Positions 1-64,000 are shown, counted from the first letter of the stretch. The stretch is DNA of 64,000 nucleotides from a virus (IMGVR_UViG_3300032007_000010); one strand, 5' to 3'. Numbers and translations: made by a program. Notes: a model not told the origin generated them from the letters alone.

Positions 1-398
1 TTGGTGTTGCGAGAATTTTCTAGGTACTGGTCGATCTTGTTGTACTTGTCGGTTAGTTCATCAAGATGAGCACTCGCCATCGCATTGTAAGCACCAACAA
101 TGTTCTCGGAGAGCAGGATCGCTTCGTCGCGTTCCTTGTGATAGTCCTCGATGGCGATGTGAATCATGTCATCCAGCACACCACCGTGAACAAAATCGGC
201 TTTTTCCAGATGATCCGGATGTGCAATGTTTGTTCCATTCCACTCGGCACGGAGGCGCTCTTCGTTCCATCCTTTATGTTCGGCCGCAGCAACCAGTCTC
301 TCACGCAGCGCCTCTGGAATCATGTCGTAGGATACGAAGGTTGTGGCACCGTGAGTCTCTGTGACCTCGAGCAATGCTACCTGGGTCTCTCTGAGCAT
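1..398 (-). CDS. Third paralog of the 737-3037 / 3116-6301 family (partial, runs off window edge)
   Basis: Not in the ORF track. My translation from ATG 398 (GAAAGGGG upstream) reads MLRETQ...VSYDMIPEALRERL...NGTNIA...EDYHKERDEAILLSENIVGAYNAM, aligning with DQYKKEQDEAVLNAENIVKAYNAM (3116 ORF) and EEYNKELDEAVLASQDVVKAYNEM (737 ORF). Confidence 0.85.
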   Translation of the reverse strand, partial: MLRETQVALLEVTETHGATTFVSYDMIPEALRERLVAAAEHKGWNEERLRAEWNGTNIAHPDHLEKADFVHGGVLDDMIHIAIEDYHKERDEAILLSENIVGAYNAMASAHLDELTDKYNKIDQYLENSRNT

Positions 399-400
399 GA

Positions 401-721
401 TTAACCAACCCCTTTCTTGGTGTTATTCTGAAAGCCAATCTTGCCCTTACAACTCGAGGTTGGCATAAATACCACCGAGGTGCTGATGATCGAGTAATCT
501 GCTGGTCGAATGAAAAGCGTTCTTGGCACCTGTTTTCCGTGTGCTGGAAGATCAATTTGAAACATATGATCTTGATCTTCGATTGCTTTGGTCAGCTCTC
601 CATCTAACCAAGCCTTGATCTCGAGGGCTTCCTTGCGACTACGGCATTTGCGGGTCATGTCGATTGCTTTATCATAGCGCTTGTTCTCAGCGGCAATACC
701 CACCGCATAGTATCCTTTCAT
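401..721 (-). CDS. Hypothetical protein
   Basis: 106 aa ORF with GGAGGT RBS, packed between two paralogs. Confidence 0.75.
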   Translation of the reverse strand: MKGYYAVGIAAENKRYDKAIDMTRKCRSRKEALEIKAWLDGELTKAIEDQDHMFQIDLPAHGKQVPRTLFIRPADYSIISTSVVFMPTSSCKGKIGFQNNTKKGVG

Positions 722-736
722 GCTAACACCTCCGGA

Positions 737-3037
737 TCATCGCATGATCAGACGCATGAGGCTCTCCATCTGTGGTTCGGCGCCGGAGGCCTGTTTGTCG
801 GCGAAGTCTTCGAGTCTGCGGAAATTCTCGGTCTGTTCGCGCTCGAGCTCGGATACCTTGCGATTGATCTTCTCGCAGGCGGACACAACCTCCTTCTCCA
901 TGGAAGCGATGTCCTTGATCTGGTACTGTCGAAGCTGTGCATCCTCGACCAGGAACACCGCGCCGGGCACCGGAGACGAGAGCTTTCCGCTCTTGGCACG
1001 CCCGAGCAGAGATTTGACGTTCTCGCGAATCTTCTTGATCATCGCGGCAAGGAAGGCGAGCATCTTCTTGAACCAACCCGCCACGGCGGCGGCGGCCTTG
1101 CGGACGATGGCCTTGATCTTTGCCCAGAGCTCGGCCGCGGTCACCTCGTTCATGGGTTCGAAACTCTCCACGAGCATCGCGTAGTCATCTTCAACAATGT
1201 CATCGTCGAACTCGCCCAGACCGAAGTCCATCACAAACTCATCGAGATGAGCCGAGGTTTCGTTGATGATATCATCGAGCATGTTCCAGCCGGCACCATC
1301 GGACTCCTCGGCGGAGGACTCCACAACAACGCTGGACATCGGATACTCAACCTTCGCCTTCATGCGCTTCCGAAGCTCCTCGGTCTCCTTGTCGAGCTTC
1401 TGGCCGCCGGGATTGCAGGAGAGCAGAAGAATGTTCTTGAAGCCATTGTTGAGCAAGCTCTTGACCAGCTCATTCACATCCTCGTACTTGGATCCATCGA
1501 TGGACTTGATGGGCTGGATGGTCCAGCGCGCATCCGCACCGTCGGATTCTTCGAAGATCTCCATATACTTCTGGAGCATGATCTGACTGATGGTGGCCTG
1601 CTGCTGAGCAAAGGACTTGACCACGAACTGATCCTGGGCCTTCTCGCCATCGTCCGCGTAGTTCTCGCGGGATGCCTCGACCGCGTCCTTCCAGACATCG
1701 TTGATCGCATCATTGAGCTGTTCAAGCACCTCATCGATGGCCTCTTTGTATTCGGAGAAGATCTTATCGGCGCGCTTCGGGTCGTAGTTGTCCCAGCTCT
1801 TCTTGTCGATCTTTCCGAAGGTGGCATTGATGGTCTTGTCGGTCTTCTCGATCGCGGAACCTATGGCCACCGCCACCTTCTGCGGAACCTGGGCAACGGC
1901 CTTGTCCCACTTCGGTTTGAAGGCGTTGTAGCGCTGCTCGTAGTATCTCTTCAGGTCGATGGCCAGCTTGTCCGCGCGCTTGCGGAGATCAGCCATAGCC
2001 TCGTTCTCGTAGGCACCGTGGCCGATCACCACCGCATCATGGGTGGAGAGAAGCTGCAGCGTGCGATCGATCTTCTGGGAGACCTCGTGTGGTCCGAGAA
2101 ACCCGTCATCCTCGGAGACCGTGAAGAGCACACCGTAGCCGAGCGATCGCAGATCCCAGATGGTATCCTTGTGGAACTTGTTCTCGTTCTTGGCGATGAG
2201 CTCCTTGACCTCGCGCACGCCGGCCTGCCAGGTTTTCTGATCCTTGGAGTCGAGCTTGGTGGTCAGCAGCTCGGCCTCGGCCTTGGTGATGCCGAGGATG
2301 TTGTAGTTCATGCGCACCATGTTGCGGAAGGTCTGGAGCTGGGCATTGCACATGGTGATGCGATACTGGAGCTGTGCCTTGATCTCCTGGGGAGTGCTCT
2401 TTGGTTCATAGGTCCACTCGGTGGCGAGCTTGCGCATATCGCCGAGGTTGAGCGGTCCCTCCTCGGGATCTCCGAAAACATCCATGTATTCCTTGTACTG
2501 ATTCACCAGCAACGAATAGATCGTCTGGAGCTGTGTGCATCCTGCGTAGATCATCGACGACACATCTGGGGCCTCGTCTTCCATGCTACGCTCGCCCGTG
2601 GCGTGGGCAATGAGCTCGTCCTCGTACCTCTTGATGGTCTCCCAGGCCTTCTTGGCGTCACCCTCGATCATCTCGTTGTAGGCCTTGACCACGTCCTGCG
2701 ATGCGAGCACCGCCTCGTCGAGTTCCTTGTTGTACTCCTCGAGCACACGCATGGCTCGGTCGGTGATGGTGTCGGATCCGGCCACCGCCACGTTTGTGTT
2801 CTGGATAGCGTTCGGGCCGGAGGTCTTTTCATGCGCGTCGCGCACGCTTTCCTCATCTCCGCCGATTCCGAAGTCCGCATACTCATGCTCCGCACCTGCG
2901 AGAACCTTCTTCCGGAACCATTCGGGGAGCGCATCGAAGCTTAGCTCGACCTGTTTCATGCCTCCGGCTTCCTTCTTGACATCCTCGAGCATCGGTTCGA
3001 GGTATCCAACTGGACTGGAAATAAGCAAGGGAATCAC
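737..3037 (-). CDS. Probable virion (head/internal) protein, paralog family with caspase-like HG...SC motif
   Basis: 766 aa; VVIGHG and ILLLSCNPG motifs; several hydrophobic-x-E sites (INET, LVES, MNEV); late-type promoter upstream. Confidence 0.65.
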   Translation of the reverse strand: MIPLLISSPVGYLEPMLEDVKKEAGGMKQVELSFDALPEWFRKKVLAGAEHEYADFGIGGDEESVRDAHEKTSGPNAIQNTNVAVAGSDTITDRAMRVLEEYNKELDEAVLASQDVVKAYNEMIEGDAKKAWETIKRYEDELIAHATGERSMEDEAPDVSSMIYAGCTQLQTIYSLLVNQYKEYMDVFGDPEEGPLNLGDMRKLATEWTYEPKSTPQEIKAQLQYRITMCNAQLQTFRNMVRMNYNILGITKAEAELLTTKLDSKDQKTWQAGVREVKELIAKNENKFHKDTIWDLRSLGYGVLFTVSEDDGFLGPHEVSQKIDRTLQLLSTHDAVVIGHGAYENEAMADLRKRADKLAIDLKRYYEQRYNAFKPKWDKAVAQVPQKVAVAIGSAIEKTDKTINATFGKIDKKSWDNYDPKRADKIFSEYKEAIDEVLEQLNDAINDVWKDAVEASRENYADDGEKAQDQFVVKSFAQQQATISQIMLQKYMEIFEESDGADARWTIQPIKSIDGSKYEDVNELVKSLLNNGFKNILLLSCNPGGQKLDKETEELRKRMKAKVEYPMSSVVVESSAEESDGAGWNMLDDIINETSAHLDEFVMDFGLGEFDDDIVEDDYAMLVESFEPMNEVTAAELWAKIKAIVRKAAAAVAGWFKKMLAFLAAMIKKIRENVKSLLGRAKSGKLSSPVPGAVFLVEDAQLRQYQIKDIASMEKEVVSACEKINRKVSELEREQTENFRRLEDFADKQASGAEPQMESLMRLIMR

Positions 3038-3056
3038 TCCTTTGTCTGTTTATTCA

Positions 3057-3069
3057 TTATAGAAATGTC
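3057..3069 (-). promoter_or_regulatory. Putative late promoter RACA-N4-TATAA
   Basis: GACATTTCTATAA; the same motif recurs upstream of many structural genes. Confidence 0.6.
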
Positions 3070-3078
3070 CCAGAATAT

Positions 3079-3108
3079 CAGGATCCCCGGAATTGACCGG
3101 GGATCCTG
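3079..3108. terminator. Intergenic hairpin / terminator
   Basis: 12-bp perfect stem CAGGATCCCCGG/CCGGGGATCCTG just after the stop of the 3116-6301 ORF. Confidence 0.7.
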
Positions 3109-3115
3109 TCGTGGC

Positions 3116-6100
3116 TCATCTGCAACGTTTGCTGCGCCAATCCTCGAATTTGGGCGTGCTGTATTCGAAAATGCTGGGTTCACTGTCGTGGCTATAGTAC
3201 CACACCTTTTTCGACCTGAGTGAGAAGAGGAAGTGATCACCGTTGCCCACCGCACCGAGCGGGATGAGCTGATATTTATCAAACTCCTTCTCCTCTTCCT
3301 CGGTGTCGGCGCCATAGAATCTCTTTGTGAGTTCGGGGGTACCGTAGATCATGCGGCCGAGGGTTGCGATATCGGAGGTGCTGAGACCCTCAAACTTCCC
3401 ATCATAGGTATCTTCACAGAAGTATGAAATGACAGCCTTGGGAGTCACTTTGATCTTGGTGTCACCATTTGGGCCGTTAATGAAATCGGGGCATTTCTCG
3501 AGAATCTTGGTTGCTTTGGCCTCATCGAACGTACCAAGCGCAGCCTCGTTCAGCCAGCCGCTCATGAGCTCTTCGGCGGACTCGTTCTGTGCCTCTGGAT
3601 TTGCCTTGGCGTAGAGATCCTCGGCCACATCCTTCGGAAGGTATCCGACGATGTTGACGAGGTTCGGCTCCTTGGTCGTGGTTTCGACCTTGAACGGAAC
3701 ATTGCGCGAACGGAGCCAGGATTGGGTCGTGGTCGCGGCCTTCTTGGCGAGCGCCTCGACGCGCTTGTTGATCTCTTCGTCGCCACGATTCTGCACGTAA
3801 ACATAGCCAAGATCGACACCCCATGCCTTCTTGCCTTTGTATTCGTCGGTGGGGCCATAGTATACCACGAAGTCGGTGCCGATTTCGATGCCATCTTCCT
3901 TGTCCTTTTCGCCGAGGAGGGTCTTGAGCTTCTCATCGAGCTCATCTTCGCCGGTCATGTAGTTGTCGGCGATCCAGCCGCGAATCTTCTTGTTGAGCTT
4001 CCGTTCCGCACGATTCTCCTTGACCTTCGCGAGCACCGCCTCGCCGAGCGCAGCATAGTCCTCGGAGGATGCACACTCGTTCTGAATCTTGGTCAGCGCG
4101 GCGTTGAGGTCCTTGAGCGAATCCATGCAGCGCTTCTCGAGGGTTTGGATCTGCTCGCCGATGCTTTCGCAGGACCTGACCATGGAGGACTCGAGTTCGC
4201 TCCAGCTCGTCACGGCCTTCTCCTCAAACTTGGCCTTGTCTCCATCCACAGCGATGGCGGGATTCGGGACACCGTCGGCCAGCTTGTCCTCGACGGTCTT
4301 GCCCTTCTTCACGTCCTTGAAGAAGCCGTGAATCTTGTCGATCATCCGACGGAACTTCTCGATGCCCCGCTTGAAGAGGTTGGAGAACTTCACCGCTGTG
4401 AGCTTGATGATGTTCTTGATCTTTGCCCAGAGGTCGGAGACCCCCTCGTCGATGATCTCGTCGCCCAGCGCAATCGCGGCCTCGTTGAGCGATTCGACCT
4501 CGTGGTAGGAGAATCCAAGCTCCTCGCAGGCCTCCATGAGATGGAGCTCGGTCTCGTTCATGATGTCATAGCAGTGGGAGAATTCACTGATCTCGTCGGC
4601 GCCGTAGGTACCCTCGGCGAGGAGGCTGTTGGTGGCAACCTTGAAGGTCACATCCTTCATCTCCCTGAGGTCCTTGTCCAATTCATGATGACCCGGGTTG
4701 CAGGACATGATGCAGATGTTCTTGAAACCTTCGCGCGCGAGCTGGCGACAAATCTCATTGACATCGGTGAGCGCTCCGGAGGATTTCTCGGTGCGCACGG
4801 GCTGGCAGTACCATACCTTCTTGCCGGAGAAGAGTCCGTTTTCGATGCGGGCGTATTGATACCAGGCACGCTGATATCTTCCGGCCACGCTCTGGATCTT
4901 CTTCTTGGCATCGGCGATCTCCTGGTTGAGATCGGCAACCTGCTTCTTGTACTCTTCCATGTTCTTGGCACCAACGAGACCATTCATATCGGTGATGAGT
5001 CGATCAACGACCTGGATGGCCTGGGCCAGATCCACGTTTGCCTGGTCGAGTTGCTTGCGCAGCGTTTCAATCTCCTTGGCATCGGTCTGGGCGGGATCGA
5101 GTCTGTCGAGCTGCGCCGCAATCTTGTCACGCACGGCCTTGAGCTTGAGCGCTTCCTTCTTGGCGGAGTCAATCTTTTTGCCGAACTCCTCGCGGATCTT
5201 CTTGACCTCGGGCGATTCGTCACGTTTGATGTTGCGCATGATGCGCGCCTTCTCGTCCTCGAGCTTTTCGATCTTGGAGATGAGGTCTTCTACCTTCTTG
5301 GTGATGGGATGAAGCACTTCGTTGTTATACTTCATACCCTTCCTGGTCTGAGAACCACCATGGGCGAGCACCGTGGCATCATGGTTGAGGCAGACACCGA
5401 GAATATGATCGATGGCAGTAAAGACATCCAGACCCATCTTGTCGGTGGTGTAGAAGAGCACACCGCCGCCCACGGAACGGAAATCAAACATGCCGTCACG
5501 GGGCTGGAACTTCTTCTTGTTCTGGATGATGAGCTGCTTGACCTGTCGGATCGACGCGGTGCGTTCCTTCTCGTTGCCATTCTTTATGGATACCGAGAGC
5601 ATCTTTGCCTGGTCCTTGGTGATGCCAAGCATCGCGTAGTTCATGTCGAGCATGGTGCTCAGGGTTCCGACCATGGCCTCGTACATGGCGAGGCGTGCCT
5701 TGAGGATGGCCTTGATCTCCTCGGGATCATTGCTAGGCTGATAGACACAGTTGATGACCATCTGACGAATCTCCGCCTCGGTGAGACGAATCTCCATGCC
5801 GGCGCCATGCGTCTTGTCAACGGCGCCCTGCATATCCAGCACCATTCTGAGCGCATTGAGCACGGGCTGGAGACCGGCCTCGGCGATGGCGCGCTGCGCA
5901 TCTTCATTGGACATGTTTTTGAGGCAGGCCATGACAAAGTCGATGGCCTTCTGGGCCTGACCCTGGAGCATCGCATTGTAGGCCTTCACAATGTTCTCGG
6001 CATTGAGGACCGCCTCATCCTGTTCTTTCTTATACTGATCCATGGCACGAACGAGCACCGTATTGATGGCATCGCCCTCCTGGAGCGAAGACCTGTCCTG

Positions 6101-6301
6101 GGTCGCCCAGCGTGTGCCGTTGATATAGTTGATGATCATGGCCATGGGATAACCATTCTTGGAGGCCCACTCCTGGAGCTCACGCTTGACGCGGGGAGGG
6201 AGATCCTTGTAGGATACGTGCAGCTCACGCATCTTGTTCACCGCCTCATCGAGCAGCGGCGTTGCCAGCCCAATGTGGCAAAGTTCAACACTCTGCATCA
6301 T
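3116..6301 (-). CDS. Probable virion protein, paralog family, with C-terminal SMI1/KNR4 (SUKH)-like domain
   Basis: 1061 aa; TVLAHGG and ICIMSCNPG motifs; coiled-coil insert; C-terminus LIPLGAVGNGDHFLFSLRSKKVWYYSHD resembles the SUKH signature. Confidence 0.65.
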   Translation of the reverse strand: MMQSVELCHIGLATPLLDEAVNKMRELHVSYKDLPPRVKRELQEWASKNGYPMAMIINYINGTRWATQDRSSLQEGDAINTVLVRAMDQYKKEQDEAVLNAENIVKAYNAMLQGQAQKAIDFVMACLKNMSNEDAQRAIAEAGLQPVLNALRMVLDMQGAVDKTHGAGMEIRLTEAEIRQMVINCVYQPSNDPEEIKAILKARLAMYEAMVGTLSTMLDMNYAMLGITKDQAKMLSVSIKNGNEKERTASIRQVKQLIIQNKKKFQPRDGMFDFRSVGGGVLFYTTDKMGLDVFTAIDHILGVCLNHDATVLAHGGSQTRKGMKYNNEVLHPITKKVEDLISKIEKLEDEKARIMRNIKRDESPEVKKIREEFGKKIDSAKKEALKLKAVRDKIAAQLDRLDPAQTDAKEIETLRKQLDQANVDLAQAIQVVDRLITDMNGLVGAKNMEEYKKQVADLNQEIADAKKKIQSVAGRYQRAWYQYARIENGLFSGKKVWYCQPVRTEKSSGALTDVNEICRQLAREGFKNICIMSCNPGHHELDKDLREMKDVTFKVATNSLLAEGTYGADEISEFSHCYDIMNETELHLMEACEELGFSYHEVESLNEAAIALGDEIIDEGVSDLWAKIKNIIKLTAVKFSNLFKRGIEKFRRMIDKIHGFFKDVKKGKTVEDKLADGVPNPAIAVDGDKAKFEEKAVTSWSELESSMVRSCESIGEQIQTLEKRCMDSLKDLNAALTKIQNECASSEDYAALGEAVLAKVKENRAERKLNKKIRGWIADNYMTGEDELDEKLKTLLGEKDKEDGIEIGTDFVVYYGPTDEYKGKKAWGVDLGYVYVQNRGDEEINKRVEALAKKAATTTQSWLRSRNVPFKVETTTKEPNLVNIVGYLPKDVAEDLYAKANPEAQNESAEELMSGWLNEAALGTFDEAKATKILEKCPDFINGPNGDTKIKVTPKAVISYFCEDTYDGKFEGLSTSDIATLGRMIYGTPELTKRFYGADTEEEEKEFDKYQLIPLGAVGNGDHFLFSLRSKKVWYYSHDSEPSIFEYSTPKFEDWRSKRCR

Positions 6302-6319
6302 GATAGTTTACCTCTCCTT

Positions 6320-8710
6320 TCAGTCGAGTTCAGATTGATATTGATCGTAGTTGATATTTTTGCTCTGCTTCGAGCTCGCCGGACCAATTTCATGGTTTTG
6401 TAGCAGATTCTTCGGAAAATCACCGTTGATATCTAAACGCTTGTACCATGGATCCTCCGCAGAGGAACCCGCATCGCTACCTAACCCATCATCGGCAACC
6501 GCAGTTTCACCCTCGGAAAGCACGTGCACAAGCACAGTTTCACAGAGGACCTCATCCAGGTACCTTGCGTATGGATGATTGATCGGGAGCTGGAAGGTGC
6601 ATTCAAGCTGGCGATATTTTTCATTGAGGTGTTTCACATAGACCGCTCGATCATCCTTCGAAATCTTGGAGATATTATCCATGGCTTTGCGCACATCAGG
6701 CTCATTCACCACCGGATAGAGCTTCTTGGATGGGAGCAGATAGTCATCCTCCTTGAATTCTGCCACACCGGCGGTTTCATCGAGCATGGTCACCCAGTCT
6801 GCCGCCTCATCGAGCGGAATATCCAGCATGTAGTTGAGACCGTAGAATCCCGCCACCGACTCATCGAGACGGAGCTTCTTCGGTGCATAGGGATAGATCG
6901 GCGAATCCTTCTTGAAACGAATATCCATTCCAAGCTCATCGATGCGACGGCAAATGTTGTGGGCCAGCGTCTTTCGATCCTCCGGATCCTTGCAGTGGTG
7001 GAACATGGAGATTGCCGCCCGCACATGCTTCTCATCGTGGAGTGGATATCGACGCTGTTTCGGAAGACCGAACATTGAGTCTGGAAGTTTATCCCTCTCG
7101 GCCTTGGTCATGGACTCATCGAGATTCTCTTGCGCTTCGATCACAATCGATCCAAAGTTCTTATCCCGTTTCGCATCGGTAAGTATCACATCATAGCCAG
7201 GGTGACGCACATATCGACCGGTATCGTTGCCGGCATTGAGGGTTTGCCCAACAAACTTCTTACCATAACATCTAGCCGCATCAAATAGATCATCAATGAG
7301 AATCGGTCTGGCGCAATCTAGCTTTTGATCTTTGATCACATCGTCCACGCAGATATGGGCGGAAAGATCGTACACTGGATCACCAACCCGTTTGCCGTAG
7401 ATATTGATCATGCCGGACTGAGTAGGATAAGCGACCGAAGAAAAGACAAGATTTCCAACCTTGATATTGTCTCCATAATGATCGAAGCCCAGCATATCCT
7501 TTACCCAGGTAGGAGTCTTCCACTCATTTCCGTATGGTTCAAATTCGCACAATGCCTTTGTGCAGTTGACGAATAGCATACTCTTGAGCTTCTCATAGTT
7601 CCTATCCTGGCCGGTGCAATATCGACCGAGATGAATCCAGAGGTCACCCTCACCAATATCACCAAATGCACGATCCCAGGGACCACGACGAAGCTCACGA
7701 CCCTTGGCATCCTTGGAAAAGCTTGGACCATTGCGCTGTTCCTCGAAATTTTTGAGCATTGCCGGAAGCATCTTCTCGGTTGAGACGAAGATGCGACGAT
7801 ATTTTCGCGCACTCTCAGCCGTCTCGTGCAGTGCAGATCCGATGAACATCTGATAATAGTTGACCTTTCGCGACTCCACTTCTTTCATGGATTCGGCCGA
7901 GATCTTGAATCCGTACTTCTTGTACATCTCGATGGCAACTTTATTGTCACAGAACACGGCGAGTGCATTGCCTCGAAGATGTTTCACCGCATAGTCGAGG
8001 GCCTGCGTGCCAAGACCGTGCCCTCGCAGAGATTTCTCAACCTCGAGGTTTCCGATCCAATTATAGTTGTCCCCCTCTTCACGCCCATCGTCCGGATATC
8101 CAACAGCCACAGCGACGACGGGTTTTCCGTCGAGCTCCCAGCAAACGGTTGCGCAGTATTTCGAACTCGGACCGACATCCTTGAGAACACCCTTCTTACC
8201 TTTCTCGCGAAGATATGTTGTGTCCACGTTGATGAGCTTGAGGTCCGACAGCTTCATGGGTTCGCCCTGTCTATGCTTCGGATCGAGTTTGGATTTTGAC
8301 GAGGATTCGGCCAGCATCGAGTCCGGGATATAGTCGTAGTCCGCACGCTTCTCATTATCCATCTCAAGATCAGTCTCCGTGCTCACATCGTCCCCGATGA
8401 TGCTGTCGGTCTTCGATTCCGGAAAATCCGTACCATCATCGTGGCGAACATTGGCATTCTTCGCGATAGGAGAATGACTCGTATAGGCCGGATCGTACAC
8501 CTGTTCGAGGATGGAGTTTCGAAAGAACTCTTCTCCGGTCATGTCGTGCACATCGTCCACATGATCGTCATTGTGGTCGAGGAGATTTTCTTCGGGCCTG
8601 TGATCATTCTCGAGTTCACGCTTAAGTTCGGTGTAGAATGTATCGAGCCAATCTCTGCGGTTTGCGTTGGGCTCCGGTGACACGTTGCTGGGATGATAGT
8701 TCATGCTCAT
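6320..8710 (-). CDS. Multidomain probable virion protein with GNAT acetyltransferase domain and two related FGLP..RRYPL-type domains
   Basis: LEVEKSLRGHGLGTQAL...NKVAIEMYKKYGF (GNAT motifs A/B); FGLPKQRRYPLHDEKHVRAA and YLLPSKKLYPVVNEPDVRKA repeats; domains separated by LxE sites. Confidence 0.7.
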   Translation of the reverse strand: MSMNYHPSNVSPEPNANRRDWLDTFYTELKRELENDHRPEENLLDHNDDHVDDVHDMTGEEFFRNSILEQVYDPAYTSHSPIAKNANVRHDDGTDFPESKTDSIIGDDVSTETDLEMDNEKRADYDYIPDSMLAESSSKSKLDPKHRQGEPMKLSDLKLINVDTTYLREKGKKGVLKDVGPSSKYCATVCWELDGKPVVAVAVGYPDDGREEGDNYNWIGNLEVEKSLRGHGLGTQALDYAVKHLRGNALAVFCDNKVAIEMYKKYGFKISAESMKEVESRKVNYYQMFIGSALHETAESARKYRRIFVSTEKMLPAMLKNFEEQRNGPSFSKDAKGRELRRGPWDRAFGDIGEGDLWIHLGRYCTGQDRNYEKLKSMLFVNCTKALCEFEPYGNEWKTPTWVKDMLGFDHYGDNIKVGNLVFSSVAYPTQSGMINIYGKRVGDPVYDLSAHICVDDVIKDQKLDCARPILIDDLFDAARCYGKKFVGQTLNAGNDTGRYVRHPGYDVILTDAKRDKNFGSIVIEAQENLDESMTKAERDKLPDSMFGLPKQRRYPLHDEKHVRAAISMFHHCKDPEDRKTLAHNICRRIDELGMDIRFKKDSPIYPYAPKKLRLDESVAGFYGLNYMLDIPLDEAADWVTMLDETAGVAEFKEDDYLLPSKKLYPVVNEPDVRKAMDNISKISKDDRAVYVKHLNEKYRQLECTFQLPINHPYARYLDEVLCETVLVHVLSEGETAVADDGLGSDAGSSAEDPWYKRLDINGDFPKNLLQNHEIGPASSKQSKNINYDQYQSELD

Positions 8711-8718
8711 GATTCAAA

Positions 8719-9963
8719 TCACCCCTCCTTCATTTTGCTCAGATCAGGAAGATAGCTCATGGCGGAGATAAAGTCCATGCGCCGTTCCGTGTTGTTGCGA
8801 TAGGACCCATGTGGATCAGTGAAGTTGATGCCACACTCGGCGAGAATGCTGAGGATGGATGGTCTATGCCCGAACGCCTGCGGATTGTCGATCGCCGCAC
8901 GAATGCTGCGCAGCGCATCCATGCGCGCCTCGGATAAAACGCCGACCGGCACGAAGCTATGTACCTCGAGACCGTCAAAGCATGGGTCGTCGTGAGAAAC
9001 CTCGTGCAACGTATCTTCGCGCAGTGAATCGATGTAGATGCGCGACAGCTTTGAGTCTTCGCTGAGACCCACAAATGCCGGCATATTGGTACTGGGGTCA
9101 TAGGCAGTTATGAGATAACAACCGCCTTCCTCATCGAATCCCATGAGATTGACCGAAGCATCTGGGTCGGCAGCATGCTCTTGGATGACCACAAAGTTCT
9201 TCGATCTCGCCGCGGAATCTTCGTAGGGTTCCTCGTGTGTGATGTGATAGAGAAGTTCCACGAAGGGACCATAGTTCTGACCGGCAATCTTGATGAAATT
9301 GTACTTGGTCTGACGACGCATGACCTCATCCTTGAGATAGTTCTTATACTTGGTATCCTTCACAAACGCGGGATTCGTGTTGGTCTTGTCACCGCCATCC
9401 TTGATCTCCACGAGCAGATTGTAGTCCGGCAGATAGTAGTCTGGATCATATTTGCGAATCCTATCGCTCTTCGGATCGTAGTATTCGAAGAACTCCGGGG
9501 ATCGGGTGATCATGTTGGAACGAAGTTCGAGCACGAGCGAACAGAATTGCAGGAAGTTCTTCTCGGGACCAGAGAGGTAGTCCACGGAACCACCGTCTAT
9601 GAAGCGGTATGTGCCGGCGGTGTGTCGCTTGGTCTGCATCTCGCGCTGGTGTTCCATGTCGTCGAGCAACGTCTCCTTGCCATGGATGCGCACATGATTG
9701 GTGACCGCATTCTTGCGCACGGTCTCACGACATTTTGGGTTGTTGCAGAGCTTGTGCGGTTTACCAGTCTTTTCGTTCCAATCGGTCTCACCACCACAGA
9801 CCATGCAGCGACCGTGGATGGTACCATGGGTGGATTTGTAGAGTGACTGTGCCGCATCCAGGCCCTCGTCGGCAAGTTCCCGGGCGTGGTATCGATTCAG
9901 ATGCTCGATCATATCGTCCTTGAGACGAGCGGTTCTACCGCAGAAATGACATCTGTATGACAT
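8719..9963 (-). CDS. Zn-finger + PD-(D/E)xK (TnsA-like) endonuclease
   Basis: N-terminal C2H2 (CHFC...HLNRYH), CMVC/CNNPKC, RKYDPDYYLPDYNLLVEIKD; AGGAGG RBS. Confidence 0.65.
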   Translation of the reverse strand: MSYRCHFCGRTARLKDDMIEHLNRYHARELADEGLDAAQSLYKSTHGTIHGRCMVCGGETDWNEKTGKPHKLCNNPKCRETVRKNAVTNHVRIHGKETLLDDMEHQREMQTKRHTAGTYRFIDGGSVDYLSGPEKNFLQFCSLVLELRSNMITRSPEFFEYYDPKSDRIRKYDPDYYLPDYNLLVEIKDGGDKTNTNPAFVKDTKYKNYLKDEVMRRQTKYNFIKIAGQNYGPFVELLYHITHEEPYEDSAARSKNFVVIQEHAADPDASVNLMGFDEEGGCYLITAYDPSTNMPAFVGLSEDSKLSRIYIDSLREDTLHEVSHDDPCFDGLEVHSFVPVGVLSEARMDALRSIRAAIDNPQAFGHRPSILSILAECGINFTDPHGSYRNNTERRMDFISAMSYLPDLSKMKEG

Positions 9964-10017
9964 GAAATTACACGTCCTCCTTTCTTGGAAAATAGGGCAT
10001 TTGGGCCCATATCTCTC

Positions 10018-10030
10018 TTATATTCATGTC
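10018..10030 (-). promoter_or_regulatory. Putative late promoter
   Basis: GACATGAATATAA. Confidence 0.55.
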
Positions 10031-10119
10031 ATTCTGGAACACTTCTCGTATAAAATGAAATGACTAAACTTCACTATAATCAGACATATCCCAACTCTAC
10101 CGAAAGGAAGGTGATATGC

Positions 10120-10524
10120 ATGGGTAATCGGACGGTGGATCTGACCTGGAGAACCGATGGCGGCGGTACTCCTATCCTATCCCGACGTGCGGAGCTCGTG
10201 CTCAATAAGATTGAGATGTTGCTGAATCTCATACCTGGGAAAGATCCCAGGGATCCTGAACGGGGCCTCAACGTGAGATCCCGCCTCAACAAAACCTATG
10301 CGGAGCCGACCCGGGACACCAGCTTCGAGGCCGAGATCACCAAACAGATCACCAAGTACACCGATATCATCGTTTCTCAGGTCATGGTGGTCTACAAGGA
10401 TGAGATCATGTTCATCTACATGGCAATTACCTGGCAGGGAGAGGCATTCCTGGTGGATATCAAGGTTGATGACAACACATTGACCTCACAGCTTCGCAGC
10501 CCCACGGCAAACACCGTGATATGA
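10120..10524 (+). CDS. Probable baseplate wedge gp25-like protein
   Basis: LLNLIPGKDPRDPERGLNV resembles the gp25 PG..P..P..G motif; size fits; start chosen at the ATG after GAAGGTGA. Confidence 0.45.
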   Translation: MGNRTVDLTWRTDGGGTPILSRRAELVLNKIEMLLNLIPGKDPRDPERGLNVRSRLNKTYAEPTRDTSFEAEITKQITKYTDIIVSQVMVVYKDEIMFIYMAITWQGEAFLVDIKVDDNTLTSQLRSPTANTVI

Positions 10525-10553
10525 GATTGGAAAGAAAGGATGGACCATAAAAC

Positions 10554-12320
10554 ATGGCAAATAAACACAACGGGCAGTTCCCGAACATCGACAACATCGC
10601 CCAGCGTCGAGCGCCAAACCAGGTGACCGTGGCACGGGCCGTGGATGCGGATCCACTCTCCGCCGTGCGCCAGGCCACCGGCCTCAATATCACCGAGGCT
10701 GATCTGCGCAGCATCACCAACGATGAGCCAACAACCGCGAAGGTTGCCGGAGAGATTAGCCCGGGCGATTCCTACGGCAAGAGTGGCCTGCGAGCCCTCA
10801 CGCCGCAGGAGACCCAGGAACTATCCGACGATTATGTCCCCATCGATGTGGACAAGGAACTCGAGGAGGCCGAAGATGCCAAGATCGAAAAACATGCGCA
10901 GGAAAGTTTCCAGAGCATGGAAGATCTCTTCGACGGCGCCCTTGACGAGGAGGAAGAACGCGAGAAGCGCATCGTCGAAGCGGCAAAGAAGCCGGAGGAG
11001 CGCGAGAAGCTCGTGACCGAGAAGCAGAAGGCCGAGGCGGCCAAGGTTGCCTACAAACCCGACATGATGGACGACGATGACGAGCTCATCCAGCGCCGCG
11101 AACGTCTTGTCTCCGGAGAGAATGAACGCACGGCCATGGACAGCGAAGCTGGCGAAGAGGACGATCTCATGCCGGCCTACGACGATGACGACGATCCGAT
11201 TCCTGTGGCCACGGACGGTGAGGCCGACGAACAGAAACGTCCGACTCCGGATCAGTCCGATGAAGAGCAGGCCGACTACATTCGAAATCTCCGAACCGTA
11301 AACTTTGGCAGCGCCGAAGACGATGACGACGCGGGCATGGACATCTCCTCGGTGGTACACGTGCGCCGCGAACGGGCGACCGTGGTGCCCTCCACCGAGC
11401 GGAGCTCAAACTATCGTTCGGTCGGAGACCAGGCTTTCATCAACGCCATGAATCGATACAAGCGCGATAAGTTCCGCGTCATCACCGCGCCACTCATCAA
11501 CTCAGGCTTCAGCGTTGACATCGTAGGAACAGCACCCATGGATCTGACCCTGCTCTATGCCGCGGTGGATGAGAATACTCCGCAGGCTGACTACGAGATC
11601 GAGAAGATGAAGACCGTGATTCGCAACGTGGTTGCGGCAAATCCCAAGGTCAAGTCCGAGAATCTGCGCAACATGATCCACTTCGCCGACTATCAGATCA
11701 TGGCCTATGCACATGTCTGCGGAACACTCAAGGATGTGGAGCTCATCCACACCTGCGATTCCTGCGGCAAGGACTTCCACATCGTGGCAGCGTCCACCGA
11801 TCTGGTGCTCAACGCCGATGACATGAAGGAGCGAATTCAACAGATCCGTTCGGCCACCAGCGCCGGAGAAAACTCTCTGCTGGCCAAGGACGAGCGTCTC
11901 GAATGGAGCACCGGGCACACGGTGATCCTCGGTCATCCGTCATACCACGAGTACATTCGTCACCTCGAGGAGCTGCGTGCCACGCTGCGTCAGCTGAGCT
12001 CCACCGAGAATACCCGACTCCGCGCCATCGTGCAGATTCTCCCCTATGTTCGTTCTGCCGAGCTCGCCGAGATCGGTCGCACCAACAACCTCTACCAGAG
12101 ATATCTGGCCATCACCATGCTCGACGAGGATGAGTACGCCGAGCTCGTCGAACACGTCGACGCCATGCGTCGTCAGATCGTCGTTCCCGAGTTTGGCATT
12201 CGCCGCGTGAGATGTCCCCACTGCCACAAATACAATAACAACATTCGCTACAGCGATCTCACCGACCTGGTTTTTTTCCATACCACGGTCAGCCGCTTGT
12301 TGAAGCAAACCGCCCGCTGA
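10554..12320 (+). CDS. Probable tail/baseplate assembly chaperone (acidic N-terminus, two CxxC pairs)
   Basis: 588 aa; CDSC and CPHC; ends in a slippery T-run. Confidence 0.5.
   Translation: MANKHNGQFPNIDNIAQRRAPNQVTVARAVDADPLSAVRQATGLNITEADLRSITNDEPTTAKVAGEISPGDSYGKSGLRALTPQETQELSDDYVPIDVDKELEEAEDAKIEKHAQESFQSMEDLFDGALDEEEEREKRIVEAAKKPEEREKLVTEKQKAEAAKVAYKPDMMDDDDELIQRRERLVSGENERTAMDSEAGEEDDLMPAYDDDDDPIPVATDGEADEQKRPTPDQSDEEQADYIRNLRTVNFGSAEDDDDAGMDISSVVHVRRERATVVPSTERSSNYRSVGDQAFINAMNRYKRDKFRVITAPLINSGFSVDIVGTAPMDLTLLYAAVDENTPQADYEIEKMKTVIRNVVAANPKVKSENLRNMIHFADYQIMAYAHVCGTLKDVELIHTCDSCGKDFHIVAASTDLVLNADDMKERIQQIRSATSAGENSLLAKDERLEWSTGHTVILGHPSYHEYIRHLEELRATLRQLSSTENTRLRAIVQILPYVRSAELAEIGRTNNLYQRYLAITMLDEDEYAELVEHVDAMRRQIVVPEFGIRRVRCPHCHKYNNNIRYSDLTDLVFFHTTVSRLLKQTAR
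12272..12278 (+). promoter_or_regulatory. -1 programmed frameshift slippery heptamer T TTT TTC
   Basis: Canonical X XXY YYZ in the correct phase; the -1 frame is open from here to the stop at 12577. Confidence 0.65.
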
Positions 12321-12577
12321 TCCGAGCATGGGTGAAGAAGTGCAAGGATACCGCAAAGGACTATCGCGACATGGTCTACAACGCGCACACGATCCTCAAG
12401 GACTATCACAGCTACGATGACATCATGTCGACGCCGCTGCGGGACATCATCGATGACATCGAATACTTCACGCCCAAACTCAAGGAAATCACACGGCGCC
12501 AGGAGGCTGACCGTCTCAGAGCCGAATTTTCCGGCAAGGCTAACATGGTAAAACCGGGAGGAAGGAGATACGAATGA
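12272..12577 (+). CDS. Frameshift extension (GT-like) of the upstream chaperone
   Basis: -1 frame FFPYHGQPLVEANRPLIRAWVKKCKDT...SYDDIMSTPLRDI; no good RBS before GTG 12332. Confidence 0.6.
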   Translation, partial: FFPYHGQPLVEANRPLIRAWVKKCKDTAKDYRDMVYNAHTILKDYHSYDDIMSTPLRDIIDDIEYFTPKLKEITRRQEADRLRAEFSGKANMVKPGGRRYE

Positions 12578-12945
12578 GCAGAGAACACAAGCTCAATCTC
12601 ACCCGCCCCGAGTTTCTCAGAAAGATTCTCACCGAAGGAGATGACCATCGCGACATTCGTGAGTCTGATCTGATCCAGCTCATGAATCGAGGCAATGCCC
12701 TCCCCTACTGTAGCTACACGGCCATCATGGAGCTGGATATGAAACCCTCCGACATGGTCTACATCGGCATCGATGAGGAAGGAACCGTGGCCATGAAACT
12801 CTCCAGCAAGGAGCTGGCCAAGCGGGTGAAACAACAGACCAACAAGGAGGTCATCAGCATGGGCATCCACCGCTACAAGATGCATGTGAAGATCTCCGGT
12901 GCATATGTCTTCGTGACCATCGATCAGCTCGAGGACGAGATCTAA
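12574..12945 (+). CDS. Hypothetical protein
   Basis: 123 aa, AAGGAG RBS, ATGA overlap with upstream stop. Confidence 0.8.
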   Translation: MSREHKLNLTRPEFLRKILTEGDDHRDIRESDLIQLMNRGNALPYCSYTAIMELDMKPSDMVYIGIDEEGTVAMKLSSKELAKRVKQQTNKEVISMGIHRYKMHVKISGAYVFVTIDQLEDEI

Positions 12946-12953
12946 AGAAAACT

Positions 12954-12978
12954 ATCCCCTCCCAATTCGGGAGGGGAT
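12954..12978 (+). terminator. Intrinsic terminator
   Basis: ATCCCCTCCC/GGGAGGGGAT stem followed by T-rich tail. Confidence 0.7.
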
Positions 12979-13040
12979 TTTGTTGTGTCAAGATCAGTAC
13001 CCGTCGATGGTACAAAATAATCAGAATTCAGAAGATAAAA

Positions 13041-13073
13041 TATCACAGGGGCCTTTATTGTGCCCCTGTGATA
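13041..13073 (-). terminator. Terminator of the DGR RT
   Basis: 12-bp stem TATCACAGGGGC/GCCCCTGTGATA 10 nt past the RT stop, T-run on minus strand. Confidence 0.7.
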
Positions 13074-13083
13074 ATGTTTTGTA

Positions 13084-14496
13084 TCAATATGTAGTAAAAT
13101 CGGTAAACGAAATTCTGGAATGTTCAGTACTTTTGCCTCGTTTATGAGATTTCTCATGCTTATTCTTATCCTGATAATTTCGGCTTATCGGTGGTAGCGG
13201 AAGATATCTATCGTCATCCACAACCATATCCAGATTTTCAAACTTAGCAATATCTCGCTCCATATGAACCCCAGCCCATCGCATCTTCCTCTTTGATTTA
13301 ATTGTGTTATAGAACCTATCCCCATATAGAGACCCATCTTTCTTCTTTGGTCGTTTTCGCAATATGATAAAGCCGTTACTATCGAAATCTGTATCTTCCA
13401 GTGTGGTTCTATACTCAGCCATGGTTCTTGGTTCGAACTCTTTTCCTCCAAGCATATGCATGGTTTTCTCGTATAAATTCTTAGATTTTTCAGTTTCGCC
13501 GCGTTTTGCATGACCGTGCCATGATTCTAGCGAATCTATCGCAGCGCTGCGCTCAATGATTCCATCTTCAACCATAGCAACATGCTTGGTGAGTTTGCGT
13601 TTTTCGTTACGTACTTTGCCAGGAAGTACTGTCATATCAACATTATGGGTACGTAGGTTGTATCTAAAATTGAACCCAATGAATCGAATACCTTCTGCAT
13701 AAGGATGGATCTGACTCTTCGGATTGAGCTCAAGATCAAGTTTCTCTTCAACGTATCTTTTGATTTCTTTGTAGCAATGCTTCAAATACTCTTTGTCCTT
13801 ATGAATAAGATAAAAATCATCCATATAACGACCATAATATTTTATCTGAAGCTTCTCTTTGATAAAGTGATCGAGTCCATTTAGATAATAGACTGCGAGC
13901 CATTGTGACGTCTGGAACCCGATGCATAGACCGCGGGTCGACCCATCAAAATCTTCGATTGCGTATATGAGAGTATGCATGAGGTCCTGTAATTTTTTAT
14001 CTATTGGTAGCTTTCGAATCATCTTCATGCAGATCTCACGATTGATTTCATAGAAAAAATGATGGATGTCGCAAGATAGTACGAACCCATTGTTGGTGTA
14101 TCCCATCTCGGCAGAAAATGCATTCATGTTATGTCTAATACGCTCCTCCGCAAGTGCACTGCCTTTTCCTTCTTGTGTTGCATAGTTGTCGTATATTAGC
14201 ATTGGTTGTATGGCAGGTTCTAGGACATGTTTGCACATGAGTCGTTGAACTATTTTATCTTCAAACTGATTTGCGGTTATCTCTCGCTTCTTCGGTTCGT
14301 ATATGATAAATGAGTATAGATCAGTGATACGATAGGTTCCTTTTATGAGGCGAGTATATAATTTATTGATATTTTTGGTCAGATCTAGGTGAAATTTAAC
14401 AACCTCATTGCGAGTGGTCTTTCCTTGTCGACAATGGTAGTATGCTCGCAGAAGATTTTCATAGGTAACCACATCTTCATATCTTATAACCTTCAT
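13084..14496 (-). CDS. brt: DGR reverse transcriptase
   Basis: IYEPKKREI, FEDKIVQR, CDIHHFF, GLCIGFQTSQ, YYGRYMDDF, FIGF; start taken at MKVIRYED; long basic C-terminal extension. Confidence 0.95.
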   Translation of the reverse strand: MKVIRYEDVVTYENLLRAYYHCRQGKTTRNEVVKFHLDLTKNINKLYTRLIKGTYRITDLYSFIIYEPKKREITANQFEDKIVQRLMCKHVLEPAIQPMLIYDNYATQEGKGSALAEERIRHNMNAFSAEMGYTNNGFVLSCDIHHFFYEINREICMKMIRKLPIDKKLQDLMHTLIYAIEDFDGSTRGLCIGFQTSQWLAVYYLNGLDHFIKEKLQIKYYGRYMDDFYLIHKDKEYLKHCYKEIKRYVEEKLDLELNPKSQIHPYAEGIRFIGFNFRYNLRTHNVDMTVLPGKVRNEKRKLTKHVAMVEDGIIERSAAIDSLESWHGHAKRGETEKSKNLYEKTMHMLGGKEFEPRTMAEYRTTLEDTDFDSNGFIILRKRPKKKDGSLYGDRFYNTIKSKRKMRWAGVHMERDIAKFENLDMVVDDDRYLPLPPISRNYQDKNKHEKSHKRGKSTEHSRISFTDFTTY

Positions 14497-14771
14497 CTCT
14501 TGGCCTCTTAACTTTGATCTAAACGACAGTATAAACCCACCACCATACGGTGGTGTTGATCTCATCCACGTACCAGAATCGGTGCTATTTCAACCGAGTC
14601 GGGCATATGAATGAGCGCGGGTACGTTTCTCCATTGAAGCATAGTAGAGCCTCTCCGGACAGGATACAATCTCCTTGCACCTACGATATGCGTTCGACTG
14701 ATCCAATGTGAGATCAGTTTACTAGATCGATCGCTGCTGCACGTCTATAAGACATGCAACATAGGCACAAT

Positions 14772-14870
14772 CGGGCCGGAAACCGCCATTGGTATTGTTG
14801 GCGTTGTTGTTGTTGAAGTTGCCATCGTTATTCACGTTCCACACATTGTTGGAGTTGTTGGGATTCGGCG
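14772..14870 (-). repeat. DGR template repeat (TR), 99 nt
   Basis: AAC/AAT-rich: CG CCG AAT CCC AAC AAC TCC AAC AAT GTG TGG AAC GTG AAT AAC GAT GGC AAC TTC (AAC)4 GCC AAC AAT ACC AAT GGC GGT TTC CGG CCC G. Confidence 0.97.
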
Positions 14871-14981
14871 AACTTTACTCACGTAGACCGTAACCTAATA
14901 TACATATGTTCCCAACAACTCCTATTGGCCCGATTGTGTCTATGTGAGACAACGCATTGTGTGTGATATAAATAAACAGCG

Positions 14982-15554
14982 TCATGCAGTGAATTTATCC
15001 TTTTCGTCATCAGAGTTGTTTGCTCGTTTTATCAAAACGACAAACCCATCACTATCCCTATATTTTTCCAACTCATTCCACTGACGTTTAATCTGACCTC
15101 TCACCCAACGCTCATGTGCTCTGATAACGTATTCCTTTCTGCTTGGCAATTTACGCTTTTTGTTGTATGCATTCTTCTTTGTATATCCAAATGCCGTTTC
15201 AACCTTAGTCATCAATTCTGCCAACTCTTTCGTGTTGTTCAAATTGGTAATTCGTGTTGATAGTTGAATAAGCGATAATAGACGATGATAATGATCTTGT
15301 GCTTTTTCAAAATGTTTTAGCTGTTTCTTCGCAGTCTTTTTGTGCTTGGGACTCATCGCAAGAGCAGTGTTTAGTTCTGCGCAAAATTCTTCGCATTCAG
15401 ATAAGATTTTATCCGTTACAACAAATCGATAGCGTTTTGGTACATATTTTTCATTATTATAGACCGTAGCCAGATATTTGAATAAGTTTTCTGAATGAAT
15501 GGCCACCGCATAGGGTTCACCCTTGCCCTTGGTTTTATATTTCGGCCTTGACAT
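14982..15554 (-). CDS. avd: DGR accessory variability determinant (Avd-like) with C-terminal extension
   Basis: Basic helical 190 aa protein with PKRYRF motif, located between target and TR. Confidence 0.8.
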   Translation of the reverse strand: MSRPKYKTKGKGEPYAVAIHSENLFKYLATVYNNEKYVPKRYRFVVTDKILSECEEFCAELNTALAMSPKHKKTAKKQLKHFEKAQDHYHRLLSLIQLSTRITNLNNTKELAELMTKVETAFGYTKKNAYNKKRKLPSRKEYVIRAHERWVRGQIKRQWNELEKYRDSDGFVVLIKRANNSDDEKDKFTA

Positions 15555-15608
15555 AGAGCATATTCCCCCAAATATATAATCAGCATCGCGGCCTTCGGCC
15601 GTGTTGGC

Positions 15609-15621
15609 TTATAATTGTGTC
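15609..15621 (-). promoter_or_regulatory. Putative late promoter upstream of avd
   Basis: GACACAATTATAA matches RACA-N4-TATAA. Confidence 0.5.
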
Positions 15622-15652
15622 TTTATATTTCAAAAATGATATAAAAATTTGA

Positions 15653-15684
15653 TGCTCCCGGGGTGATACAACACCCCGGGAGCA
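15653..15684 (-). terminator. Terminator/hairpin downstream of DGR target gene
   Basis: 13-bp perfect stem TGCTCCCGGGGTG/CACCCCGGGAGCA, T-run on minus strand. Confidence 0.7.
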
Positions 15685-15843
15685 ATCATGTCTGGAATCA
15701 AATAACTGGTTGCATGTATGGTCGTGGGACATAATTGTTCTCGACTACGCTTCGCTCATAACCCTGCCAATGGGCGGGTTATGGTCGGAACAAAATATGC
15801 CCACTATTGAACCTGTGTTCAAATACATGCAACAATACATCTA

Positions 15844-17358
15844 TCACGCCTGGAACTGTACTTTAACTGCGGGCCGGAAACCGCCATTGGTATCGTTGGC
15901 GCTGAAGTAGCTGCCGAAGCTGCCATCGTAACGCACGCCCCACACAACGCTGGAGTTGCCGGGATCCGGCGTAGAGGTCCAGTACCAGCTGTTGCCGCCG
16001 GTCTGCTTGCGGTTGTCCGCAGACGCTTTTGGCCAATCCCAATCAGACTCGTACTGTGCCTTAGACGGGATGAAAACCTTGCTGGTACCACCATTGACCG
16101 TCACAGACTGGCAGTACGACATAGCTTCGCTACCGAGCGTCGTCTCATAGTTAGCGCAGGTTGTCTTGAGGATATCGGAATTCGCGTAAACATTGCTGTT
16201 AGACGACGCAAATGCTCCGGTAGAAACGATACCATTCGACGCCAGATATGCATATTTACCGTCAACATGCTGGACGATCCAGCTCTTGCCCGCAAAGGTG
16301 ACCGTAGAACCAGCAGATACCGTGCCACTGATCGGATTCACGAAGAAGCTGGCGGTGACCGAGCACGTCTTGCTTGCAGCGGTGTAGTTACCGCCGCTGG
16401 CTGTCACTGTGATCGTGGCAGTACCAGTTGTATCGTTCACGCTGCTCACCGTCACCGTGGAACCGCTGCGGCTCACTGTGACCACGCTGGTATTGTCGGA
16501 GCTGACGCTCAGCGTACCATCGTAGTTGCCGCTGATGGTGAAGGTGGTGGACTTGGTGGTGCTGTTCAGCGTGATGCTGGTCTTGCTGAGCGACATGGTG
16601 TTGGCCGCCTTGCTGATGGTGACAGTGCACTTCTTCGCCGCCGCAACCGCGGTCCAGTTTCCGTTGGTCGCATCAGCATCCACGCGGCAATAGATGTCGT
16701 AGGAACCGGCATTGATCGCGCTGGGCAGGCTGCTGACATAGGCGCTGGAAGCCGGTGCGGAAGAACCGGCCGTGACCGCCGCGTAGAGCAGCGTACCAAA
16801 GGTGGTGGAGCCGGCATTGACCAGGGTCTGCGAAGATCCTGTGTAGGTGAGGGTCTTCGCCGTGGGAGCCGTGATGGTCGGGGTCGCCGGATTGAGCGTC
16901 CAGGTCTTGTAGACGATGCGACGATCCAGCGTGGATGCCCAGACGTATCCCTTCTTGGGTGTGAAGCCCACGGTGTAGGTACCCTGGTTGGTGGCGCTGG
17001 TGTCGCCGGAGATGGTGAGCTTGGTGGAATCGTAGTTGTTCCAGCTCGGGCTCCGGCTGGAGCCGTTGTAGGTCGGATTGCTCGCCACGGACGGCTCGAC
17101 ATCGATCTCCTCATTGGCAGCGGAGGTCGCCACCTCGTATGGGAGGTTGTTGATGCCAATGAAGACCTTGCTGGTACCCACCAGGATCTTGCCCGAAGCG
17201 AGGGTCTCGGGGGCATCGTCGGTGACCTGCACCTCGGGCAGACTACCCTCAACCGTGGTGCCGTCCGGGCGCAGCACCAGGCTGCTGTCCGTCTCGAAGT
17301 GCACCGTATCATAGCTCGAGCCGTTGTAGCGATGCAGCCTCTGTTTCAGAGTTGCCAT
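15844..17358 (-). CDS. DGR target: tail fibre/adhesin with Ig-like repeats and C-terminal C-type-lectin-like variable domain
   Basis: Start MATLKQRLH after AGGAGG; Thr/Ser-rich Ig-like segments; C-terminus WYWTSTP...VWGVRYDGSF...GGFRPAV. Confidence 0.9.
   Translation of the reverse strand: MATLKQRLHRYNGSSYDTVHFETDSSLVLRPDGTTVEGSLPEVQVTDDAPETLASGKILVGTSKVFIGINNLPYEVATSAANEEIDVEPSVASNPTYNGSSRSPSWNNYDSTKLTISGDTSATNQGTYTVGFTPKKGYVWASTLDRRIVYKTWTLNPATPTITAPTAKTLTYTGSSQTLVNAGSTTFGTLLYAAVTAGSSAPASSAYVSSLPSAINAGSYDIYCRVDADATNGNWTAVAAAKKCTVTISKAANTMSLSKTSITLNSTTKSTTFTISGNYDGTLSVSSDNTSVVTVSRSGSTVTVSSVNDTTGTATITVTASGGNYTAASKTCSVTASFFVNPISGTVSAGSTVTFAGKSWIVQHVDGKYAYLASNGIVSTGAFASSNSNVYANSDILKTTCANYETTLGSEAMSYCQSVTVNGGTSKVFIPSKAQYESDWDWPKASADNRKQTGGNSWYWTSTPDPGNSSVVWGVRYDGSFGSYFSANDTNGGFRPAVKVQFQA
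15870..15971 (-). repeat. DGR variable repeat (VR), 102 nt
   Basis: 13 substitutions outside the AAC run plus 5-6 inside, all at TR adenines, and one extra NNC codon. Confidence 0.97.
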
Positions 17359-17766
17359 GTTTATCCTCCTTTTCGATGGAATTTTGGGATGGTGTTGGCA
17401 CATCCCCGTCTGGTCTGGGAACTGTTTTTGTGCGCACGAATCGAAGTCGTGGCCATTTCATACCTCCTATCTCGTAAAAATTGTAAGAAAAACGCCCCCG
17501 GAAACGGGGGTAATGAAGGTTTTTATCTGACCGTAGGGTTTTTGGCAGAAAATCTAATACCACACATTTTGGCAGAGATTTTCACATTGCCTTACCGCAG
17601 GTAATGACCTCTCGGGTCATAACCCTCATTTCATCATGATTTCCTGAAGCGTTCTCTTATTATTCTGTTCGGTATTTCAATTTGTACGAGACGGGAAAGG
17701 GCCCCGGGTTGATGATGCTCAGCCCGGGACCCGGTTGTGTTCCCAGTATCGACCTAGGCTCGTTGA

Positions 17767-19359
17767 TCAGGTAATGGTCTCGAACCACAGGCCGTTGGTC
17801 TGCTGGTTGGTGGGCTCGCTGGCCGCGAAGGACGCCTCGACGAAGCCGAGCGCGGTGATGTCGCTGGCGACGACGGCGGTGGTGCCAGAGACGTGGCCGG
17901 TGCCATCGACCGTGACCTTGTAGAAGCCGTTGGTCTTGGCGGTGTAGGTCGGATGCGTGTAGGGAGTGGCCCACTCGCCGGCGCCATTCAGGAACTTGCC
18001 CTGATCGCCCTTCGCAGGAGCAGGAACGAGACCCTTGGTGCCCGCCGCGCTCGCGGAGGCCGCACCCATGGTGTCCATGTCACTCTTGATCTGGGCAACG
18101 GTGACCACATCGCTGGTCGTGCCGTCGATGGTCTTCGTGATCTTCTTGTTGGTGCCGTCGTAGGCAACCGTGGAGACGGTGGCGGACTTGTCAGCCTTGT
18201 CGGCGATGTCGCTGGCCTGCAGGAAGGTCTCGAAGGTGCCGGCCTGGCTCAGAGCCTTGCTCGTGGTGGCGCCATCGAAGGCGACGCTGGCACGGGCGAC
18301 CTTGTTGCCGTCGGAGGCATCGATGATGGCGAGCTTGTCACCGTTGGCGATGGTCGCATCGCTGGCGATCGCACCATCGTTGGTGATGTTGCCATGGGTG
18401 TGGCTCAGAGGAGTACGAGCGTCGCTGAGGCGAGGATCGTTCTCGAGGATTGCGGTGGCACCCTTTCTGAGGGTGACGGTGTGACCACTGACATCGATAT
18501 CGGTCACGACATTACCGGTGTCGGTGGCGGGGGTGGTACCCTTGGAGAGCTCGGCCTCGTCCTGCCAGGTGGCCTGGGCGCCGTTGACGCTCTTCAGGAC
18601 CTTGCCGGTGGCGGTGGCGGCGGGAACATGCTTCGTGTCATCGATGCTATGCGCATAGGCGGCGGCACCGCGATCACCACGATAGGCGGTGGACTCGGTC
18701 TCGCCGAGGGCCAGGCTCGCGCTGATCTCGACATAGTCGCTGCCGCCCCAACGATAGGTCAGGTTGGTGTCCTTGGTGACATAGATCTTGCCGCTCTCGC
18801 CGGTGGCGGGGAAAGCAGCACGATTCGCAAACTCGAGTACGTCGTCGACGTAGCTGGGCAGCTGGCTGGAGGGAACCTTGCCGGTGTTGTCGAGCTCCGC
18901 GAGACCATTGTTGGCGCCCTTGAGGCTGGTCTCGAGCTTGTTATCGAGCTGGGTCTGGATGCTGGAGGTGACACCGGCCACGTAGCCGATCTCGGTGGCG
19001 GTCACGCCGGAGTCGGCGACGGCGCCGCTGGCATTGGTGATCAGGGCCTTGCCCTTGATGGTGTCGGAGACCAGATCGCTCAGATCGTGGTTGTGCTCGG
19101 CCGCAGCGAAGTCAGCAGCCTTCTTGCCGGAATCGGCCAGGTCGCCGGCGGAGGTGAGACTCGCGAAGTTGCCGGACGTGGCGCTGGTAACCTTGTTGGC
19201 ACTGTTGGTCTCGAGCACGCTCAGCGCAGACTCGACTGTGCCATTGGCCGCACCACCCACGGTGTAGCGAAGAACTTCGCTGGCCTGGGTTTCGAGGTGC
19301 AGTACGTCATACTGACCTTCGGTGTTCTTTCTGCGAAGACGATATTTCAGAATGGCCAT
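17767..19359 (-). CDS. Tail fibre-like protein
   Basis: 530 aa Ala/Thr/Gly-rich; KVPSSQLPSYVDDVLE, ALGETESTAYRGDRG, DPRLSDARTPLSHTH, KGLVPAPAKG are typical fibre segments; N-terminus similar to DGR target (YDVLHLET vs YDTVHFET). Confidence 0.8.
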   Translation of the reverse strand: MAILKYRLRRKNTEGQYDVLHLETQASEVLRYTVGGAANGTVESALSVLETNSANKVTSATSGNFASLTSAGDLADSGKKAADFAAAEHNHDLSDLVSDTIKGKALITNASGAVADSGVTATEIGYVAGVTSSIQTQLDNKLETSLKGANNGLAELDNTGKVPSSQLPSYVDDVLEFANRAAFPATGESGKIYVTKDTNLTYRWGGSDYVEISASLALGETESTAYRGDRGAAAYAHSIDDTKHVPAATATGKVLKSVNGAQATWQDEAELSKGTTPATDTGNVVTDIDVSGHTVTLRKGATAILENDPRLSDARTPLSHTHGNITNDGAIASDATIANGDKLAIIDASDGNKVARASVAFDGATTSKALSQAGTFETFLQASDIADKADKSATVSTVAYDGTNKKITKTIDGTTSDVVTVAQIKSDMDTMGAASASAAGTKGLVPAPAKGDQGKFLNGAGEWATPYTHPTYTAKTNGFYKVTVDGTGHVSGTTAVVASDITALGFVEASFAASEPTNQQTNGLWFETIT

Positions 19360-19424
19360 GCTTGGTATTCCTCCTTAATAGAATGGATTCATGAATCTTT
19401 GTCTGGAAGATGATGACGAGAGGG

Positions 19425-20117
19425 TTAGCCCTCGGCATCCGTGATGGGCATGGCCCAGTAGTCGCCGACGGTCTGATCGGTTGGCGCCTCATCGGATTGC
19501 ACAATCTGCTGATGACCGCCGCCGTTCTGGGACCATTGTCCCCATGCGGTGTAGCCGGTGCCTGCGACGTATTCATCACCGCAGCGCTGATAGTAAATCG
19601 TGTTTGCATCCGCGAAGGCGAGCTGGATAGGCCTGTAGTCGGTTGCCGGTACCACCGAGGAAGTCTCATCGATGCTGTCATTTTTGATGGCAGCGTCCTG
19701 GACCATGGTGAGCACGAAGCAATAGTCTCCCGCGAAGGATGACTCTTCGCCGAGGCCCACGATGCTGCGCTTCTTGAGCTCCAGCGTGAGTCCCTGTCCA
19801 TATTCGCAGGGTGAAAGATTCTTGTCGACGTTGATGAGAATGTTGTGGAGACCGGCCACCTTGGAACCGATCACATTGCCATCGCCGTCGAGCACGGGGA
19901 TGAGTCCAGTATCCTCGTCCTCCGAAGGCTCGAGCACTGCCTTCTCCAGATCCTGCACCAGAGAAGCCATTTCTTTGAGTTTGAAGGGAAGATCGGACAG
20001 ATCACCGAGTGCCTCGGAAATATCATCGAACTGACCCGTAAGTTCGTTGATTTTCCTAAAGTTCTCCGCCACCTGCTTAAAGGTTGAGGGATTCATTGTG
20101 GACGTTTGATCGCTCAT
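19425..20117 (-). CDS. Hypothetical, probably tail-associated protein
   Basis: 230 aa, AGGAGG RBS, late promoter; C-terminus EAPTDQTVGDYW resembles fibre C-terminus EPTNQQTNGLW. Confidence 0.65.
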   Translation of the reverse strand: MSDQTSTMNPSTFKQVAENFRKINELTGQFDDISEALGDLSDLPFKLKEMASLVQDLEKAVLEPSEDEDTGLIPVLDGDGNVIGSKVAGLHNILINVDKNLSPCEYGQGLTLELKKRSIVGLGEESSFAGDYCFVLTMVQDAAIKNDSIDETSSVVPATDYRPIQLAFADANTIYYQRCGDEYVAGTGYTAWGQWSQNGGGHQQIVQSDEAPTDQTVGDYWAMPITDAEG

Positions 20118-20149
20118 AACAGAGATTTTGACCTCCTTTCTCTATCACA

Positions 20150-20162
20150 TTATATCAATGTT
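20150..20162 (-). promoter_or_regulatory. Putative late promoter
   Basis: AACATTGATATAA. Confidence 0.6.
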
Positions 20163-20447
20163 GCTGGATCGAGTTTTGCCTCGACATGATTATAAGCGGT
20201 CGTTTCCGTTGTTGTTTTGCACGTGCGGGGCGTGCGGAACACAAGCCGTGACAGAACGAAACATCAGAGGACCAGTGCAGCAATCTTCATGTCATCCTCC
20301 CAAGATATAATACCATTCTTCGACGATTCCTTCCATCATCTCTTGTCCGGACGGAAGCGACCGCTGTTATTTGATATGCCCGATCGGCGGCGTGCTCCGG
20401 TGCGTCGCCGCTTTGCCATGAACAAATCTCAGAAAGGAGGGCAAACC

Positions 20448-22601
20448 ATGGCCAAGAACTACCGTGCCATAGTGGTTGCCAACGAACTCGCCGATGTGGG
20501 TGTGCTCGGTGGAAAACACAGTGGCGATGATATCTACATCAAATACTACAACAAGCGCAACGGTACGACCTTCAATGTCGATGATACTCCGTGGTGCGCC
20601 ATCTTCCAGTCCCACCACCTGCGCAAGGCAGGGGTTCCAACCTCGGTGTGCCCGGACTTTGCATCCTGCACAACCCTGCGCGATGGATGGCTCATTCCGA
20701 AGGGAATCTGGAAGCTACGCAGCTCCGGCTATGTGCCCAAGCCCGGTGATCTGATCATGTTCAACTGGAACAAGGTCATGACCAAGGTGCAGCACGTCGG
20801 CATGGTCGAGAAGGTGGTCGGATCGACGGTGTACACCATCGAGGGCAACTCCAAGAACGGATATCCGGACGCGGGCGTGCGGCACAAATCCTATGCACTG
20901 AACAGCGCCTACATCGTTGGCTACGGCGCACTCAACTACGAAGGTGCCATCACCAACTCCGCCGGCTATGACAATGGGAAGCTCAGCAACGCCCAGGTCA
21001 AGGAGATGCAAATATACTATGGTCTCACCGTTGATGGTTACTGGGGACCCAACTCCAAAAAGACCACCGGCCTCTCCGCCGACGATGCCTGGACGAAGTA
21101 TCAGGCCTCGAAGACATCGACCGCGATCAGCTATGCGGTCGGTGCCGACAACGAGCACACGATCTTCAACTTCCTGACCCAGGCGATGGGACTCAGCGTG
21201 GCCGCGGCCTGTGGTGCGCTGGCAAACATCGCCAACGAATCCAATTTCAATCCGAATGCCAGCGGCGATGGTGGTACGAGCTACGGCATTTGCCAATGGC
21301 ACAATTCACGCTTTGACAATCTCAAGAAATTCGCATCCGCCGCCGGCAAGGACCACCGCACCCTGGACACCCAGCTTCGGTTCCTGAAGACCGAGCTCGA
21401 GGGTTCCTATTCAAAGGTGCTCGACGGGATGAGATCAGCATCGAACGACTCCAACGGCGCATATTCATCCGGATATATCTGGTGTGAGAAATTCGAGATC
21501 CCGTCGGATACCACGAAGACCGCAAACGCTCGCGGCTTGCTGGCCAAGAACACCTACTGGCCGAAATATACCAAAAGTGTCACATCATCCTCAGATTCTC
21601 CCACGCCAACCAATGTGGCCCAGGAGAGTCCTTTCGGAGTCATCAAGACCGGAAAACAGCTCGCCGAGGCCCTCACGAAGATCGCCAAGGGATACAAGAC
21701 GCTGTATGTGTCCGGTTGCTTCGGTGCGCCCATGACCACCGCAAACAAGGCGCGCTACAGCACAAACAACAGCTACAACAAACAGGCCGCACGGACGAAG
21801 CTCATCCTCGCCGCGTCGGCCGACACCTTCGGCTTCGACTGTGTCTGTCTCATCAAGGGTGTGCTCTGGGGTTGGAACGGAGATGTCTCCGATACCTACG
21901 GCGGTGCTCGCTACGGTTCGAACGGAGTCCAGGACATCGGCGAAGATCAGATGTTTGGCCTGTGCACCGATGTCTCCGAAAACTTCAACAGCATCGAATT
22001 GGGTGAGCTCCTGTGGATGAGTGGACATGTTGGTGTCTACATCGGCGATGGTCTCGCGGTAGAGTGTACCCCATCATGGAAGAACGGCGTGCAGATCACC
22101 GCGGTGAATCGAACCAAGATCGGCTACAATCGTCGCAACTGGACCAAACATGGCAAACTACCATACGTGAACTATGGAACAACGACAGGAACCGTGAAGT
22201 ATGCGAACATGGTCAGAGAGTTCCAGAAATGGATCAATGCCAACTTCAGCATCGGAGACAAGCTCTCCGTGGACGGAGACTTTGGTCCGAAGACACGCAG
22301 AGCCGCTATCATGGCGATCCAGAAGACCCTCAACACCGACCACGGCAAGAAACTCACCGTCGACGGTTCCTTCGGCATGCTCACGCGCATGGCCTTCCCG
22401 ACCCTCAGGTTCGGTTCCAAGGGCAAGCTTGTGTATCTGGCCCAGGGTCTACTCTATGCCAACGGCTACGATCCCAACGGTTTTGATGGTTCCTTCGGAA
22501 GTGGATGTCAGGCCGCGGTGTCCAGCTATTGCAGGGCCAAGAACCTCGCGGCCACGGGCACCCTCACCGGAACAACCATGCAACATCTCTGCAACGACTG
22601 A
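20448..22601 (+). CDS. Modular endolysin: CHAP + phage tail lysozyme-like + NlpC/P60-like + peptidoglycan-binding repeats
   Basis: PWCAIF/HVGMV/TIEGN; GALANIANESNFNP...YGICQW; FDCVCLIKG...GHVGVYIG; VDGDFGPKT, VDGSFG, FDGSFG; AGGAGG RBS. Confidence 0.85.
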   Translation: MAKNYRAIVVANELADVGVLGGKHSGDDIYIKYYNKRNGTTFNVDDTPWCAIFQSHHLRKAGVPTSVCPDFASCTTLRDGWLIPKGIWKLRSSGYVPKPGDLIMFNWNKVMTKVQHVGMVEKVVGSTVYTIEGNSKNGYPDAGVRHKSYALNSAYIVGYGALNYEGAITNSAGYDNGKLSNAQVKEMQIYYGLTVDGYWGPNSKKTTGLSADDAWTKYQASKTSTAISYAVGADNEHTIFNFLTQAMGLSVAAACGALANIANESNFNPNASGDGGTSYGICQWHNSRFDNLKKFASAAGKDHRTLDTQLRFLKTELEGSYSKVLDGMRSASNDSNGAYSSGYIWCEKFEIPSDTTKTANARGLLAKNTYWPKYTKSVTSSSDSPTPTNVAQESPFGVIKTGKQLAEALTKIAKGYKTLYVSGCFGAPMTTANKARYSTNNSYNKQAARTKLILAASADTFGFDCVCLIKGVLWGWNGDVSDTYGGARYGSNGVQDIGEDQMFGLCTDVSENFNSIELGELLWMSGHVGVYIGDGLAVECTPSWKNGVQITAVNRTKIGYNRRNWTKHGKLPYVNYGTTTGTVKYANMVREFQKWINANFSIGDKLSVDGDFGPKTRRAAIMAIQKTLNTDHGKKLTVDGSFGMLTRMAFPTLRFGSKGKLVYLAQGLLYANGYDPNGFDGSFGSGCQAAVSSYCRAKNLAATGTLTGTTMQHLCND

Positions 22602-22606
22602 CATGA

Positions 22607-22636
22607 AAACGGGAGACCATGATGGGTCTCCCGTTT
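22607..22636 (+). terminator. Intrinsic terminator
   Basis: AAACGGGAGACC/GGTCTCCCGTTT. Confidence 0.75.
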
Positions 22637-22658
22637 CTAATCTCAATGTGGAATGAAC

Positions 22659-22669
22659 TATATATTATA
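22659..22669 (+). promoter_or_regulatory. Putative early/middle promoter YATATAYTATA
   Basis: TATATATTATA; recurs at 8 sites upstream of genes. Confidence 0.6.
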
Positions 22670-22737
22670 ATGGTGATGGAACGGAGAGATACAAGAACTC
22701 TGTTCCATCAATTCTATTTCCCAGAAAGGAGGGTATC

Positions 22738-23244
22738 ATGGGTATCTGGGAACTAAACCGTCGCATCCTGGAGATGTATAACTCGTGCAGCTATGCCGAC
22801 TTCGAGAGTCTGATGGATGATCTGGTCAAAGCGGATCGAGGGGTCAACATCGCAAGATTCTTCCGATCACGTTGGTATCTCTGGAACTGGATCAGACCGA
22901 GGGACTTCTATAAAATGATGGCCCGCTACATCGTCGAAAAGGTTGGATCACACGAGTTCGATCGTGCGGAGTTCATGCTGAATCTGATCCTCGAGGATCA
23001 GAGAGTCCCGGAGAAGGTGAAACAGACCTTCGTCTGGGGGATCACCAAACAGATTCCGCTGATCACGATGGGAACGCTGCGCTACATGTCGGCCGAACGC
23101 ATACACAACATGCTCACCGGCCATAAAGAGATCGTTTCCGATGAGTTTCTCCGCCCGGTGCTGATGGTTATTCTGTCCTACCGCGATAGACTCGCGGAAC
23201 TACAATCCAGAGGAGGAACAACCATTGAAGACAATGATCTATGA
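22738..23244 (+). CDS. Hypothetical protein
   Basis: 168 aa, AGGAGG RBS. Confidence 0.8.
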   Translation: MGIWELNRRILEMYNSCSYADFESLMDDLVKADRGVNIARFFRSRWYLWNWIRPRDFYKMMARYIVEKVGSHEFDRAEFMLNLILEDQRVPEKVKQTFVWGITKQIPLITMGTLRYMSAERIHNMLTGHKEIVSDEFLRPVLMVILSYRDRLAELQSRGGTTIEDNDL

Positions 23245-25168
23245 GCGTACATTCATTCGATTCTTTCGGGAATGTCTCGCTCAGGTGGATTCGAAGATTC
23301 CGCTCCAGGAGCGAGTATTCTTCGTCGGCATTTCAGCATCCAACCTCATGGAGTCGCTAACCACACGCTATCCAATGGCGGTGAAGGAGCTCAAGCACGG
23401 AGATCTCGAGAGTTATCAGCGTGACATCGGTGAATTCTATGCGCAGATCGTCAAGACCTGGAACAAGTTCAATCAGAGATACGAACTGATCAAGCCGGTC
23501 GACGAGCTCAAGAAAGGGGCAGGTGAGTGGGTGCGCAAAACATTCAAGAAGGATGTGTTCCCTGCGCTCCAGCCCATGACCGTTGACAAGGGCAAGGATC
23601 TGAATCTGCGTCCGGGTCTCTATCTTATCGTGACCACCGAGGATACGAAGAAGGATCGCCGGATGGTCAACTACATAGAGATACCGAAGAAGCTCCCGCG
23701 CCACATCGTCGTCGACGACAAGCATTTCGCAGTCGACGTGGTGGATCTGATCCAGAACAACCTCGAGTTCATGTTCAAGGATCGTCGCATCGTCTCGAGC
23801 TATCCGATCATCATCAATCGCTCCGCCGAGATACAGCTCAGCCAGCTCTCCGATCTCGATCCGTTGGATCAGGTTCGGGCAACGCTCAAGGAGCGGGAGA
23901 AATCATGGATCTCCACGCTCGAGGTGGGCACCACCGACAAGAAGGAGCTCAAGCGACTCAAGAATCTCATCAACATTTCCCCGGACACGGTGATTCTCGC
24001 GTCCAAGCATGATATCGGTCTCGCCGCGCTCAAGGATATCCCGAGCGAGGTGTTCCGGGACAAGGATCGTTCGCGCAAGGCGAGGATCTACAAGACCTGG
24101 CCCAAGGATGACCTGTTCGCCCACATCAAGAAACAGGACCGTCTCGCGGCGCATCCCTACGAGAGCTATCAGCACAGCTTCGTGCGATTCCTGGAGCTGG
24201 CTTCGACCGATCCGGACGTGGTGTCCATCAAGATAAGCCTCTATCGCGTCTCGGACAATTCGAAGATCATCAACGCGCTTTTGACCGCCGCCGACAAAGG
24301 CAAGTCGGTGACCGTGCTGATAGAACTCAAGGCGCGCTTCGATGAGCAGCACAACATCGAGATCGCCAATCTCCTCGAATCCGGTGGCGTGCGTGTTGCC
24401 TTCACCGATCCGAACATGAAGACCCATGCCAAGCTCTGCCTTGTCACGCGGCGCGAGAAGAAGGGACTGGTGACCTACTGTCAGGTCGGCACCGGAAACT
24501 ATTCCGAGACCAATTCTAAACAGTACACCGACTATTCGTACTTCACCGCCAACAAGGACATGGCATACGATCTCACGCGCTTCTTCGATCTCCTGACCTC
24601 GAACCAGGGAACCTTCAAATCCCGCAAGGTGGTCTATGCACCATACAACATGCGCGAAACCATCGACGAAGAGATCGACACCGAGATCAAGAAGGCCAGG
24701 GCCGGGAAGGTTGCCAGGATTGTTATCAAGTGCAATGGGCTCACCGACGAATCCCTGGCGAAGCATCTGGAGAAGGCGGCGGACAGCGGTGTCAGGGTCC
24801 AGCTCATCATCCGAGGCGCCTGCATCATCGGTTCCCGCAGAAACCTGACGGTGAAGTCCATCGTCGGATTTCACCTCGAGCATTCCCGGATCTATCAGTT
24901 CGGAAAGGGTGATCGAGCTCGCATATACATCGGTTCCGCCGATGCGATGCGTCGGAACCTGTCCATGCGCCACGAGCTGCTCATCCTCGTGGAACAGAAG
25001 GATATCCGCGAGAGACTCATGAAGCATCTCGGGTGGTATCTCGACGACAACCAACTCTCCTGGAAGATCCTCAAGGACTATGGTCTCGAACGCATCGAAC
25101 CGAAGGATGGGGAGAAGAAGATCAACGTGCAGGAAAAAATGGCTCAGGAAGCCAAGGAGGAAAACTAA
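23225..25168 (+). CDS. ppk1: Polyphosphate kinase 1
   Basis: HPYESY, IKISLYRVS, VLIELKARFDE, KTHAK, GTGNY, YTD, LEHSRIY, YIGSADAMRRNL. Confidence 0.92.
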   Translation: MKTMIYERTFIRFFRECLAQVDSKIPLQERVFFVGISASNLMESLTTRYPMAVKELKHGDLESYQRDIGEFYAQIVKTWNKFNQRYELIKPVDELKKGAGEWVRKTFKKDVFPALQPMTVDKGKDLNLRPGLYLIVTTEDTKKDRRMVNYIEIPKKLPRHIVVDDKHFAVDVVDLIQNNLEFMFKDRRIVSSYPIIINRSAEIQLSQLSDLDPLDQVRATLKEREKSWISTLEVGTTDKKELKRLKNLINISPDTVILASKHDIGLAALKDIPSEVFRDKDRSRKARIYKTWPKDDLFAHIKKQDRLAAHPYESYQHSFVRFLELASTDPDVVSIKISLYRVSDNSKIINALLTAADKGKSVTVLIELKARFDEQHNIEIANLLESGGVRVAFTDPNMKTHAKLCLVTRREKKGLVTYCQVGTGNYSETNSKQYTDYSYFTANKDMAYDLTRFFDLLTSNQGTFKSRKVVYAPYNMRETIDEEIDTEIKKARAGKVARIVIKCNGLTDESLAKHLEKAADSGVRVQLIIRGACIIGSRRNLTVKSIVGFHLEHSRIYQFGKGDRARIYIGSADAMRRNLSMRHELLILVEQKDIRERLMKHLGWYLDDNQLSWKILKDYGLERIEPKDGEKKINVQEKMAQEAKEEN

Positions 25169-25169
25169 A

Positions 25170-25769
25170 ATGATCATACTATATCAGAATGAAATCATCA
25201 AATCCATCGACTCGGCCATCGCCCTGGTTTGCCAGGACATCGGGAATATCCACGAGATGACGCTGGACATCGCCAAGGATGTGATCTCCCGAAGCCATGC
25301 CAACGATGATCTTGTCCAGCGCCTGGCCACCGGAATTCGCCTCGGATTCGAGGAGATCCGGGGATCCATCGTGGATCCCCTCGGTGGTCCGTTCGGAACC
25401 TTCGATTTCGATTCGCTGCAGAGCCCGGAGCTGCGGAACATTCTGAGGCAGAACCTCGACAAGGGACGCTATCTCCCGCTTTTGATCGGTCTCAAGGAAA
25501 CGGACGTGAACAAGCAGATGGGGATCGCGGCACTCTTCACCATGTGCGGTGCGCACGAGAAACACATGCTCATCACCATGAATCTCCCCGAGCTCTATGC
25601 GCAGTCCAAGGGTTGCTCGGATCCGGAGCTTCCGGAGGACGGCATGACACACTTCCTGTTCCCGCTCATGTTCGTGCGAAAGGGCGGCGGCTATCTGCCC
25701 GTCACGCTCTTCGACGACAAGGCCATCAGTGTCACCTTCCTGCGACCCGCGGGAGGCGAAAACGGATGA
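25170..25769 (+). CDS. Hypothetical protein
   Basis: Start MIILYQ after AGGAGG. Confidence 0.75.
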   Translation: MIILYQNEIIKSIDSAIALVCQDIGNIHEMTLDIAKDVISRSHANDDLVQRLATGIRLGFEEIRGSIVDPLGGPFGTFDFDSLQSPELRNILRQNLDKGRYLPLLIGLKETDVNKQMGIAALFTMCGAHEKHMLITMNLPELYAQSKGCSDPELPEDGMTHFLFPLMFVRKGGGYLPVTLFDDKAISVTFLRPAGGENG

Positions 25770-26278
25770 GGATCTTATATAACCTCGATGAACTCCCCAG
25801 CGTAACCACACATCTCATGGCCGTGTGTATGGATCCATCTCGGGAACTCGCCGAACGGGTGATGGATCACATCTTCGCAGCCGCGTCGCTACCATTCGAG
25901 GAACGATGCACTCGAGAACACATGAAGGATCTGTGGGACTGGGTATTGCCGAGGAGACATGACTGGATCAGTATTGAGGCTGGTCGTGTCAAACCCTCAC
26001 GCGACAAAGGTGTTGATCCGGATGAGTATGGTGCCATAGCCTGCGCGTTGCCTGGACGAGAACAGAGCGGATCCATGTTCTCCACCACGGCGCTCATCAT
26101 CGCCACCGCGCGCTACCGCGACAACACAAATCATCACATTGCCATGCTGTGGCATCCAAGAAACACATCAACCTTCGAGAAACTCGCCGTGCTCCTGCCA
26201 GATAGAGATAGGGAAGACAAGCTGGTGTTGAGGGGTACCACGGGAATCTCGGAGAGTCGCACCATCTGGAGTTTCTGA
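25766..26278 (+). CDS. Hypothetical protein
   Basis: Start MRILYN, ATGA overlap, GGAGG upstream. Confidence 0.7.
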   Translation: MRILYNLDELPSVTTHLMAVCMDPSRELAERVMDHIFAAASLPFEERCTREHMKDLWDWVLPRRHDWISIEAGRVKPSRDKGVDPDEYGAIACALPGREQSGSMFSTTALIIATARYRDNTNHHIAMLWHPRNTSTFEKLAVLLPDRDREDKLVLRGTTGISESRTIWSF

Positions 26279-26306
26279 GGAGCGGGGATTATTCCCGCTC
26301 CTTTTT
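26279..26306 (+). terminator. Intrinsic terminator
   Basis: GGAGCGGG/CCCGCTCC + TTTTT. Confidence 0.75.
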
Positions 26307-26312
26307 ACGGTG

Positions 26313-26325
26313 AACAAATATATAA
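26313..26325 (+). promoter_or_regulatory. Putative late promoter
   Basis: AACAAATATATAA. Confidence 0.55.
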
Positions 26326-26360
26326 ATCTGCGCCGTTTACAGAAGGTGGTGATTAGCAAG

Positions 26361-26816
26361 ATGAATACGGCAGAACTCACGGTTAACCTTAGCAGCATTC
26401 TAAGTATTCTCACTTCTATCGCGCTCATGGGCCTCGGTTGGTACTACGCTCACCAGAAGTCCAAGAGCGATGAGCTCAAGAAGCTCGAAAAGAAGAACGA
26501 AGAGAAGAAAAACAAGGAGCTCACCGAGAAGCTGAACAATGCCATCGATCGCATCAACGAAGTGAGCGAGAATGCCGAGACCACAAAGGATACGCTGGAC
26601 TCATTGGCTAGGGATCTTGCGGAGGTTGAGAAACTGAGCAAGCTCAATGGTCAGTACACGCATGAGCTGGCGCAACTTGTGACGACACTCTCGGAGGGTC
26701 TTCGTGACAATCATCTCGATGGCAATATCACCAGGGCGGTGGAGCGCTATCGCGCCTTCGAATCGAAGGCCATGGAATCCTTTGTCACCGGAGAATATCT
26801 TCACAGCTCTCACTGA
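26361..26816 (+). CDS. Membrane-anchored coiled-coil protein (holin-like candidate)
   Basis: One N-terminal hydrophobic helix followed by a charged coiled coil; late promoter. Confidence 0.5.
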   Translation: MNTAELTVNLSSILSILTSIALMGLGWYYAHQKSKSDELKKLEKKNEEKKNKELTEKLNNAIDRINEVSENAETTKDTLDSLARDLAEVEKLSKLNGQYTHELAQLVTTLSEGLRDNHLDGNITRAVERYRAFESKAMESFVTGEYLHSSH

Positions 26817-26908
26817 ATTATCCAGATAACATCCATGATCATGGGTATTATCCCACAGACTGTAATAGGCGAAGATTTGTTAATGCCAGAAAATGTGTCC
26901 AAAAAGAT

Positions 26909-26941
26909 TGCTCCCCGGAATATCCGGGGAGCATCTCTTTT
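26909..26941 (+). terminator. Intrinsic terminator
   Basis: TGCTCCCCGGA/TCCGGGGAGCA + T-rich tail. Confidence 0.7.
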
Positions 26942-27172
26942 ATATACGATGGTGGACCTGGTGTGGTCGGATTCACACCCCGCGATCATCATGCTCACAG
27001 AACGCCTGTGCTGCGTGGGGCCATACACCAAAGCCCGAGAGCAGATGTCAATATCAGACCAGCAGACCTGTTACCATCGATTGGCAGGTGACCAGAAGAT
27101 GAATACGGTATAGATATGTTCAACGAAGATCGACACAACCGAAATCCAAACAATGAAAGGAAGTGATCGGTC

Positions 27173-28325
27173 ATGGGAGATAGCAGAAAATCAAACGGAA
27201 AGATAGAGAATAAGTACGGAAGGATTTTCGGCTACTGCATATGACACAGATAGTCGAGTTTCAACCACCGATCAGAAGGAAGATCGTCAGATAGACAGCC
27301 TCACAAACTATGGCGTCCCAGAGCATCTGATCTTCGTTGACAAACAATCCGGAAAGACCTTCAATCGTCCTGCCTACAAGCGATTGGTGCGCGTGGTGCG
27401 CAAGGGAGACATCATCGTCATAAAGGAGCTCGATCGACTCGGACGCAATTACCAAGAGATCATCGATCAATGGCGCATGCTGACCATCGACATAGGCTGC
27501 GGCATCCATGTGGTGGACATGCCGATACTGAACACCTCCGGTGATCCGGAGGATCTGGTCTCGAAATTCATCACGGACATGATGCTCCAGGTCCTGTCCT
27601 TCGTTGCGCAGAACGAACGCGAGGCAACCATCAAACGCCAGCGAGAGGGCATCGATGCGGCGGCCCGCAGGCGCAAGGTCACCTTCGGGAGACCGAAGAA
27701 GCCGATGCCATTTGATTTCTGGGAGATATATATCATGTGGAGGACTCACGAATACACGGTGGGTGAGCTCCAGGAATTCTGTCATGCGACCTATGGCATA
27801 TCCACACGAACCTTCTATCGTCGTATCAACGAGCTCAACGCTCGATTCGGTGATATTCCACCAAACCGTCTCCACGACATGATCCTGGACAAGGAGTTCT
27901 TCGTTGGCATCAAATTCGACAACGAACGTCTGGAGCAGGGTATCGGGTACTACAACCCTTACACGATGAATAATCCGGAGACGAATCGCAAGACCCGTGA
28001 ATGGCTCAAGCGCAAACAGGATCACAACGAACAGGACGAGGAGACAGCACGGAAGGAAATGCTGCGAATTCGGCAGCTCGAGTTCCGCGAGCGCTTCAAT
28101 CTGCCGGACCCGTATATCATGCGCATCGAAGATCTTCCCATGCCGGACATGACCGAAGATTTCCCGGAAAAGCTCATTCCTCGCAAGGGACACAGGATGC
28201 AGAAGAAACCCACAAAGTATGACGGTATCGCGGATATCCTTACCGATGATCAGCCCGTGATACCGACCGTGGAGGACGACCTCGTGGATCCCGGTGATCC
28301 CATGAAGACCATCGTCATCATCTGA
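27173..28325 (+). pseudogene. Serine recombinase (resolvase family) interrupted by a 16-nt insertion
   Basis: ATG 27173 reads ...RIFGYC then I, stop; a different frame resumes RVSTTDQ...DKQSGKTFNRP...GDIIVIKELDRLGRN...ERE..IKRQREGI..A...FGRP. Confidence 0.8.
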
Positions 28326-28345
28326 TGCTGGTATTCGGTGAATTT

Positions 28346-28358
28346 GACATTGGTATAA
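28346..28358 (+). promoter_or_regulatory. Putative late promoter
   Basis: GACATTGGTATAA. Confidence 0.55.
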
Positions 28359-28413
28359 GGTTGAAAACCCAGACAGGGTTTCACTAATTCATGGAAAGGA
28401 AGGTAAATCTTTC

Positions 28414-29019
28414 ATGACGAAGGTAACCAGCAAGATCAGGGCGGGTTTTACGCTCACCCTGAACGGTGCGGACTACTACATGGAGAAGGGCCGAGACATC
28501 GATGAGCTCCGAGTGCATGGCCCCTACAGCGATGAGATCGTATCCGGTAAACTCATCGGATTTTCCATCCGCGACCGTCATTCTTCCAACAGAGATGCCA
28601 GCATCTACGACGGTATCCCGACCCACATGTTTGTCACGGATCACATGGCAAACATCAAGGACCTCGAGCTCAGTTCCGAGATCGCACATCTCATGATCCT
28701 CGCGCCCGTGGAACCCGGCCAGGGTGCCATTGAGCACGAGATCGTCGTGACGAAGGTTCCGGTGGATCGCATTGTCGGAATCACCGGCACGTTCACGGAT
28801 CCCGAGGGCAACGTGACCATGACCGTGGATCTCACCGATGAGACGGTGTCTATCTCCGAGCTCTTGGCCCAGGCAGATCCGGAGGTGACGACATCTCTGG
28901 TTATCGGAACCGGTGACATCGAGGAATCCATCCAGATCGCCGTCGATGCGAATGTGCTCGGCGAGAACGCGAGTGTTCCCCAGAACTTTGATCAGAATCC
29001 GGAAGAGGAGGTGGCATGA
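28414..29019 (+). CDS. Hypothetical, probably structural protein
   Basis: 201 aa behind late promoter, coupled to next gene. Confidence 0.7.
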   Translation: MTKVTSKIRAGFTLTLNGADYYMEKGRDIDELRVHGPYSDEIVSGKLIGFSIRDRHSSNRDASIYDGIPTHMFVTDHMANIKDLELSSEIAHLMILAPVEPGQGAIEHEIVVTKVPVDRIVGITGTFTDPEGNVTMTVDLTDETVSISELLAQADPEVTTSLVIGTGDIEESIQIAVDANVLGENASVPQNFDQNPEEEVA

Positions 29020-30968
29020 TGGGAACCAAATTCACCAAACCCGTGACCATTGATGCTCCTGGCAAAGATGTCGTGTTTGATGGATGCGACTTCAGCAACG
29101 AGGCGCATGTAATCATCGAGTACGCGAGCACCGTCACCATCAAGAACTGCAGATTCTTCAATCTCGTCGGAACCGCAGCTCCGATTCAGATCAAGAACGC
29201 TGCGCTCCTCTGTGTCAGCAACTGCTACTTCGGCATGCCCATCGAGGGCGACTATGACGAACTCATCGAGAACTTCGATTCCTGCAACAACGAGTTCTGC
29301 AACAACTTTGTTCGTTCTGCGGCGCCGCTCAGGCTCACGAACCTCAGCATGGAGGGTCTCTGCCGCATCATCAAGATCAACGACAACCACTTCGAGAAAT
29401 CGGCACCGGCGATCATCGTCTCTCCGAAGGAAAGCCCCTGCGTCACCATCGAGGCCAAGCGCAACACCGCGAAGTCCTACGTTGGCGAATACGAAGGCAT
29501 CGTGGCGATCCAGCCGTACGGAACCGAGACGGTTTCCATGAACAGCGTCGTCGTCGATCTCACCGGCAAGTATTACCTCTACGCCGGCAAGGATGATACC
29601 CAGTTCTCCAAGAAGGATAATCTTCCGATCGTCGTGATCAACGAAAAGGTGGTCAAGACGAAGGATCTGACGCTGGCCGGTGACACGGTCATCGACATGC
29701 CCTTCGACTCCATCGAATGGAAGACCGGCTTCGTTCCCGCCGACACCAAGATCACCAGAACTACCACCGGTCGCGTGGTGATCTACGACGATGGTGAAGT
29801 CCTCGACACCAAGGCCGAGTACGCCGAACAGCTCCCGAACTGGGAACTGGTCTATGATCCCGAATATCTCAGCGTATCCACCGCTCCGACGGCCTACTCA
29901 TCCTACATCGGCTTTGTGCTCAAGGGTGTCAAGGCCGGCGAAACGACCATCGAATATCGCAACAAGGAAGATGAGACGGCGAAGGTCAGTGCGACCATCA
30001 AGATCGATCACTATCTGAGCATCCGCATCGCGCCGAGTGGCACACACCTCGTCGAAGCGGGTGCGGTCGAGATCGATGCTAGCAGCACCTTCGATGGCGA
30101 GGCCATGAATCTCGACGAATATACCTTCACCAGCTCCGATGTCAGCATTGCCACGATCGATGGCACAACGATCAGCCCGCTCAAGGCCGGCAGCATCAAT
30201 GTCATCGCGACCAAGAAGAGCGATGCCAGCGTGTCTGCCACCGCCACGGTGTCCTTTGTCGCGGCAGCGGTCAAGATCGACGACACCTTCTATGATACCA
30301 TCAAGAGTGCGCTGAAGGCGGCCAAGTCCGGTGATACTCTGGTTCTCCAGCGCGATGTGGTCGAAAGCGTGAGCTTCGCGGGTGAACTTCCCCGTGTGGA
30401 TGGCTTTGTGCTGAACATTGATCTGAATGGCCACACCTGGACGAGCAGTGCGACCCAGTCCTACGCGTTCCGCTGCGACTACGGTATCGTGACCATCAAA
30501 GATAGCATCGGCGGCGGTGCGATCAGCTACGGCAAGGACTATGCACTCGTCGTGAGCCACCTGGCCGGAGACTATGTCTCCAAGCTGATCATCGAGGCCG
30601 GCACGTTCACGGGCAAGACCTCTGTCCTCCAGGATGGCACCGCCGGTGGAACCGGTAGCAACAAGAAATACTACGGTGGTGAGGTCGAGATCCTCGGTGG
30701 TACGTTCATCACGGTTCCCGACGAAGGTGAGTCCTATGATGATCAGGGCAACTTCAGGTACACGCTCAACATGCTGGACATGAACGAGTCCGCATATCCC
30801 GGCGGTATCTACAGCCCGTCCGTGATCAGCGTCAAGGGCGGTACCTTCCAGAAATTCAATCCGCAGAACTGCGCGGCCGAGGGTCCGAACACCAACTTCG
30901 TGGCCGAAGGCTATGCTGCGGTGGACAACGGCGATGGCAGCTGGACTGTCAAACCGGTCAACGAGTAA
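29016..30968 (+). CDS. Probable virion surface protein (beta-helix-like N-terminus, Ig-like domains)
   Basis: Asn/Cys-ladder N-terminus; FTSSDVSIATID...G...V.A Ig signature; IDLNGHT and GGTF repeats. Confidence 0.6.
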   Translation: MMGTKFTKPVTIDAPGKDVVFDGCDFSNEAHVIIEYASTVTIKNCRFFNLVGTAAPIQIKNAALLCVSNCYFGMPIEGDYDELIENFDSCNNEFCNNFVRSAAPLRLTNLSMEGLCRIIKINDNHFEKSAPAIIVSPKESPCVTIEAKRNTAKSYVGEYEGIVAIQPYGTETVSMNSVVVDLTGKYYLYAGKDDTQFSKKDNLPIVVINEKVVKTKDLTLAGDTVIDMPFDSIEWKTGFVPADTKITRTTTGRVVIYDDGEVLDTKAEYAEQLPNWELVYDPEYLSVSTAPTAYSSYIGFVLKGVKAGETTIEYRNKEDETAKVSATIKIDHYLSIRIAPSGTHLVEAGAVEIDASSTFDGEAMNLDEYTFTSSDVSIATIDGTTISPLKAGSINVIATKKSDASVSATATVSFVAAAVKIDDTFYDTIKSALKAAKSGDTLVLQRDVVESVSFAGELPRVDGFVLNIDLNGHTWTSSATQSYAFRCDYGIVTIKDSIGGGAISYGKDYALVVSHLAGDYVSKLIIEAGTFTGKTSVLQDGTAGGTGSNKKYYGGEVEILGGTFITVPDEGESYDDQGNFRYTLNMLDMNESAYPGGIYSPSVISVKGGTFQKFNPQNCAAEGPNTNFVAEGYAAVDNGDGSWTVKPVNE

Positions 30969-30980
30969 CTATCAGAACGA

Positions 30981-31018
30981 AAAGAGAGGACCTCCGACGG
31001 GTCCTCTCTTTCTTTTTT
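30981..31018. terminator. Bidirectional terminator
   Basis: AAAGAGAGGACC/GGTCCTCTCTTT between convergent genes. Confidence 0.8.
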
Positions 31019-31032
31019 GTGATGAAGCAGTG

Positions 31033-31812
31033 TCAGGCCGTAAGAATCACCTTCTGATGAGCCTTGAATCTCTGCACAATGTTTTCTGATATGATCGCAG
31101 AATTCTCGAGCTCGATCGTCGCAGAATCGGTGATGGTCCCGAAGATCGGTTCGCCCGTGGGATTGAGTTCATCCACCCTGGTATAGTGAAATCTATACAG
31201 ATGCCGATAGCGTGGGCCATAACTATGTGCCAGTCGAATATTGTGCAGCTCTCGCTCTCTGGGCTCATCCCTCATGGTGGCGGCGTTCAAAACCCGCGGT
31301 ATCATGCTATCAAGCTGAATCACCTCGAGATCATCCACGCATGAGAAGTGGTAAAAGATCATGTTTCCGGTCGATATGTGAAGTATGCATCCGACATCAG
31401 GATCCGCATCCAGTTTCTCGAGCAAACTGGTCTCGACCATGTTTTGTGCGAAGGTGCTGATGCGATTCGCTATCGCGTTGCTGATCGCATTGCCGATCAT
31501 GATTTCCTTGGTCTTCTCATCGATACCGTTTGCGACCCGAAGCCGTTCTGCGAATTTCACGATCGGCTCAGAATATGCGATGCCTGTCGTATATGGATAG
31601 GGCATGATGCGCATGCTTGCCGTGGCATTGTGGGACTCAACATCACCGTCATAGCGCATGCTGTAGGAAACCTCGAAGCTGTTTGTGCCCTCGACATATT
31701 CGACCATGTCGTTGAATACGGGAAGCGGAATCAGCACGTCTCCGAGGCGATCAATCTCTTCGTTGTAGATCGAATCGTAGTACTTGTCTCTTCGTCTCAT
31801 ATCATACTCCAA
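31033..31812 (-). CDS. Hypothetical protein
   Basis: 259 aa ORF. Confidence 0.7.
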   Translation of the reverse strand: MEYDMRRRDKYYDSIYNEEIDRLGDVLIPLPVFNDMVEYVEGTNSFEVSYSMRYDGDVESHNATASMRIMPYPYTTGIAYSEPIVKFAERLRVANGIDEKTKEIMIGNAISNAIANRISTFAQNMVETSLLEKLDADPDVGCILHISTGNMIFYHFSCVDDLEVIQLDSMIPRVLNAATMRDEPRERELHNIRLAHSYGPRYRHLYRFHYTRVDELNPTGEPIFGTITDSATIELENSAIISENIVQRFKAHQKVILTA

Positions 31813-31864
31813 ATGAAAACAACCACGGGTGAACTCGATGTTCTCCCGTGGTCATCTTCGGTAC

Positions 31865-34243
31865 TTAGGTTTTGGTATTGAGGATTTCTTCCTCCTCCGC
31901 ACTGAACTCATCATCCGCTGCGTTTGGATCGAAATCTCGCTCCTCGGTGCTCTCTTTGTACTCACGAGCCACCGCGGTCATCTCTCGCTCGATCTCATCA
32001 CCGATGTTGGTGATGGCCGCGTCGCTGAGCAGGCTTGTGTATGCAGACCAGTCGATATTGACCTGCTTCTTGATGAGCTCGAAGATGAACTTGGATCTCT
32101 GGTTCTCTGTGTTATCTCCGTTGAGCTCCGGCATGAGGTCCGCGATGCCCTCGGCATAGGTCTTTGCCTGGTTGATGTCGTCGATGATCGTCTGGGTGAT
32201 CAATGTGTGCGGCTCGAAGAACGCAACCTCGATCTCGGATCGTTCGAGGGCCTTGACGGTTTCCTCGCTGCCCATGATCCGAATGACCTCCTTGCAGAGG
32301 TTCGACCATGCATCGTAGAGATCCTGCTGTTCGTTGCGCACCATGTTTGCGATCTGGAGGCTCTCCATGGACAAGGTTCGTGCGAACTGGAGATTTCCGT
32401 TCGTGGCATCGATCACCGCCGAATCCAATCCAAAGGACGATATGATCGCGTTGAGCAGCGTCCGCAGAAAGTCATCGTCCATGTTCACATCCTGTCCGGG
32501 AATGTAGTCGGTCTCGATGTACTTCTGACTGTCGTCCTCGGTCGGAATGATGATGTCGGAGGCGGCATTGAACGGGTTCAGAATCTGCTCGAAGGATCCA
32601 TGCAGCGTGCCGAGATTGTTCTCGGGCATGGTGAGACTCGCCATGGCGTTCTGGATGTAGCGTTGGACGTTTGGAGATGCGCCCATGCGCACGGTGTGAA
32701 TCTGACGTCCACGTCCACGAAGCACCTTCGTCATGATGTTGTTGAGCAGAAGCGTCGAGTAGAGCTTCGTGAAGAAGACCGCATTCGTGAGGATGGAACC
32801 ATCCGCCCTTGAGCAGTCAAAGATCTCGTCGCTGTAGTAGAATGTGATGCGCTTGTTGCCGCGAAAGATCTCGTTGTTGCGGATGTAGTCGATGAGAAGA
32901 TCCACGTCTTCGATGCGATTGATACCAATGTTGGGATCAAAGGTGTTGATGATCTTCTCAGCGAGACTGCGAGAGATCACCTCCTCGGCGGTGGCGGACG
33001 TTTTCTCGATGTTGACGGCGCGTGACTTGAGCAGCTGGTCCTTGAGACTCTGTGCAAAGTTCACCACGTTGGATCCGTTTGTATCGATGTCGCGGATATA
33101 GAAGTACCCAATGGTCTTCCCCGCCACCTTGAGTTTGAAGACGCGTGCCGGGTCCATGCGCTCGATTACACAGCGCTGGAGCTTCTTCGACTTGATGTTC
33201 GAAATCACCTGCTCGAAGCGTGTGTTGTCGATGATCGCCTCGTTGAGCGGCTTGTCACCATCGAGAGCATCGAGCATGGTATCAATGGAATAGGCGTTGC
33301 TGGATTCTTGGATAACCATCGCATTGGCCTGTTCGACCATGTGTCCGATGCCAGAGCGTTCCACGATGATGTTCATGTCCCCAAAGCTGAGGTCCACCAC
33401 GGTCTCGTTGATGTTTGACGTCATGACGTTCTGATTGATCGCATTCTTGCCCATGCTTCGCATCAGGTCATTGGCAATGTTGCCCGACTCGTTCACCTCG
33501 TCATATTGATTGATGCGAATCGAACATTCGATCTCTCCAATGTTTTCGGAGAGACCGCTAAGCGAATGTTGGAAAAAATCACTGTCGGTCATCCCGGCGG
33601 TGCTCTCGTTCAGGCTCTTGCGCTGGAGCAGCCGTTCCATGCGTTCGAGAACCTGTTGATAGTCGAGCACGAGATAGTATTCATGACCGAGCTTGAATCG
33701 ATTCGTGTAGACCTCGCGCAGCAAGTTGTCAAGCTTCATCTCTTTCTTGATATCATCGATATCCCTCTGGATCTGATGTGGATCATCCTTTGGGATATAC
33801 TTGATCAGAAATGTCTGCTCGTTCTGCACGTCGGGGGATAAACATTCGTTGACCAAAAACATGAGCACTCGATTGATCTGCGGGATCAGAATCGGCATCA
33901 GTTCGTAATCCTTGATGACGCTGAAGTATTTCTTGTTCTTGTTGACCAGCTGATCGAGGATGTTTTGGAATCCTCCGGGATCCCTGTTGTTTCCGTTGAT
34001 CATGTCGCTGAGGCTGGTGAACATCTGCGCATCCGAAACCGCGCTGTCCGGTATCTTGCGATTGTTCCCGATCTGATTTGGGTTGCTTCCTCGGCCGAAG
34101 ATGGTTCTGGAACTCGTGTTGTTCCGTCGATCCTCGAGACCCTTCATGACCGTGCGCAGGCTGAGCTCGAGCCGCTGCTTAGCCTCGTCGGTGAGGTTGG
34201 AGCTTTGTCCATAAACGATCGAGTTGATGATCTTATCGTTCAT
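31865..34243 (-). CDS. Probable portal protein (jumbo phage type)
   Basis: 792 aa; VNECLSPD, IGYFY, DIIIPT...IETDYIPGQ, IISSFGL, QFARTL recall phiKZ/AR9-type portals; internal xNE sites; late promoter. Confidence 0.65.
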   Translation of the reverse strand: MNDKIINSIVYGQSSNLTDEAKQRLELSLRTVMKGLEDRRNNTSSRTIFGRGSNPNQIGNNRKIPDSAVSDAQMFTSLSDMINGNNRDPGGFQNILDQLVNKNKKYFSVIKDYELMPILIPQINRVLMFLVNECLSPDVQNEQTFLIKYIPKDDPHQIQRDIDDIKKEMKLDNLLREVYTNRFKLGHEYYLVLDYQQVLERMERLLQRKSLNESTAGMTDSDFFQHSLSGLSENIGEIECSIRINQYDEVNESGNIANDLMRSMGKNAINQNVMTSNINETVVDLSFGDMNIIVERSGIGHMVEQANAMVIQESSNAYSIDTMLDALDGDKPLNEAIIDNTRFEQVISNIKSKKLQRCVIERMDPARVFKLKVAGKTIGYFYIRDIDTNGSNVVNFAQSLKDQLLKSRAVNIEKTSATAEEVISRSLAEKIINTFDPNIGINRIEDVDLLIDYIRNNEIFRGNKRITFYYSDEIFDCSRADGSILTNAVFFTKLYSTLLLNNIMTKVLRGRGRQIHTVRMGASPNVQRYIQNAMASLTMPENNLGTLHGSFEQILNPFNAASDIIIPTEDDSQKYIETDYIPGQDVNMDDDFLRTLLNAIISSFGLDSAVIDATNGNLQFARTLSMESLQIANMVRNEQQDLYDAWSNLCKEVIRIMGSEETVKALERSEIEVAFFEPHTLITQTIIDDINQAKTYAEGIADLMPELNGDNTENQRSKFIFELIKKQVNIDWSAYTSLLSDAAITNIGDEIEREMTAVAREYKESTEERDFDPNAADDEFSAEEEEILNTKT

Positions 34244-34280
34244 CGGGATTGAAACCCTCCTCTCGTTGTTGTCAAACTGA

Positions 34281-34293
34281 TTATAGGGATGTT
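34281..34293 (-). promoter_or_regulatory. Putative late promoter
   Basis: AACATCCCTATAA. Confidence 0.6.
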
Positions 34294-34320
34294 TTGGCTT
34301 TCAATCGATACGATTTGGTC

Positions 34321-34331
34321 TATATATTATA
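34321..34331 (+). promoter_or_regulatory. Putative early/middle promoter
   Basis: TATATATTATA. Confidence 0.6.
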
Positions 34332-34369
34332 TGAGAGAAGTTCGGAGAGAAAGGTGGTTGAATGCTTAA

Positions 34370-34468
34370 ATGATTCCCGGCATTGATCTCGCAAAGAAGG
34401 CGCTCGGAGTCCTCGAATCCATCAACGAGAAACTCGGCCGCATCGCCGATGCGCTAGAACATCAATAA
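34370..34468 (+). CDS. Small 32-aa amphipathic peptide
   Basis: MIPGIDLAKKALGVLESINEKLGRIADALEHQ; phage-like codons; AAGGTGG upstream; below the ORF-track cutoff. Confidence 0.55.
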   Translation: MIPGIDLAKKALGVLESINEKLGRIADALEHQ

Positions 34469-34513
34469 AAATCGGACGGAGGTAAAATCTCCGTCCTACA
34501 TAAGATAAGGAGA

Positions 34514-34822
34514 ATGAATATGCTTAGCTTTGACGAATTCTATGCGAAGTACCGCAATGATATGCCGACGCTCTCGGTGGGAAATCTGGCGAAGGTATAT
34601 ACCGCCTATGTGAAGCTCGATGATGAGCGGAAGAAGTATCGTTCGATCATCGATGAGGGACATGCGATCGTCGATGCCACAACCACCAAGATCGGTAGAC
34701 GATCGGTGAAGCTCGTCACCTTCGGTCCGGAGAAGGGCAGTGCCAATTATGTTGATCATCCTCTGACCCGGATCGAGTATCGCACGGATCTGGAGCGCTG
34801 CGATGTGAAAAACCCATACTGA
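34514..34822 (+). CDS. Hypothetical protein
   Basis: 102 aa, AAGGAG RBS. Confidence 0.75.
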   Translation: MNMLSFDEFYAKYRNDMPTLSVGNLAKVYTAYVKLDDERKKYRSIIDEGHAIVDATTTKIGRRSVKLVTFGPEKGSANYVDHPLTRIEYRTDLERCDVKNPY

Positions 34823-34909
34823 GGAAGATCAATCCCATCGTACAAAATGATCAGGGTAACTACATTATACAAAGGCAAGAATTAACAATGGAACAGGAAG
34901 TGATTCACC

Positions 34910-35950
34910 ATGGCTGATCTTGACCTTGTCCAGGATTTTCTCCGAGGCCTGCCAAAGTTTCAGCTCACCGGTGATGGCACCTGGGCCACCTGCGAATGCT
35001 GGGTATGTGGCGGCTACGAAGACAGCTCCCAGGGTTCCATGAGCATCAAATTCCAGCCCGAGGATGGCGAGGTGATCGGATATAACTGTTTCCGAGCATC
35101 GTGCGGTGTGCACGGCATGCTGAGGCCGGAGGACCTGGAAAGAATGGGTTGCATGGATCCAAACACGCTGATCCAGCTCGCGAACCACAATGCCGCCACG
35201 AGCGGAAAACCGAGCAATAAATTCATCATGCGCAAGCAACGCGACTTCACCATGGTGAATCTCAACAATGAAACGAATCAGCTCAAGCTCGCGTACATAA
35301 ACAAACGGCTCGGAACAAAGTTCACAACCTCTGAGCTGCGTGACTATAAGATCCAGCTCAGTCTCTACGACTTCATCCGCATCAACAACATTCATCAGCT
35401 CGCGTACAGCGAACGCTATTGCGATGTGCTGAACAAATGGTGCATTGGCTTCGTGAGCGCCTACCAGGACTATCTCATCCTGCGCGACATATCCAAGAAG
35501 GAGTTCACGGGAAAACGCTATACACAGTATCGAATCATGGGCAAGTCCGAGAAGGGTGACACCAAGATCTACACCATCCCCCGCAACATCGATTTGCTGG
35601 ATCCACACCCGGCCGATATCAACCTCGCCGAGGGAGCATTCAGTCTCCTCGGTGCGTATCTGCACGCCGGAGATGTGGGATTCCATCATCCAAACAGTGT
35701 CTGGGCAGCGAACTGTGGATCGCAGTATCGCAACACGCTCATGCACCTGACTCGACAGTATGGGCTATTGGACGTGTGTCTGCATGTCTGGAGCGATTCG
35801 GAGATCAAAATCGAGAAATATGAACAGCTCATTCGCGAGGTCAAAGACCACATGAATCTTGTTTCGGTGCAGATACACTACAACGAAAGGGCTGAAGATT
35901 TCGGACATGCCAAAAAAGATATTGGAATATATACTATACAGCTGAAATGA
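34910..35950 (+). CDS. DNA primase-like protein (Zn finger + TOPRIM)
   Basis: CWVC...YNCFRASC Zn finger; INLAEGAFS and WSDSE TOPRIM-like motifs; EDFG near C-terminus. Confidence 0.7.
   Translation: MADLDLVQDFLRGLPKFQLTGDGTWATCECWVCGGYEDSSQGSMSIKFQPEDGEVIGYNCFRASCGVHGMLRPEDLERMGCMDPNTLIQLANHNAATSGKPSNKFIMRKQRDFTMVNLNNETNQLKLAYINKRLGTKFTTSELRDYKIQLSLYDFIRINNIHQLAYSERYCDVLNKWCIGFVSAYQDYLILRDISKKEFTGKRYTQYRIMGKSEKGDTKIYTIPRNIDLLDPHPADINLAEGAFSLLGAYLHAGDVGFHHPNSVWAANCGSQYRNTLMHLTRQYGLLDVCLHVWSDSEIKIEKYEQLIREVKDHMNLVSVQIHYNERAEDFGHAKKDIGIYTIQLK
35928..35938 (+). promoter_or_regulatory. Putative early/middle promoter (inside primase 3' end)
   Basis: TATATACTATA. Confidence 0.5.
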
Positions 35951-36142
35951 AGGAAATACTTGATGTATTCTGAAAATTCAAACAACAGATGATTAGGTGT
36001 GTGGCACATCGAATGTCAGACACCGACTCACACTCATCGCACTCGAAGCACTCTTCTGTGCGATGTCATTCCCAGATAGCTTGACCTGGTGAGCTCGCAG
36101 GTCAATCTATAAATATCATATATCACAAGGAGGAACTACATC

Positions 36143-36676
36143 ATGAGCAAGAAGTCCAAGAGCAAGAAGATCCGCCTCAGCGCACTCGCGGAGATCGTGT
36201 ACCGTCTGAACAAGGTCTACGCGGAGAGCAAGAAGAAGAAGGAGCTCCGCAAGAAGCTCAAGGGGTTCGTCAAGGGCTTCGGCAAGTTCAGCCTCGGCGA
36301 TCTGGTCAAGGATGAGAACTGGGAGGATCGTCCCGAGATCATCCTCATCACCGGTGCCGACGAGAACGGTGTCAGCTTCAGCGCCACCACCGAGCTGCCG
36401 AAGATCAGCAAGAAAAAGAAGAACGCCGAGAAGCGCTACAAGAGACTGGTGAGCTTCTTCACCGAGGATGTCCCCTTCGAGTACGCCATCGCCGCGCGCC
36501 GTGCCAAGGTCGCCGAGACCCGCGAAGAGCTCTACGATGCGGCCGCGCGCATGAAGGTCGCTGACATCAAGGTTGGCCCCATCAACACCCTCGTCGACGA
36601 GCGGTCCGCCAAGGCCTTCGAGGATCCGACCACCCAGGCCATCCTCATCATCATCGGTGAACCCGCCACCAAGTGA
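36143..36676 (+). CDS. Lys-rich basic hypothetical protein
   Basis: 177 aa, AGGAGG RBS, very strong codon bias. Confidence 0.85.
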   Translation: MSKKSKSKKIRLSALAEIVYRLNKVYAESKKKKELRKKLKGFVKGFGKFSLGDLVKDENWEDRPEIILITGADENGVSFSATTELPKISKKKKNAEKRYKRLVSFFTEDVPFEYAIAARRAKVAETREELYDAAARMKVADIKVGPINTLVDERSAKAFEDPTTQAILIIIGEPATK

Positions 36677-36717
36677 TCGAGGCAGCACCGAATTCCAGCT
36701 TTTCAACGAGCTTACAC

Positions 36718-36756
36718 AAAAAGAAACACCCCGGGCCTTCCGGGGTGTTTCTTTTT
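36718..36756. terminator. Bidirectional terminator
   Basis: AAAAAGAAACACCCCGG/CCGGGGTGTTTCTTTTT. Confidence 0.85.
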
Positions 36757-36761
36757 CTCCC

Positions 36762-37127
36762 TCACCAGGGAATATTGTTTTCCTCACAGTGCTCCTTCCA
36801 TACCTTGAGCACCTGATCGGTTTCGTCGAACTCCTTCGTGATAACCGTGGCGAACTCGCGGAGCTCGTCGCTGTCACCGACCCGTTCTTCGAGAATCCAA
36901 ACCACCTTGCAACCATCGCAGCGTGCGCCATCGCAGGTTCCACAGGAATCGCAGCTTTCGTAGGGACTTCCATAGTATTGGTGCCCCGTAAGTTCCACAT
37001 GTACATAGAAGCGGTCTGCCGCGTCGAGATACGCGCATCTCCAGTGTTCTTCGGTACGCACCTCGTGCATGGCCTTGTCGAAGATCTCCTTGTTGTAAAC
37101 TCCGGTGATGGTGTCAGTAGTGGACAT
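36762..37127 (-). CDS. Hypothetical Cys-cluster protein
   Basis: CDSCGTCDGARCDGC; AGGAGG RBS; TATATATTATA at 37160-37170 (-). Confidence 0.75.
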   Translation of the reverse strand: MSTTDTITGVYNKEIFDKAMHEVRTEEHWRCAYLDAADRFYVHVELTGHQYYGSPYESCDSCGTCDGARCDGCKVVWILEERVGDSDELREFATVITKEFDETDQVLKVWKEHCEENNIPW

Positions 37128-37244
37128 TTTAAGCGTCCTCCTTTCTAATCTATCATCGTTATAATATATACGCCGCCACCAGAACATGTTCAGAATGAAT
37201 GTCACCGAACATTTTTATATAAATAAGGAGGTGAAAACGGCCTT

Positions 37245-38567
37245 ATGAGAGTCATTGGTCAGCAGAATATTCTACAGAGACAATCTGTGAACTACATTGC
37301 TGGCGAGTTGTCCAACGTCGCGGCGGTTGTTCAGACCCCGCAAATTTTTGCGGACTATTTCTCCATCGATCAGGACGCGAGTCCGAGGATGGATGGGTTC
37401 AAGAACATCGAAGATTTCATTGGACCCGAATCTCCGGTTATCTACAATGAGGTTGAAGACCTCCCAATGTCCGGAGCGGATAATCTTGTCACCCAGGCGG
37501 AATTTGATCAGGAACTCGGATTTGACGAAGATCTCCAGAGCGGAGCGATCATTTTTCCGAACACGATCATTCCGAAGCCGAATGAGTTTTTCACGTTACC
37601 GAGTTCCCAGGTCACGGCACTCTATGTGGTGACAGGCGTGAGCCCGGTAACGGTGCGAGATAATCCCTTCGTCGAAATCCAATTTCGACTCTACAGTCGC
37701 GATCCGGAGCTCATCAAAGCTCTGCGACGCCAGGTGCGCGATCACTATGTGACCACGGTGACCGCCATAGGCACGGATCGCTCATTGGTGATCAAGAAGG
37801 AATCCTATCTCACCATCCAGGATCATGTGAAAAACTACATGGACCTCGCCGATCTCTACAAGACACTGTTCTATGATCGGACGCGTTCGGCATTTATCTT
37901 CGATGGCATCTACGACGAAGCCAGCGGAGAGAAGAAAATGTTTCTCGACATCACTCTCTGGAGACTCATGTTCGATGAACGCATCGTGGTCTACGATGAT
38001 GTGGTCACCTATGCGATCAACAATCTCAACAGACGAGATGTTGACCAGATCTACATCAGCTGTCCCGACATCTTTCTCGACGATTATACCTATCGTCGAT
38101 CCATCTTATATCGACTGTACACGCAGGATCGCAAGCACCGCTTCGACGAGTACAAGTATCCGCAGTCCTATGAGCCGGATCCACAGATGGGGAAATACAA
38201 GGGAAAGAATCTTGTCTATTTCGAACAGTACGGCGATAGCTGCGACTGCAACCCCATGTGCATGACATGCCCCCTCTGGGATCAGGAATTCGTCGATCGA
38301 ATCCGGGAAAACGTTCCCTACAAGGAAACCGAGGACTATGTCCTGCACGATGGCATCTTTGATGAGATGCGCACAACCTACGACAATGGTGTGATGGTTT
38401 CACACTACAACCCAATCCTTCGCAACGCAATCATCTCCTGGTATAACGGTGAGACGATCAACTGGGATGATCTGATCATCGAGGAGAAGAGAACCTGCGA
38501 AAACTATTTTTTGATCCCTCTTGTGCTGGCAGCCTACAAGAGTTATATTCATGATCTTCAGAAATGA
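37245..38567 (+). CDS. Probable virion structural protein
   Basis: 440 aa; AGGAGG RBS; AACATTTTTATAT promoter variant at 37208. Confidence 0.55.
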   Translation: MRVIGQQNILQRQSVNYIAGELSNVAAVVQTPQIFADYFSIDQDASPRMDGFKNIEDFIGPESPVIYNEVEDLPMSGADNLVTQAEFDQELGFDEDLQSGAIIFPNTIIPKPNEFFTLPSSQVTALYVVTGVSPVTVRDNPFVEIQFRLYSRDPELIKALRRQVRDHYVTTVTAIGTDRSLVIKKESYLTIQDHVKNYMDLADLYKTLFYDRTRSAFIFDGIYDEASGEKKMFLDITLWRLMFDERIVVYDDVVTYAINNLNRRDVDQIYISCPDIFLDDYTYRRSILYRLYTQDRKHRFDEYKYPQSYEPDPQMGKYKGKNLVYFEQYGDSCDCNPMCMTCPLWDQEFVDRIRENVPYKETEDYVLHDGIFDEMRTTYDNGVMVSHYNPILRNAIISWYNGETINWDDLIIEEKRTCENYFLIPLVLAAYKSYIHDLQK

Positions 38568-38636
38568 GGGTCATTCACGCATAAAAACTTCCAGCCTATA
38601 CTATCTAATAATTTCATGAAAGGGTGGTGTTAGCAA

Positions 38637-40445
38637 ATGCTTGGCGAAATCAATAAAGCATTCAACTCCGCTAAGAACAATGACAAGGAACGTCGGTTCA
38701 TGCTCGAATCGGTGCTCGACGATGACGAACTCATCGGCGGCGACGATGACATGGAGGATGTGGTGGATGCGGACAGCATCCCCGATGACGTCTACAAACG
38801 CGTCGATGCGGCCCTCGACAAGATGATCGGCGACGGCATCGATGACACTGAAGTTGAGGAAATGGTGGATGACGACATGAGTGACATCAACAGCGAAGAC
38901 ATCGACCTCGTGATCACCGAGGCGGTCGGCCAGGCCGACAAGAAATTCTGGTACGATGACGAGAACATCGGCCATCCGGATCAGGATCGCGCCGACGGCG
39001 TGAAGCAGCAGCCTCTCTTCGATCCCTCGAAGAAGCTGAACGAGAATACCCTGGCGGGAAAGCAGTACAAGAGCGTCATGGATGAGGCCGTCGAAAAGGT
39101 GGCCATGGCCATGGGCAACGCCATCTCCGAGGCCGTCAGCGTCGGCATCAAGACCGGCATGCAGAGCATCAACGAGGCCGAGGCGAAGGAGACGAAGATC
39201 TCCGACAAGGAAGCTTCTCCGGACGGTCACGAGGCCAAGGAAGAGCCCTCCGGCGCCAAGGGTGACGACAAGGTCGAGATCGGCGACCAGGGCGAAAAGG
39301 CCACGGATGTCCCCGAGGGTGAGGAGACCCTGGGACACTGCGCCGAATCCAAGAAGGATATGAAGGTGCTCGAGTCCGAGGAGATGGGCCCCGCCAACGA
39401 TTCCACCGACAAGAAGGTCGAAGCTTCGGGCAAGGAGCTCCCCGATCCCATCGATGAGAAGGAGAAGGGCTCGGACTCCGATGTCAAGGAAGCCACCGTC
39501 GACAACTCCGGCAAGGAGCTCGAGAACAAGGAGTGCGGCCCTAACACCTGGACCGACGATGACAAGAAGGCCAAGCCTGAGAACCAGACCCCCGAGGTCG
39601 AGGTTGCTCCTGAGAATAAGGATGCTGCTAGTCAGCTGAGCGAAGGTGTCGAGCCTGTCATGTTCACCTTCGGTCATTCCAACGTGGCCTTCGGTGATCC
39701 CATCTTCGAGTCTGCGCTCGATATGATGATTGCCGAAAATGAGGCAAACATCGTTGATGAAGGATACAACACTGAGCAGCATCAGAAAGTCTCCGCTGCG
39801 CTCAAGGAAGCCAATGCTGCGGCCAAAGAGGCACGCAAGGCCGCAAAGGCAAAGGATTTCGATACGGCGAAGGCAAAGATCGGCGACGCGATCAAGAATC
39901 TTGAGCAGTTCAAGTCCGACTTCACCGATTGGAGCAAAGAGCAAGATGTCAGCGATGCCATCATCGGAAATCTGATCTATGAGCTCAGGAATTTCCTCAT
40001 GATCATGATCTCCGCCTTCACCGGCCTCAGTCTTGTGTATGACATCACCAGAATCGTTGTGCACTTCAAGGAGCTCGTCGATTCCGTCTCTGCTCTGATC
40101 AACATCATCAAGAAAGACAAAAATGGTGAAGAGATCAGCATGGCAGACTTCAATCTCTGCACTCGTGAGTATACCAAGACGCTCGACAGCACCATTGCGA
40201 ACCTCAAGGAGATCGAGAAGGTCATCTCCAAGAAGGCTGACAAGGCTGCGGCAAAGGCAGAGAAGAAAGAAGAGGTTGACGAGTCGGCCACTAACCAGCT
40301 GAGCGAAGCTGCCGAAGACATGGATGAGGACGAGAGTCTTCCCGGCATCGATGATGAACTCTACGAAAACGTTGCGGTCATCTCCAACTATCGTGTGGCC
40401 GAGACCATCGATGCTCCTGAGACCGAAAACCAGGTCAGCGAGTAA
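38637..40445 (+). CDS. Acidic head/inner-body-type protein with many xxE sites
   Basis: ITEA, LNEN, MDEA, ISEA, INEA, LSEG, VDEG, LSEA. Confidence 0.6.
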   Translation: MLGEINKAFNSAKNNDKERRFMLESVLDDDELIGGDDDMEDVVDADSIPDDVYKRVDAALDKMIGDGIDDTEVEEMVDDDMSDINSEDIDLVITEAVGQADKKFWYDDENIGHPDQDRADGVKQQPLFDPSKKLNENTLAGKQYKSVMDEAVEKVAMAMGNAISEAVSVGIKTGMQSINEAEAKETKISDKEASPDGHEAKEEPSGAKGDDKVEIGDQGEKATDVPEGEETLGHCAESKKDMKVLESEEMGPANDSTDKKVEASGKELPDPIDEKEKGSDSDVKEATVDNSGKELENKECGPNTWTDDDKKAKPENQTPEVEVAPENKDAASQLSEGVEPVMFTFGHSNVAFGDPIFESALDMMIAENEANIVDEGYNTEQHQKVSAALKEANAAAKEARKAAKAKDFDTAKAKIGDAIKNLEQFKSDFTDWSKEQDVSDAIIGNLIYELRNFLMIMISAFTGLSLVYDITRIVVHFKELVDSVSALINIIKKDKNGEEISMADFNLCTREYTKTLDSTIANLKEIEKVISKKADKAAAKAEKKEEVDESATNQLSEAAEDMDEDESLPGIDDELYENVAVISNYRVAETIDAPETENQVSE

Positions 40446-40470
40446 TATGTGAAGGGAGAGTGTCCGTAAA

Positions 40471-41241
40471 ATGACTTACACTCTCACCGATCTCGAAGCC
40501 ATCGCCAGAGGCTGGGACCCCATCCTGGTGGAAACCTTCGGAGGCGAAGATCTCCTCGGTGAATGTCTGGATGAGGGTGCTCTTGATCCGAGAATTCAGA
40601 AATGGAAACTGAAATTCAATGATCGCACGAAGAGTGCCAAGAAACATCTCAACACCGCACGAAAACTCATTCGAAAGAACGAGTCCAGAGAAGCTATCCA
40701 ACGTGCGAAGGGTGAGGCAAAGGAGGCTATCTTCGACATCAAAGAGCTCAGGAAGATTGCCGAAGAGATTCCGGACGATAATGTCTTTGTCGAAATCGGG
40801 ATCCGCACCATCAAGAGCATCGCCTGGACATTGGCGACGACCCTCGCCGCATCCTGGATCATTGCTCCGGTCTTCAAAACAGCCTGGGAGACTGTCAAGA
40901 ACACCAAGAAGGTGGTCGAAGCTCTCAAGGTCATCAAGGATGGAGCTGGTCAGATCTTCTCCGGTCTATGTGCAGCGATCGCCATAAACATCGCTAAGTT
41001 CATCACATCCTCGCAGGGCAGCGACCTCGATGGCGTTGACCTCACAAAGGGTGATGCGGTGAGAAAGGCGAAGGAAGCCTCCGAAGGGCAAAACTACGAT
41101 CCCGACGAATGGTATAAGCTCGGACTCACACGAGCCGAGGTGCTTGCCCAGTATGATCGTATGCTCAAGGTGGCAGAGAAGCTCATTGACAACTGCGAAA
41201 CATTGGATCGTGAGTGGCAGAGAGATCCTGATAGAAAGTAA
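40471..41241 (+). CDS. Probable head protein related to C-terminal part of previous ORF
   Basis: CLDEG propeptide-like start, then basic helix and hydrophobic stretch as in the 38637 ORF. Confidence 0.55.
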   Translation: MTYTLTDLEAIARGWDPILVETFGGEDLLGECLDEGALDPRIQKWKLKFNDRTKSAKKHLNTARKLIRKNESREAIQRAKGEAKEAIFDIKELRKIAEEIPDDNVFVEIGIRTIKSIAWTLATTLAASWIIAPVFKTAWETVKNTKKVVEALKVIKDGAGQIFSGLCAAIAINIAKFITSSQGSDLDGVDLTKGDAVRKAKEASEGQNYDPDEWYKLGLTRAEVLAQYDRMLKVAEKLIDNCETLDREWQRDPDRK

Positions 41242-41316
41242 ACCACGCTTGGGATACCGGGATCGTCGAGGTTCCGGTATCCCATTAAAAATTCATAACA
41301 CCAGGAGGTAATAAAA

Positions 41317-42255
41317 ATGGTACAGAGCAAGTATATCCTGATCCCGACCTATGCACCTCTCTACAGCATGCGGGAATGCTTCGGTCCCATCCAGGGCCCG
41401 CTCACCAAACCAACGCCGGCGCCGATTGCGGTCATCGGCAAACTGCTGCTTCAATCCGGCAAAGAAAAGCTCGAGATCTACGAGGTGGTTCGCCGGGATG
41501 CCAAGACCTGGAAAGATCCAGTTCGTCTGACCCTCGAAAACTATAAGCTTCCCTACGAACAGATCGCCGGGATCGAATCGAATTCTGTCCCCGCAGGAAC
41601 CACCACCGGCTCCGAGCCCACACAGCCAACCTCCGTCGCACCGACGGTGGTCAAGAAGGATCCGAAGAAGATTCCCGAAGACTTCACATCGATTCTCCCT
41701 GGACAGATCGATCCGCTCGCGGAGCTCAACAATGTTGATCCCAACGATCTCAAGATCCAGACCAACGCCGAGCTGGCCAAGAAGATTGAGGAAGAGGAAA
41801 ATTCCGATCTCGTCGTCGGTCATCTTGATCCCGAGCAGTTTGACGACATGAGCAAAGAGAATCTCGACAAACTTGCCACCGACATGGGCATCAAGGGCGC
41901 CGAGCAGAAGAGCGCCGAAGAGCTTGCGCAGGAGATCTCCGAAATTCCGGTGCAGGTCTCTGCCACAGACGAGGTTAATCCCGTCAAAACCGTAGAGCAT
42001 GACGTTGTGCTCCCCGAGAATGCGGTGATTGCCAGCGGTGAGGCCATCAGCACGACCTTTGATGCCGACGGTACGATGGTGAGCGAGGCTCCGGCTCCCT
42101 CCGAAGAGCCGGTGGAGCGGGCAAATGATAGCATCGCCGATGAAATCGGTGATAAGCGTACCATGACGAAGTCCGAACGCAAACGCGCTGCCCGCGAAGC
42201 CCGTGAGCGCGAAGCTGCTCTCGCAGCACAGAATGCCGCCCAGAACAACAACTAA
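41317..42255 (+). CDS. Hypothetical protein
   Basis: 312 aa, AGGAGG RBS. Confidence 0.8.
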   Translation: MVQSKYILIPTYAPLYSMRECFGPIQGPLTKPTPAPIAVIGKLLLQSGKEKLEIYEVVRRDAKTWKDPVRLTLENYKLPYEQIAGIESNSVPAGTTTGSEPTQPTSVAPTVVKKDPKKIPEDFTSILPGQIDPLAELNNVDPNDLKIQTNAELAKKIEEEENSDLVVGHLDPEQFDDMSKENLDKLATDMGIKGAEQKSAEELAQEISEIPVQVSATDEVNPVKTVEHDVVLPENAVIASGEAISTTFDADGTMVSEAPAPSEEPVERANDSIADEIGDKRTMTKSERKRAAREAREREAALAAQNAAQNNN

Positions 42256-42279
42256 CTGTAACGGAGGAGGCGGTTCTGG

Positions 42280-42498
42280 ATGTCACAGCCCAGCAACCGT
42301 GGCACAAAGCCCGAGCGCATGAAACCAAATGATCCCCATAGGCCAAAGATTGTGAAGAGGAACTATCATGTTACCGAGATCACGGCCTATAATATTCGAC
42401 GTCTTGCGATGGAGAATAGCACATCGGAGGGTCGCATCATCGACAAATTGGTGCGCAACTACCTGGCCGATCGTGAGATTTCTCGACCTGGACATTAG
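42280..42498 (+). CDS. Small ribbon-helix-helix-like DNA-binding protein
   Basis: KRNYHV strand + TAYNIRRLA helix + SEGRIIDKLVRNYL helix; GGAGG RBS. Confidence 0.5.
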   Translation: MSQPSNRGTKPERMKPNDPHRPKIVKRNYHVTEITAYNIRRLAMENSTSEGRIIDKLVRNYLADREISRPGH

Positions 42499-42562
42499 TA
42501 TAAACAGGCAGTGTTATAATCCAGTCATCATAAAACATCGAACAAAGTGGGGTGAAATAACA

Positions 42563-43081
42563 ATGGATTTCAAACTGATTCTTGTTCCGGAAACTCCGGA
42601 TAAGTATCTGTTGAAGTATGAGAAACCGCTCTCCGGTCTCGATTTCATCAGCCAGGCCGGTGCCTGTCTGCGTCGCAACCTCGATACCAAAACGAGAATG
42701 CGTCATGTGACCCTCGGCACCATCGCCCAGTACACCATCTCGGTGCCCCAGGCCATCGCCATCGATTCGACCAAGTTCCAGTCCACCGACACCGTGTATC
42801 TCCCCTGCGAGGAGAACGTGCTTGCGAAGTATATCTTCTATGGTGCGGCGGTCGGCAAGACCGGTACCATGCGTGCGGTGTATCCATACTACACGGATGA
42901 GGTGGTGCTCACCTCCTACGTCGACGAACTGGCGATTCTGGACGTGTGGCGTACACGCAACTATCCCGACAAGTTCACCATCAACCTCGACAGTGCCTAC
43001 ATCCCCCTCGTGGATGATCCTGATGCCGACATTCAGGATGCTTCGATCGGCGATCTGGCTCTGGACGACCTGCTGCGGTGA
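42563..43081 (+). CDS. Hypothetical protein
   Basis: Start MDFKLIL after GGGGTG. Confidence 0.75.
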   Translation: MDFKLILVPETPDKYLLKYEKPLSGLDFISQAGACLRRNLDTKTRMRHVTLGTIAQYTISVPQAIAIDSTKFQSTDTVYLPCEENVLAKYIFYGAAVGKTGTMRAVYPYYTDEVVLTSYVDELAILDVWRTRNYPDKFTINLDSAYIPLVDDPDADIQDASIGDLALDDLLR

Positions 43082-43197
43082 TACGAGGACAAGGACTCGC
43101 ATGAGAATCAATCAATGCCAAATCTCAGACAAAAAACTCCAGGGGAAGCCAATAGAGCCTCCCCTGGAGCATTTCTGCATCATATCGGCAAATGATC

Positions 43198-43208
43198 TAT
43201 ATATTATA
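43198..43208 (+). promoter_or_regulatory. Putative early/middle promoter
   Basis: TATATATTATA right after hairpin 43137-43169. Confidence 0.6.
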
Positions 43209-43254
43209 GCCATGCTGGCTCGATGAATTTTGATCACGAAAGGAGGGAAAATCG

Positions 43255-43719
43255 ATGGCATCAAAGGCTCCACCAAACGAAACTGCCCCGGACGAGGAAT
43301 GCGCGCACGAACAGCCAGAATACGACGGTCGATCCAATCGTTCCAACATCTGCATGGATTGCGAAAAGGCATGTGGAGGCGCGGGTGATCGTGGATGCGA
43401 ATGGTCACGGAGCTTTGCCGCGGTGCCTGGATGGGACGCGGAGCTCGTCTATCTCAAGCAGTCACCTGGCAACTTTGTGCTAACATATCATATCCGTTCT
43501 TGTCCAAAGTTTGTGGAAACCCCGGAACGTCCGAATAGCAAAACCGGACTTCTCAGCGAAGCCGAATCTTACGAATTCCTAAAGGATCCGATCGGATATC
43601 TGCACCGTCACGATCACGGTGTGAATTTCCAGGAACTGGCAAAAATATACGGAGTCAACAATGAATCGATACCCACAAAGAAAACAGCAAAGAAAGGACA
43701 GAAACGCTATGTCTACTAA
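43255..43719 (+). CDS. Cys-rich hypothetical protein
   Basis: CMDCEKAC...CEW...VPGWDA...SCPKF; AGGAGG RBS. Confidence 0.75.
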   Translation: MASKAPPNETAPDEECAHEQPEYDGRSNRSNICMDCEKACGGAGDRGCEWSRSFAAVPGWDAELVYLKQSPGNFVLTYHIRSCPKFVETPERPNSKTGLLSEAESYEFLKDPIGYLHRHDHGVNFQELAKIYGVNNESIPTKKTAKKGQKRYVY

Positions 43720-45166
43720 TGGCATCACAACCATCACCGAACATTGCACCCACGAAGATGCTGTTATCGTGGAGGATCTGAGCCATATCGGAGAGATACT
43801 TCGCAATCTCCTCGACAATCGCAACATCCACGACAATCACCGTCCATATCTCATTCATCTGAGCCACAGCGACCTCGATGGCATCGGGGCACTCTCGCTG
43901 AGCTATTATATGCAATGGTACATCAATCGATCCCATGGTCGTTGGCCAAACGATATCACACCACGCATCGAGCGACCTCTCATGGAGTGGCACTGGACTA
44001 ACAAGCTCGGGGCGGACTTTTCGAGGGAACTTCATCACATGGCAGAGCACGTCAACCATGTGTTGCTCGCGGAGTTTTCGCGAGCAACATGCGACCAGAG
44101 CATCGGAGAAGCTCACATAATACCCATCACCGTACTCATCACGGACATCGGTTCCATCACACCGGATCTTCTCCGCAACGAGTTCGTCGCTCTCCTGAGA
44201 TCTCCGCGGGCTCCGCAGGTGTCCTTTGATATCGATATCATCGTGCTCGATCATCACCAGAATAGCATCCTCGACGGTCATGATTCGGTGAGTCTCAACG
44301 TGAGCTATGCAAATCTGCCGGGCAAAGGAAACATCACTGCCTCCGCCAGATTTGTCATCCAAACCGGTGATAATCATTGTGGTACCAGCATTCTCTGGAG
44401 GGCTCTCGACAATCACGACGATGCAGAATTGAATGTGCTTCGAAACACCGTCGAAGAGATCACTCGCTGGGACACCGGACGCGGCGGAAACTGGTACATT
44501 CCTGCGGAGATGCGCCATGATCGGAATTACCATGACAACGAAGTTTCCGAGGCAGTGAAGCTCAACCAATGGTGGCATCTCCATGAGCGCACGTGTGATG
44601 ATAACGAGCTCGCACTGCACACCTTCATGCGAGAATTGGCCGCGCGCTATGCGAGCGATCTCTACAACAACATCGCAAGTGTCCCGACATCGGTTCTCTA
44701 CGGAAACCACATGGACGCAATATGGCGTGATACCGTGGAAATGAACAATCGTTTCGATCAGTACCATGATAAAATTCGCACGGTGGACAGATTCATCAAT
44801 CGCGCGTTGGGTGTTAATGTTCAAGGTGTGCAACGGGATCTGGATATTCCGGACAGTCTGTGGAGAGCCGCCTGCGACTATCTGCATGCTGGAACGCCCC
44901 GTGTTGGTGTGTATCTGTATGCCAACAAAAATGATCCCTACCCGAGTTATACAAACTATTCACGATATATCTTCACGACCGAACCGACCAGATGGGCCTG
45001 GCTCATGATCATCGATACCACACTCGACGATGGACGGGTTCGTTTTGATCTGCGTTCTGGAGATCCGTCCGTGAACATGGCCGCCTGGGCCAAGAAATTT
45101 GGAGGCGGTGGGCATCCCTGCGCAGCAGGATTCACCATCAACTTCAACGAAACCGACAGAATCTAG
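43709..45166 (+). CDS. DHH/DHHA1 family phosphoesterase
   Basis: SHSDLDG, ITD, VLDHH, DLRS, FGGGGHPCAAG. Confidence 0.88.
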   Translation: MSTNGITTITEHCTHEDAVIVEDLSHIGEILRNLLDNRNIHDNHRPYLIHLSHSDLDGIGALSLSYYMQWYINRSHGRWPNDITPRIERPLMEWHWTNKLGADFSRELHHMAEHVNHVLLAEFSRATCDQSIGEAHIIPITVLITDIGSITPDLLRNEFVALLRSPRAPQVSFDIDIIVLDHHQNSILDGHDSVSLNVSYANLPGKGNITASARFVIQTGDNHCGTSILWRALDNHDDAELNVLRNTVEEITRWDTGRGGNWYIPAEMRHDRNYHDNEVSEAVKLNQWWHLHERTCDDNELALHTFMRELAARYASDLYNNIASVPTSVLYGNHMDAIWRDTVEMNNRFDQYHDKIRTVDRFINRALGVNVQGVQRDLDIPDSLWRAACDYLHAGTPRVGVYLYANKNDPYPSYTNYSRYIFTTEPTRWAWLMIIDTTLDDGRVRFDLRSGDPSVNMAAWAKKFGGGGHPCAAGFTINFNETDRI

Positions 45167-45493
45167 CATCGGCACCTCGTTCTTTGGGAGGTTTCGGACG
45201 AGGAGTAAGACCAAACTAAGTCAATGTCATGGTATAGTTCAGCGCAGTACGATATAGGAATAGTGTAGCGCATTCACATTTCGTTTGTCCGGCATGTGTA
45301 GATACATGTCAACGCAGATCAAAGACTCGTGACCCATGGGTACGGTAGAGGAGTTTTCCGTCGTGCTAGGCATTGGAACTCTCCAGCAGAATTGGCCAAA
45401 GTTCCGGCATGGCTGTTTCACGATACGCTCCATAGCCCTCGCCACCGTCATGGCAGTGCATACCACAGCTACATTATTGCGCGAAGAAAGGAA

Positions 45494-45528
45494 CAGGACC
45501 GGAGAAAATCCGGTCCTGGTTTCTTTTT
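45494..45528 (+). terminator. Intrinsic terminator
   Basis: CAGGACCGGA/TCCGGTCCTG + GTTTCTTTTT. Confidence 0.8.
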
Positions 45529-45531
45529 GTT

Positions 45532-45542
45532 CATATATTATA
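45532..45542 (+). promoter_or_regulatory. Putative early/middle promoter
   Basis: CATATATTATA. Confidence 0.55.
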
Positions 45543-45597
45543 GATTTGATGACAGTCGCGATGTCATCAAATTTTATTCACGAAAGGATCTTTTGTC

Positions 45598-46101
45598 ATG
45601 ACACTCATCCAACTAATTCGCAAGACTCAGGGGCTTCGATTCACCATCGTGAACCATAACACCGGCACGACCATCTCCGAGAATCAGGATGCCGAGAATT
45701 TGATCAACGGCATCAACGCCATCGATGATGCGTGGCTCGACGGAACCGTGGAGCGCATCGGAATCCAGGATGGCATCCTCCTGGTGTCGATCCAGCGCAA
45801 GATGTTCCGCAACTACTATCGCAATGGCCAATCCAAAATGGTCACGCGTAGCTCCGATGTGCACCTCAAGCTACGCAAGCTCTGCCGTGATCTCTTCCTG
45901 CCCGAACAGCGTCTGATCATTGCTGATCCCATTCGGCAGATTGGCTATGATGAGGTGGACACTCGCTCGTTGTATCCGTTTCGGGATGCTGATGAGACTT
46001 TGACCTCGTTTCTCGATCGACGCGTGGATCATGTCGAGGCCAGTCGCAAGGGCACGATCCGTGTGCAGCTCCGGGACAATCCCATCGACGAGAAACATTG
46101 A
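45598..46101 (+). CDS. Hypothetical protein
   Basis: 167 aa, AAGGA RBS. Confidence 0.75.
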   Translation: MTLIQLIRKTQGLRFTIVNHNTGTTISENQDAENLINGINAIDDAWLDGTVERIGIQDGILLVSIQRKMFRNYYRNGQSKMVTRSSDVHLKLRKLCRDLFLPEQRLIIADPIRQIGYDEVDTRSLYPFRDADETLTSFLDRRVDHVEASRKGTIRVQLRDNPIDEKH

Positions 46102-46146
46102 TGCAATGTTCGACCATATATCACATTAACAAAGGAGAATACTATC

Positions 46147-47283
46147 ATGTGGAGTAATCTTAGACCCAACAAGGTATACGACAGCCCGGCGATTTATCGG
46201 GCGAACATTCGGTGCAGGTTTACCGAGAAGGCACTGGGAACCTGGCCCGGCGATCCCGACATCTATACATCCTACATAGCCTCCAACGCCCCGGATGCCA
46301 AGACCATGGCCGAGGATATCGCCATCTTCGGTGAGGAACAGGTTCGCGAGAAGGGTATCACGGTGTTTCCCAGCGGTGTTTTCTATCGCGGCGGGGATGG
46401 TGTCTGGTATGATCCGATCTACCAGATCATCCCGCGCAAGGATGGCAAATTGCCCAGCTCCAAGGTCGTCGAACAGATCCAGAAGGAGCTCATCGCCGCG
46501 GACGCCCGCGCCGAGGAACAGGGCAAGGATAAGCTCAAGCACGGACCCGTGGTCATCGGCGACTGCATCGATGCCTATAGCGGTTTCTATGCGATCAACC
46601 GCATGGCCAGCGAGGAGGGTCAGCTCATCGATGGTGTCTGGGTGGAAAACTGGCCCTACATCTGTGCATATCAGATCCGCGGTGGTTTCAAGGAGAAAAT
46701 TGCACTGCTGAATCGCGCCGACAAGGGCGCAGCCACCAATGGCAATGTCGAGGAACCTCCCAAGGAAGAAGAGAGTCCGGCCGAAAAATCCAAGAAGACG
46801 AGGAAGGCCAAACCCGAGAAGAAGACCAGCTTTGCGGCTTCGCAGATCACCGCGCACAAGAAGGTTGTTGATACCAACTGGTTCATCGAACAGAAACGCA
46901 TCCCCTTTGATTTGCCAGACACCTTTGTCGATGACAAGGGAATCGTGCGCGCCACATGGGTCGAGAAGATTGTTCCTGCGGACAAGGACAGCGGCACCGA
47001 AGAAAAGGTGATTCATCGTCTCTCAACCTTCACTCGGTCGCTACGTGCCGATACTGCCCAGGGACCGAGAACCTCCATTGCCTGCTCGGAGATTGTTCCG
47101 GCCGGCACCGAGTTCTGGTTCACGGTGATCCTCATGCAGCGCAAGCACAAGAATGCGCTCATCGAAGTCATGGACTCCATGGAACGCTCCGGCATGCTGC
47201 AGTGGAGATCCGGTGGCATGGGAACATTGATCTGGACGCCATGTGATGATCATGGCAATCCCATCGATGAGATGCCCGAGTAA
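46147..47283 (+). CDS. Solo RAMP (Cas7/Csm3-like) protein
   Basis: N-terminal strand RANIRCRFTEKALG, PYICAYQIRGGFKE helix motif, SEIVPAGTEFWFTV, C-terminal Gly-rich loop SGMLQWRSGGMG; no other cas genes in the window. Confidence 0.75.
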   Translation: MWSNLRPNKVYDSPAIYRANIRCRFTEKALGTWPGDPDIYTSYIASNAPDAKTMAEDIAIFGEEQVREKGITVFPSGVFYRGGDGVWYDPIYQIIPRKDGKLPSSKVVEQIQKELIAADARAEEQGKDKLKHGPVVIGDCIDAYSGFYAINRMASEEGQLIDGVWVENWPYICAYQIRGGFKEKIALLNRADKGAATNGNVEEPPKEEESPAEKSKKTRKAKPEKKTSFAASQITAHKKVVDTNWFIEQKRIPFDLPDTFVDDKGIVRATWVEKIVPADKDSGTEEKVIHRLSTFTRSLRADTAQGPRTSIACSEIVPAGTEFWFTVILMQRKHKNALIEVMDSMERSGMLQWRSGGMGTLIWTPCDDHGNPIDEMPE

Positions 47284-47294
47284 ATTTACTCGGG
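47275..47294 (+). other. Perfect 20-bp palindrome over the RAMP stop codon
   Basis: CCCGAGTAAA|TTTACTCGGG. Confidence 0.85.
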
Positions 47295-47310
47295 TGTAGC
47301 TCATAACATT

Positions 47311-47565
47311 CTGGCTTCGGCCAAGGAACCGGAAGAGTCCCGGATTGCTCCGGGATGTTCTTCGAAGGTGGGTAGGCATTCGAGTTTCAAAAGGTTCCGC
47401 TCGATGTGAGACCAAGCAATACAACGGAAGTGTGTAGAACTGCCGTGCTCGGCGATGTCCAGTTACCTGTTGTGGAGCGTTGGCATGGCGAGGAATGGTC
47501 CGACAACATCTCGTCTGGCAACGGTAGATGAGCATAGTAAAGCCCAGAAACGTTGCGACACTGAG
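47311..47565 (+). ncRNA. Candidate guide-like ncRNA made of NG(N)NN pentamers
   Basis: G at position 2 in 23 of 27 consecutive pentamers (47426-47560) and 9 of 11 (47331-47385); bounded by a hairpin and a terminator. Confidence 0.65.
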
Positions 47566-47566
47566 G

Positions 47567-47605
47567 AAAGAAAACACCCCGGGATTCCCGGGGTGTTTCT
47601 TTTTT
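47567..47605. terminator. Bidirectional terminator
   Basis: AAACACCCCGGG/CCCGGGGTGTTT with A- and T-runs; nearly identical to 36718-36756. Confidence 0.85.
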
Positions 47606-48152
47606 ACTTCTTCTCGTTGGCGTCGGCCGCGAGCTGTTCCTTCTTCTCCGAGACCACCGAAGCAGTCTTGGCGTTGCGCTGGAGCTTCGCATAGAGCTTC
47701 TTGGCAAGAATCGAGGCCTTGGCACCGTAGTGGGCCTTCATCTCGGCCATGTTCTCCTTCTTGATGCGCATGCCCATCTTGTACTTGGTGTAGTTCTTGG
47801 AGCCCTGCTTGCGGGCGATCTTCAGCGTGATGATCGAGGTCAGGCGATTGATCTGCGCCTGCTTGTTCATATGCACCACGTTGAGCTTCGGATTGATATG
47901 AGGCACCGTCGCCTCATCGATGAGACCCTGACCCACGAAGTAGTCCTGCACCTTGAGGAACGCATCCTTGGTCGCCTCGTCGAGGTTCGCAAAGGATTCG
48001 TCCATGATCTGCGCCTGCAGAATGATGGGCAGACAGTCCGCCATGCATTCGGACATGAACTTCGGATCGTTTTCGAACTCACTCACATCGACTTCGGCTG
48101 CCTCATCGATTTTACCCGAAAAGGCCTTGAGAGCTTTGAGCACATCACCCAT
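47604..48152 (-). CDS. Probable virion protein (acidic propeptide-like N-half, basic C-half)
   Basis: Start MGDVLK after AAGGAGG; IDEA, MDES, LDEA, IDEA sites; late promoter 48268-48280. Confidence 0.65.
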   Translation of the reverse strand: MGDVLKALKAFSGKIDEAAEVDVSEFENDPKFMSECMADCLPIILQAQIMDESFANLDEATKDAFLKVQDYFVGQGLIDEATVPHINPKLNVVHMNKQAQINRLTSIITLKIARKQGSKNYTKYKMGMRIKKENMAEMKAHYGAKASILAKKLYAKLQRNAKTASVVSEKKEQLAADANEKK

Positions 48153-48267
48153 GGTAAAAACTTCCTCCTTCCCCTGGGGATTTTGACAGATTAGACTGAA
48201 ATGTTTGCGCAAACATTTAAGCATCCCATCTCCCGCCGCACGGGTGTCCGGTCCGTGCGGTAAATGC

Positions 48268-48280
48268 TTATATTCATGTT
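48268..48280 (-). promoter_or_regulatory. Putative late promoter
   Basis: AACATGAATATAA. Confidence 0.55.
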
Positions 48281-48359
48281 TCATCCTTTCATTCGATATC
48301 GATATGGCTACAATATTATAATAGTATGAATCATATAATCATCGGTGGAGGAAACCACA

Positions 48360-48545
48360 ATGTCAAAGAAGAAATCACAGCTAGATGAGCTGGAGCATAT
48401 GGTCGACGATCACCTCGGCAAGCGATCACTCCTGACCAAACTTCGCATTCGATACAACGCGCACCGTCTCGAACTCGCTGCGCGCAAAGGTCAGAAAGCC
48501 TTCTACGAAGAGCTTCGTCGCACCATCCACGGAACCAAACGATGA
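48360..48545 (+). CDS. Small basic hypothetical protein
   Basis: MSKKKSQ after GGAGG; hairpin 48567-48589 downstream. Confidence 0.7.
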   Translation: MSKKKSQLDELEHMVDDHLGKRSLLTKLRIRYNAHRLELAARKGQKAFYEELRRTIHGTKR

Positions 48546-48685
48546 GCCTGATAAGTGTTATTACACGGAGGAGCTTTCTGAGCTCCTCCAATCGCTTTTC
48601 TTTTTCTAGCAGCGTTGATACATTAGTATATTGAAACGAGAAGATGATATGATAGAATAAGGAAAAGAGAAAAGGAGATGATGAT

Positions 48686-50698
48686 TTGGTTGCACAGAAG
48701 AACGTGTTTAAGCATACGTGGATTTCGAGGATGACCGAGGCGATGACCATGACACATCCCGAGTTGGATGTGTCAGAGGTCGAGGCTATCGTGGTCAAGA
48801 TCTTCGATGCCCGTTTTCATGATACCGAGGTTAGCATCTATAACAACTATGAGAACACGGTCGCATCCATGACCCTCGCATCCACCATCGACTGGATCAC
48901 CACGAACAAACCGCTCATCGCTGAGTCGGGGGTTTTCTTCTACCCAAAGGACAAGAAACGAAACATCAATGTTGAGATTATTAAGGACGATATGCTCGAT
49001 GTGCGCACCATCCACAAGGCGGAGAAATTCCAGGCCATGGAAGCCGGAGATGAGATCCTCGCCGCCGTGAAGGATCTTCAACAGGGCAACGATAAGAAGG
49101 CCGCAAACTCGGGCTATGGCGCAGAAGGTGAGTCGAGTTCGTTCCTCTACAACATTCATTCGGCATCGTCGGTTACGTCCTGTGGTCGTGGTCAAATATC
49201 CACGGCCTGTCAATGCTTCGAAAATCTGCTCGAGGATAACGTGAAGTTCTTCCATATGACCGAATTCTTCACCTTCGTGCACAATGTCATCGCCGAAGCT
49301 CCCGATTGGCGCTTCGATACCTTTGATATTGTTCCGAAGATTCCATCGAGAACAAAGTTCATCAACAGATTCCTCGGAAAGTTTGGACACGAATCACTCT
49401 ACGACGAAGAGCAGATCGGACAGGTCTACGATTATCTCGATGATGAACAACGTGTCAGAGTGTATTACAAGGCTAACATACGAGAATTTCTCGCATTGCG
49501 CAAACCGAGCCAACTCTTTTCGGACATCGCATGTACCAAGGTTGAGTTCATTGACCCGAACAAGATCCCGAACGAACTGCGACCTATGGTGGATCAGCTC
49601 ACGGACTGGGTCATGGAATTTGTGAATTGCCGTTTCGGCGTATTTCGTTACGAAGATAGAACCAGGTATCAGAAGCGAAAATGCACCATCGTTATTGACA
49701 CAGACTCCAATTTCGTTTCATATGGACCCCTCTATGGATACCTAACAAATGGTGTTCTCGAAGGTCTTCTGTTCAGAACGAAGAAAGAGGCTGAAGACTA
49801 TAAGCTTCGGGTGCTAAATGTCTTGAGCAACTTCACCACCGTGGCAATTACCCAGAGACTGTGGGACTACTGCGGCACAGTTAACATCGCCGAGGAAGAC
49901 CGCAAGCATGTGAACATGAAGAACGAGTTCTACTACAGTCGCGTGATTGTCACCCATGCAAAAAAGTCCTATGTTGGACTCCAGAAGCGACAGGAAAAGG
50001 TCGTATTCACCGAACCGAAGCTGGATGTCAAGGGCGTTAACTTCTTCAAGAGCACGACGGCGGAAGCAACATCTAAGTTCATCTACGATGATGTGCTCAT
50101 GGGCCAGCTTTTGACCCCCGCAGATGGAAAGGTTTCACTGCGGCGCACCTACCAGACCATCTATGACTTTGAACAGCGCATGAAGCGCGAGATATCGAAC
50201 GGTGATCTTGGCTATACGAAGCGTTCGATCCGTGTAAAGACTCCGGACGGCTATGCGAATCCTTTGAGGATCGGACAATACAAGGCCGTGTACATCTGGA
50301 ATCAGCTTGTTCCGGACAAGGATAGGATCGATCTCCCAGCCACCGTGACCATCGTCAAGGTTCAGATGAGAAATAAGCAGGATGCGGCGGCTCTGGAACA
50401 GTGGCCGGATATCTATGAGAAGATGTTGAAGCTCTTCGATGAAAATGATGAAGTCGGAGATGTGATCGACCAGGATACCGGCAAACTCAAGAAGGGCAAA
50501 GGCATCAAGGCCATCGCAATGCCGTCGGAGCTCGATGAAATGCCGGACTGGCTCAAGGCTATCATCGACGTCACATCGCTGGCGGCTGATAACATGAGAC
50601 TGCTTACTCAGCTATTCCTCCCTCTCGGCCTTGCCAAATCCACCACGAGCCACAACAGCGCATCAATTCCGATGTACACAAACATAGTGCGAATATGA
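48686..50698 (+). CDS. Family B DNA polymerase, fingers/palm/thumb portion (split type)
   Basis: KKAANSGYG (motif B), VIDTDS (motif C), KKSY, LDVKGV; no recognisable exonuclease or DxxSLYP motif. Confidence 0.85.
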   Translation: MVAQKNVFKHTWISRMTEAMTMTHPELDVSEVEAIVVKIFDARFHDTEVSIYNNYENTVASMTLASTIDWITTNKPLIAESGVFFYPKDKKRNINVEIIKDDMLDVRTIHKAEKFQAMEAGDEILAAVKDLQQGNDKKAANSGYGAEGESSSFLYNIHSASSVTSCGRGQISTACQCFENLLEDNVKFFHMTEFFTFVHNVIAEAPDWRFDTFDIVPKIPSRTKFINRFLGKFGHESLYDEEQIGQVYDYLDDEQRVRVYYKANIREFLALRKPSQLFSDIACTKVEFIDPNKIPNELRPMVDQLTDWVMEFVNCRFGVFRYEDRTRYQKRKCTIVIDTDSNFVSYGPLYGYLTNGVLEGLLFRTKKEAEDYKLRVLNVLSNFTTVAITQRLWDYCGTVNIAEEDRKHVNMKNEFYYSRVIVTHAKKSYVGLQKRQEKVVFTEPKLDVKGVNFFKSTTAEATSKFIYDDVLMGQLLTPADGKVSLRRTYQTIYDFEQRMKREISNGDLGYTKRSIRVKTPDGYANPLRIGQYKAVYIWNQLVPDKDRIDLPATVTIVKVQMRNKQDAAALEQWPDIYEKMLKLFDENDEVGDVIDQDTGKLKKGKGIKAIAMPSELDEMPDWLKAIIDVTSLAADNMRLLTQLFLPLGLAKSTTSHNSASIPMYTNIVRI

Positions 50699-50717
50699 AC
50701 AAGGAGGAGAAAGATCA

Positions 50718-51500
50718 ATGGATCTCGCAGCACGGAAGAGCAAGATGATCGAACTGATCAAGGAGCCCATCACCTTCAACATCCTCGACGGAGTAACCAG
50801 GATTCCCACCGAGACCTCTACCGAACCGCCGCTCAAGAACCCCATGCCGGTCATCTGCATCATCAACGGCGCGGGTGGAAACGGCAAAGATACCTTCGTC
50901 GATTCGGTCGGTCGCAGTGTTGCGGCCTTCAACATCAGCTCCGTTGATGTGGTCAGGCACATCGACGAGGACCTTGACAAGTATCTCGGCGACGTCATCG
51001 ATCAGATGACCATCAATCCCGTCGAAGAACGCAAGAAGAAGAGTAATCTCTATCGGAAGTTCCTCAGCGACGTCAAGCGGGCCTGGGAGGACTACTGCGA
51101 CGGCCCCACCTGGTCGATGATCAACAGCATCGACTATCTGTTCCGTCGACAGATGCGCGGATACGAAAGACATGACCTCATCTTTCTGCACATCCGCGAA
51201 CCGCGCAACATCGACAAGATGAAGGCCCTCGTGGAGGAACGCTACGGCGCCATCTGTCTGACGCTCATCGTCTCCGGTCTCGTGGACCCAAAGTTCTACG
51301 ACAACGACTCGGATCGCTTTGTGGAAAACTATGAATATGATCTGCGTGTGGTTAACACGCCGGCGGATCTGAACGGGTTCCGTGAACGCGCGGCGCTGTT
51401 CGGCGAACGGATTCATCAGATTAACTCGATCCACGGCGTCGAACTCGTCGACGATCCGGAAGGAACCGAGGATCTTCCCGAACAGTCGGATGAGATGTGA
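50718..51500 (+). CDS. P-loop kinase (dNMP kinase-like)
   Basis: IINGAGGNGKDT, FLHIREP. Confidence 0.7.
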   Translation: MDLAARKSKMIELIKEPITFNILDGVTRIPTETSTEPPLKNPMPVICIINGAGGNGKDTFVDSVGRSVAAFNISSVDVVRHIDEDLDKYLGDVIDQMTINPVEERKKKSNLYRKFLSDVKRAWEDYCDGPTWSMINSIDYLFRRQMRGYERHDLIFLHIREPRNIDKMKALVEERYGAICLTLIVSGLVDPKFYDNDSDRFVENYEYDLRVVNTPADLNGFRERAALFGERIHQINSIHGVELVDDPEGTEDLPEQSDEM

Positions 51501-51556
51501 AATGAAGTGAAGCGCAACATAACCATGAATACACAAAGAAAGGTTGGTTAATTACT

Positions 51557-52588
51557 ATGCCGTATCAGAACAATGGAGCCCCTCGCTACAACAATGGTCC
51601 TCGCGCCGGTGGTGGCTATGGCAACCGCGGCGGTTGGGGTGGAAATCGTCCCCAGACCGGTGGAACGACGACCGGCACCCAGGCTCGTGGACGCAACATC
51701 AACGATGTGAGCACCGACGGTGCGCTCCTCTTCAATGACGAGGTTGGGAAGTTCCTGCGCACACGCTTCTGGAATCGATACATGAGCATTGACATCGGCA
51801 CCTTCGCTCCCGGAACTCCGATCGACGGGAATCTCATGCGCAATGCGCAGACCTTCGGCGGCACCTTCGGATTCTCGACGCTCTACGAGCTCTACGAGAT
51901 CTGCGAAGAGATCAAGGAAAGCATCAAGCAGACAAACCAGTTCGAGTCCACCGCCATCGAGGGTAACCAGAAGAAGGATACCATCGTGGAGATCTCCAAC
52001 GGATCCAACATCAACATGCCCGCTGGCATCTACCTGGTCATCTACAAGTCCGTTGATGCGGGCAAGCGCACGAACCAGCTGGACTTCTATCCCTTCGGCT
52101 CCACCAAAGTCATGCGCAACTATGATCACAACACCGGATCTTCCAAGGAGGATGTGAAGCTCACCTCCGAATTCAAGAAGTTCACCATGATGCTCAAGGA
52201 GGCCGTGAAGGGTTTCACCATGGCCCAGGCGCATGCGGCCAAGGAAGCATCCAAGCAGGACAAGAACTCCTCCATCGCCATGCTCACCGCGATATCCGCA
52301 TCGCTCGGCGTGGATGTGACCCAGGCCGTTGCAGCCGCCACGAGCTATGGCAATCGCACCACCGGCCAGAGCAGCTACCAGCGTCAGGGTGGATCCGGTG
52401 GCGGCTTCCAGCGCAGCTCCCAGCCTGGGCAGTGGAGCAACTACGGACACTCCCAGAACGCCTCTGCTCCGACGCAGAATGGTTTCCAGGGTGCCCAGCA
52501 GGCACCGACGCCCACCACCAACGAACCCGTCGATATCATGATCGACGCAAACACGCTGCAGCACGTGACCATGGAGGATTTCAAGTGA
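51557..52588 (+). CDS. Probable single-stranded DNA-binding protein
   Basis: G/N/Q-rich disordered termini, acidic-hydrophobic tail (MEDFK), replication-gene context. Confidence 0.45.
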   Translation: MPYQNNGAPRYNNGPRAGGGYGNRGGWGGNRPQTGGTTTGTQARGRNINDVSTDGALLFNDEVGKFLRTRFWNRYMSIDIGTFAPGTPIDGNLMRNAQTFGGTFGFSTLYELYEICEEIKESIKQTNQFESTAIEGNQKKDTIVEISNGSNINMPAGIYLVIYKSVDAGKRTNQLDFYPFGSTKVMRNYDHNTGSSKEDVKLTSEFKKFTMMLKEAVKGFTMAQAHAAKEASKQDKNSSIAMLTAISASLGVDVTQAVAAATSYGNRTTGQSSYQRQGGSGGGFQRSSQPGQWSNYGHSQNASAPTQNGFQGAQQAPTPTTNEPVDIMIDANTLQHVTMEDFK

Positions 52589-52594
52589 TCCATC

Positions 52595-53377
52595 ATGGCA
52601 GAACAGAAATTCAATGCCACCCTTGACCACTACGGAAGCATGCTCGAGCGTGGTCACGTGCTCATCATCGACTATGATGTGACACGATACCACAGCTTCG
52701 ACATCTTTCGCTATCTGCTCCTCGACCATGACCGGATGATGGACTGCAATAGCTACTATCTGCCGATGATCGCCGCTCCAATGGTCGAGCAGCAGCTGGT
52801 CTACTACTACGATCACTGTCCCTTCCTCAATCCCTACGACAATTTCGTATCACAGCGAGACAGCCAGAGTCTGGATGCGATGGAGAAAAACATATCCGAC
52901 ATACTCGGTGAAAAATATGTTCCTGTCACCGAGACTCAGCTGGCTTCACAGTTCATGCATATCTTCGATCGCGATAACCTCGATGGATACATGCTTCGCT
53001 ATCGCAATGATCCGCATCATGTTCCCTGGGAATCGCGGCTCAAAAAGGTATATCAGAGTGACAGGATTCTCGACATGGCCATGGCCCGGCACATCATCAA
53101 GCGCAGGGGCATAAACCTTGTCATCACCTCGAGCATAGACATCGCCGTGATGCTTGCCCTGATCGTGCATCGTGACATTCCGGAACGAAGCATGTCGTTT
53201 CTGACCGGGTCATATCACTATAACATGGACGATAAGACCGGCATGCTGAAGAATCTTCCGGAGATAATGATGCTCGAACGTGCCGCAAAATACGATTTCG
53301 GCATCTTCCAACCCTTCGTTGGGCTGGATCAGATCCGTGACGAACTGGAGGAGAACTTCAAAGATGACCAACATTAG
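52595..53377 (+). CDS. Hypothetical protein
   Basis: 260 aa in operon. Confidence 0.75.
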   Translation: MAEQKFNATLDHYGSMLERGHVLIIDYDVTRYHSFDIFRYLLLDHDRMMDCNSYYLPMIAAPMVEQQLVYYYDHCPFLNPYDNFVSQRDSQSLDAMEKNISDILGEKYVPVTETQLASQFMHIFDRDNLDGYMLRYRNDPHHVPWESRLKKVYQSDRILDMAMARHIIKRRGINLVITSSIDIAVMLALIVHRDIPERSMSFLTGSYHYNMDDKTGMLKNLPEIMMLERAAKYDFGIFQPFVGLDQIRDELEENFKDDQH

Positions 53378-55211
53378 ATCCAACGCCATGCGTGGACCCT
53401 ACATGCGTGAGTTCGTGGACAAGACTATCCAGGAAATCCATGACAACCTGGTCACGGTTTTTGGACCCTACGCAACCGATGCGTATCTCACAAACCAGGG
53501 ACAACCATACTACACACGCGACGGCAAGGAAACCATCCGTCTCATGCAGTTTGACAACAAGCTGTCCATGTATATTCTCAAGATCATGTATCAGGCCGTG
53601 GCTCAACAGGGCGAAAAGGTTGGCGATGGTACCACCACGCTTGCGGTGCTCTACACCAACCTCTATCGCTACATTCGTAGCTATCTCGAGAGCAATCCCG
53701 GCAAGCGCATCGATCGCAATGACTGGAACCGGGTGATCGCTCGCGTCAACGAGAGAATTCGCAGCTCGTGCGTTGAGATGGACTACGAGAGGCTCAAGCA
53801 GATGCTCTTCACCTGCACCCAGGACGAAGAGCTCACGGCCAAGATCTACTGGAACCTTCGCGCCGCGATCATGGAGCACGCCTACATCACCATCGCCAAA
53901 TCCAACATCGCCGATGATTTTGTCATGACCGTGCACGAAACGCCGATGATTCGGGTCACGAAGCAGTTTTCAATCCTGCCAATCCACGATCGCGAAGAGC
54001 GCTGCGTGGTCTTGCACTGCAACGGCATGCTCGACATTGCCCACCCCGAGGTCATCCTTGATCTCATGAGCCGTGTGGACCGGATGGGAGACTCATTTGT
54101 TCCCAAGACGGTGATTCTGCTCTGCAACGGAGTCACCGATGCGACGCGCAGAACCCTCAAGGAAGTAAATCGATCGCTGCATGCGCTCAAGGGAGATGCT
54201 CCGCTGGATAAGTTCTTCTCCGAATACAACAACGTGGCGATCTATACGCTCACCGACTATCGGTCCTACGACCCCAAGATGGTCGAGGATATCTCCACGC
54301 TCATCACCGATGAGCAGGGCATCGGCGGTCTCGTGAATCAGCTGAGCTTCGAATCTCTGCTCCATCAGGCCCTCGGAAATCCTCAGAATCCCATCGAAGA
54401 ACTTCAGCGCTTCGACGCCGATCCACATCACATCGAAAAGCTCAAGGAGATCTTTTCCAATACGTTTCCCATCGAGTTCGATGAGATGCTGGGCATGAAG
54501 ATGCTCAAGACACCTGGCCCCGTGGCGCAGAATCGCTACGAGCAGCTTCGCAAAGAGATCGAAGAGGAAAAATCGGGTGTCAAACGCATCCAGCTCCAGG
54601 ATCGACTCCGCACCATGTATGGAAAGTTCATCGAGGTCGAGATCGGTTCCAACCTCATGAAGGATTCGCAGCGCAAGTACGAGCTCGTGCTCGACGCGGT
54701 GCTATCTTCTTCCGAGGCGGTGGAGCATGGCGTGCTTACTCATAACTCGATCCTCGAGGCCATCAGAAGCGTGATCCTCGATTGGACCGATCAGAGCAGC
54801 GACATCGACGAGCCGATCGAGGGTATTCTGGCGACGGCTCTCATGAAAACCTTCGAGGACATGCTGCGTAATCGTTGGTCGGATGTGGAGCTCGTCACCG
54901 AGGCTGACATGGTGACCGCAAAGGCTGCGGCCATCTTCGACACAAAGAATCTCGACAGCTTCAACCTGCGCACGGCGACGTCCTTCGATGAAATCATGAC
55001 AAACACCAATGAACCGGGTCCGGCACCCGTCGTGCACAGGCTCACCATCGGGAAGACCGACTCCGGTGATGATATCACCGTCGAATTCGAAGAACACATC
55101 GTCGAGCCGGTTTCCATCATCACCACCATGCTCGAGAATTCCACACTCATGCTCGAGCTGGCGCAGGCCAAAACCTTCCAGATCGATGATTTCATGGAAA
55201 ACTTCATATGA
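53364..55211 (+). CDS. Phage chaperonin (GroEL/Cpn60-like)
   Basis: TVFGPY, YTRDGKET, VGDGTTT, DAVLSS..AVEHGV, IVEPVS. Confidence 0.85.
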   Translation: MTNIRSNAMRGPYMREFVDKTIQEIHDNLVTVFGPYATDAYLTNQGQPYYTRDGKETIRLMQFDNKLSMYILKIMYQAVAQQGEKVGDGTTTLAVLYTNLYRYIRSYLESNPGKRIDRNDWNRVIARVNERIRSSCVEMDYERLKQMLFTCTQDEELTAKIYWNLRAAIMEHAYITIAKSNIADDFVMTVHETPMIRVTKQFSILPIHDREERCVVLHCNGMLDIAHPEVILDLMSRVDRMGDSFVPKTVILLCNGVTDATRRTLKEVNRSLHALKGDAPLDKFFSEYNNVAIYTLTDYRSYDPKMVEDISTLITDEQGIGGLVNQLSFESLLHQALGNPQNPIEELQRFDADPHHIEKLKEIFSNTFPIEFDEMLGMKMLKTPGPVAQNRYEQLRKEIEEEKSGVKRIQLQDRLRTMYGKFIEVEIGSNLMKDSQRKYELVLDAVLSSSEAVEHGVLTHNSILEAIRSVILDWTDQSSDIDEPIEGILATALMKTFEDMLRNRWSDVELVTEADMVTAKAAAIFDTKNLDSFNLRTATSFDEIMTNTNEPGPAPVVHRLTIGKTDSGDDITVEFEEHIVEPVSIITTMLENSTLMLELAQAKTFQIDDFMENFI

Positions 55212-55222
55212 GACTCAATGCC

Positions 55223-55253
55223 AACGAGGGGTTCCGTCACGGAACCCCTTGTT
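55223..55253 (+). terminator. Hairpin/terminator
   Basis: AACGAGGGGTTCCG/CGGAACCCCTTGTT. Confidence 0.65.
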
Positions 55254-55279
55254 AGATTCTAACACGAGGAGAGATAACA

Positions 55280-55879
55280 ATGACAGATGAGCAATCTATG
55301 TCCAGTTCCCAGTACGAGAGCATCAGCACCGGTTCGCCTGTGTCATATGATCATGAGTCGACAACGGTGAAGGATTGTGCCATCGACAAGTTTACCGGCG
55401 ACGAGTTTGCCGTTGATCAGTTTAGACTCTTCCCATCTTCGCTGACAAAAGTCTCTGCCACCCTGTGCAATGGTGATATGATCATCGATGCGAACAACAA
55501 CGTATACATGCTCGTATCCGTCGAACATTGCCAGGATGATTTTGATGATGAGTCGATGAAGGTTTACCGGCTGCGCTGTTCGAAGGAAGAGATCCTCGCC
55601 AATGCCGCCGAAGAAGCCGCGGAGCTTGCCCAGGCGCTCAGCAAGCTCCGTCGGGCCCGCACACAGATCAGTCCAACTCCGATCACACCGGAAGAAGCTC
55701 TGGAACAAGTATACAAGGAGCTTGCCGATGTTCGGCTCGATCTCCTTGCCTATGGCATTGACTGGAACACTCGTGACACCCGCGATCATCTTGACAGGAT
55801 CGTGGATGAAACATTGAAAAGAACCGCCGCACGAATCTGCGATAGATTAAAGCTTGAGGAGGAACTGCGCAATGGCTAA
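55280..55879 (+). CDS. Protein with MazG-like all-alpha NTP pyrophosphatase domain
   Basis: AEEAAELAQALSKLRR...KELADV. Confidence 0.65.
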   Translation: MTDEQSMSSSQYESISTGSPVSYDHESTTVKDCAIDKFTGDEFAVDQFRLFPSSLTKVSATLCNGDMIIDANNNVYMLVSVEHCQDDFDDESMKVYRLRCSKEEILANAAEEAAELAQALSKLRRARTQISPTPITPEEALEQVYKELADVRLDLLAYGIDWNTRDTRDHLDRIVDETLKRTAARICDRLKLEEELRNG

Positions 55880-56249
55880 TCAAACCGCACGGAAGCTTGA
55901 TTGTATCCAGGAAGAGCATCGACTCAACGATGTGTACCGCATGGACGATGCCGGTCCTGGCAATGCCCATCACAGATACATCGTATCACCGATAACCCAT
56001 CCAATCGTTACCCTTGCAACCATCGATTTCCAGAATGGCCCGCGCAACGATCCTGCGAGCCAGGCCGGCGTGCTTGACGGAGATCTCCTCGAGATCGTCC
56101 GTGATCGACTCCGTTCCTTCCAATCCGGGCCATTCGCCTGTGACGAGAATGAACAGGCTCTCTATCATGTGGAGGCGGCCCTGCTTGCGCTGCGAGATCG
56201 GGCTTATGCACGTGCGAAACGTGGGGTGCTTGGAACCTATGAAAAATGA
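55872..56249 (+). CDS. tad1: Tad1-family anti-defence sponge protein
   Basis: IQ....LN.V, GPGNAHHRY, IDFQNGPR, SQAGVLDGDLLEIVRDRLRSFQSGPF...ENEQAL.HVE.AL, RGVLGT match the Tad1 sequence as I recall it. Confidence 0.88.
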   Translation: MANQTARKLDCIQEEHRLNDVYRMDDAGPGNAHHRYIVSPITHPIVTLATIDFQNGPRNDPASQAGVLDGDLLEIVRDRLRSFQSGPFACDENEQALYHVEAALLALRDRAYARAKRGVLGTYEK

Positions 56250-56409
56250 AAATGGATTGACCGAGGAACACACCTTCCTCGTCACGGTAAAGGGTGCACA
56301 GGGTATGCTCACGACCATTCCGGTGCAGGCTGTCTCCGAAAGTCATGCACGCCATGTGGTATATGTGACATTTGGTATGGTTGATATCATATCCATAGTG
56401 GAGACATGA
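56239..56409 (+). CDS. Small hypothetical protein
   Basis: MKNENGL..., overlapping/coupled to neighbours. Confidence 0.55.
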   Translation: MKNENGLTEEHTFLVTVKGAQGMLTTIPVQAVSESHARHVVYVTFGMVDIISIVET

Positions 56410-56621
56410 CGATGGCAGAACTCTGTCGACATAAGCTGTGCTACGAAGATCCGATCAAGAAAATCAACTACTTCACCTATCTAGATGGACCGGAGGGCGA
56501 CAACGACCATCTCATAGATATGCTATGTCATAGCTGCTCCGGCGTAAAACCCGAATGGGTCACATCGATAGAGATCGTGAAGCGATATGGAATGGAGGTT
56601 TCCTCCCATGACAAAGGTTAG
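56406..56621 (+). CDS. Small hypothetical protein
   Basis: 71 aa, ATGA overlap. Confidence 0.65.
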   Translation: MTMAELCRHKLCYEDPIKKINYFTYLDGPEGDNDHLIDMLCHSCSGVKPEWVTSIEIVKRYGMEVSSHDKG

Positions 56622-56862
56622 CAAGGTGGCACCCAAGAGCGGCGACGCATATCGTTTCAAGTATCACTCCACGCTCAAGGGCTACGAAAAACCCCACTAC
56701 ATCTACATATATGGATGCACCGACGAGGAATCGGCGAAGGAGATATTCTACTCGGAACTGCCTCCTGGCATGGAGATCGACAAGATCATCATCGACGAGA
56801 TTCGTTGGATCAATAAGATCCCGACGAAGAAGTCCAACCCTTCCAAGAAAAAGAAGAAGTAG
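56608..56862 (+). CDS. Small hypothetical protein
   Basis: MTKVSK after GGAGG. Confidence 0.7.
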   Translation: MTKVSKVAPKSGDAYRFKYHSTLKGYEKPHYIYIYGCTDEESAKEIFYSELPPGMEIDKIIIDEIRWINKIPTKKSNPSKKKKK

Positions 56863-57411
56863 GCGTTTTATTTTTCTACAACAGATGCTACAATAATATA
56901 ATCCACGGATCATGGGCATATGGATCCATGGATAGGGGAAGACGCATAAATAAGATGTCTCAATAAGCGGCACGGAGTCGTGAGGGACCACCGCTCGTGG
57001 TGCAAAGGAGACGCTACCTCCGACGCGAGTCTATTGTAAAGATTAAAACGCAGGTCACGGATCATTTGTCAACGAGTTTCTTCCCCGGTTGATCGACAGC
57101 CGATCGGTCTTCATCCTCCTTATCTCGCTGACTATCTTCGACCATCTTTGCCTGTTGCGCCAGGCACGGTATCATCGGGCATCACACATACCTTCTCCAT
57201 ACCACAGCACCTGCTCTTTCAAATCCGGGCGGTGACTTGGGGAAGCCGAGTAGCGTAGGGATGCCGAGGGATGCTGCCGTATTACCAGGATCGATGGATG
57301 GTATGGTGATCTTTTGATCAAATGGGCAGAGCAAGGACATAACCCTTAGCGTCTGTCGAGTAGATCCTGATAGTATTGGCTCCCAGTCTATGATAGAGGT
57401 GAATTCCAGCT

Positions 57412-57636
57412 ATGTTCAAGGTTAGATTAACAAGAACAACACGTCGTGGCAAGGATATTGATTTTGATAAGAGGTTCAATGACATCGACGAATTCGTGAC
57501 ATTCATGTTTGCACATCACGGCAAGATCTTTATGACGGATAAGAATTGCCGCATGCTTTCGAAGAATGACCGGTATGCGGTATTTCAGAAGACGATGCGC
57601 ATCTACAGAAAAGGTCACGCATTTCCCAATATTTGA
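57412..57636 (+). CDS. Small hypothetical protein
   Basis: 74 aa, GAGGTG RBS. Confidence 0.65.
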   Translation: MFKVRLTRTTRRGKDIDFDKRFNDIDEFVTFMFAHHGKIFMTDKNCRMLSKNDRYAVFQKTMRIYRKGHAFPNI

Positions 57637-57642
57637 CCTTTC

Positions 57643-58485
57643 ATGAACAAAGTGGTGCCCAGACGGGCACCACCATTCTTCGGTAAAGGAGTGATCATCG
57701 TGCTCGTGAGCAAATGGTTCGAGGATGGTATCTCGATTAGACCCGGATCGGTTAGGCTTCCGATAAGGGGTCTCGTCGAGGATTATCGGAGACGCTATAT
57801 GGAGCTGACCAAGAGCTCGCGCTTTCATGTGCAGATCTACAACATCTCCGGAACCACCTATCTGCATGTGAAGGTGCCGTCCGAGACAGTGAAGAATGTC
57901 CACTATGATGTGGTGCTGGAGCTGCTACGCAGGGGAGAAGATATCCAGGGTTCCGAGGTTCGCGTCTTCTCCAATTCTCCGGCATTCATATACTACTATG
58001 CATATGCGCTCTATCATTATGGGGAAGATATAACCCAGAGACGGACAATATTCAATCGTCGACGTCCTCCGGTGAACTGTCAGCTCATCCCGCTGCTGCT
58101 CGAGCATCTACCGGATGCGGCGCTCACAGATCCTCCGGAGGTGAGGAACCCCGCACAGATTCCTCTTCCGGACAAGAGCATCTACTTCGCGATCTTTTAT
58201 CTGATGAGTTTGAATCCGGCCCTGATCGCACAGGGGGGCCAACACATCACCGAAGCTCAGCTCAAGAGCTCGGTGATGGTCTTTGACAAGCTCTTGGATA
58301 TGCGCAGGCGCGAGGAAAACAAACAGAGGGCCGAAAAGGCTCGCAGACGCGCCGAGGACGAAGCAAAAATAGAGAAACCGCAGGTTCGGAGGCCCCGCTC
58401 CGCGGTCCATGCGGTGAAGCCCAGGTCGGCGATCAAGGCCGTCAAACCCACGGCCGCACAAAAACCGACAAAACCCGGAAAATGA
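57643..58485 (+). CDS. Hypothetical protein with basic C-terminal tail
   Basis: Up to 280 aa; start uncertain (AAGGAG near 57685); AVKPRS/AIKAVKP repeats. Confidence 0.7.
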   Translation: MNKVVPRRAPPFFGKGVIIVLVSKWFEDGISIRPGSVRLPIRGLVEDYRRRYMELTKSSRFHVQIYNISGTTYLHVKVPSETVKNVHYDVVLELLRRGEDIQGSEVRVFSNSPAFIYYYAYALYHYGEDITQRRTIFNRRRPPVNCQLIPLLLEHLPDAALTDPPEVRNPAQIPLPDKSIYFAIFYLMSLNPALIAQGGQHITEAQLKSSVMVFDKLLDMRRREENKQRAEKARRRAEDEAKIEKPQVRRPRSAVHAVKPRSAIKAVKPTAAQKPTKPGK

Positions 58486-58492
58486 ATTCGTC

Positions 58493-58503
58493 TATATACT
58501 ATA
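58493..58503 (+). promoter_or_regulatory. Putative early/middle promoter
   Basis: TATATACTATA. Confidence 0.6.
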
Positions 58504-58544
58504 GGTAGGATCAATGAATAGTTGGGGAGGTCAGTTAATCCATC

Positions 58545-60380
58545 ATGGCAAAGAACAAGAGGAAACGTCGCAAAGTAATCGATCTCGGCGCATTCAATTT
58601 CATGAGCGCCGAAGATGGCGAAGAGCAATTTAACCCCAGCACAGAAGAATCAGCGAGCTCCATCGTAACGGTTGCGGTGGACGAAAATGACCGGCTCCCG
58701 CCCGACATCATCGAAAGGAAACTTCGGGAGGGAACCATTCCAAAGGTGGATGCGGGTTTCCGCACATCCAACAAGAAGGAGGATCTGTCACTAGAAAGAC
58801 TTCACCAATTCTACTTTGACGCACGCGTCAAGGAATATATTCGCACGGTCAACGGAGGCCGGTACATCAAATTCGAATTCGGGCGCATGCTCCAGGGCTA
58901 TGATGTGGACACCGATGAAAACGGTGAGAACGAAATCATCAAGAAACTCTCGTATGCGGAGATCTCCAAGAAGTCGTTCATCAACAACATGAACCTCACC
59001 ATGCGCTATGTGAACTACTTCATCACATACTTTGATCCGGACGATGAGCTCATGCGAGCATGCTTCATGATCATGCTTCAGCTTCATCTGAACCAGGTCA
59101 ACATCAATCCCGAGCAGTTCATTGATATGCTCTACTCGAACCTCGCCACCGAATCCATGATACGCAAGGTGGTGCGCATGGTCGAGTACAACACCGATGA
59201 ATCACTCATCAAAACATCCGACAACTCCTACGATGAATCCATCCAGCTCACGGTGGAACATCTCAAGGCAATCATGGGTATCAGCTGCTTCCACCGTTTT
59301 CTGATACCCCTCGTGAGCCATTATTATGTGATACGAAAGGATGAGGTGGATGCGGCGAGGCTAACCGACAAGAAGCTCTACGCCATGATATTTCGCTCGT
59401 TCACCGGGCTCTTTGACAAGGTGTATCACATTAACCTCTACGAGAAGCTGTACCACACAGCCACCACACGCGTGTCAAAGACCGAGAACTCTGATGCGCC
59501 GATGTGGCTTCGTCGAGCTCGCTTCGGCCAGACCCCGGCATCCTTCGTGAGCGAGCTCATGGATGATTATCTCATCGACATCTCCCAGAAGGTTGTCTTC
59601 AACCAGTCGGCCATCGTATTCATCCATGTGTGCTTCGACAAATCCATCAAGAATGAGCTTGTGCAGCCTGATAAGTATGAGATGTCCGACATGCGCATGG
59701 AAGCTTCCGATTCGGTCAACGAGACAATCTCGCGCTTCGATCGATGGCAGATGGATCGAACGAGCTATTCCGAGCGGGATCGACTGCGCGCCTACACCTC
59801 CATCCGCGACATGGTGACACGATTGGGCGCAGAGCAGGGGCTCCGATTCTATCTGATTCCGGACCAGCATGATCTCGCAAAGGTTTCGCCGGATCCGGAG
59901 ACCCAGGCCGAGTATGAGTTCTACCTGAAGCATACCCCCAGACCTTTCTCGGATACCCAGCTCTATCTGATCCAGCTCTACTGCGCCAAGGAGCTCAAAT
60001 CTGCGGCGGACGTGAAGATGATCGAGTACGAGGATCTCATCAAGATGATCATGATCATGAAGAGAGATCTGCGCAAGCGCAACTACTCGAACCTCCCGTT
60101 CTTCATCTCCTCCGAGCTCATACCGACAGGCTACAAGGGTTACACCAGACGCAAGGTGGATAAGCTCTACACGAGCAACCCGATGTACAAGGACTGGGTC
60201 GAACAGTTCCCGGACACCATCGACCAGCTCAACATGGAGAAATTCTACAACGAACTCAAGGTTGTCATTCTGAGCCCCTACCGCATCGTCGAATACAAGA
60301 GCGAGCTCAATGATGTGGTGGTGACACCGACCGAACTTGTCATAGTCGACGAGTGGTGCCGCTTCATGTGTGAGCTCTGA
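58545..60380 (+). CDS. Hypothetical protein (candidate nvRNAP specificity subunit by position only)
   Basis: 611 aa helical protein immediately upstream of the beta' gene; GGAGG RBS. Confidence 0.4.
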   Translation: MAKNKRKRRKVIDLGAFNFMSAEDGEEQFNPSTEESASSIVTVAVDENDRLPPDIIERKLREGTIPKVDAGFRTSNKKEDLSLERLHQFYFDARVKEYIRTVNGGRYIKFEFGRMLQGYDVDTDENGENEIIKKLSYAEISKKSFINNMNLTMRYVNYFITYFDPDDELMRACFMIMLQLHLNQVNINPEQFIDMLYSNLATESMIRKVVRMVEYNTDESLIKTSDNSYDESIQLTVEHLKAIMGISCFHRFLIPLVSHYYVIRKDEVDAARLTDKKLYAMIFRSFTGLFDKVYHINLYEKLYHTATTRVSKTENSDAPMWLRRARFGQTPASFVSELMDDYLIDISQKVVFNQSAIVFIHVCFDKSIKNELVQPDKYEMSDMRMEASDSVNETISRFDRWQMDRTSYSERDRLRAYTSIRDMVTRLGAEQGLRFYLIPDQHDLAKVSPDPETQAEYEFYLKHTPRPFSDTQLYLIQLYCAKELKSAADVKMIEYEDLIKMIMIMKRDLRKRNYSNLPFFISSELIPTGYKGYTRRKVDKLYTSNPMYKDWVEQFPDTIDQLNMEKFYNELKVVILSPYRIVEYKSELNDVVVTPTELVIVDEWCRFMCEL

Positions 60381-60406
60381 TACAAAATGAAAACAACCGC
60401 AACGAT

Positions 60407-60417
60407 CATATACTATA
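60407..60417 (+). promoter_or_regulatory. Putative early/middle promoter
   Basis: CATATACTATA. Confidence 0.6.
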
Positions 60418-60458
60418 GGTATGCATGACCAACATACCCATGGGAGGAATTACCAGAC

Positions 60459-62660
60459 ATGAGCAAGAACAAAAACAAATTGGCAAATCTCAATATTGAA
60501 ACGGAAGACATGTCAACTCTTCCAACCGGTGCGGACCTCTATCTCGGGGTACACACCAAGAAGCTCGAACTGAAGAAGGATCGCCGGAAGAAATTTATCC
60601 GGCCAATCTTCCTCTTCAGTCCAGACGATTATAGCGTCGATGACTTTGACCGTCAGTTCACTCGACTCTGTCAGATCGTCAACGTCTATGAACACAATCA
60701 GTCAGACTTCGAGTTCAACGCTCGAAACATCATCAACCATTTCAAGAAATACTATGGTGATACATCCACCTCGGTGATGACGCTCGGACAATCTATTCGG
60801 TTTCGTGTGCACAAGAAACAGAAGGAACCGTTCGAGCTCTCCCTCTTCCAGTTCCTGGTGAACTACACATTGCTCCTGATACCGGTGCTGATGGGAGCAA
60901 ATCTGGAGAATTGGAAGCCCTGGTCTCCGGAAAAATGGACAGCTGGAGGACACAATGCCCAGATGAACAAGCTGATTCGCATGTGTCGATCCCTCGGTTC
61001 CCCGCGTAGACTAGGAGAGTGCATCGAGTGGTCCAAGTATCTCATGGACCTATATTGCGCAAATGCTGGCGATCGCATCGGGCTTTCAATCTCCAACCAT
61101 GACTTCTATGTGCTCGCCGAGCGTTCTCCGCGAGCAAAGGAGCTCATGAACTGTGAGTATAAGCTTCCCGACGACCTCAAGCCCTCCGAGATCGAGTATC
61201 TTAAACAAAAGTATACCAAGGAATTGCTCGATATCATGGCCGCAAACACGGATCTACCGATTTCGATCTATGCGAGAAACGGACTCTTCAATCCCGGTCA
61301 GGCCGCAGAGTTCTTCGTGATGCAGGGATTCAAACCGGATCTCTACGATCACACCATTCCGATGACCCACAAGACCAACATCATCAAGGGTTTGAAGGAT
61401 CCTGTCGCATTCATGGTGGATGCCTACGGAGGTCGCAAGGCCGAGGTGCTCAAGCTCAACGTTTCCGATGCGGGCGCGCTGGAGCGTTCCCTGACCATGC
61501 TCCTATCGGGTGTGCGCTTTGTGGATCCCGACTACGAATGTTCTTCGATGCATTTCCGCATCCGTCACATCGAGAATGCATCGATGCTCGATCGACTCGA
61601 TGGACGTGTTGCAACTCTGGATCCAAAATCCGATGAGTATTTCATCATCGATCCGGAGGATACGAGTCTCCTCGACAAGACACTCTATGTGAAGACTCCG
61701 ATCACCTGCACCCATCCGCGGAGATCCGAAGGTTACATCTGCTCTGCTTGCTACGGCAAACTCATGGCAAACCTCAACTGCGACATACACATCGGAAAGG
61801 TCGCCGGTCTGAACCTGGCCGATGAGATGGAACAGAAGCTTCTGTCCGCGAAGCATGCACTCAACACCAACACAAACGACATCGTCTTTGACGACATCTT
61901 CAACGAGTTCTTTGACATGGATGTGGGGCATATTCATTTGAACACGGCCATGATCGACGAATCGGAGGATAACCCCGAACACTTCGACCAGCTGTTCCTC
62001 GAGTTCCACCTCGAATCCATGAAGAAGAACCAGGATGGCGAGGGTCGTCACTACGACAGATCGATCAACGAGATCATCGTCTATGACAAAGGATCCGATG
62101 CCCGATTCACCATCGCCGAAGAATCTGGGATTCCGATCTATCTGAGTCCTGAATTTGCGGTGGATATTTTCAAGTATATCATGGAGCGGACTCCGAACGG
62201 TGAAGCCATTCTCGTTCCATTCACGGATCTTGTTGATCATGGGAAAATTCTCTGCAACACCATCTTCGAGTATCAATACGAGAACAATGGCATCGCAAAG
62301 CCGCTCAACATGATCCAGGAGATTCTCGGCAAGACCGAGCGCATCCAATCCTTCGGAGACTACAATAACCTCCTGAACGGATTGGCACCGCTCTTTCTGG
62401 CAGGCGGAATTCATCTTCCCGAGTTCCAGCTCGAGCTGCTCGTCGGCGAACTGATCTTTGGACCCGGAGAGAAGCGCGTGGATTGGACCCTGGACGATCC
62501 GGAATATCATTTCTGCACAATCGACAAGGCCATCTACAACAGCCCCAGTCCCATCACATCCATCCTCTATCACGAGTCATCCGCCCAGCTCGGAGGAAAA
62601 TATGGGACATATGACAAGTCGGGAACCAGTGTCTACGACTGGTTTATGTACCGAGGATAA
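60459..62660 (+). CDS. Multisubunit RNA polymerase beta' subunit, C-terminal part (jumbo phage nvRNAP type)
   Basis: NIIKGL, GGRKA...DAGALER bridge helix, KTPITC...ICSACYG Zn site, HIGKVAG...EMEQKLLSAKH trigger loop. Confidence 0.88.
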   Translation: MSKNKNKLANLNIETEDMSTLPTGADLYLGVHTKKLELKKDRRKKFIRPIFLFSPDDYSVDDFDRQFTRLCQIVNVYEHNQSDFEFNARNIINHFKKYYGDTSTSVMTLGQSIRFRVHKKQKEPFELSLFQFLVNYTLLLIPVLMGANLENWKPWSPEKWTAGGHNAQMNKLIRMCRSLGSPRRLGECIEWSKYLMDLYCANAGDRIGLSISNHDFYVLAERSPRAKELMNCEYKLPDDLKPSEIEYLKQKYTKELLDIMAANTDLPISIYARNGLFNPGQAAEFFVMQGFKPDLYDHTIPMTHKTNIIKGLKDPVAFMVDAYGGRKAEVLKLNVSDAGALERSLTMLLSGVRFVDPDYECSSMHFRIRHIENASMLDRLDGRVATLDPKSDEYFIIDPEDTSLLDKTLYVKTPITCTHPRRSEGYICSACYGKLMANLNCDIHIGKVAGLNLADEMEQKLLSAKHALNTNTNDIVFDDIFNEFFDMDVGHIHLNTAMIDESEDNPEHFDQLFLEFHLESMKKNQDGEGRHYDRSINEIIVYDKGSDARFTIAEESGIPIYLSPEFAVDIFKYIMERTPNGEAILVPFTDLVDHGKILCNTIFEYQYENNGIAKPLNMIQEILGKTERIQSFGDYNNLLNGLAPLFLAGGIHLPEFQLELLVGELIFGPGEKRVDWTLDDPEYHFCTIDKAIYNSPSPITSILYHESSAQLGGKYGTYDKSGTSVYDWFMYRG

Positions 62661-62690
62661 ACACAGCGCTACCCACAAACACATTCAATC

Positions 62691-63224
62691 ATGAAAAGGA
62701 GTACCAGAACAATGCAAAATCAGAACAGCAGATTCGACCGCAACAACACGAAGAAAAACAATCAGAACAAACCTCGTGGGGAGCGCCGCCAGCGCACCGA
62801 ACGTCCGGATCCGGTACATACCAAGCTCCAGCAGATGCTGGCAGACTACTTCCAGGACCAGATCAACGAATTCTATCCTCGCTGGGATGAATTCAAGGGC
62901 GGCGTCATCGATGCGGATGCTTTCCGCGCCGAATGCCGCAAAACCCTGAAGCTGGCCGAATACCCCACCCGTTTCGAAGACCCCGAGAGCGGCGAGGTCA
63001 CGCTGCTCCGCACCGTCGAGCAGCAGCTACGCATGGACCGCGAGACCGGCGATCTGCAGCGCATCAGCATCACCTGTGTCGGCGTTGATGAGAGCGGCGA
63101 GTTCAATTACCATGTGGTGGCCTATCTGACCGACAGCGCTGAATCCATCACCGTGACTCCGCTGAGGGCTGACCACAACGGCCCCGACAGCTACAACCGC
63201 CTGCACGTTGGCGCGAAGCATTGA
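62691..63224 (+). CDS. Hypothetical protein
   Basis: Likely start MQNQNS (62712) after AAGGAG; hairpin 63235-63264 follows. Confidence 0.75.
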   Translation: MKRSTRTMQNQNSRFDRNNTKKNNQNKPRGERRQRTERPDPVHTKLQQMLADYFQDQINEFYPRWDEFKGGVIDADAFRAECRKTLKLAEYPTRFEDPESGEVTLLRTVEQQLRMDRETGDLQRISITCVGVDESGEFNYHVVAYLTDSAESITVTPLRADHNGPDSYNRLHVGAKH

Positions 63225-63296
63225 TGTTCACAGAAGCTGGAGAGGGTTCATTCCCTCTCCAGCTCATTCTCTGAAGAATGAAAGGAGCCAAGAACC

Positions 63297-63455
63297 ATGA
63301 AGCTCGCAAAGGCTAGTATCAAGGTGAAGTTCTGCTTCAACAACACATGCCCCATGCGCAAACCGCAGAGCGGCTGTGCCAACGCCGATGAGACTTGCAC
63401 CAAGAAAGGTTGTCCCCTGCGCAAGAAAACGCCGCTGCTAACATTGTCGAGGTGA
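63297..63455 (+). CDS. Small Cys-rich basic protein (52 aa)
   Basis: MKLAKASIKVKFCFNNTCPMRKPQSGCANADETCTKKGCPLRKK...; AAGGAG RBS; not in ORF track. Confidence 0.65.
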   Translation: MKLAKASIKVKFCFNNTCPMRKPQSGCANADETCTKKGCPLRKKTPLLTLSR

Positions 63456-63460
63456 CAAAG

Positions 63461-64000
63461 ATGGATGACTGGAGCGCGTTGGAAAAATACAGGGACGAGG
63501 ATGGTTTTGTCACCCTCGTCCCCCGTCATCCGATCAAGAAGCATGGATCAAATCGTAATCTTTTTGCGAAATCCTTGTCAAATGAGATTGTGCTGAGACA
63601 TGGTCACATCGCAATCACCAACTATCACATGGGCGACAACCGTGAATTTGAGAAATCTCTTTCGGTATGGGATGCGATCTATTTCAAATATCGTCTCATG
63701 TCAGGATACTATGTGGAAGAGCTGAACGAATTTCGCATCGGAAGAGGCTATGATCTCCACCGACTCACGAACTTCTTTCCGGGGCATTCGGTTCGAGTCG
63801 ACAATGATGCCTTCAAGGCGGATAACATTGACATTGACCTGTATACGGGTCCACGCGACGATTATCAGAAGGCGGCGTTGACCTTCACCGCGTGCCAGGG
63901 TCAATATTCCAGCAACTCACGCTATACCCAGCTCCTGCTGGAGCTGCAGGCTGGCTCGGGAAAGACCTTTCTGGCCATCGCAACCATCGCATTCTATCAG
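63461..64000 (+). CDS. SF2 helicase, N-terminal part (runs off window)
   Basis: Own translation: MDDWSALEKYRDEDGFVTLVPR...PRDDYQ (Q motif)...LQAGSGKT (Walker A); GAGGTG RBS. Confidence 0.85.
   Translation, partial: MDDWSALEKYRDEDGFVTLVPRHPIKKHGSNRNLFAKSLSNEIVLRHGHIAITNYHMGDNREFEKSLSVWDAIYFKYRLMSGYYVEELNEFRIGRGYDLHRLTNFFPGHSVRVDNDAFKADNIDIDLYTGPRDDYQKAALTFTACQGQYSSNSRYTQLLLELQAGSGKTFLAIATIAFYQ

Follow-up and report, generated by a model that had tools for sequence, protein, structure and literature searches.

Genomic Context of the Locus

The analyzed stretch of DNA (64,000 nucleotides; hereafter, the window) corresponds to positions 116107–180106 of an IMG/VR virus record with a length of 287,660 bp. 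Its plus strand contains a vipr-like gene (gene position 46147–47283) encoding a Cas7-type RAMP protein of 378 aa, which was identified by translation, an AlphaFold 2 model, and structural and profile matches. The gene is followed by an intergenic region that includes a structured leader, a tract with five-base periodicity and a terminator. Phage polymerase and virion genes are located near the vipr-like locus and the element hosting it is viral. The 288-kb phage encodes its own multisubunit RNA polymerase. A protein of 167 aa, for which no family match was found, is encoded upstream of the vipr-like gene.

An earlier examination of the window from its sequence alone (the sequence-only reading) had reported that cas genes and CRISPR repeats are absent from it. 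This holds for the entire 287,660-bp genome, in which neither Cas1, nor a Pfam RAMP match, nor CRISPR-like repeats were found; a search of the genome with the RAMP profile PF03787 gave nothing at E ≤ 1, and the partner cas genes and CRISPR array of a class 1 effector were not detected in it either. The window contains no Rfam family and no hammerhead, either at the gathering threshold or at E ≤ 10. A BLASTN search of the locus against GenBank phages gave no match. No conserved accessory (vap) gene was found, and the genes next to the vipr-like gene in the window do not accompany its homologs in the clade. Mechanically predicted ORFs that overlap the periodic tract, in either orientation, were not accepted as genes, since they cross the terminator or are antisense to real genes and since the length of this region also changes freely between relatives.

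The Vipr-like Protein and Its Family

Searches of Pfam, PHROG and PDB sequences with the 378-aa protein gave no match. The protein was modeled using AlphaFold 2 with 19 homologs (pLDDT 70), and when about 48,000 chains were compared with the model, the best matches among solved structures were nearly all Cas7-type RAMPs (Z 8–9.4), namely Cas7-11/gRAMP, type VII Cas7, Csm3, Cmr4 and Csf2. A structure search had been proposed for this ORF; Foldseek against the PDB also placed Cas7-type RAMPs first (E 3e-3), and the best BFVD match was a 194-aa phage 'RAMP superfamily protein' (E 5.7e-11). The RAMP hallmarks pointed out in the sequence-only reading are thus matched by a predicted Cas7-type fold. 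A feature search of the ESM Atlas provided weak leads only.

The model contains an RRM core with a helical bundle after the first strand (approximately residues 39–71), a thumb formed by a long beta-hairpin with the motif LRADTAQGPR (residues 294–317) and a glycine-rich G-loop with the motif QWRSGGMG (residues 349–360). Two further parts were delimited by the alignment and the model, namely a clade-specific insertion that is variable within the clade (approximately residues 95–165) and a basic disordered linker rich in lysine, glutamate and proline (approximately residues 190–230). The large insertions that had been claimed for this protein correspond to these two parts, which lie beyond the family core of about 200 aa.

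An exhaustive HMMER search revealed 851 representative clusters matching at E ≤ 1e-3. The family is large and mostly viral, with a typical size of about 200 aa; since most of the relatives are 200–260 aa long, the 378-aa protein is an enlarged member. Between close strains, 25 of the 33 differences in the gene fall on third codon positions, and, as judged from this comparison, the gene is under purifying selection.

Organization of the Intergenic Region

As had been noticed before, the TAA stop codon of the gene lies within a perfect 20-bp palindrome (47275–47294), which was confirmed by direct reading and which folds as a hairpin. The palindrome contains two mismatches in strains that are 97–98% identical and is degraded in locus L072, the nearest homolog (protein 87% identical). 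Because of the mismatches in the close strains, it is probably not functional. The earlier description of a non-coding stretch closed by a strong terminator also proved correct: about 288 nt of non-coding DNA separate the gene from a 12-bp hairpin and its T-run (47572–47605, plus strand). The terminator scan classified this element as an intrinsic terminator with eight G–C pairs in its 12-bp stem. It is common to the convergent gene located at 47604–48284 on the minus strand and is conserved in the close strains and in L072.

The first part of the intergenic region is a conserved structured leader of 117 nt (47297–47413, plus strand), recognized by its conservation in the strains and L072 and by covariation. 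It contains the hairpins P1 (47312–47323), P2 (47332–47363) and P3 (approximately 47377–47406) and ends with the GTGAGACC box (47406–47413), which has a GTRAGNCC counterpart in the clade loci. P1 and P3 were obtained from per-sequence folds, and P2 shows compensatory stem changes in L072. In seven clade loci, P1 and P3 are found again; their stems differ in sequence but still pair, and the GTRAGNCC box and then the array follow. The z-score of the leader fold was −2.9. RNAalifold applied to the MAFFT alignment of the leader missed these hairpins, because the alignment is not structure-aware, and they were recovered by folding each sequence separately. In loci L005–L007, a terminator-like hairpin is located between the gene and the leader.

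The leader is nearly unchanged in L072, and beyond it the two sequences diverge completely except for an island at 47484–47516. This conserved island, with divergent sequence on both flanks, is a candidate constant tail or handle. In the centroid fold it forms a 6-bp hairpin between GGCGAG (47487–47492) and CTCGTC (47510–47515), and its 5′ part can be read as four GG-N-NN units. On either side of the island lie the candidate guides, both on the plus strand. Candidate guide 1 (47426–47483), recognized by the phase count and not conserved in L072, consists of about 11 W-G-N-N-N pentamers with the NN dinucleotides AG GT AC CG TC GA CC TA GT GG GT. Candidate guide 2 (47519–47562), recognized likewise by the phase count, consists of CAACGG and about eight in-phase pentamers. 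A hypervariable cassette (47414–47452), delimited by the strain comparison, follows the leader; it consists of a short spacer, CAACGG and the five pentamers with which guide 1 begins. Guide 1 is followed by the hairpin of the conserved island and guide 2 by that of the terminator; each of these may be the structured 3′ tail of a vrRNA. From its sequence, the locus is read as having the order leader, guide 1, hairpin island, guide 2 and terminator.

The Five-Base Tract

Recounting the tract at 47426–47560 from position 47426 confirmed G at position 2 in 23 of the 27 pentamers. At position 1, 21 of the 27 units have A or T, and G accounts for 8% of the units; position 3 shows no preference. The tract has the top period-5 score for any base within the 64-kb window, and it is the sole example at a threshold of 20/27 on both strands of the 287,660-bp genome. 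A comparison with shuffled sequence had been proposed as a check; when the tract was shuffled 100,000 times, a count of 23/27 was never attained. The binomial P value ranges from 1.5e-10 to 2.5e-8 and, corrected for genome size and strand, from 8e-5 to 1.4e-2.

Two further observations of the sequence-only reading were sustained in part. In the segment 47331–47385, the reported counts were reproduced (9/11 units in phase and 0/8 in the interval before the tract), but this segment belongs to the conserved structured leader and is not a guide; the in-phase count has a P value of about 4e-3 and falls in a G-rich hairpin region. As for the similar heptamers said to punctuate the blocks, CAACGG does precede both of them (47422–47427 and 47519–47524), and GCAA[CT]GG or AATGGT was found at block boundaries in the relatives. 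However, the registers at the two guides differ, and for this reason CAACGG was not taken as a fixed start signal.

Arrays beside Related Genes

Period-5 tracts were expected beside homologs of the gene, and several such blocks with periodic G were indeed found directly beside it, on the same strand, in nearly all 57 related IMG/VR loci. Homologs down to about 25% identity show the same periodic signal on the same strand. At the six closest homolog loci, the downstream G periodicity was 5.12–5.20 nt, with a spectral power far above that of shuffled sequences. A fixed-phase scan missed the array of L072, and spectral analysis recovered it with a period of 5.16 nt.

The array consensus of the family is x-G-H-N-N, with G at position 1 in 36% of the units and with position 3 avoiding G (8%). 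The constant triplet had been described earlier as relaxed, and this description holds both for the window, where it is W-G-N, and for the family consensus. Most relatives have 40–445 units in the array versus about 26–27 in the window. In L001, blocks of 6–12 units are each followed by one extra G, which corresponds to the published staggered layout.

These comparisons bear on the explanation that the periodicity arose by chance or from DNA or RNA structure and that the region is merely a 3′ UTR with a terminator. The 6-bp inverted repeat enclosing guide 2 would agree with it, as would the finding that the region folds better than shuffled sequences (z −3.3). Nevertheless, no second tract of this kind occurs in the 288 kb, no shuffle equalled the observed count, and the same-strand signal recurs beside distant homologs, and we regard this explanation as barely credible.

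Comparison with Close Strains

The locus was compared with three close strains, L195–L197, whose vipr genes are 97–98% identical to that of the window and which are mutually near-identical in the intergenic region. The differences are distributed unevenly. In the leader, 6 of 120 columns differ, in the conserved island 1 of 36, and in the terminator 0 of 46; these parts thus differ by 0–5%, and the gene by 2–3%. In the cassette, 26 of 40 columns differ (65%) and there is a 9-nt indel in addition, whereas the rest of guide 1, its 3′ half, is invariant (0/28). In guide 2, 6 of 40 columns differ (15%), clustered in three adjacent units; two of five guide 2 strain substitutions affect anchor positions and not NN. 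One strain substitution removes an anchor G. CAACGG is situated 25 nt further along in the close strains, from which it follows that their guide 1 does not have the first five units of the window. Hypervariability between the strains is therefore confined to the guide-like parts.

Relation to VIPR Systems

VIPR (Viral Interference Programmable Repeat) systems are RNA-guided DNA silencers that were first described in preprints of 2026 and comprise seven types. The class has been known for only months; it is believed to predate CRISPR, and the mapping of its distribution in nature continues.

The sequence-only reading had pointed to phage systems that combine a RAMP protein with repeat RNA. Such systems exist: a lone, mostly viral RAMP (Vipr) is accompanied by vrRNAs of 9–16 YNNGG units with a structured tail, whose NN bases pair with DNA so that each third target base is skipped (10.64898/2026.04.26.720920). 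The same work describes the alternative repeats NNNGG, YNNNG and NNNNG and staggered arrays, and accepts loci with a single vrRNA and stand-alone vipr genes as VIPR (10.64898/2026.04.26.720920); the motifs WGT/NN and TGH/NN have been published as well (10.64898/2026.10.21.760802). In the solved complex of Escherichia phage SUSP1, the reading of G1 involves H17 and D177 and that of G2 R138 and W178, and R179 contributes to the reading of Y3 (10.64898/2026.04.26.720927).

The SUSP1 Vipr gene was located in KT454805 (28474–29061, minus strand). A direct search of the SUSP1 genome with the profile of the window family gave no match. When profiles of the two families were compared using hhalign, an alignment with 176 collinear columns was obtained (E 2.5e-4, probability 43%), in which GxGQWRNxGxGRF of the window family is paired with GxGDWRPRFGRF of the SUSP1 family, a common G-loop motif. 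The family profile aligned with the single SUSP1 Vipr sequence at E 6.7e-3. Judged by these alignments, the homology of the window family to the SUSP1 Vipr is remote and consistent with the predicted fold. W353 and R354 of the window protein align with W178 and R179 of SUSP1, the position of D177 is occupied by Q352, and H17 is left with no histidine counterpart. Only the second G is fixed in the arrays, which fits the replacement of the residues that read G1 (D177 by Q352, with H17 absent).

The type II system of SUSP1 (Vipr ALH47069.1, vap1 and four vrRNAs) is likewise built around a lone RAMP in a phage with no cas genes. A helical bundle and a thumb occur in both proteins, as does a G-loop containing a W-R pair. 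In both cases the genes of the five-base repeat RNA, putative ones in the window, adjoin the Vipr gene on the same strand, and the variable parts differ among close relatives. The structured 3′ element that closes the array has a candidate counterpart in the window. The differences are also considerable. The SUSP1 Vipr is 195 aa long, whereas the window protein has 378 aa, two insertions and a basic disordered linker; the anchor is G-G-Y in SUSP1 and W-G-N in the window; and the window locus has the 117-nt covarying leader on the 5′ side of the array, contains no vap gene, and has no pseudoknot tail between its guides. Finally, the similarity of the two proteins is visible only when profile is compared with profile.

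The canonical GGY/NN repeat is not matched in the window, where the unit is W-G-N-N-N. This does not exclude membership in VIPR, since the published work accepts NNNNG and WGT/NN repeats; the single fixed G with a weak preceding A/T of the window corresponds to the NNNNG or WGT-like classes, and such a relaxed repeat is not new. The tandem five-base repeats on the same strand beside the gene exceed the at least four units used to recognize VIPR. Staggered arrays with one extra base per 6–12 units have the layout of L001, L004–L007 and L072, whereas the window array keeps one phase over 27 units and has no preference at position 3.

Cas7 subunits (Csm3, Cmr4, Csf2 and the domains of Cas7-11), which provide the best solved structural matches, share with the window protein an RRM-based RAMP fold that includes thumb and G-loop; they polymerise on RNA at a fixed step. 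Unlike them, the window protein is encoded by a stand-alone viral gene associated with a five-base step, whereas Cas7 subunits occur in a CRISPR setting with a six-base step; the window genome has neither a CRISPR array nor other cas genes, and the Pfam RAMP profile finds nothing in it.

An alternative is that the protein and the RNA form a particle with another job (RNA targeting, protection, or a structural or regulatory RNP) in which the five-base register serves assembly only. The nearest folds are indeed RNA-targeting subunits of type III, type VII and Cas7-11; the clade-specific insertions and the long basic linker are absent from characterised Viprs; and nothing like the long covarying 5′ leader has been described for the SUSP1 vrRNAs. 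However, the G-loop motif and the collinear alignment tie the protein to a DNA-binding Vipr, the array grammar of the relatives equals that of published VIPR types, and hypervariability is limited to the guide-like parts. On balance, a particle with another job is very unlikely.

Transcription and Target Searches

The leader gave no match to a sigma-70-like promoter. The phage motif DACA-N4-TATA occurs 17 times in the window versus 1.4 expected; its nearest plus-strand copy upstream of the vipr-like gene is located at 42491, and none was found between this copy and the terminator. With no promoter in the leader and no copy of the motif after 42491, the sequence suggests that the vipr-like gene and the array are co-transcribed with the upstream genes, as part of a plus-strand operon whose end is the terminator.

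A search for targets with the concatenated dinucleotides of the guides had also been proposed; it gave nothing above chance in IMG/VR, species genomes, JGI metagenomes or the phage's own genome. Exact seeds were used for the public collections, so sites with scattered mismatches would be missed. With the one-base-skip rule, units 1–8 of guide 1 had no matches in IMG/VR and units 4–11 had four, none of which reached units 1–3. Units 3–11 had a single match among 185,579 species genomes, with no extension. In the JGI metagenomes, units 2–10 gave six matches representing three independent loci, which were read as chance. The best of these is exact over 10 units and falls within a cellular gene of the membrane glycosyltransferase-like kind, where the skipped base occupies the first codon position. 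The second lies within an AraC-type gene. A contiguous three-base reading of guide 1 (two 18-mers) gave no matches. In the phage's own genome, matches with 0–3 skipped bases were no better than those of shuffled-order controls.

For guide 2 (7 units), more than 117 matches were found in IMG/VR. One outlier, L120, has nine agreeing bases among the 12 that flank it (P about 0.04, corrected for multiplicity) and lies in a phage structural-like ORF. It was not accepted, because the skipped base is off the wobble position and the match enters the conserved island.

Three properties of the window array count against a functional VIPR locus: the array is very short, it lacks a non-G or pyrimidine preference at position 3, and it is not staggered like the arrays of the closest homologs. 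A locus with such an array could be decaying. According to this explanation, the protein is kept, perhaps in another role, and the array is a vestige that no longer guides. The contrast in array size (about 26 units versus 40–445 in most relatives), the loss of the position-3 preference, the strain substitution that removes one anchor G, and the lack of a target under any rule tried speak for decay. Nevertheless, the gene is intact and, by its codon-position pattern, under purifying selection; the leader, island and terminator are conserved in the strains and L072; the phase is held over 27 units at the binomial P given above; and the cassette swap in guide 1 resembles active turnover. We therefore consider a decaying locus unlikely.

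Proposed Function and Classification

The locus is probably a VIPR system. In this reading, its anchor would be relaxed to W-G and its Vipr enlarged; a covarying 5′ leader would precede the two guides, and no conserved accessory gene would belong to it. The 378-aa protein would be a divergent, enlarged Vipr, and the segment 47297–47605 would encode a guide RNA precursor consisting of the leader, the two guides, the hairpin island and the terminator. The guides would be organized in five-base steps in which W-G is fixed and the remainder is variable. If the solved complex of the homologous SUSP1 Vipr is taken as a model, each pentamer may be bound by one protomer as the proteins assemble into a filament on the transcribed RNA; the thumb and the G-loop would flip out the fixed bases, and the variable bases would be presented to double-stranded DNA. 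A gapped targeting code with one protomer per pentamer, as proposed in the sequence-only reading, would agree with this arrangement, and the outcome might be the silencing of a competing element or a host gene.

The VIPR class, single-G repeats and WGT/NN motifs are already in print, and for this reason the locus does not represent a new kind of system; the basic published picture of VIPR is unchanged by it. The jumbo-phage clade may be an untyped VIPR subtype. A tentative and rather unlikely proposal is that its enlarged Viprs constitute a distinct subtype, in which the 5′ leader acts as a nucleator or processor and the basic insert replaces vap, and that in this phage the anchor has shrunk to a single G. 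If this were true, the proteins of the subtype, 300–420 aa long, would be enlarged by an extra domain and by a long disordered insert rich in lysine and arginine; nucleation or processing of the guide RNA would depend on the covarying 5′ leader in place of a 3′ pseudoknot tail; the basic insert would bind DNA in lieu of the missing vap protein; and in this phage, with three free bases per unit, the pairing rule would be unlike the published one-base-skip code.

As a VIPR system, the locus would extend the range of VIPR to a 288-kb phage and would be unusually small, with a single protein and a pair of guides. If the anchor is a compact single G, more bases per unit would be programmable, which matters should VIPR be developed into a tool. 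The replaced G1-reading residues, with the first G correspondingly unfixed in the RNA, would amount to a natural experiment on anchor recognition. The exchange of a guide cassette between strains within fixed surroundings would show directly that guides are turned over in nature.

Organization and size of the arrays in related loci

Three of the related IMG/VR loci with homologs of vipr, the Cas7-type RAMP gene, contain a terminator-like hairpin downstream of the vipr stop codon and ahead of the conserved leader, the structured DNA located 5' of the array (L005:4044-4165, L006:4131-4222 and L007:4110-4174). This separation of the stop codon from the leader implies that the arrays of these loci have their own promoter, in contrast to the arrangement in the window. 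In another related locus, the last hairpin of the leader and the GAAAGTCC box were found as a second copy (L004:3960-4020), which is located at the far end of a 1.1-kb array. Because of this position, the element may bracket arrays or mark the start of a second array.

The window array consists of 26 units, which is far below the 350-445 pentamers decoded inside a 6-kb locus in some small-Vipr IMG/VR relatives (L010, L014, L054 and L008).

Promoter-like motif in the window

The motif DACA-N4-TATA was found in 17 copies in the window versus 1.4 expected from shuffles, for example at 37208-37219 and 42491-42502 on the + strand and at 48269-48280 on the - strand. The motif fits the AR9-like late-promoter class. 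The scan of the window revealed no copy on the + strand from position 42503 to the vipr terminator.

Match of guide 2

The candidate guide 2 matched L120:9582-9601 (IMGVR_UViG_3300046009_000940) with 7 exact units and 9/12 flanking bases, inside a phage structural-like ORF (peptide ...TVTLSFWVYSS...). The skipped base lies off the wobble position and, considering multiple testing, the match is borderline.

Neighbouring genes

An ORF of 167 aa with no family (45598-46101, + strand) ends 45 nt upstream of vipr. Its synteny is limited to close strains and it was not found adjoining vipr in more distant clade members; therefore, it is not a conserved vipr partner. Downstream, a divergent family B DNA polymerase (48686-50698) was called as 670 aa in both the window and the close strain L196, versus 371 aa in the close strains L195 and L197 (4033-4137). 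In some strains, the gene may therefore be split, contain an intron or carry a frameshift.
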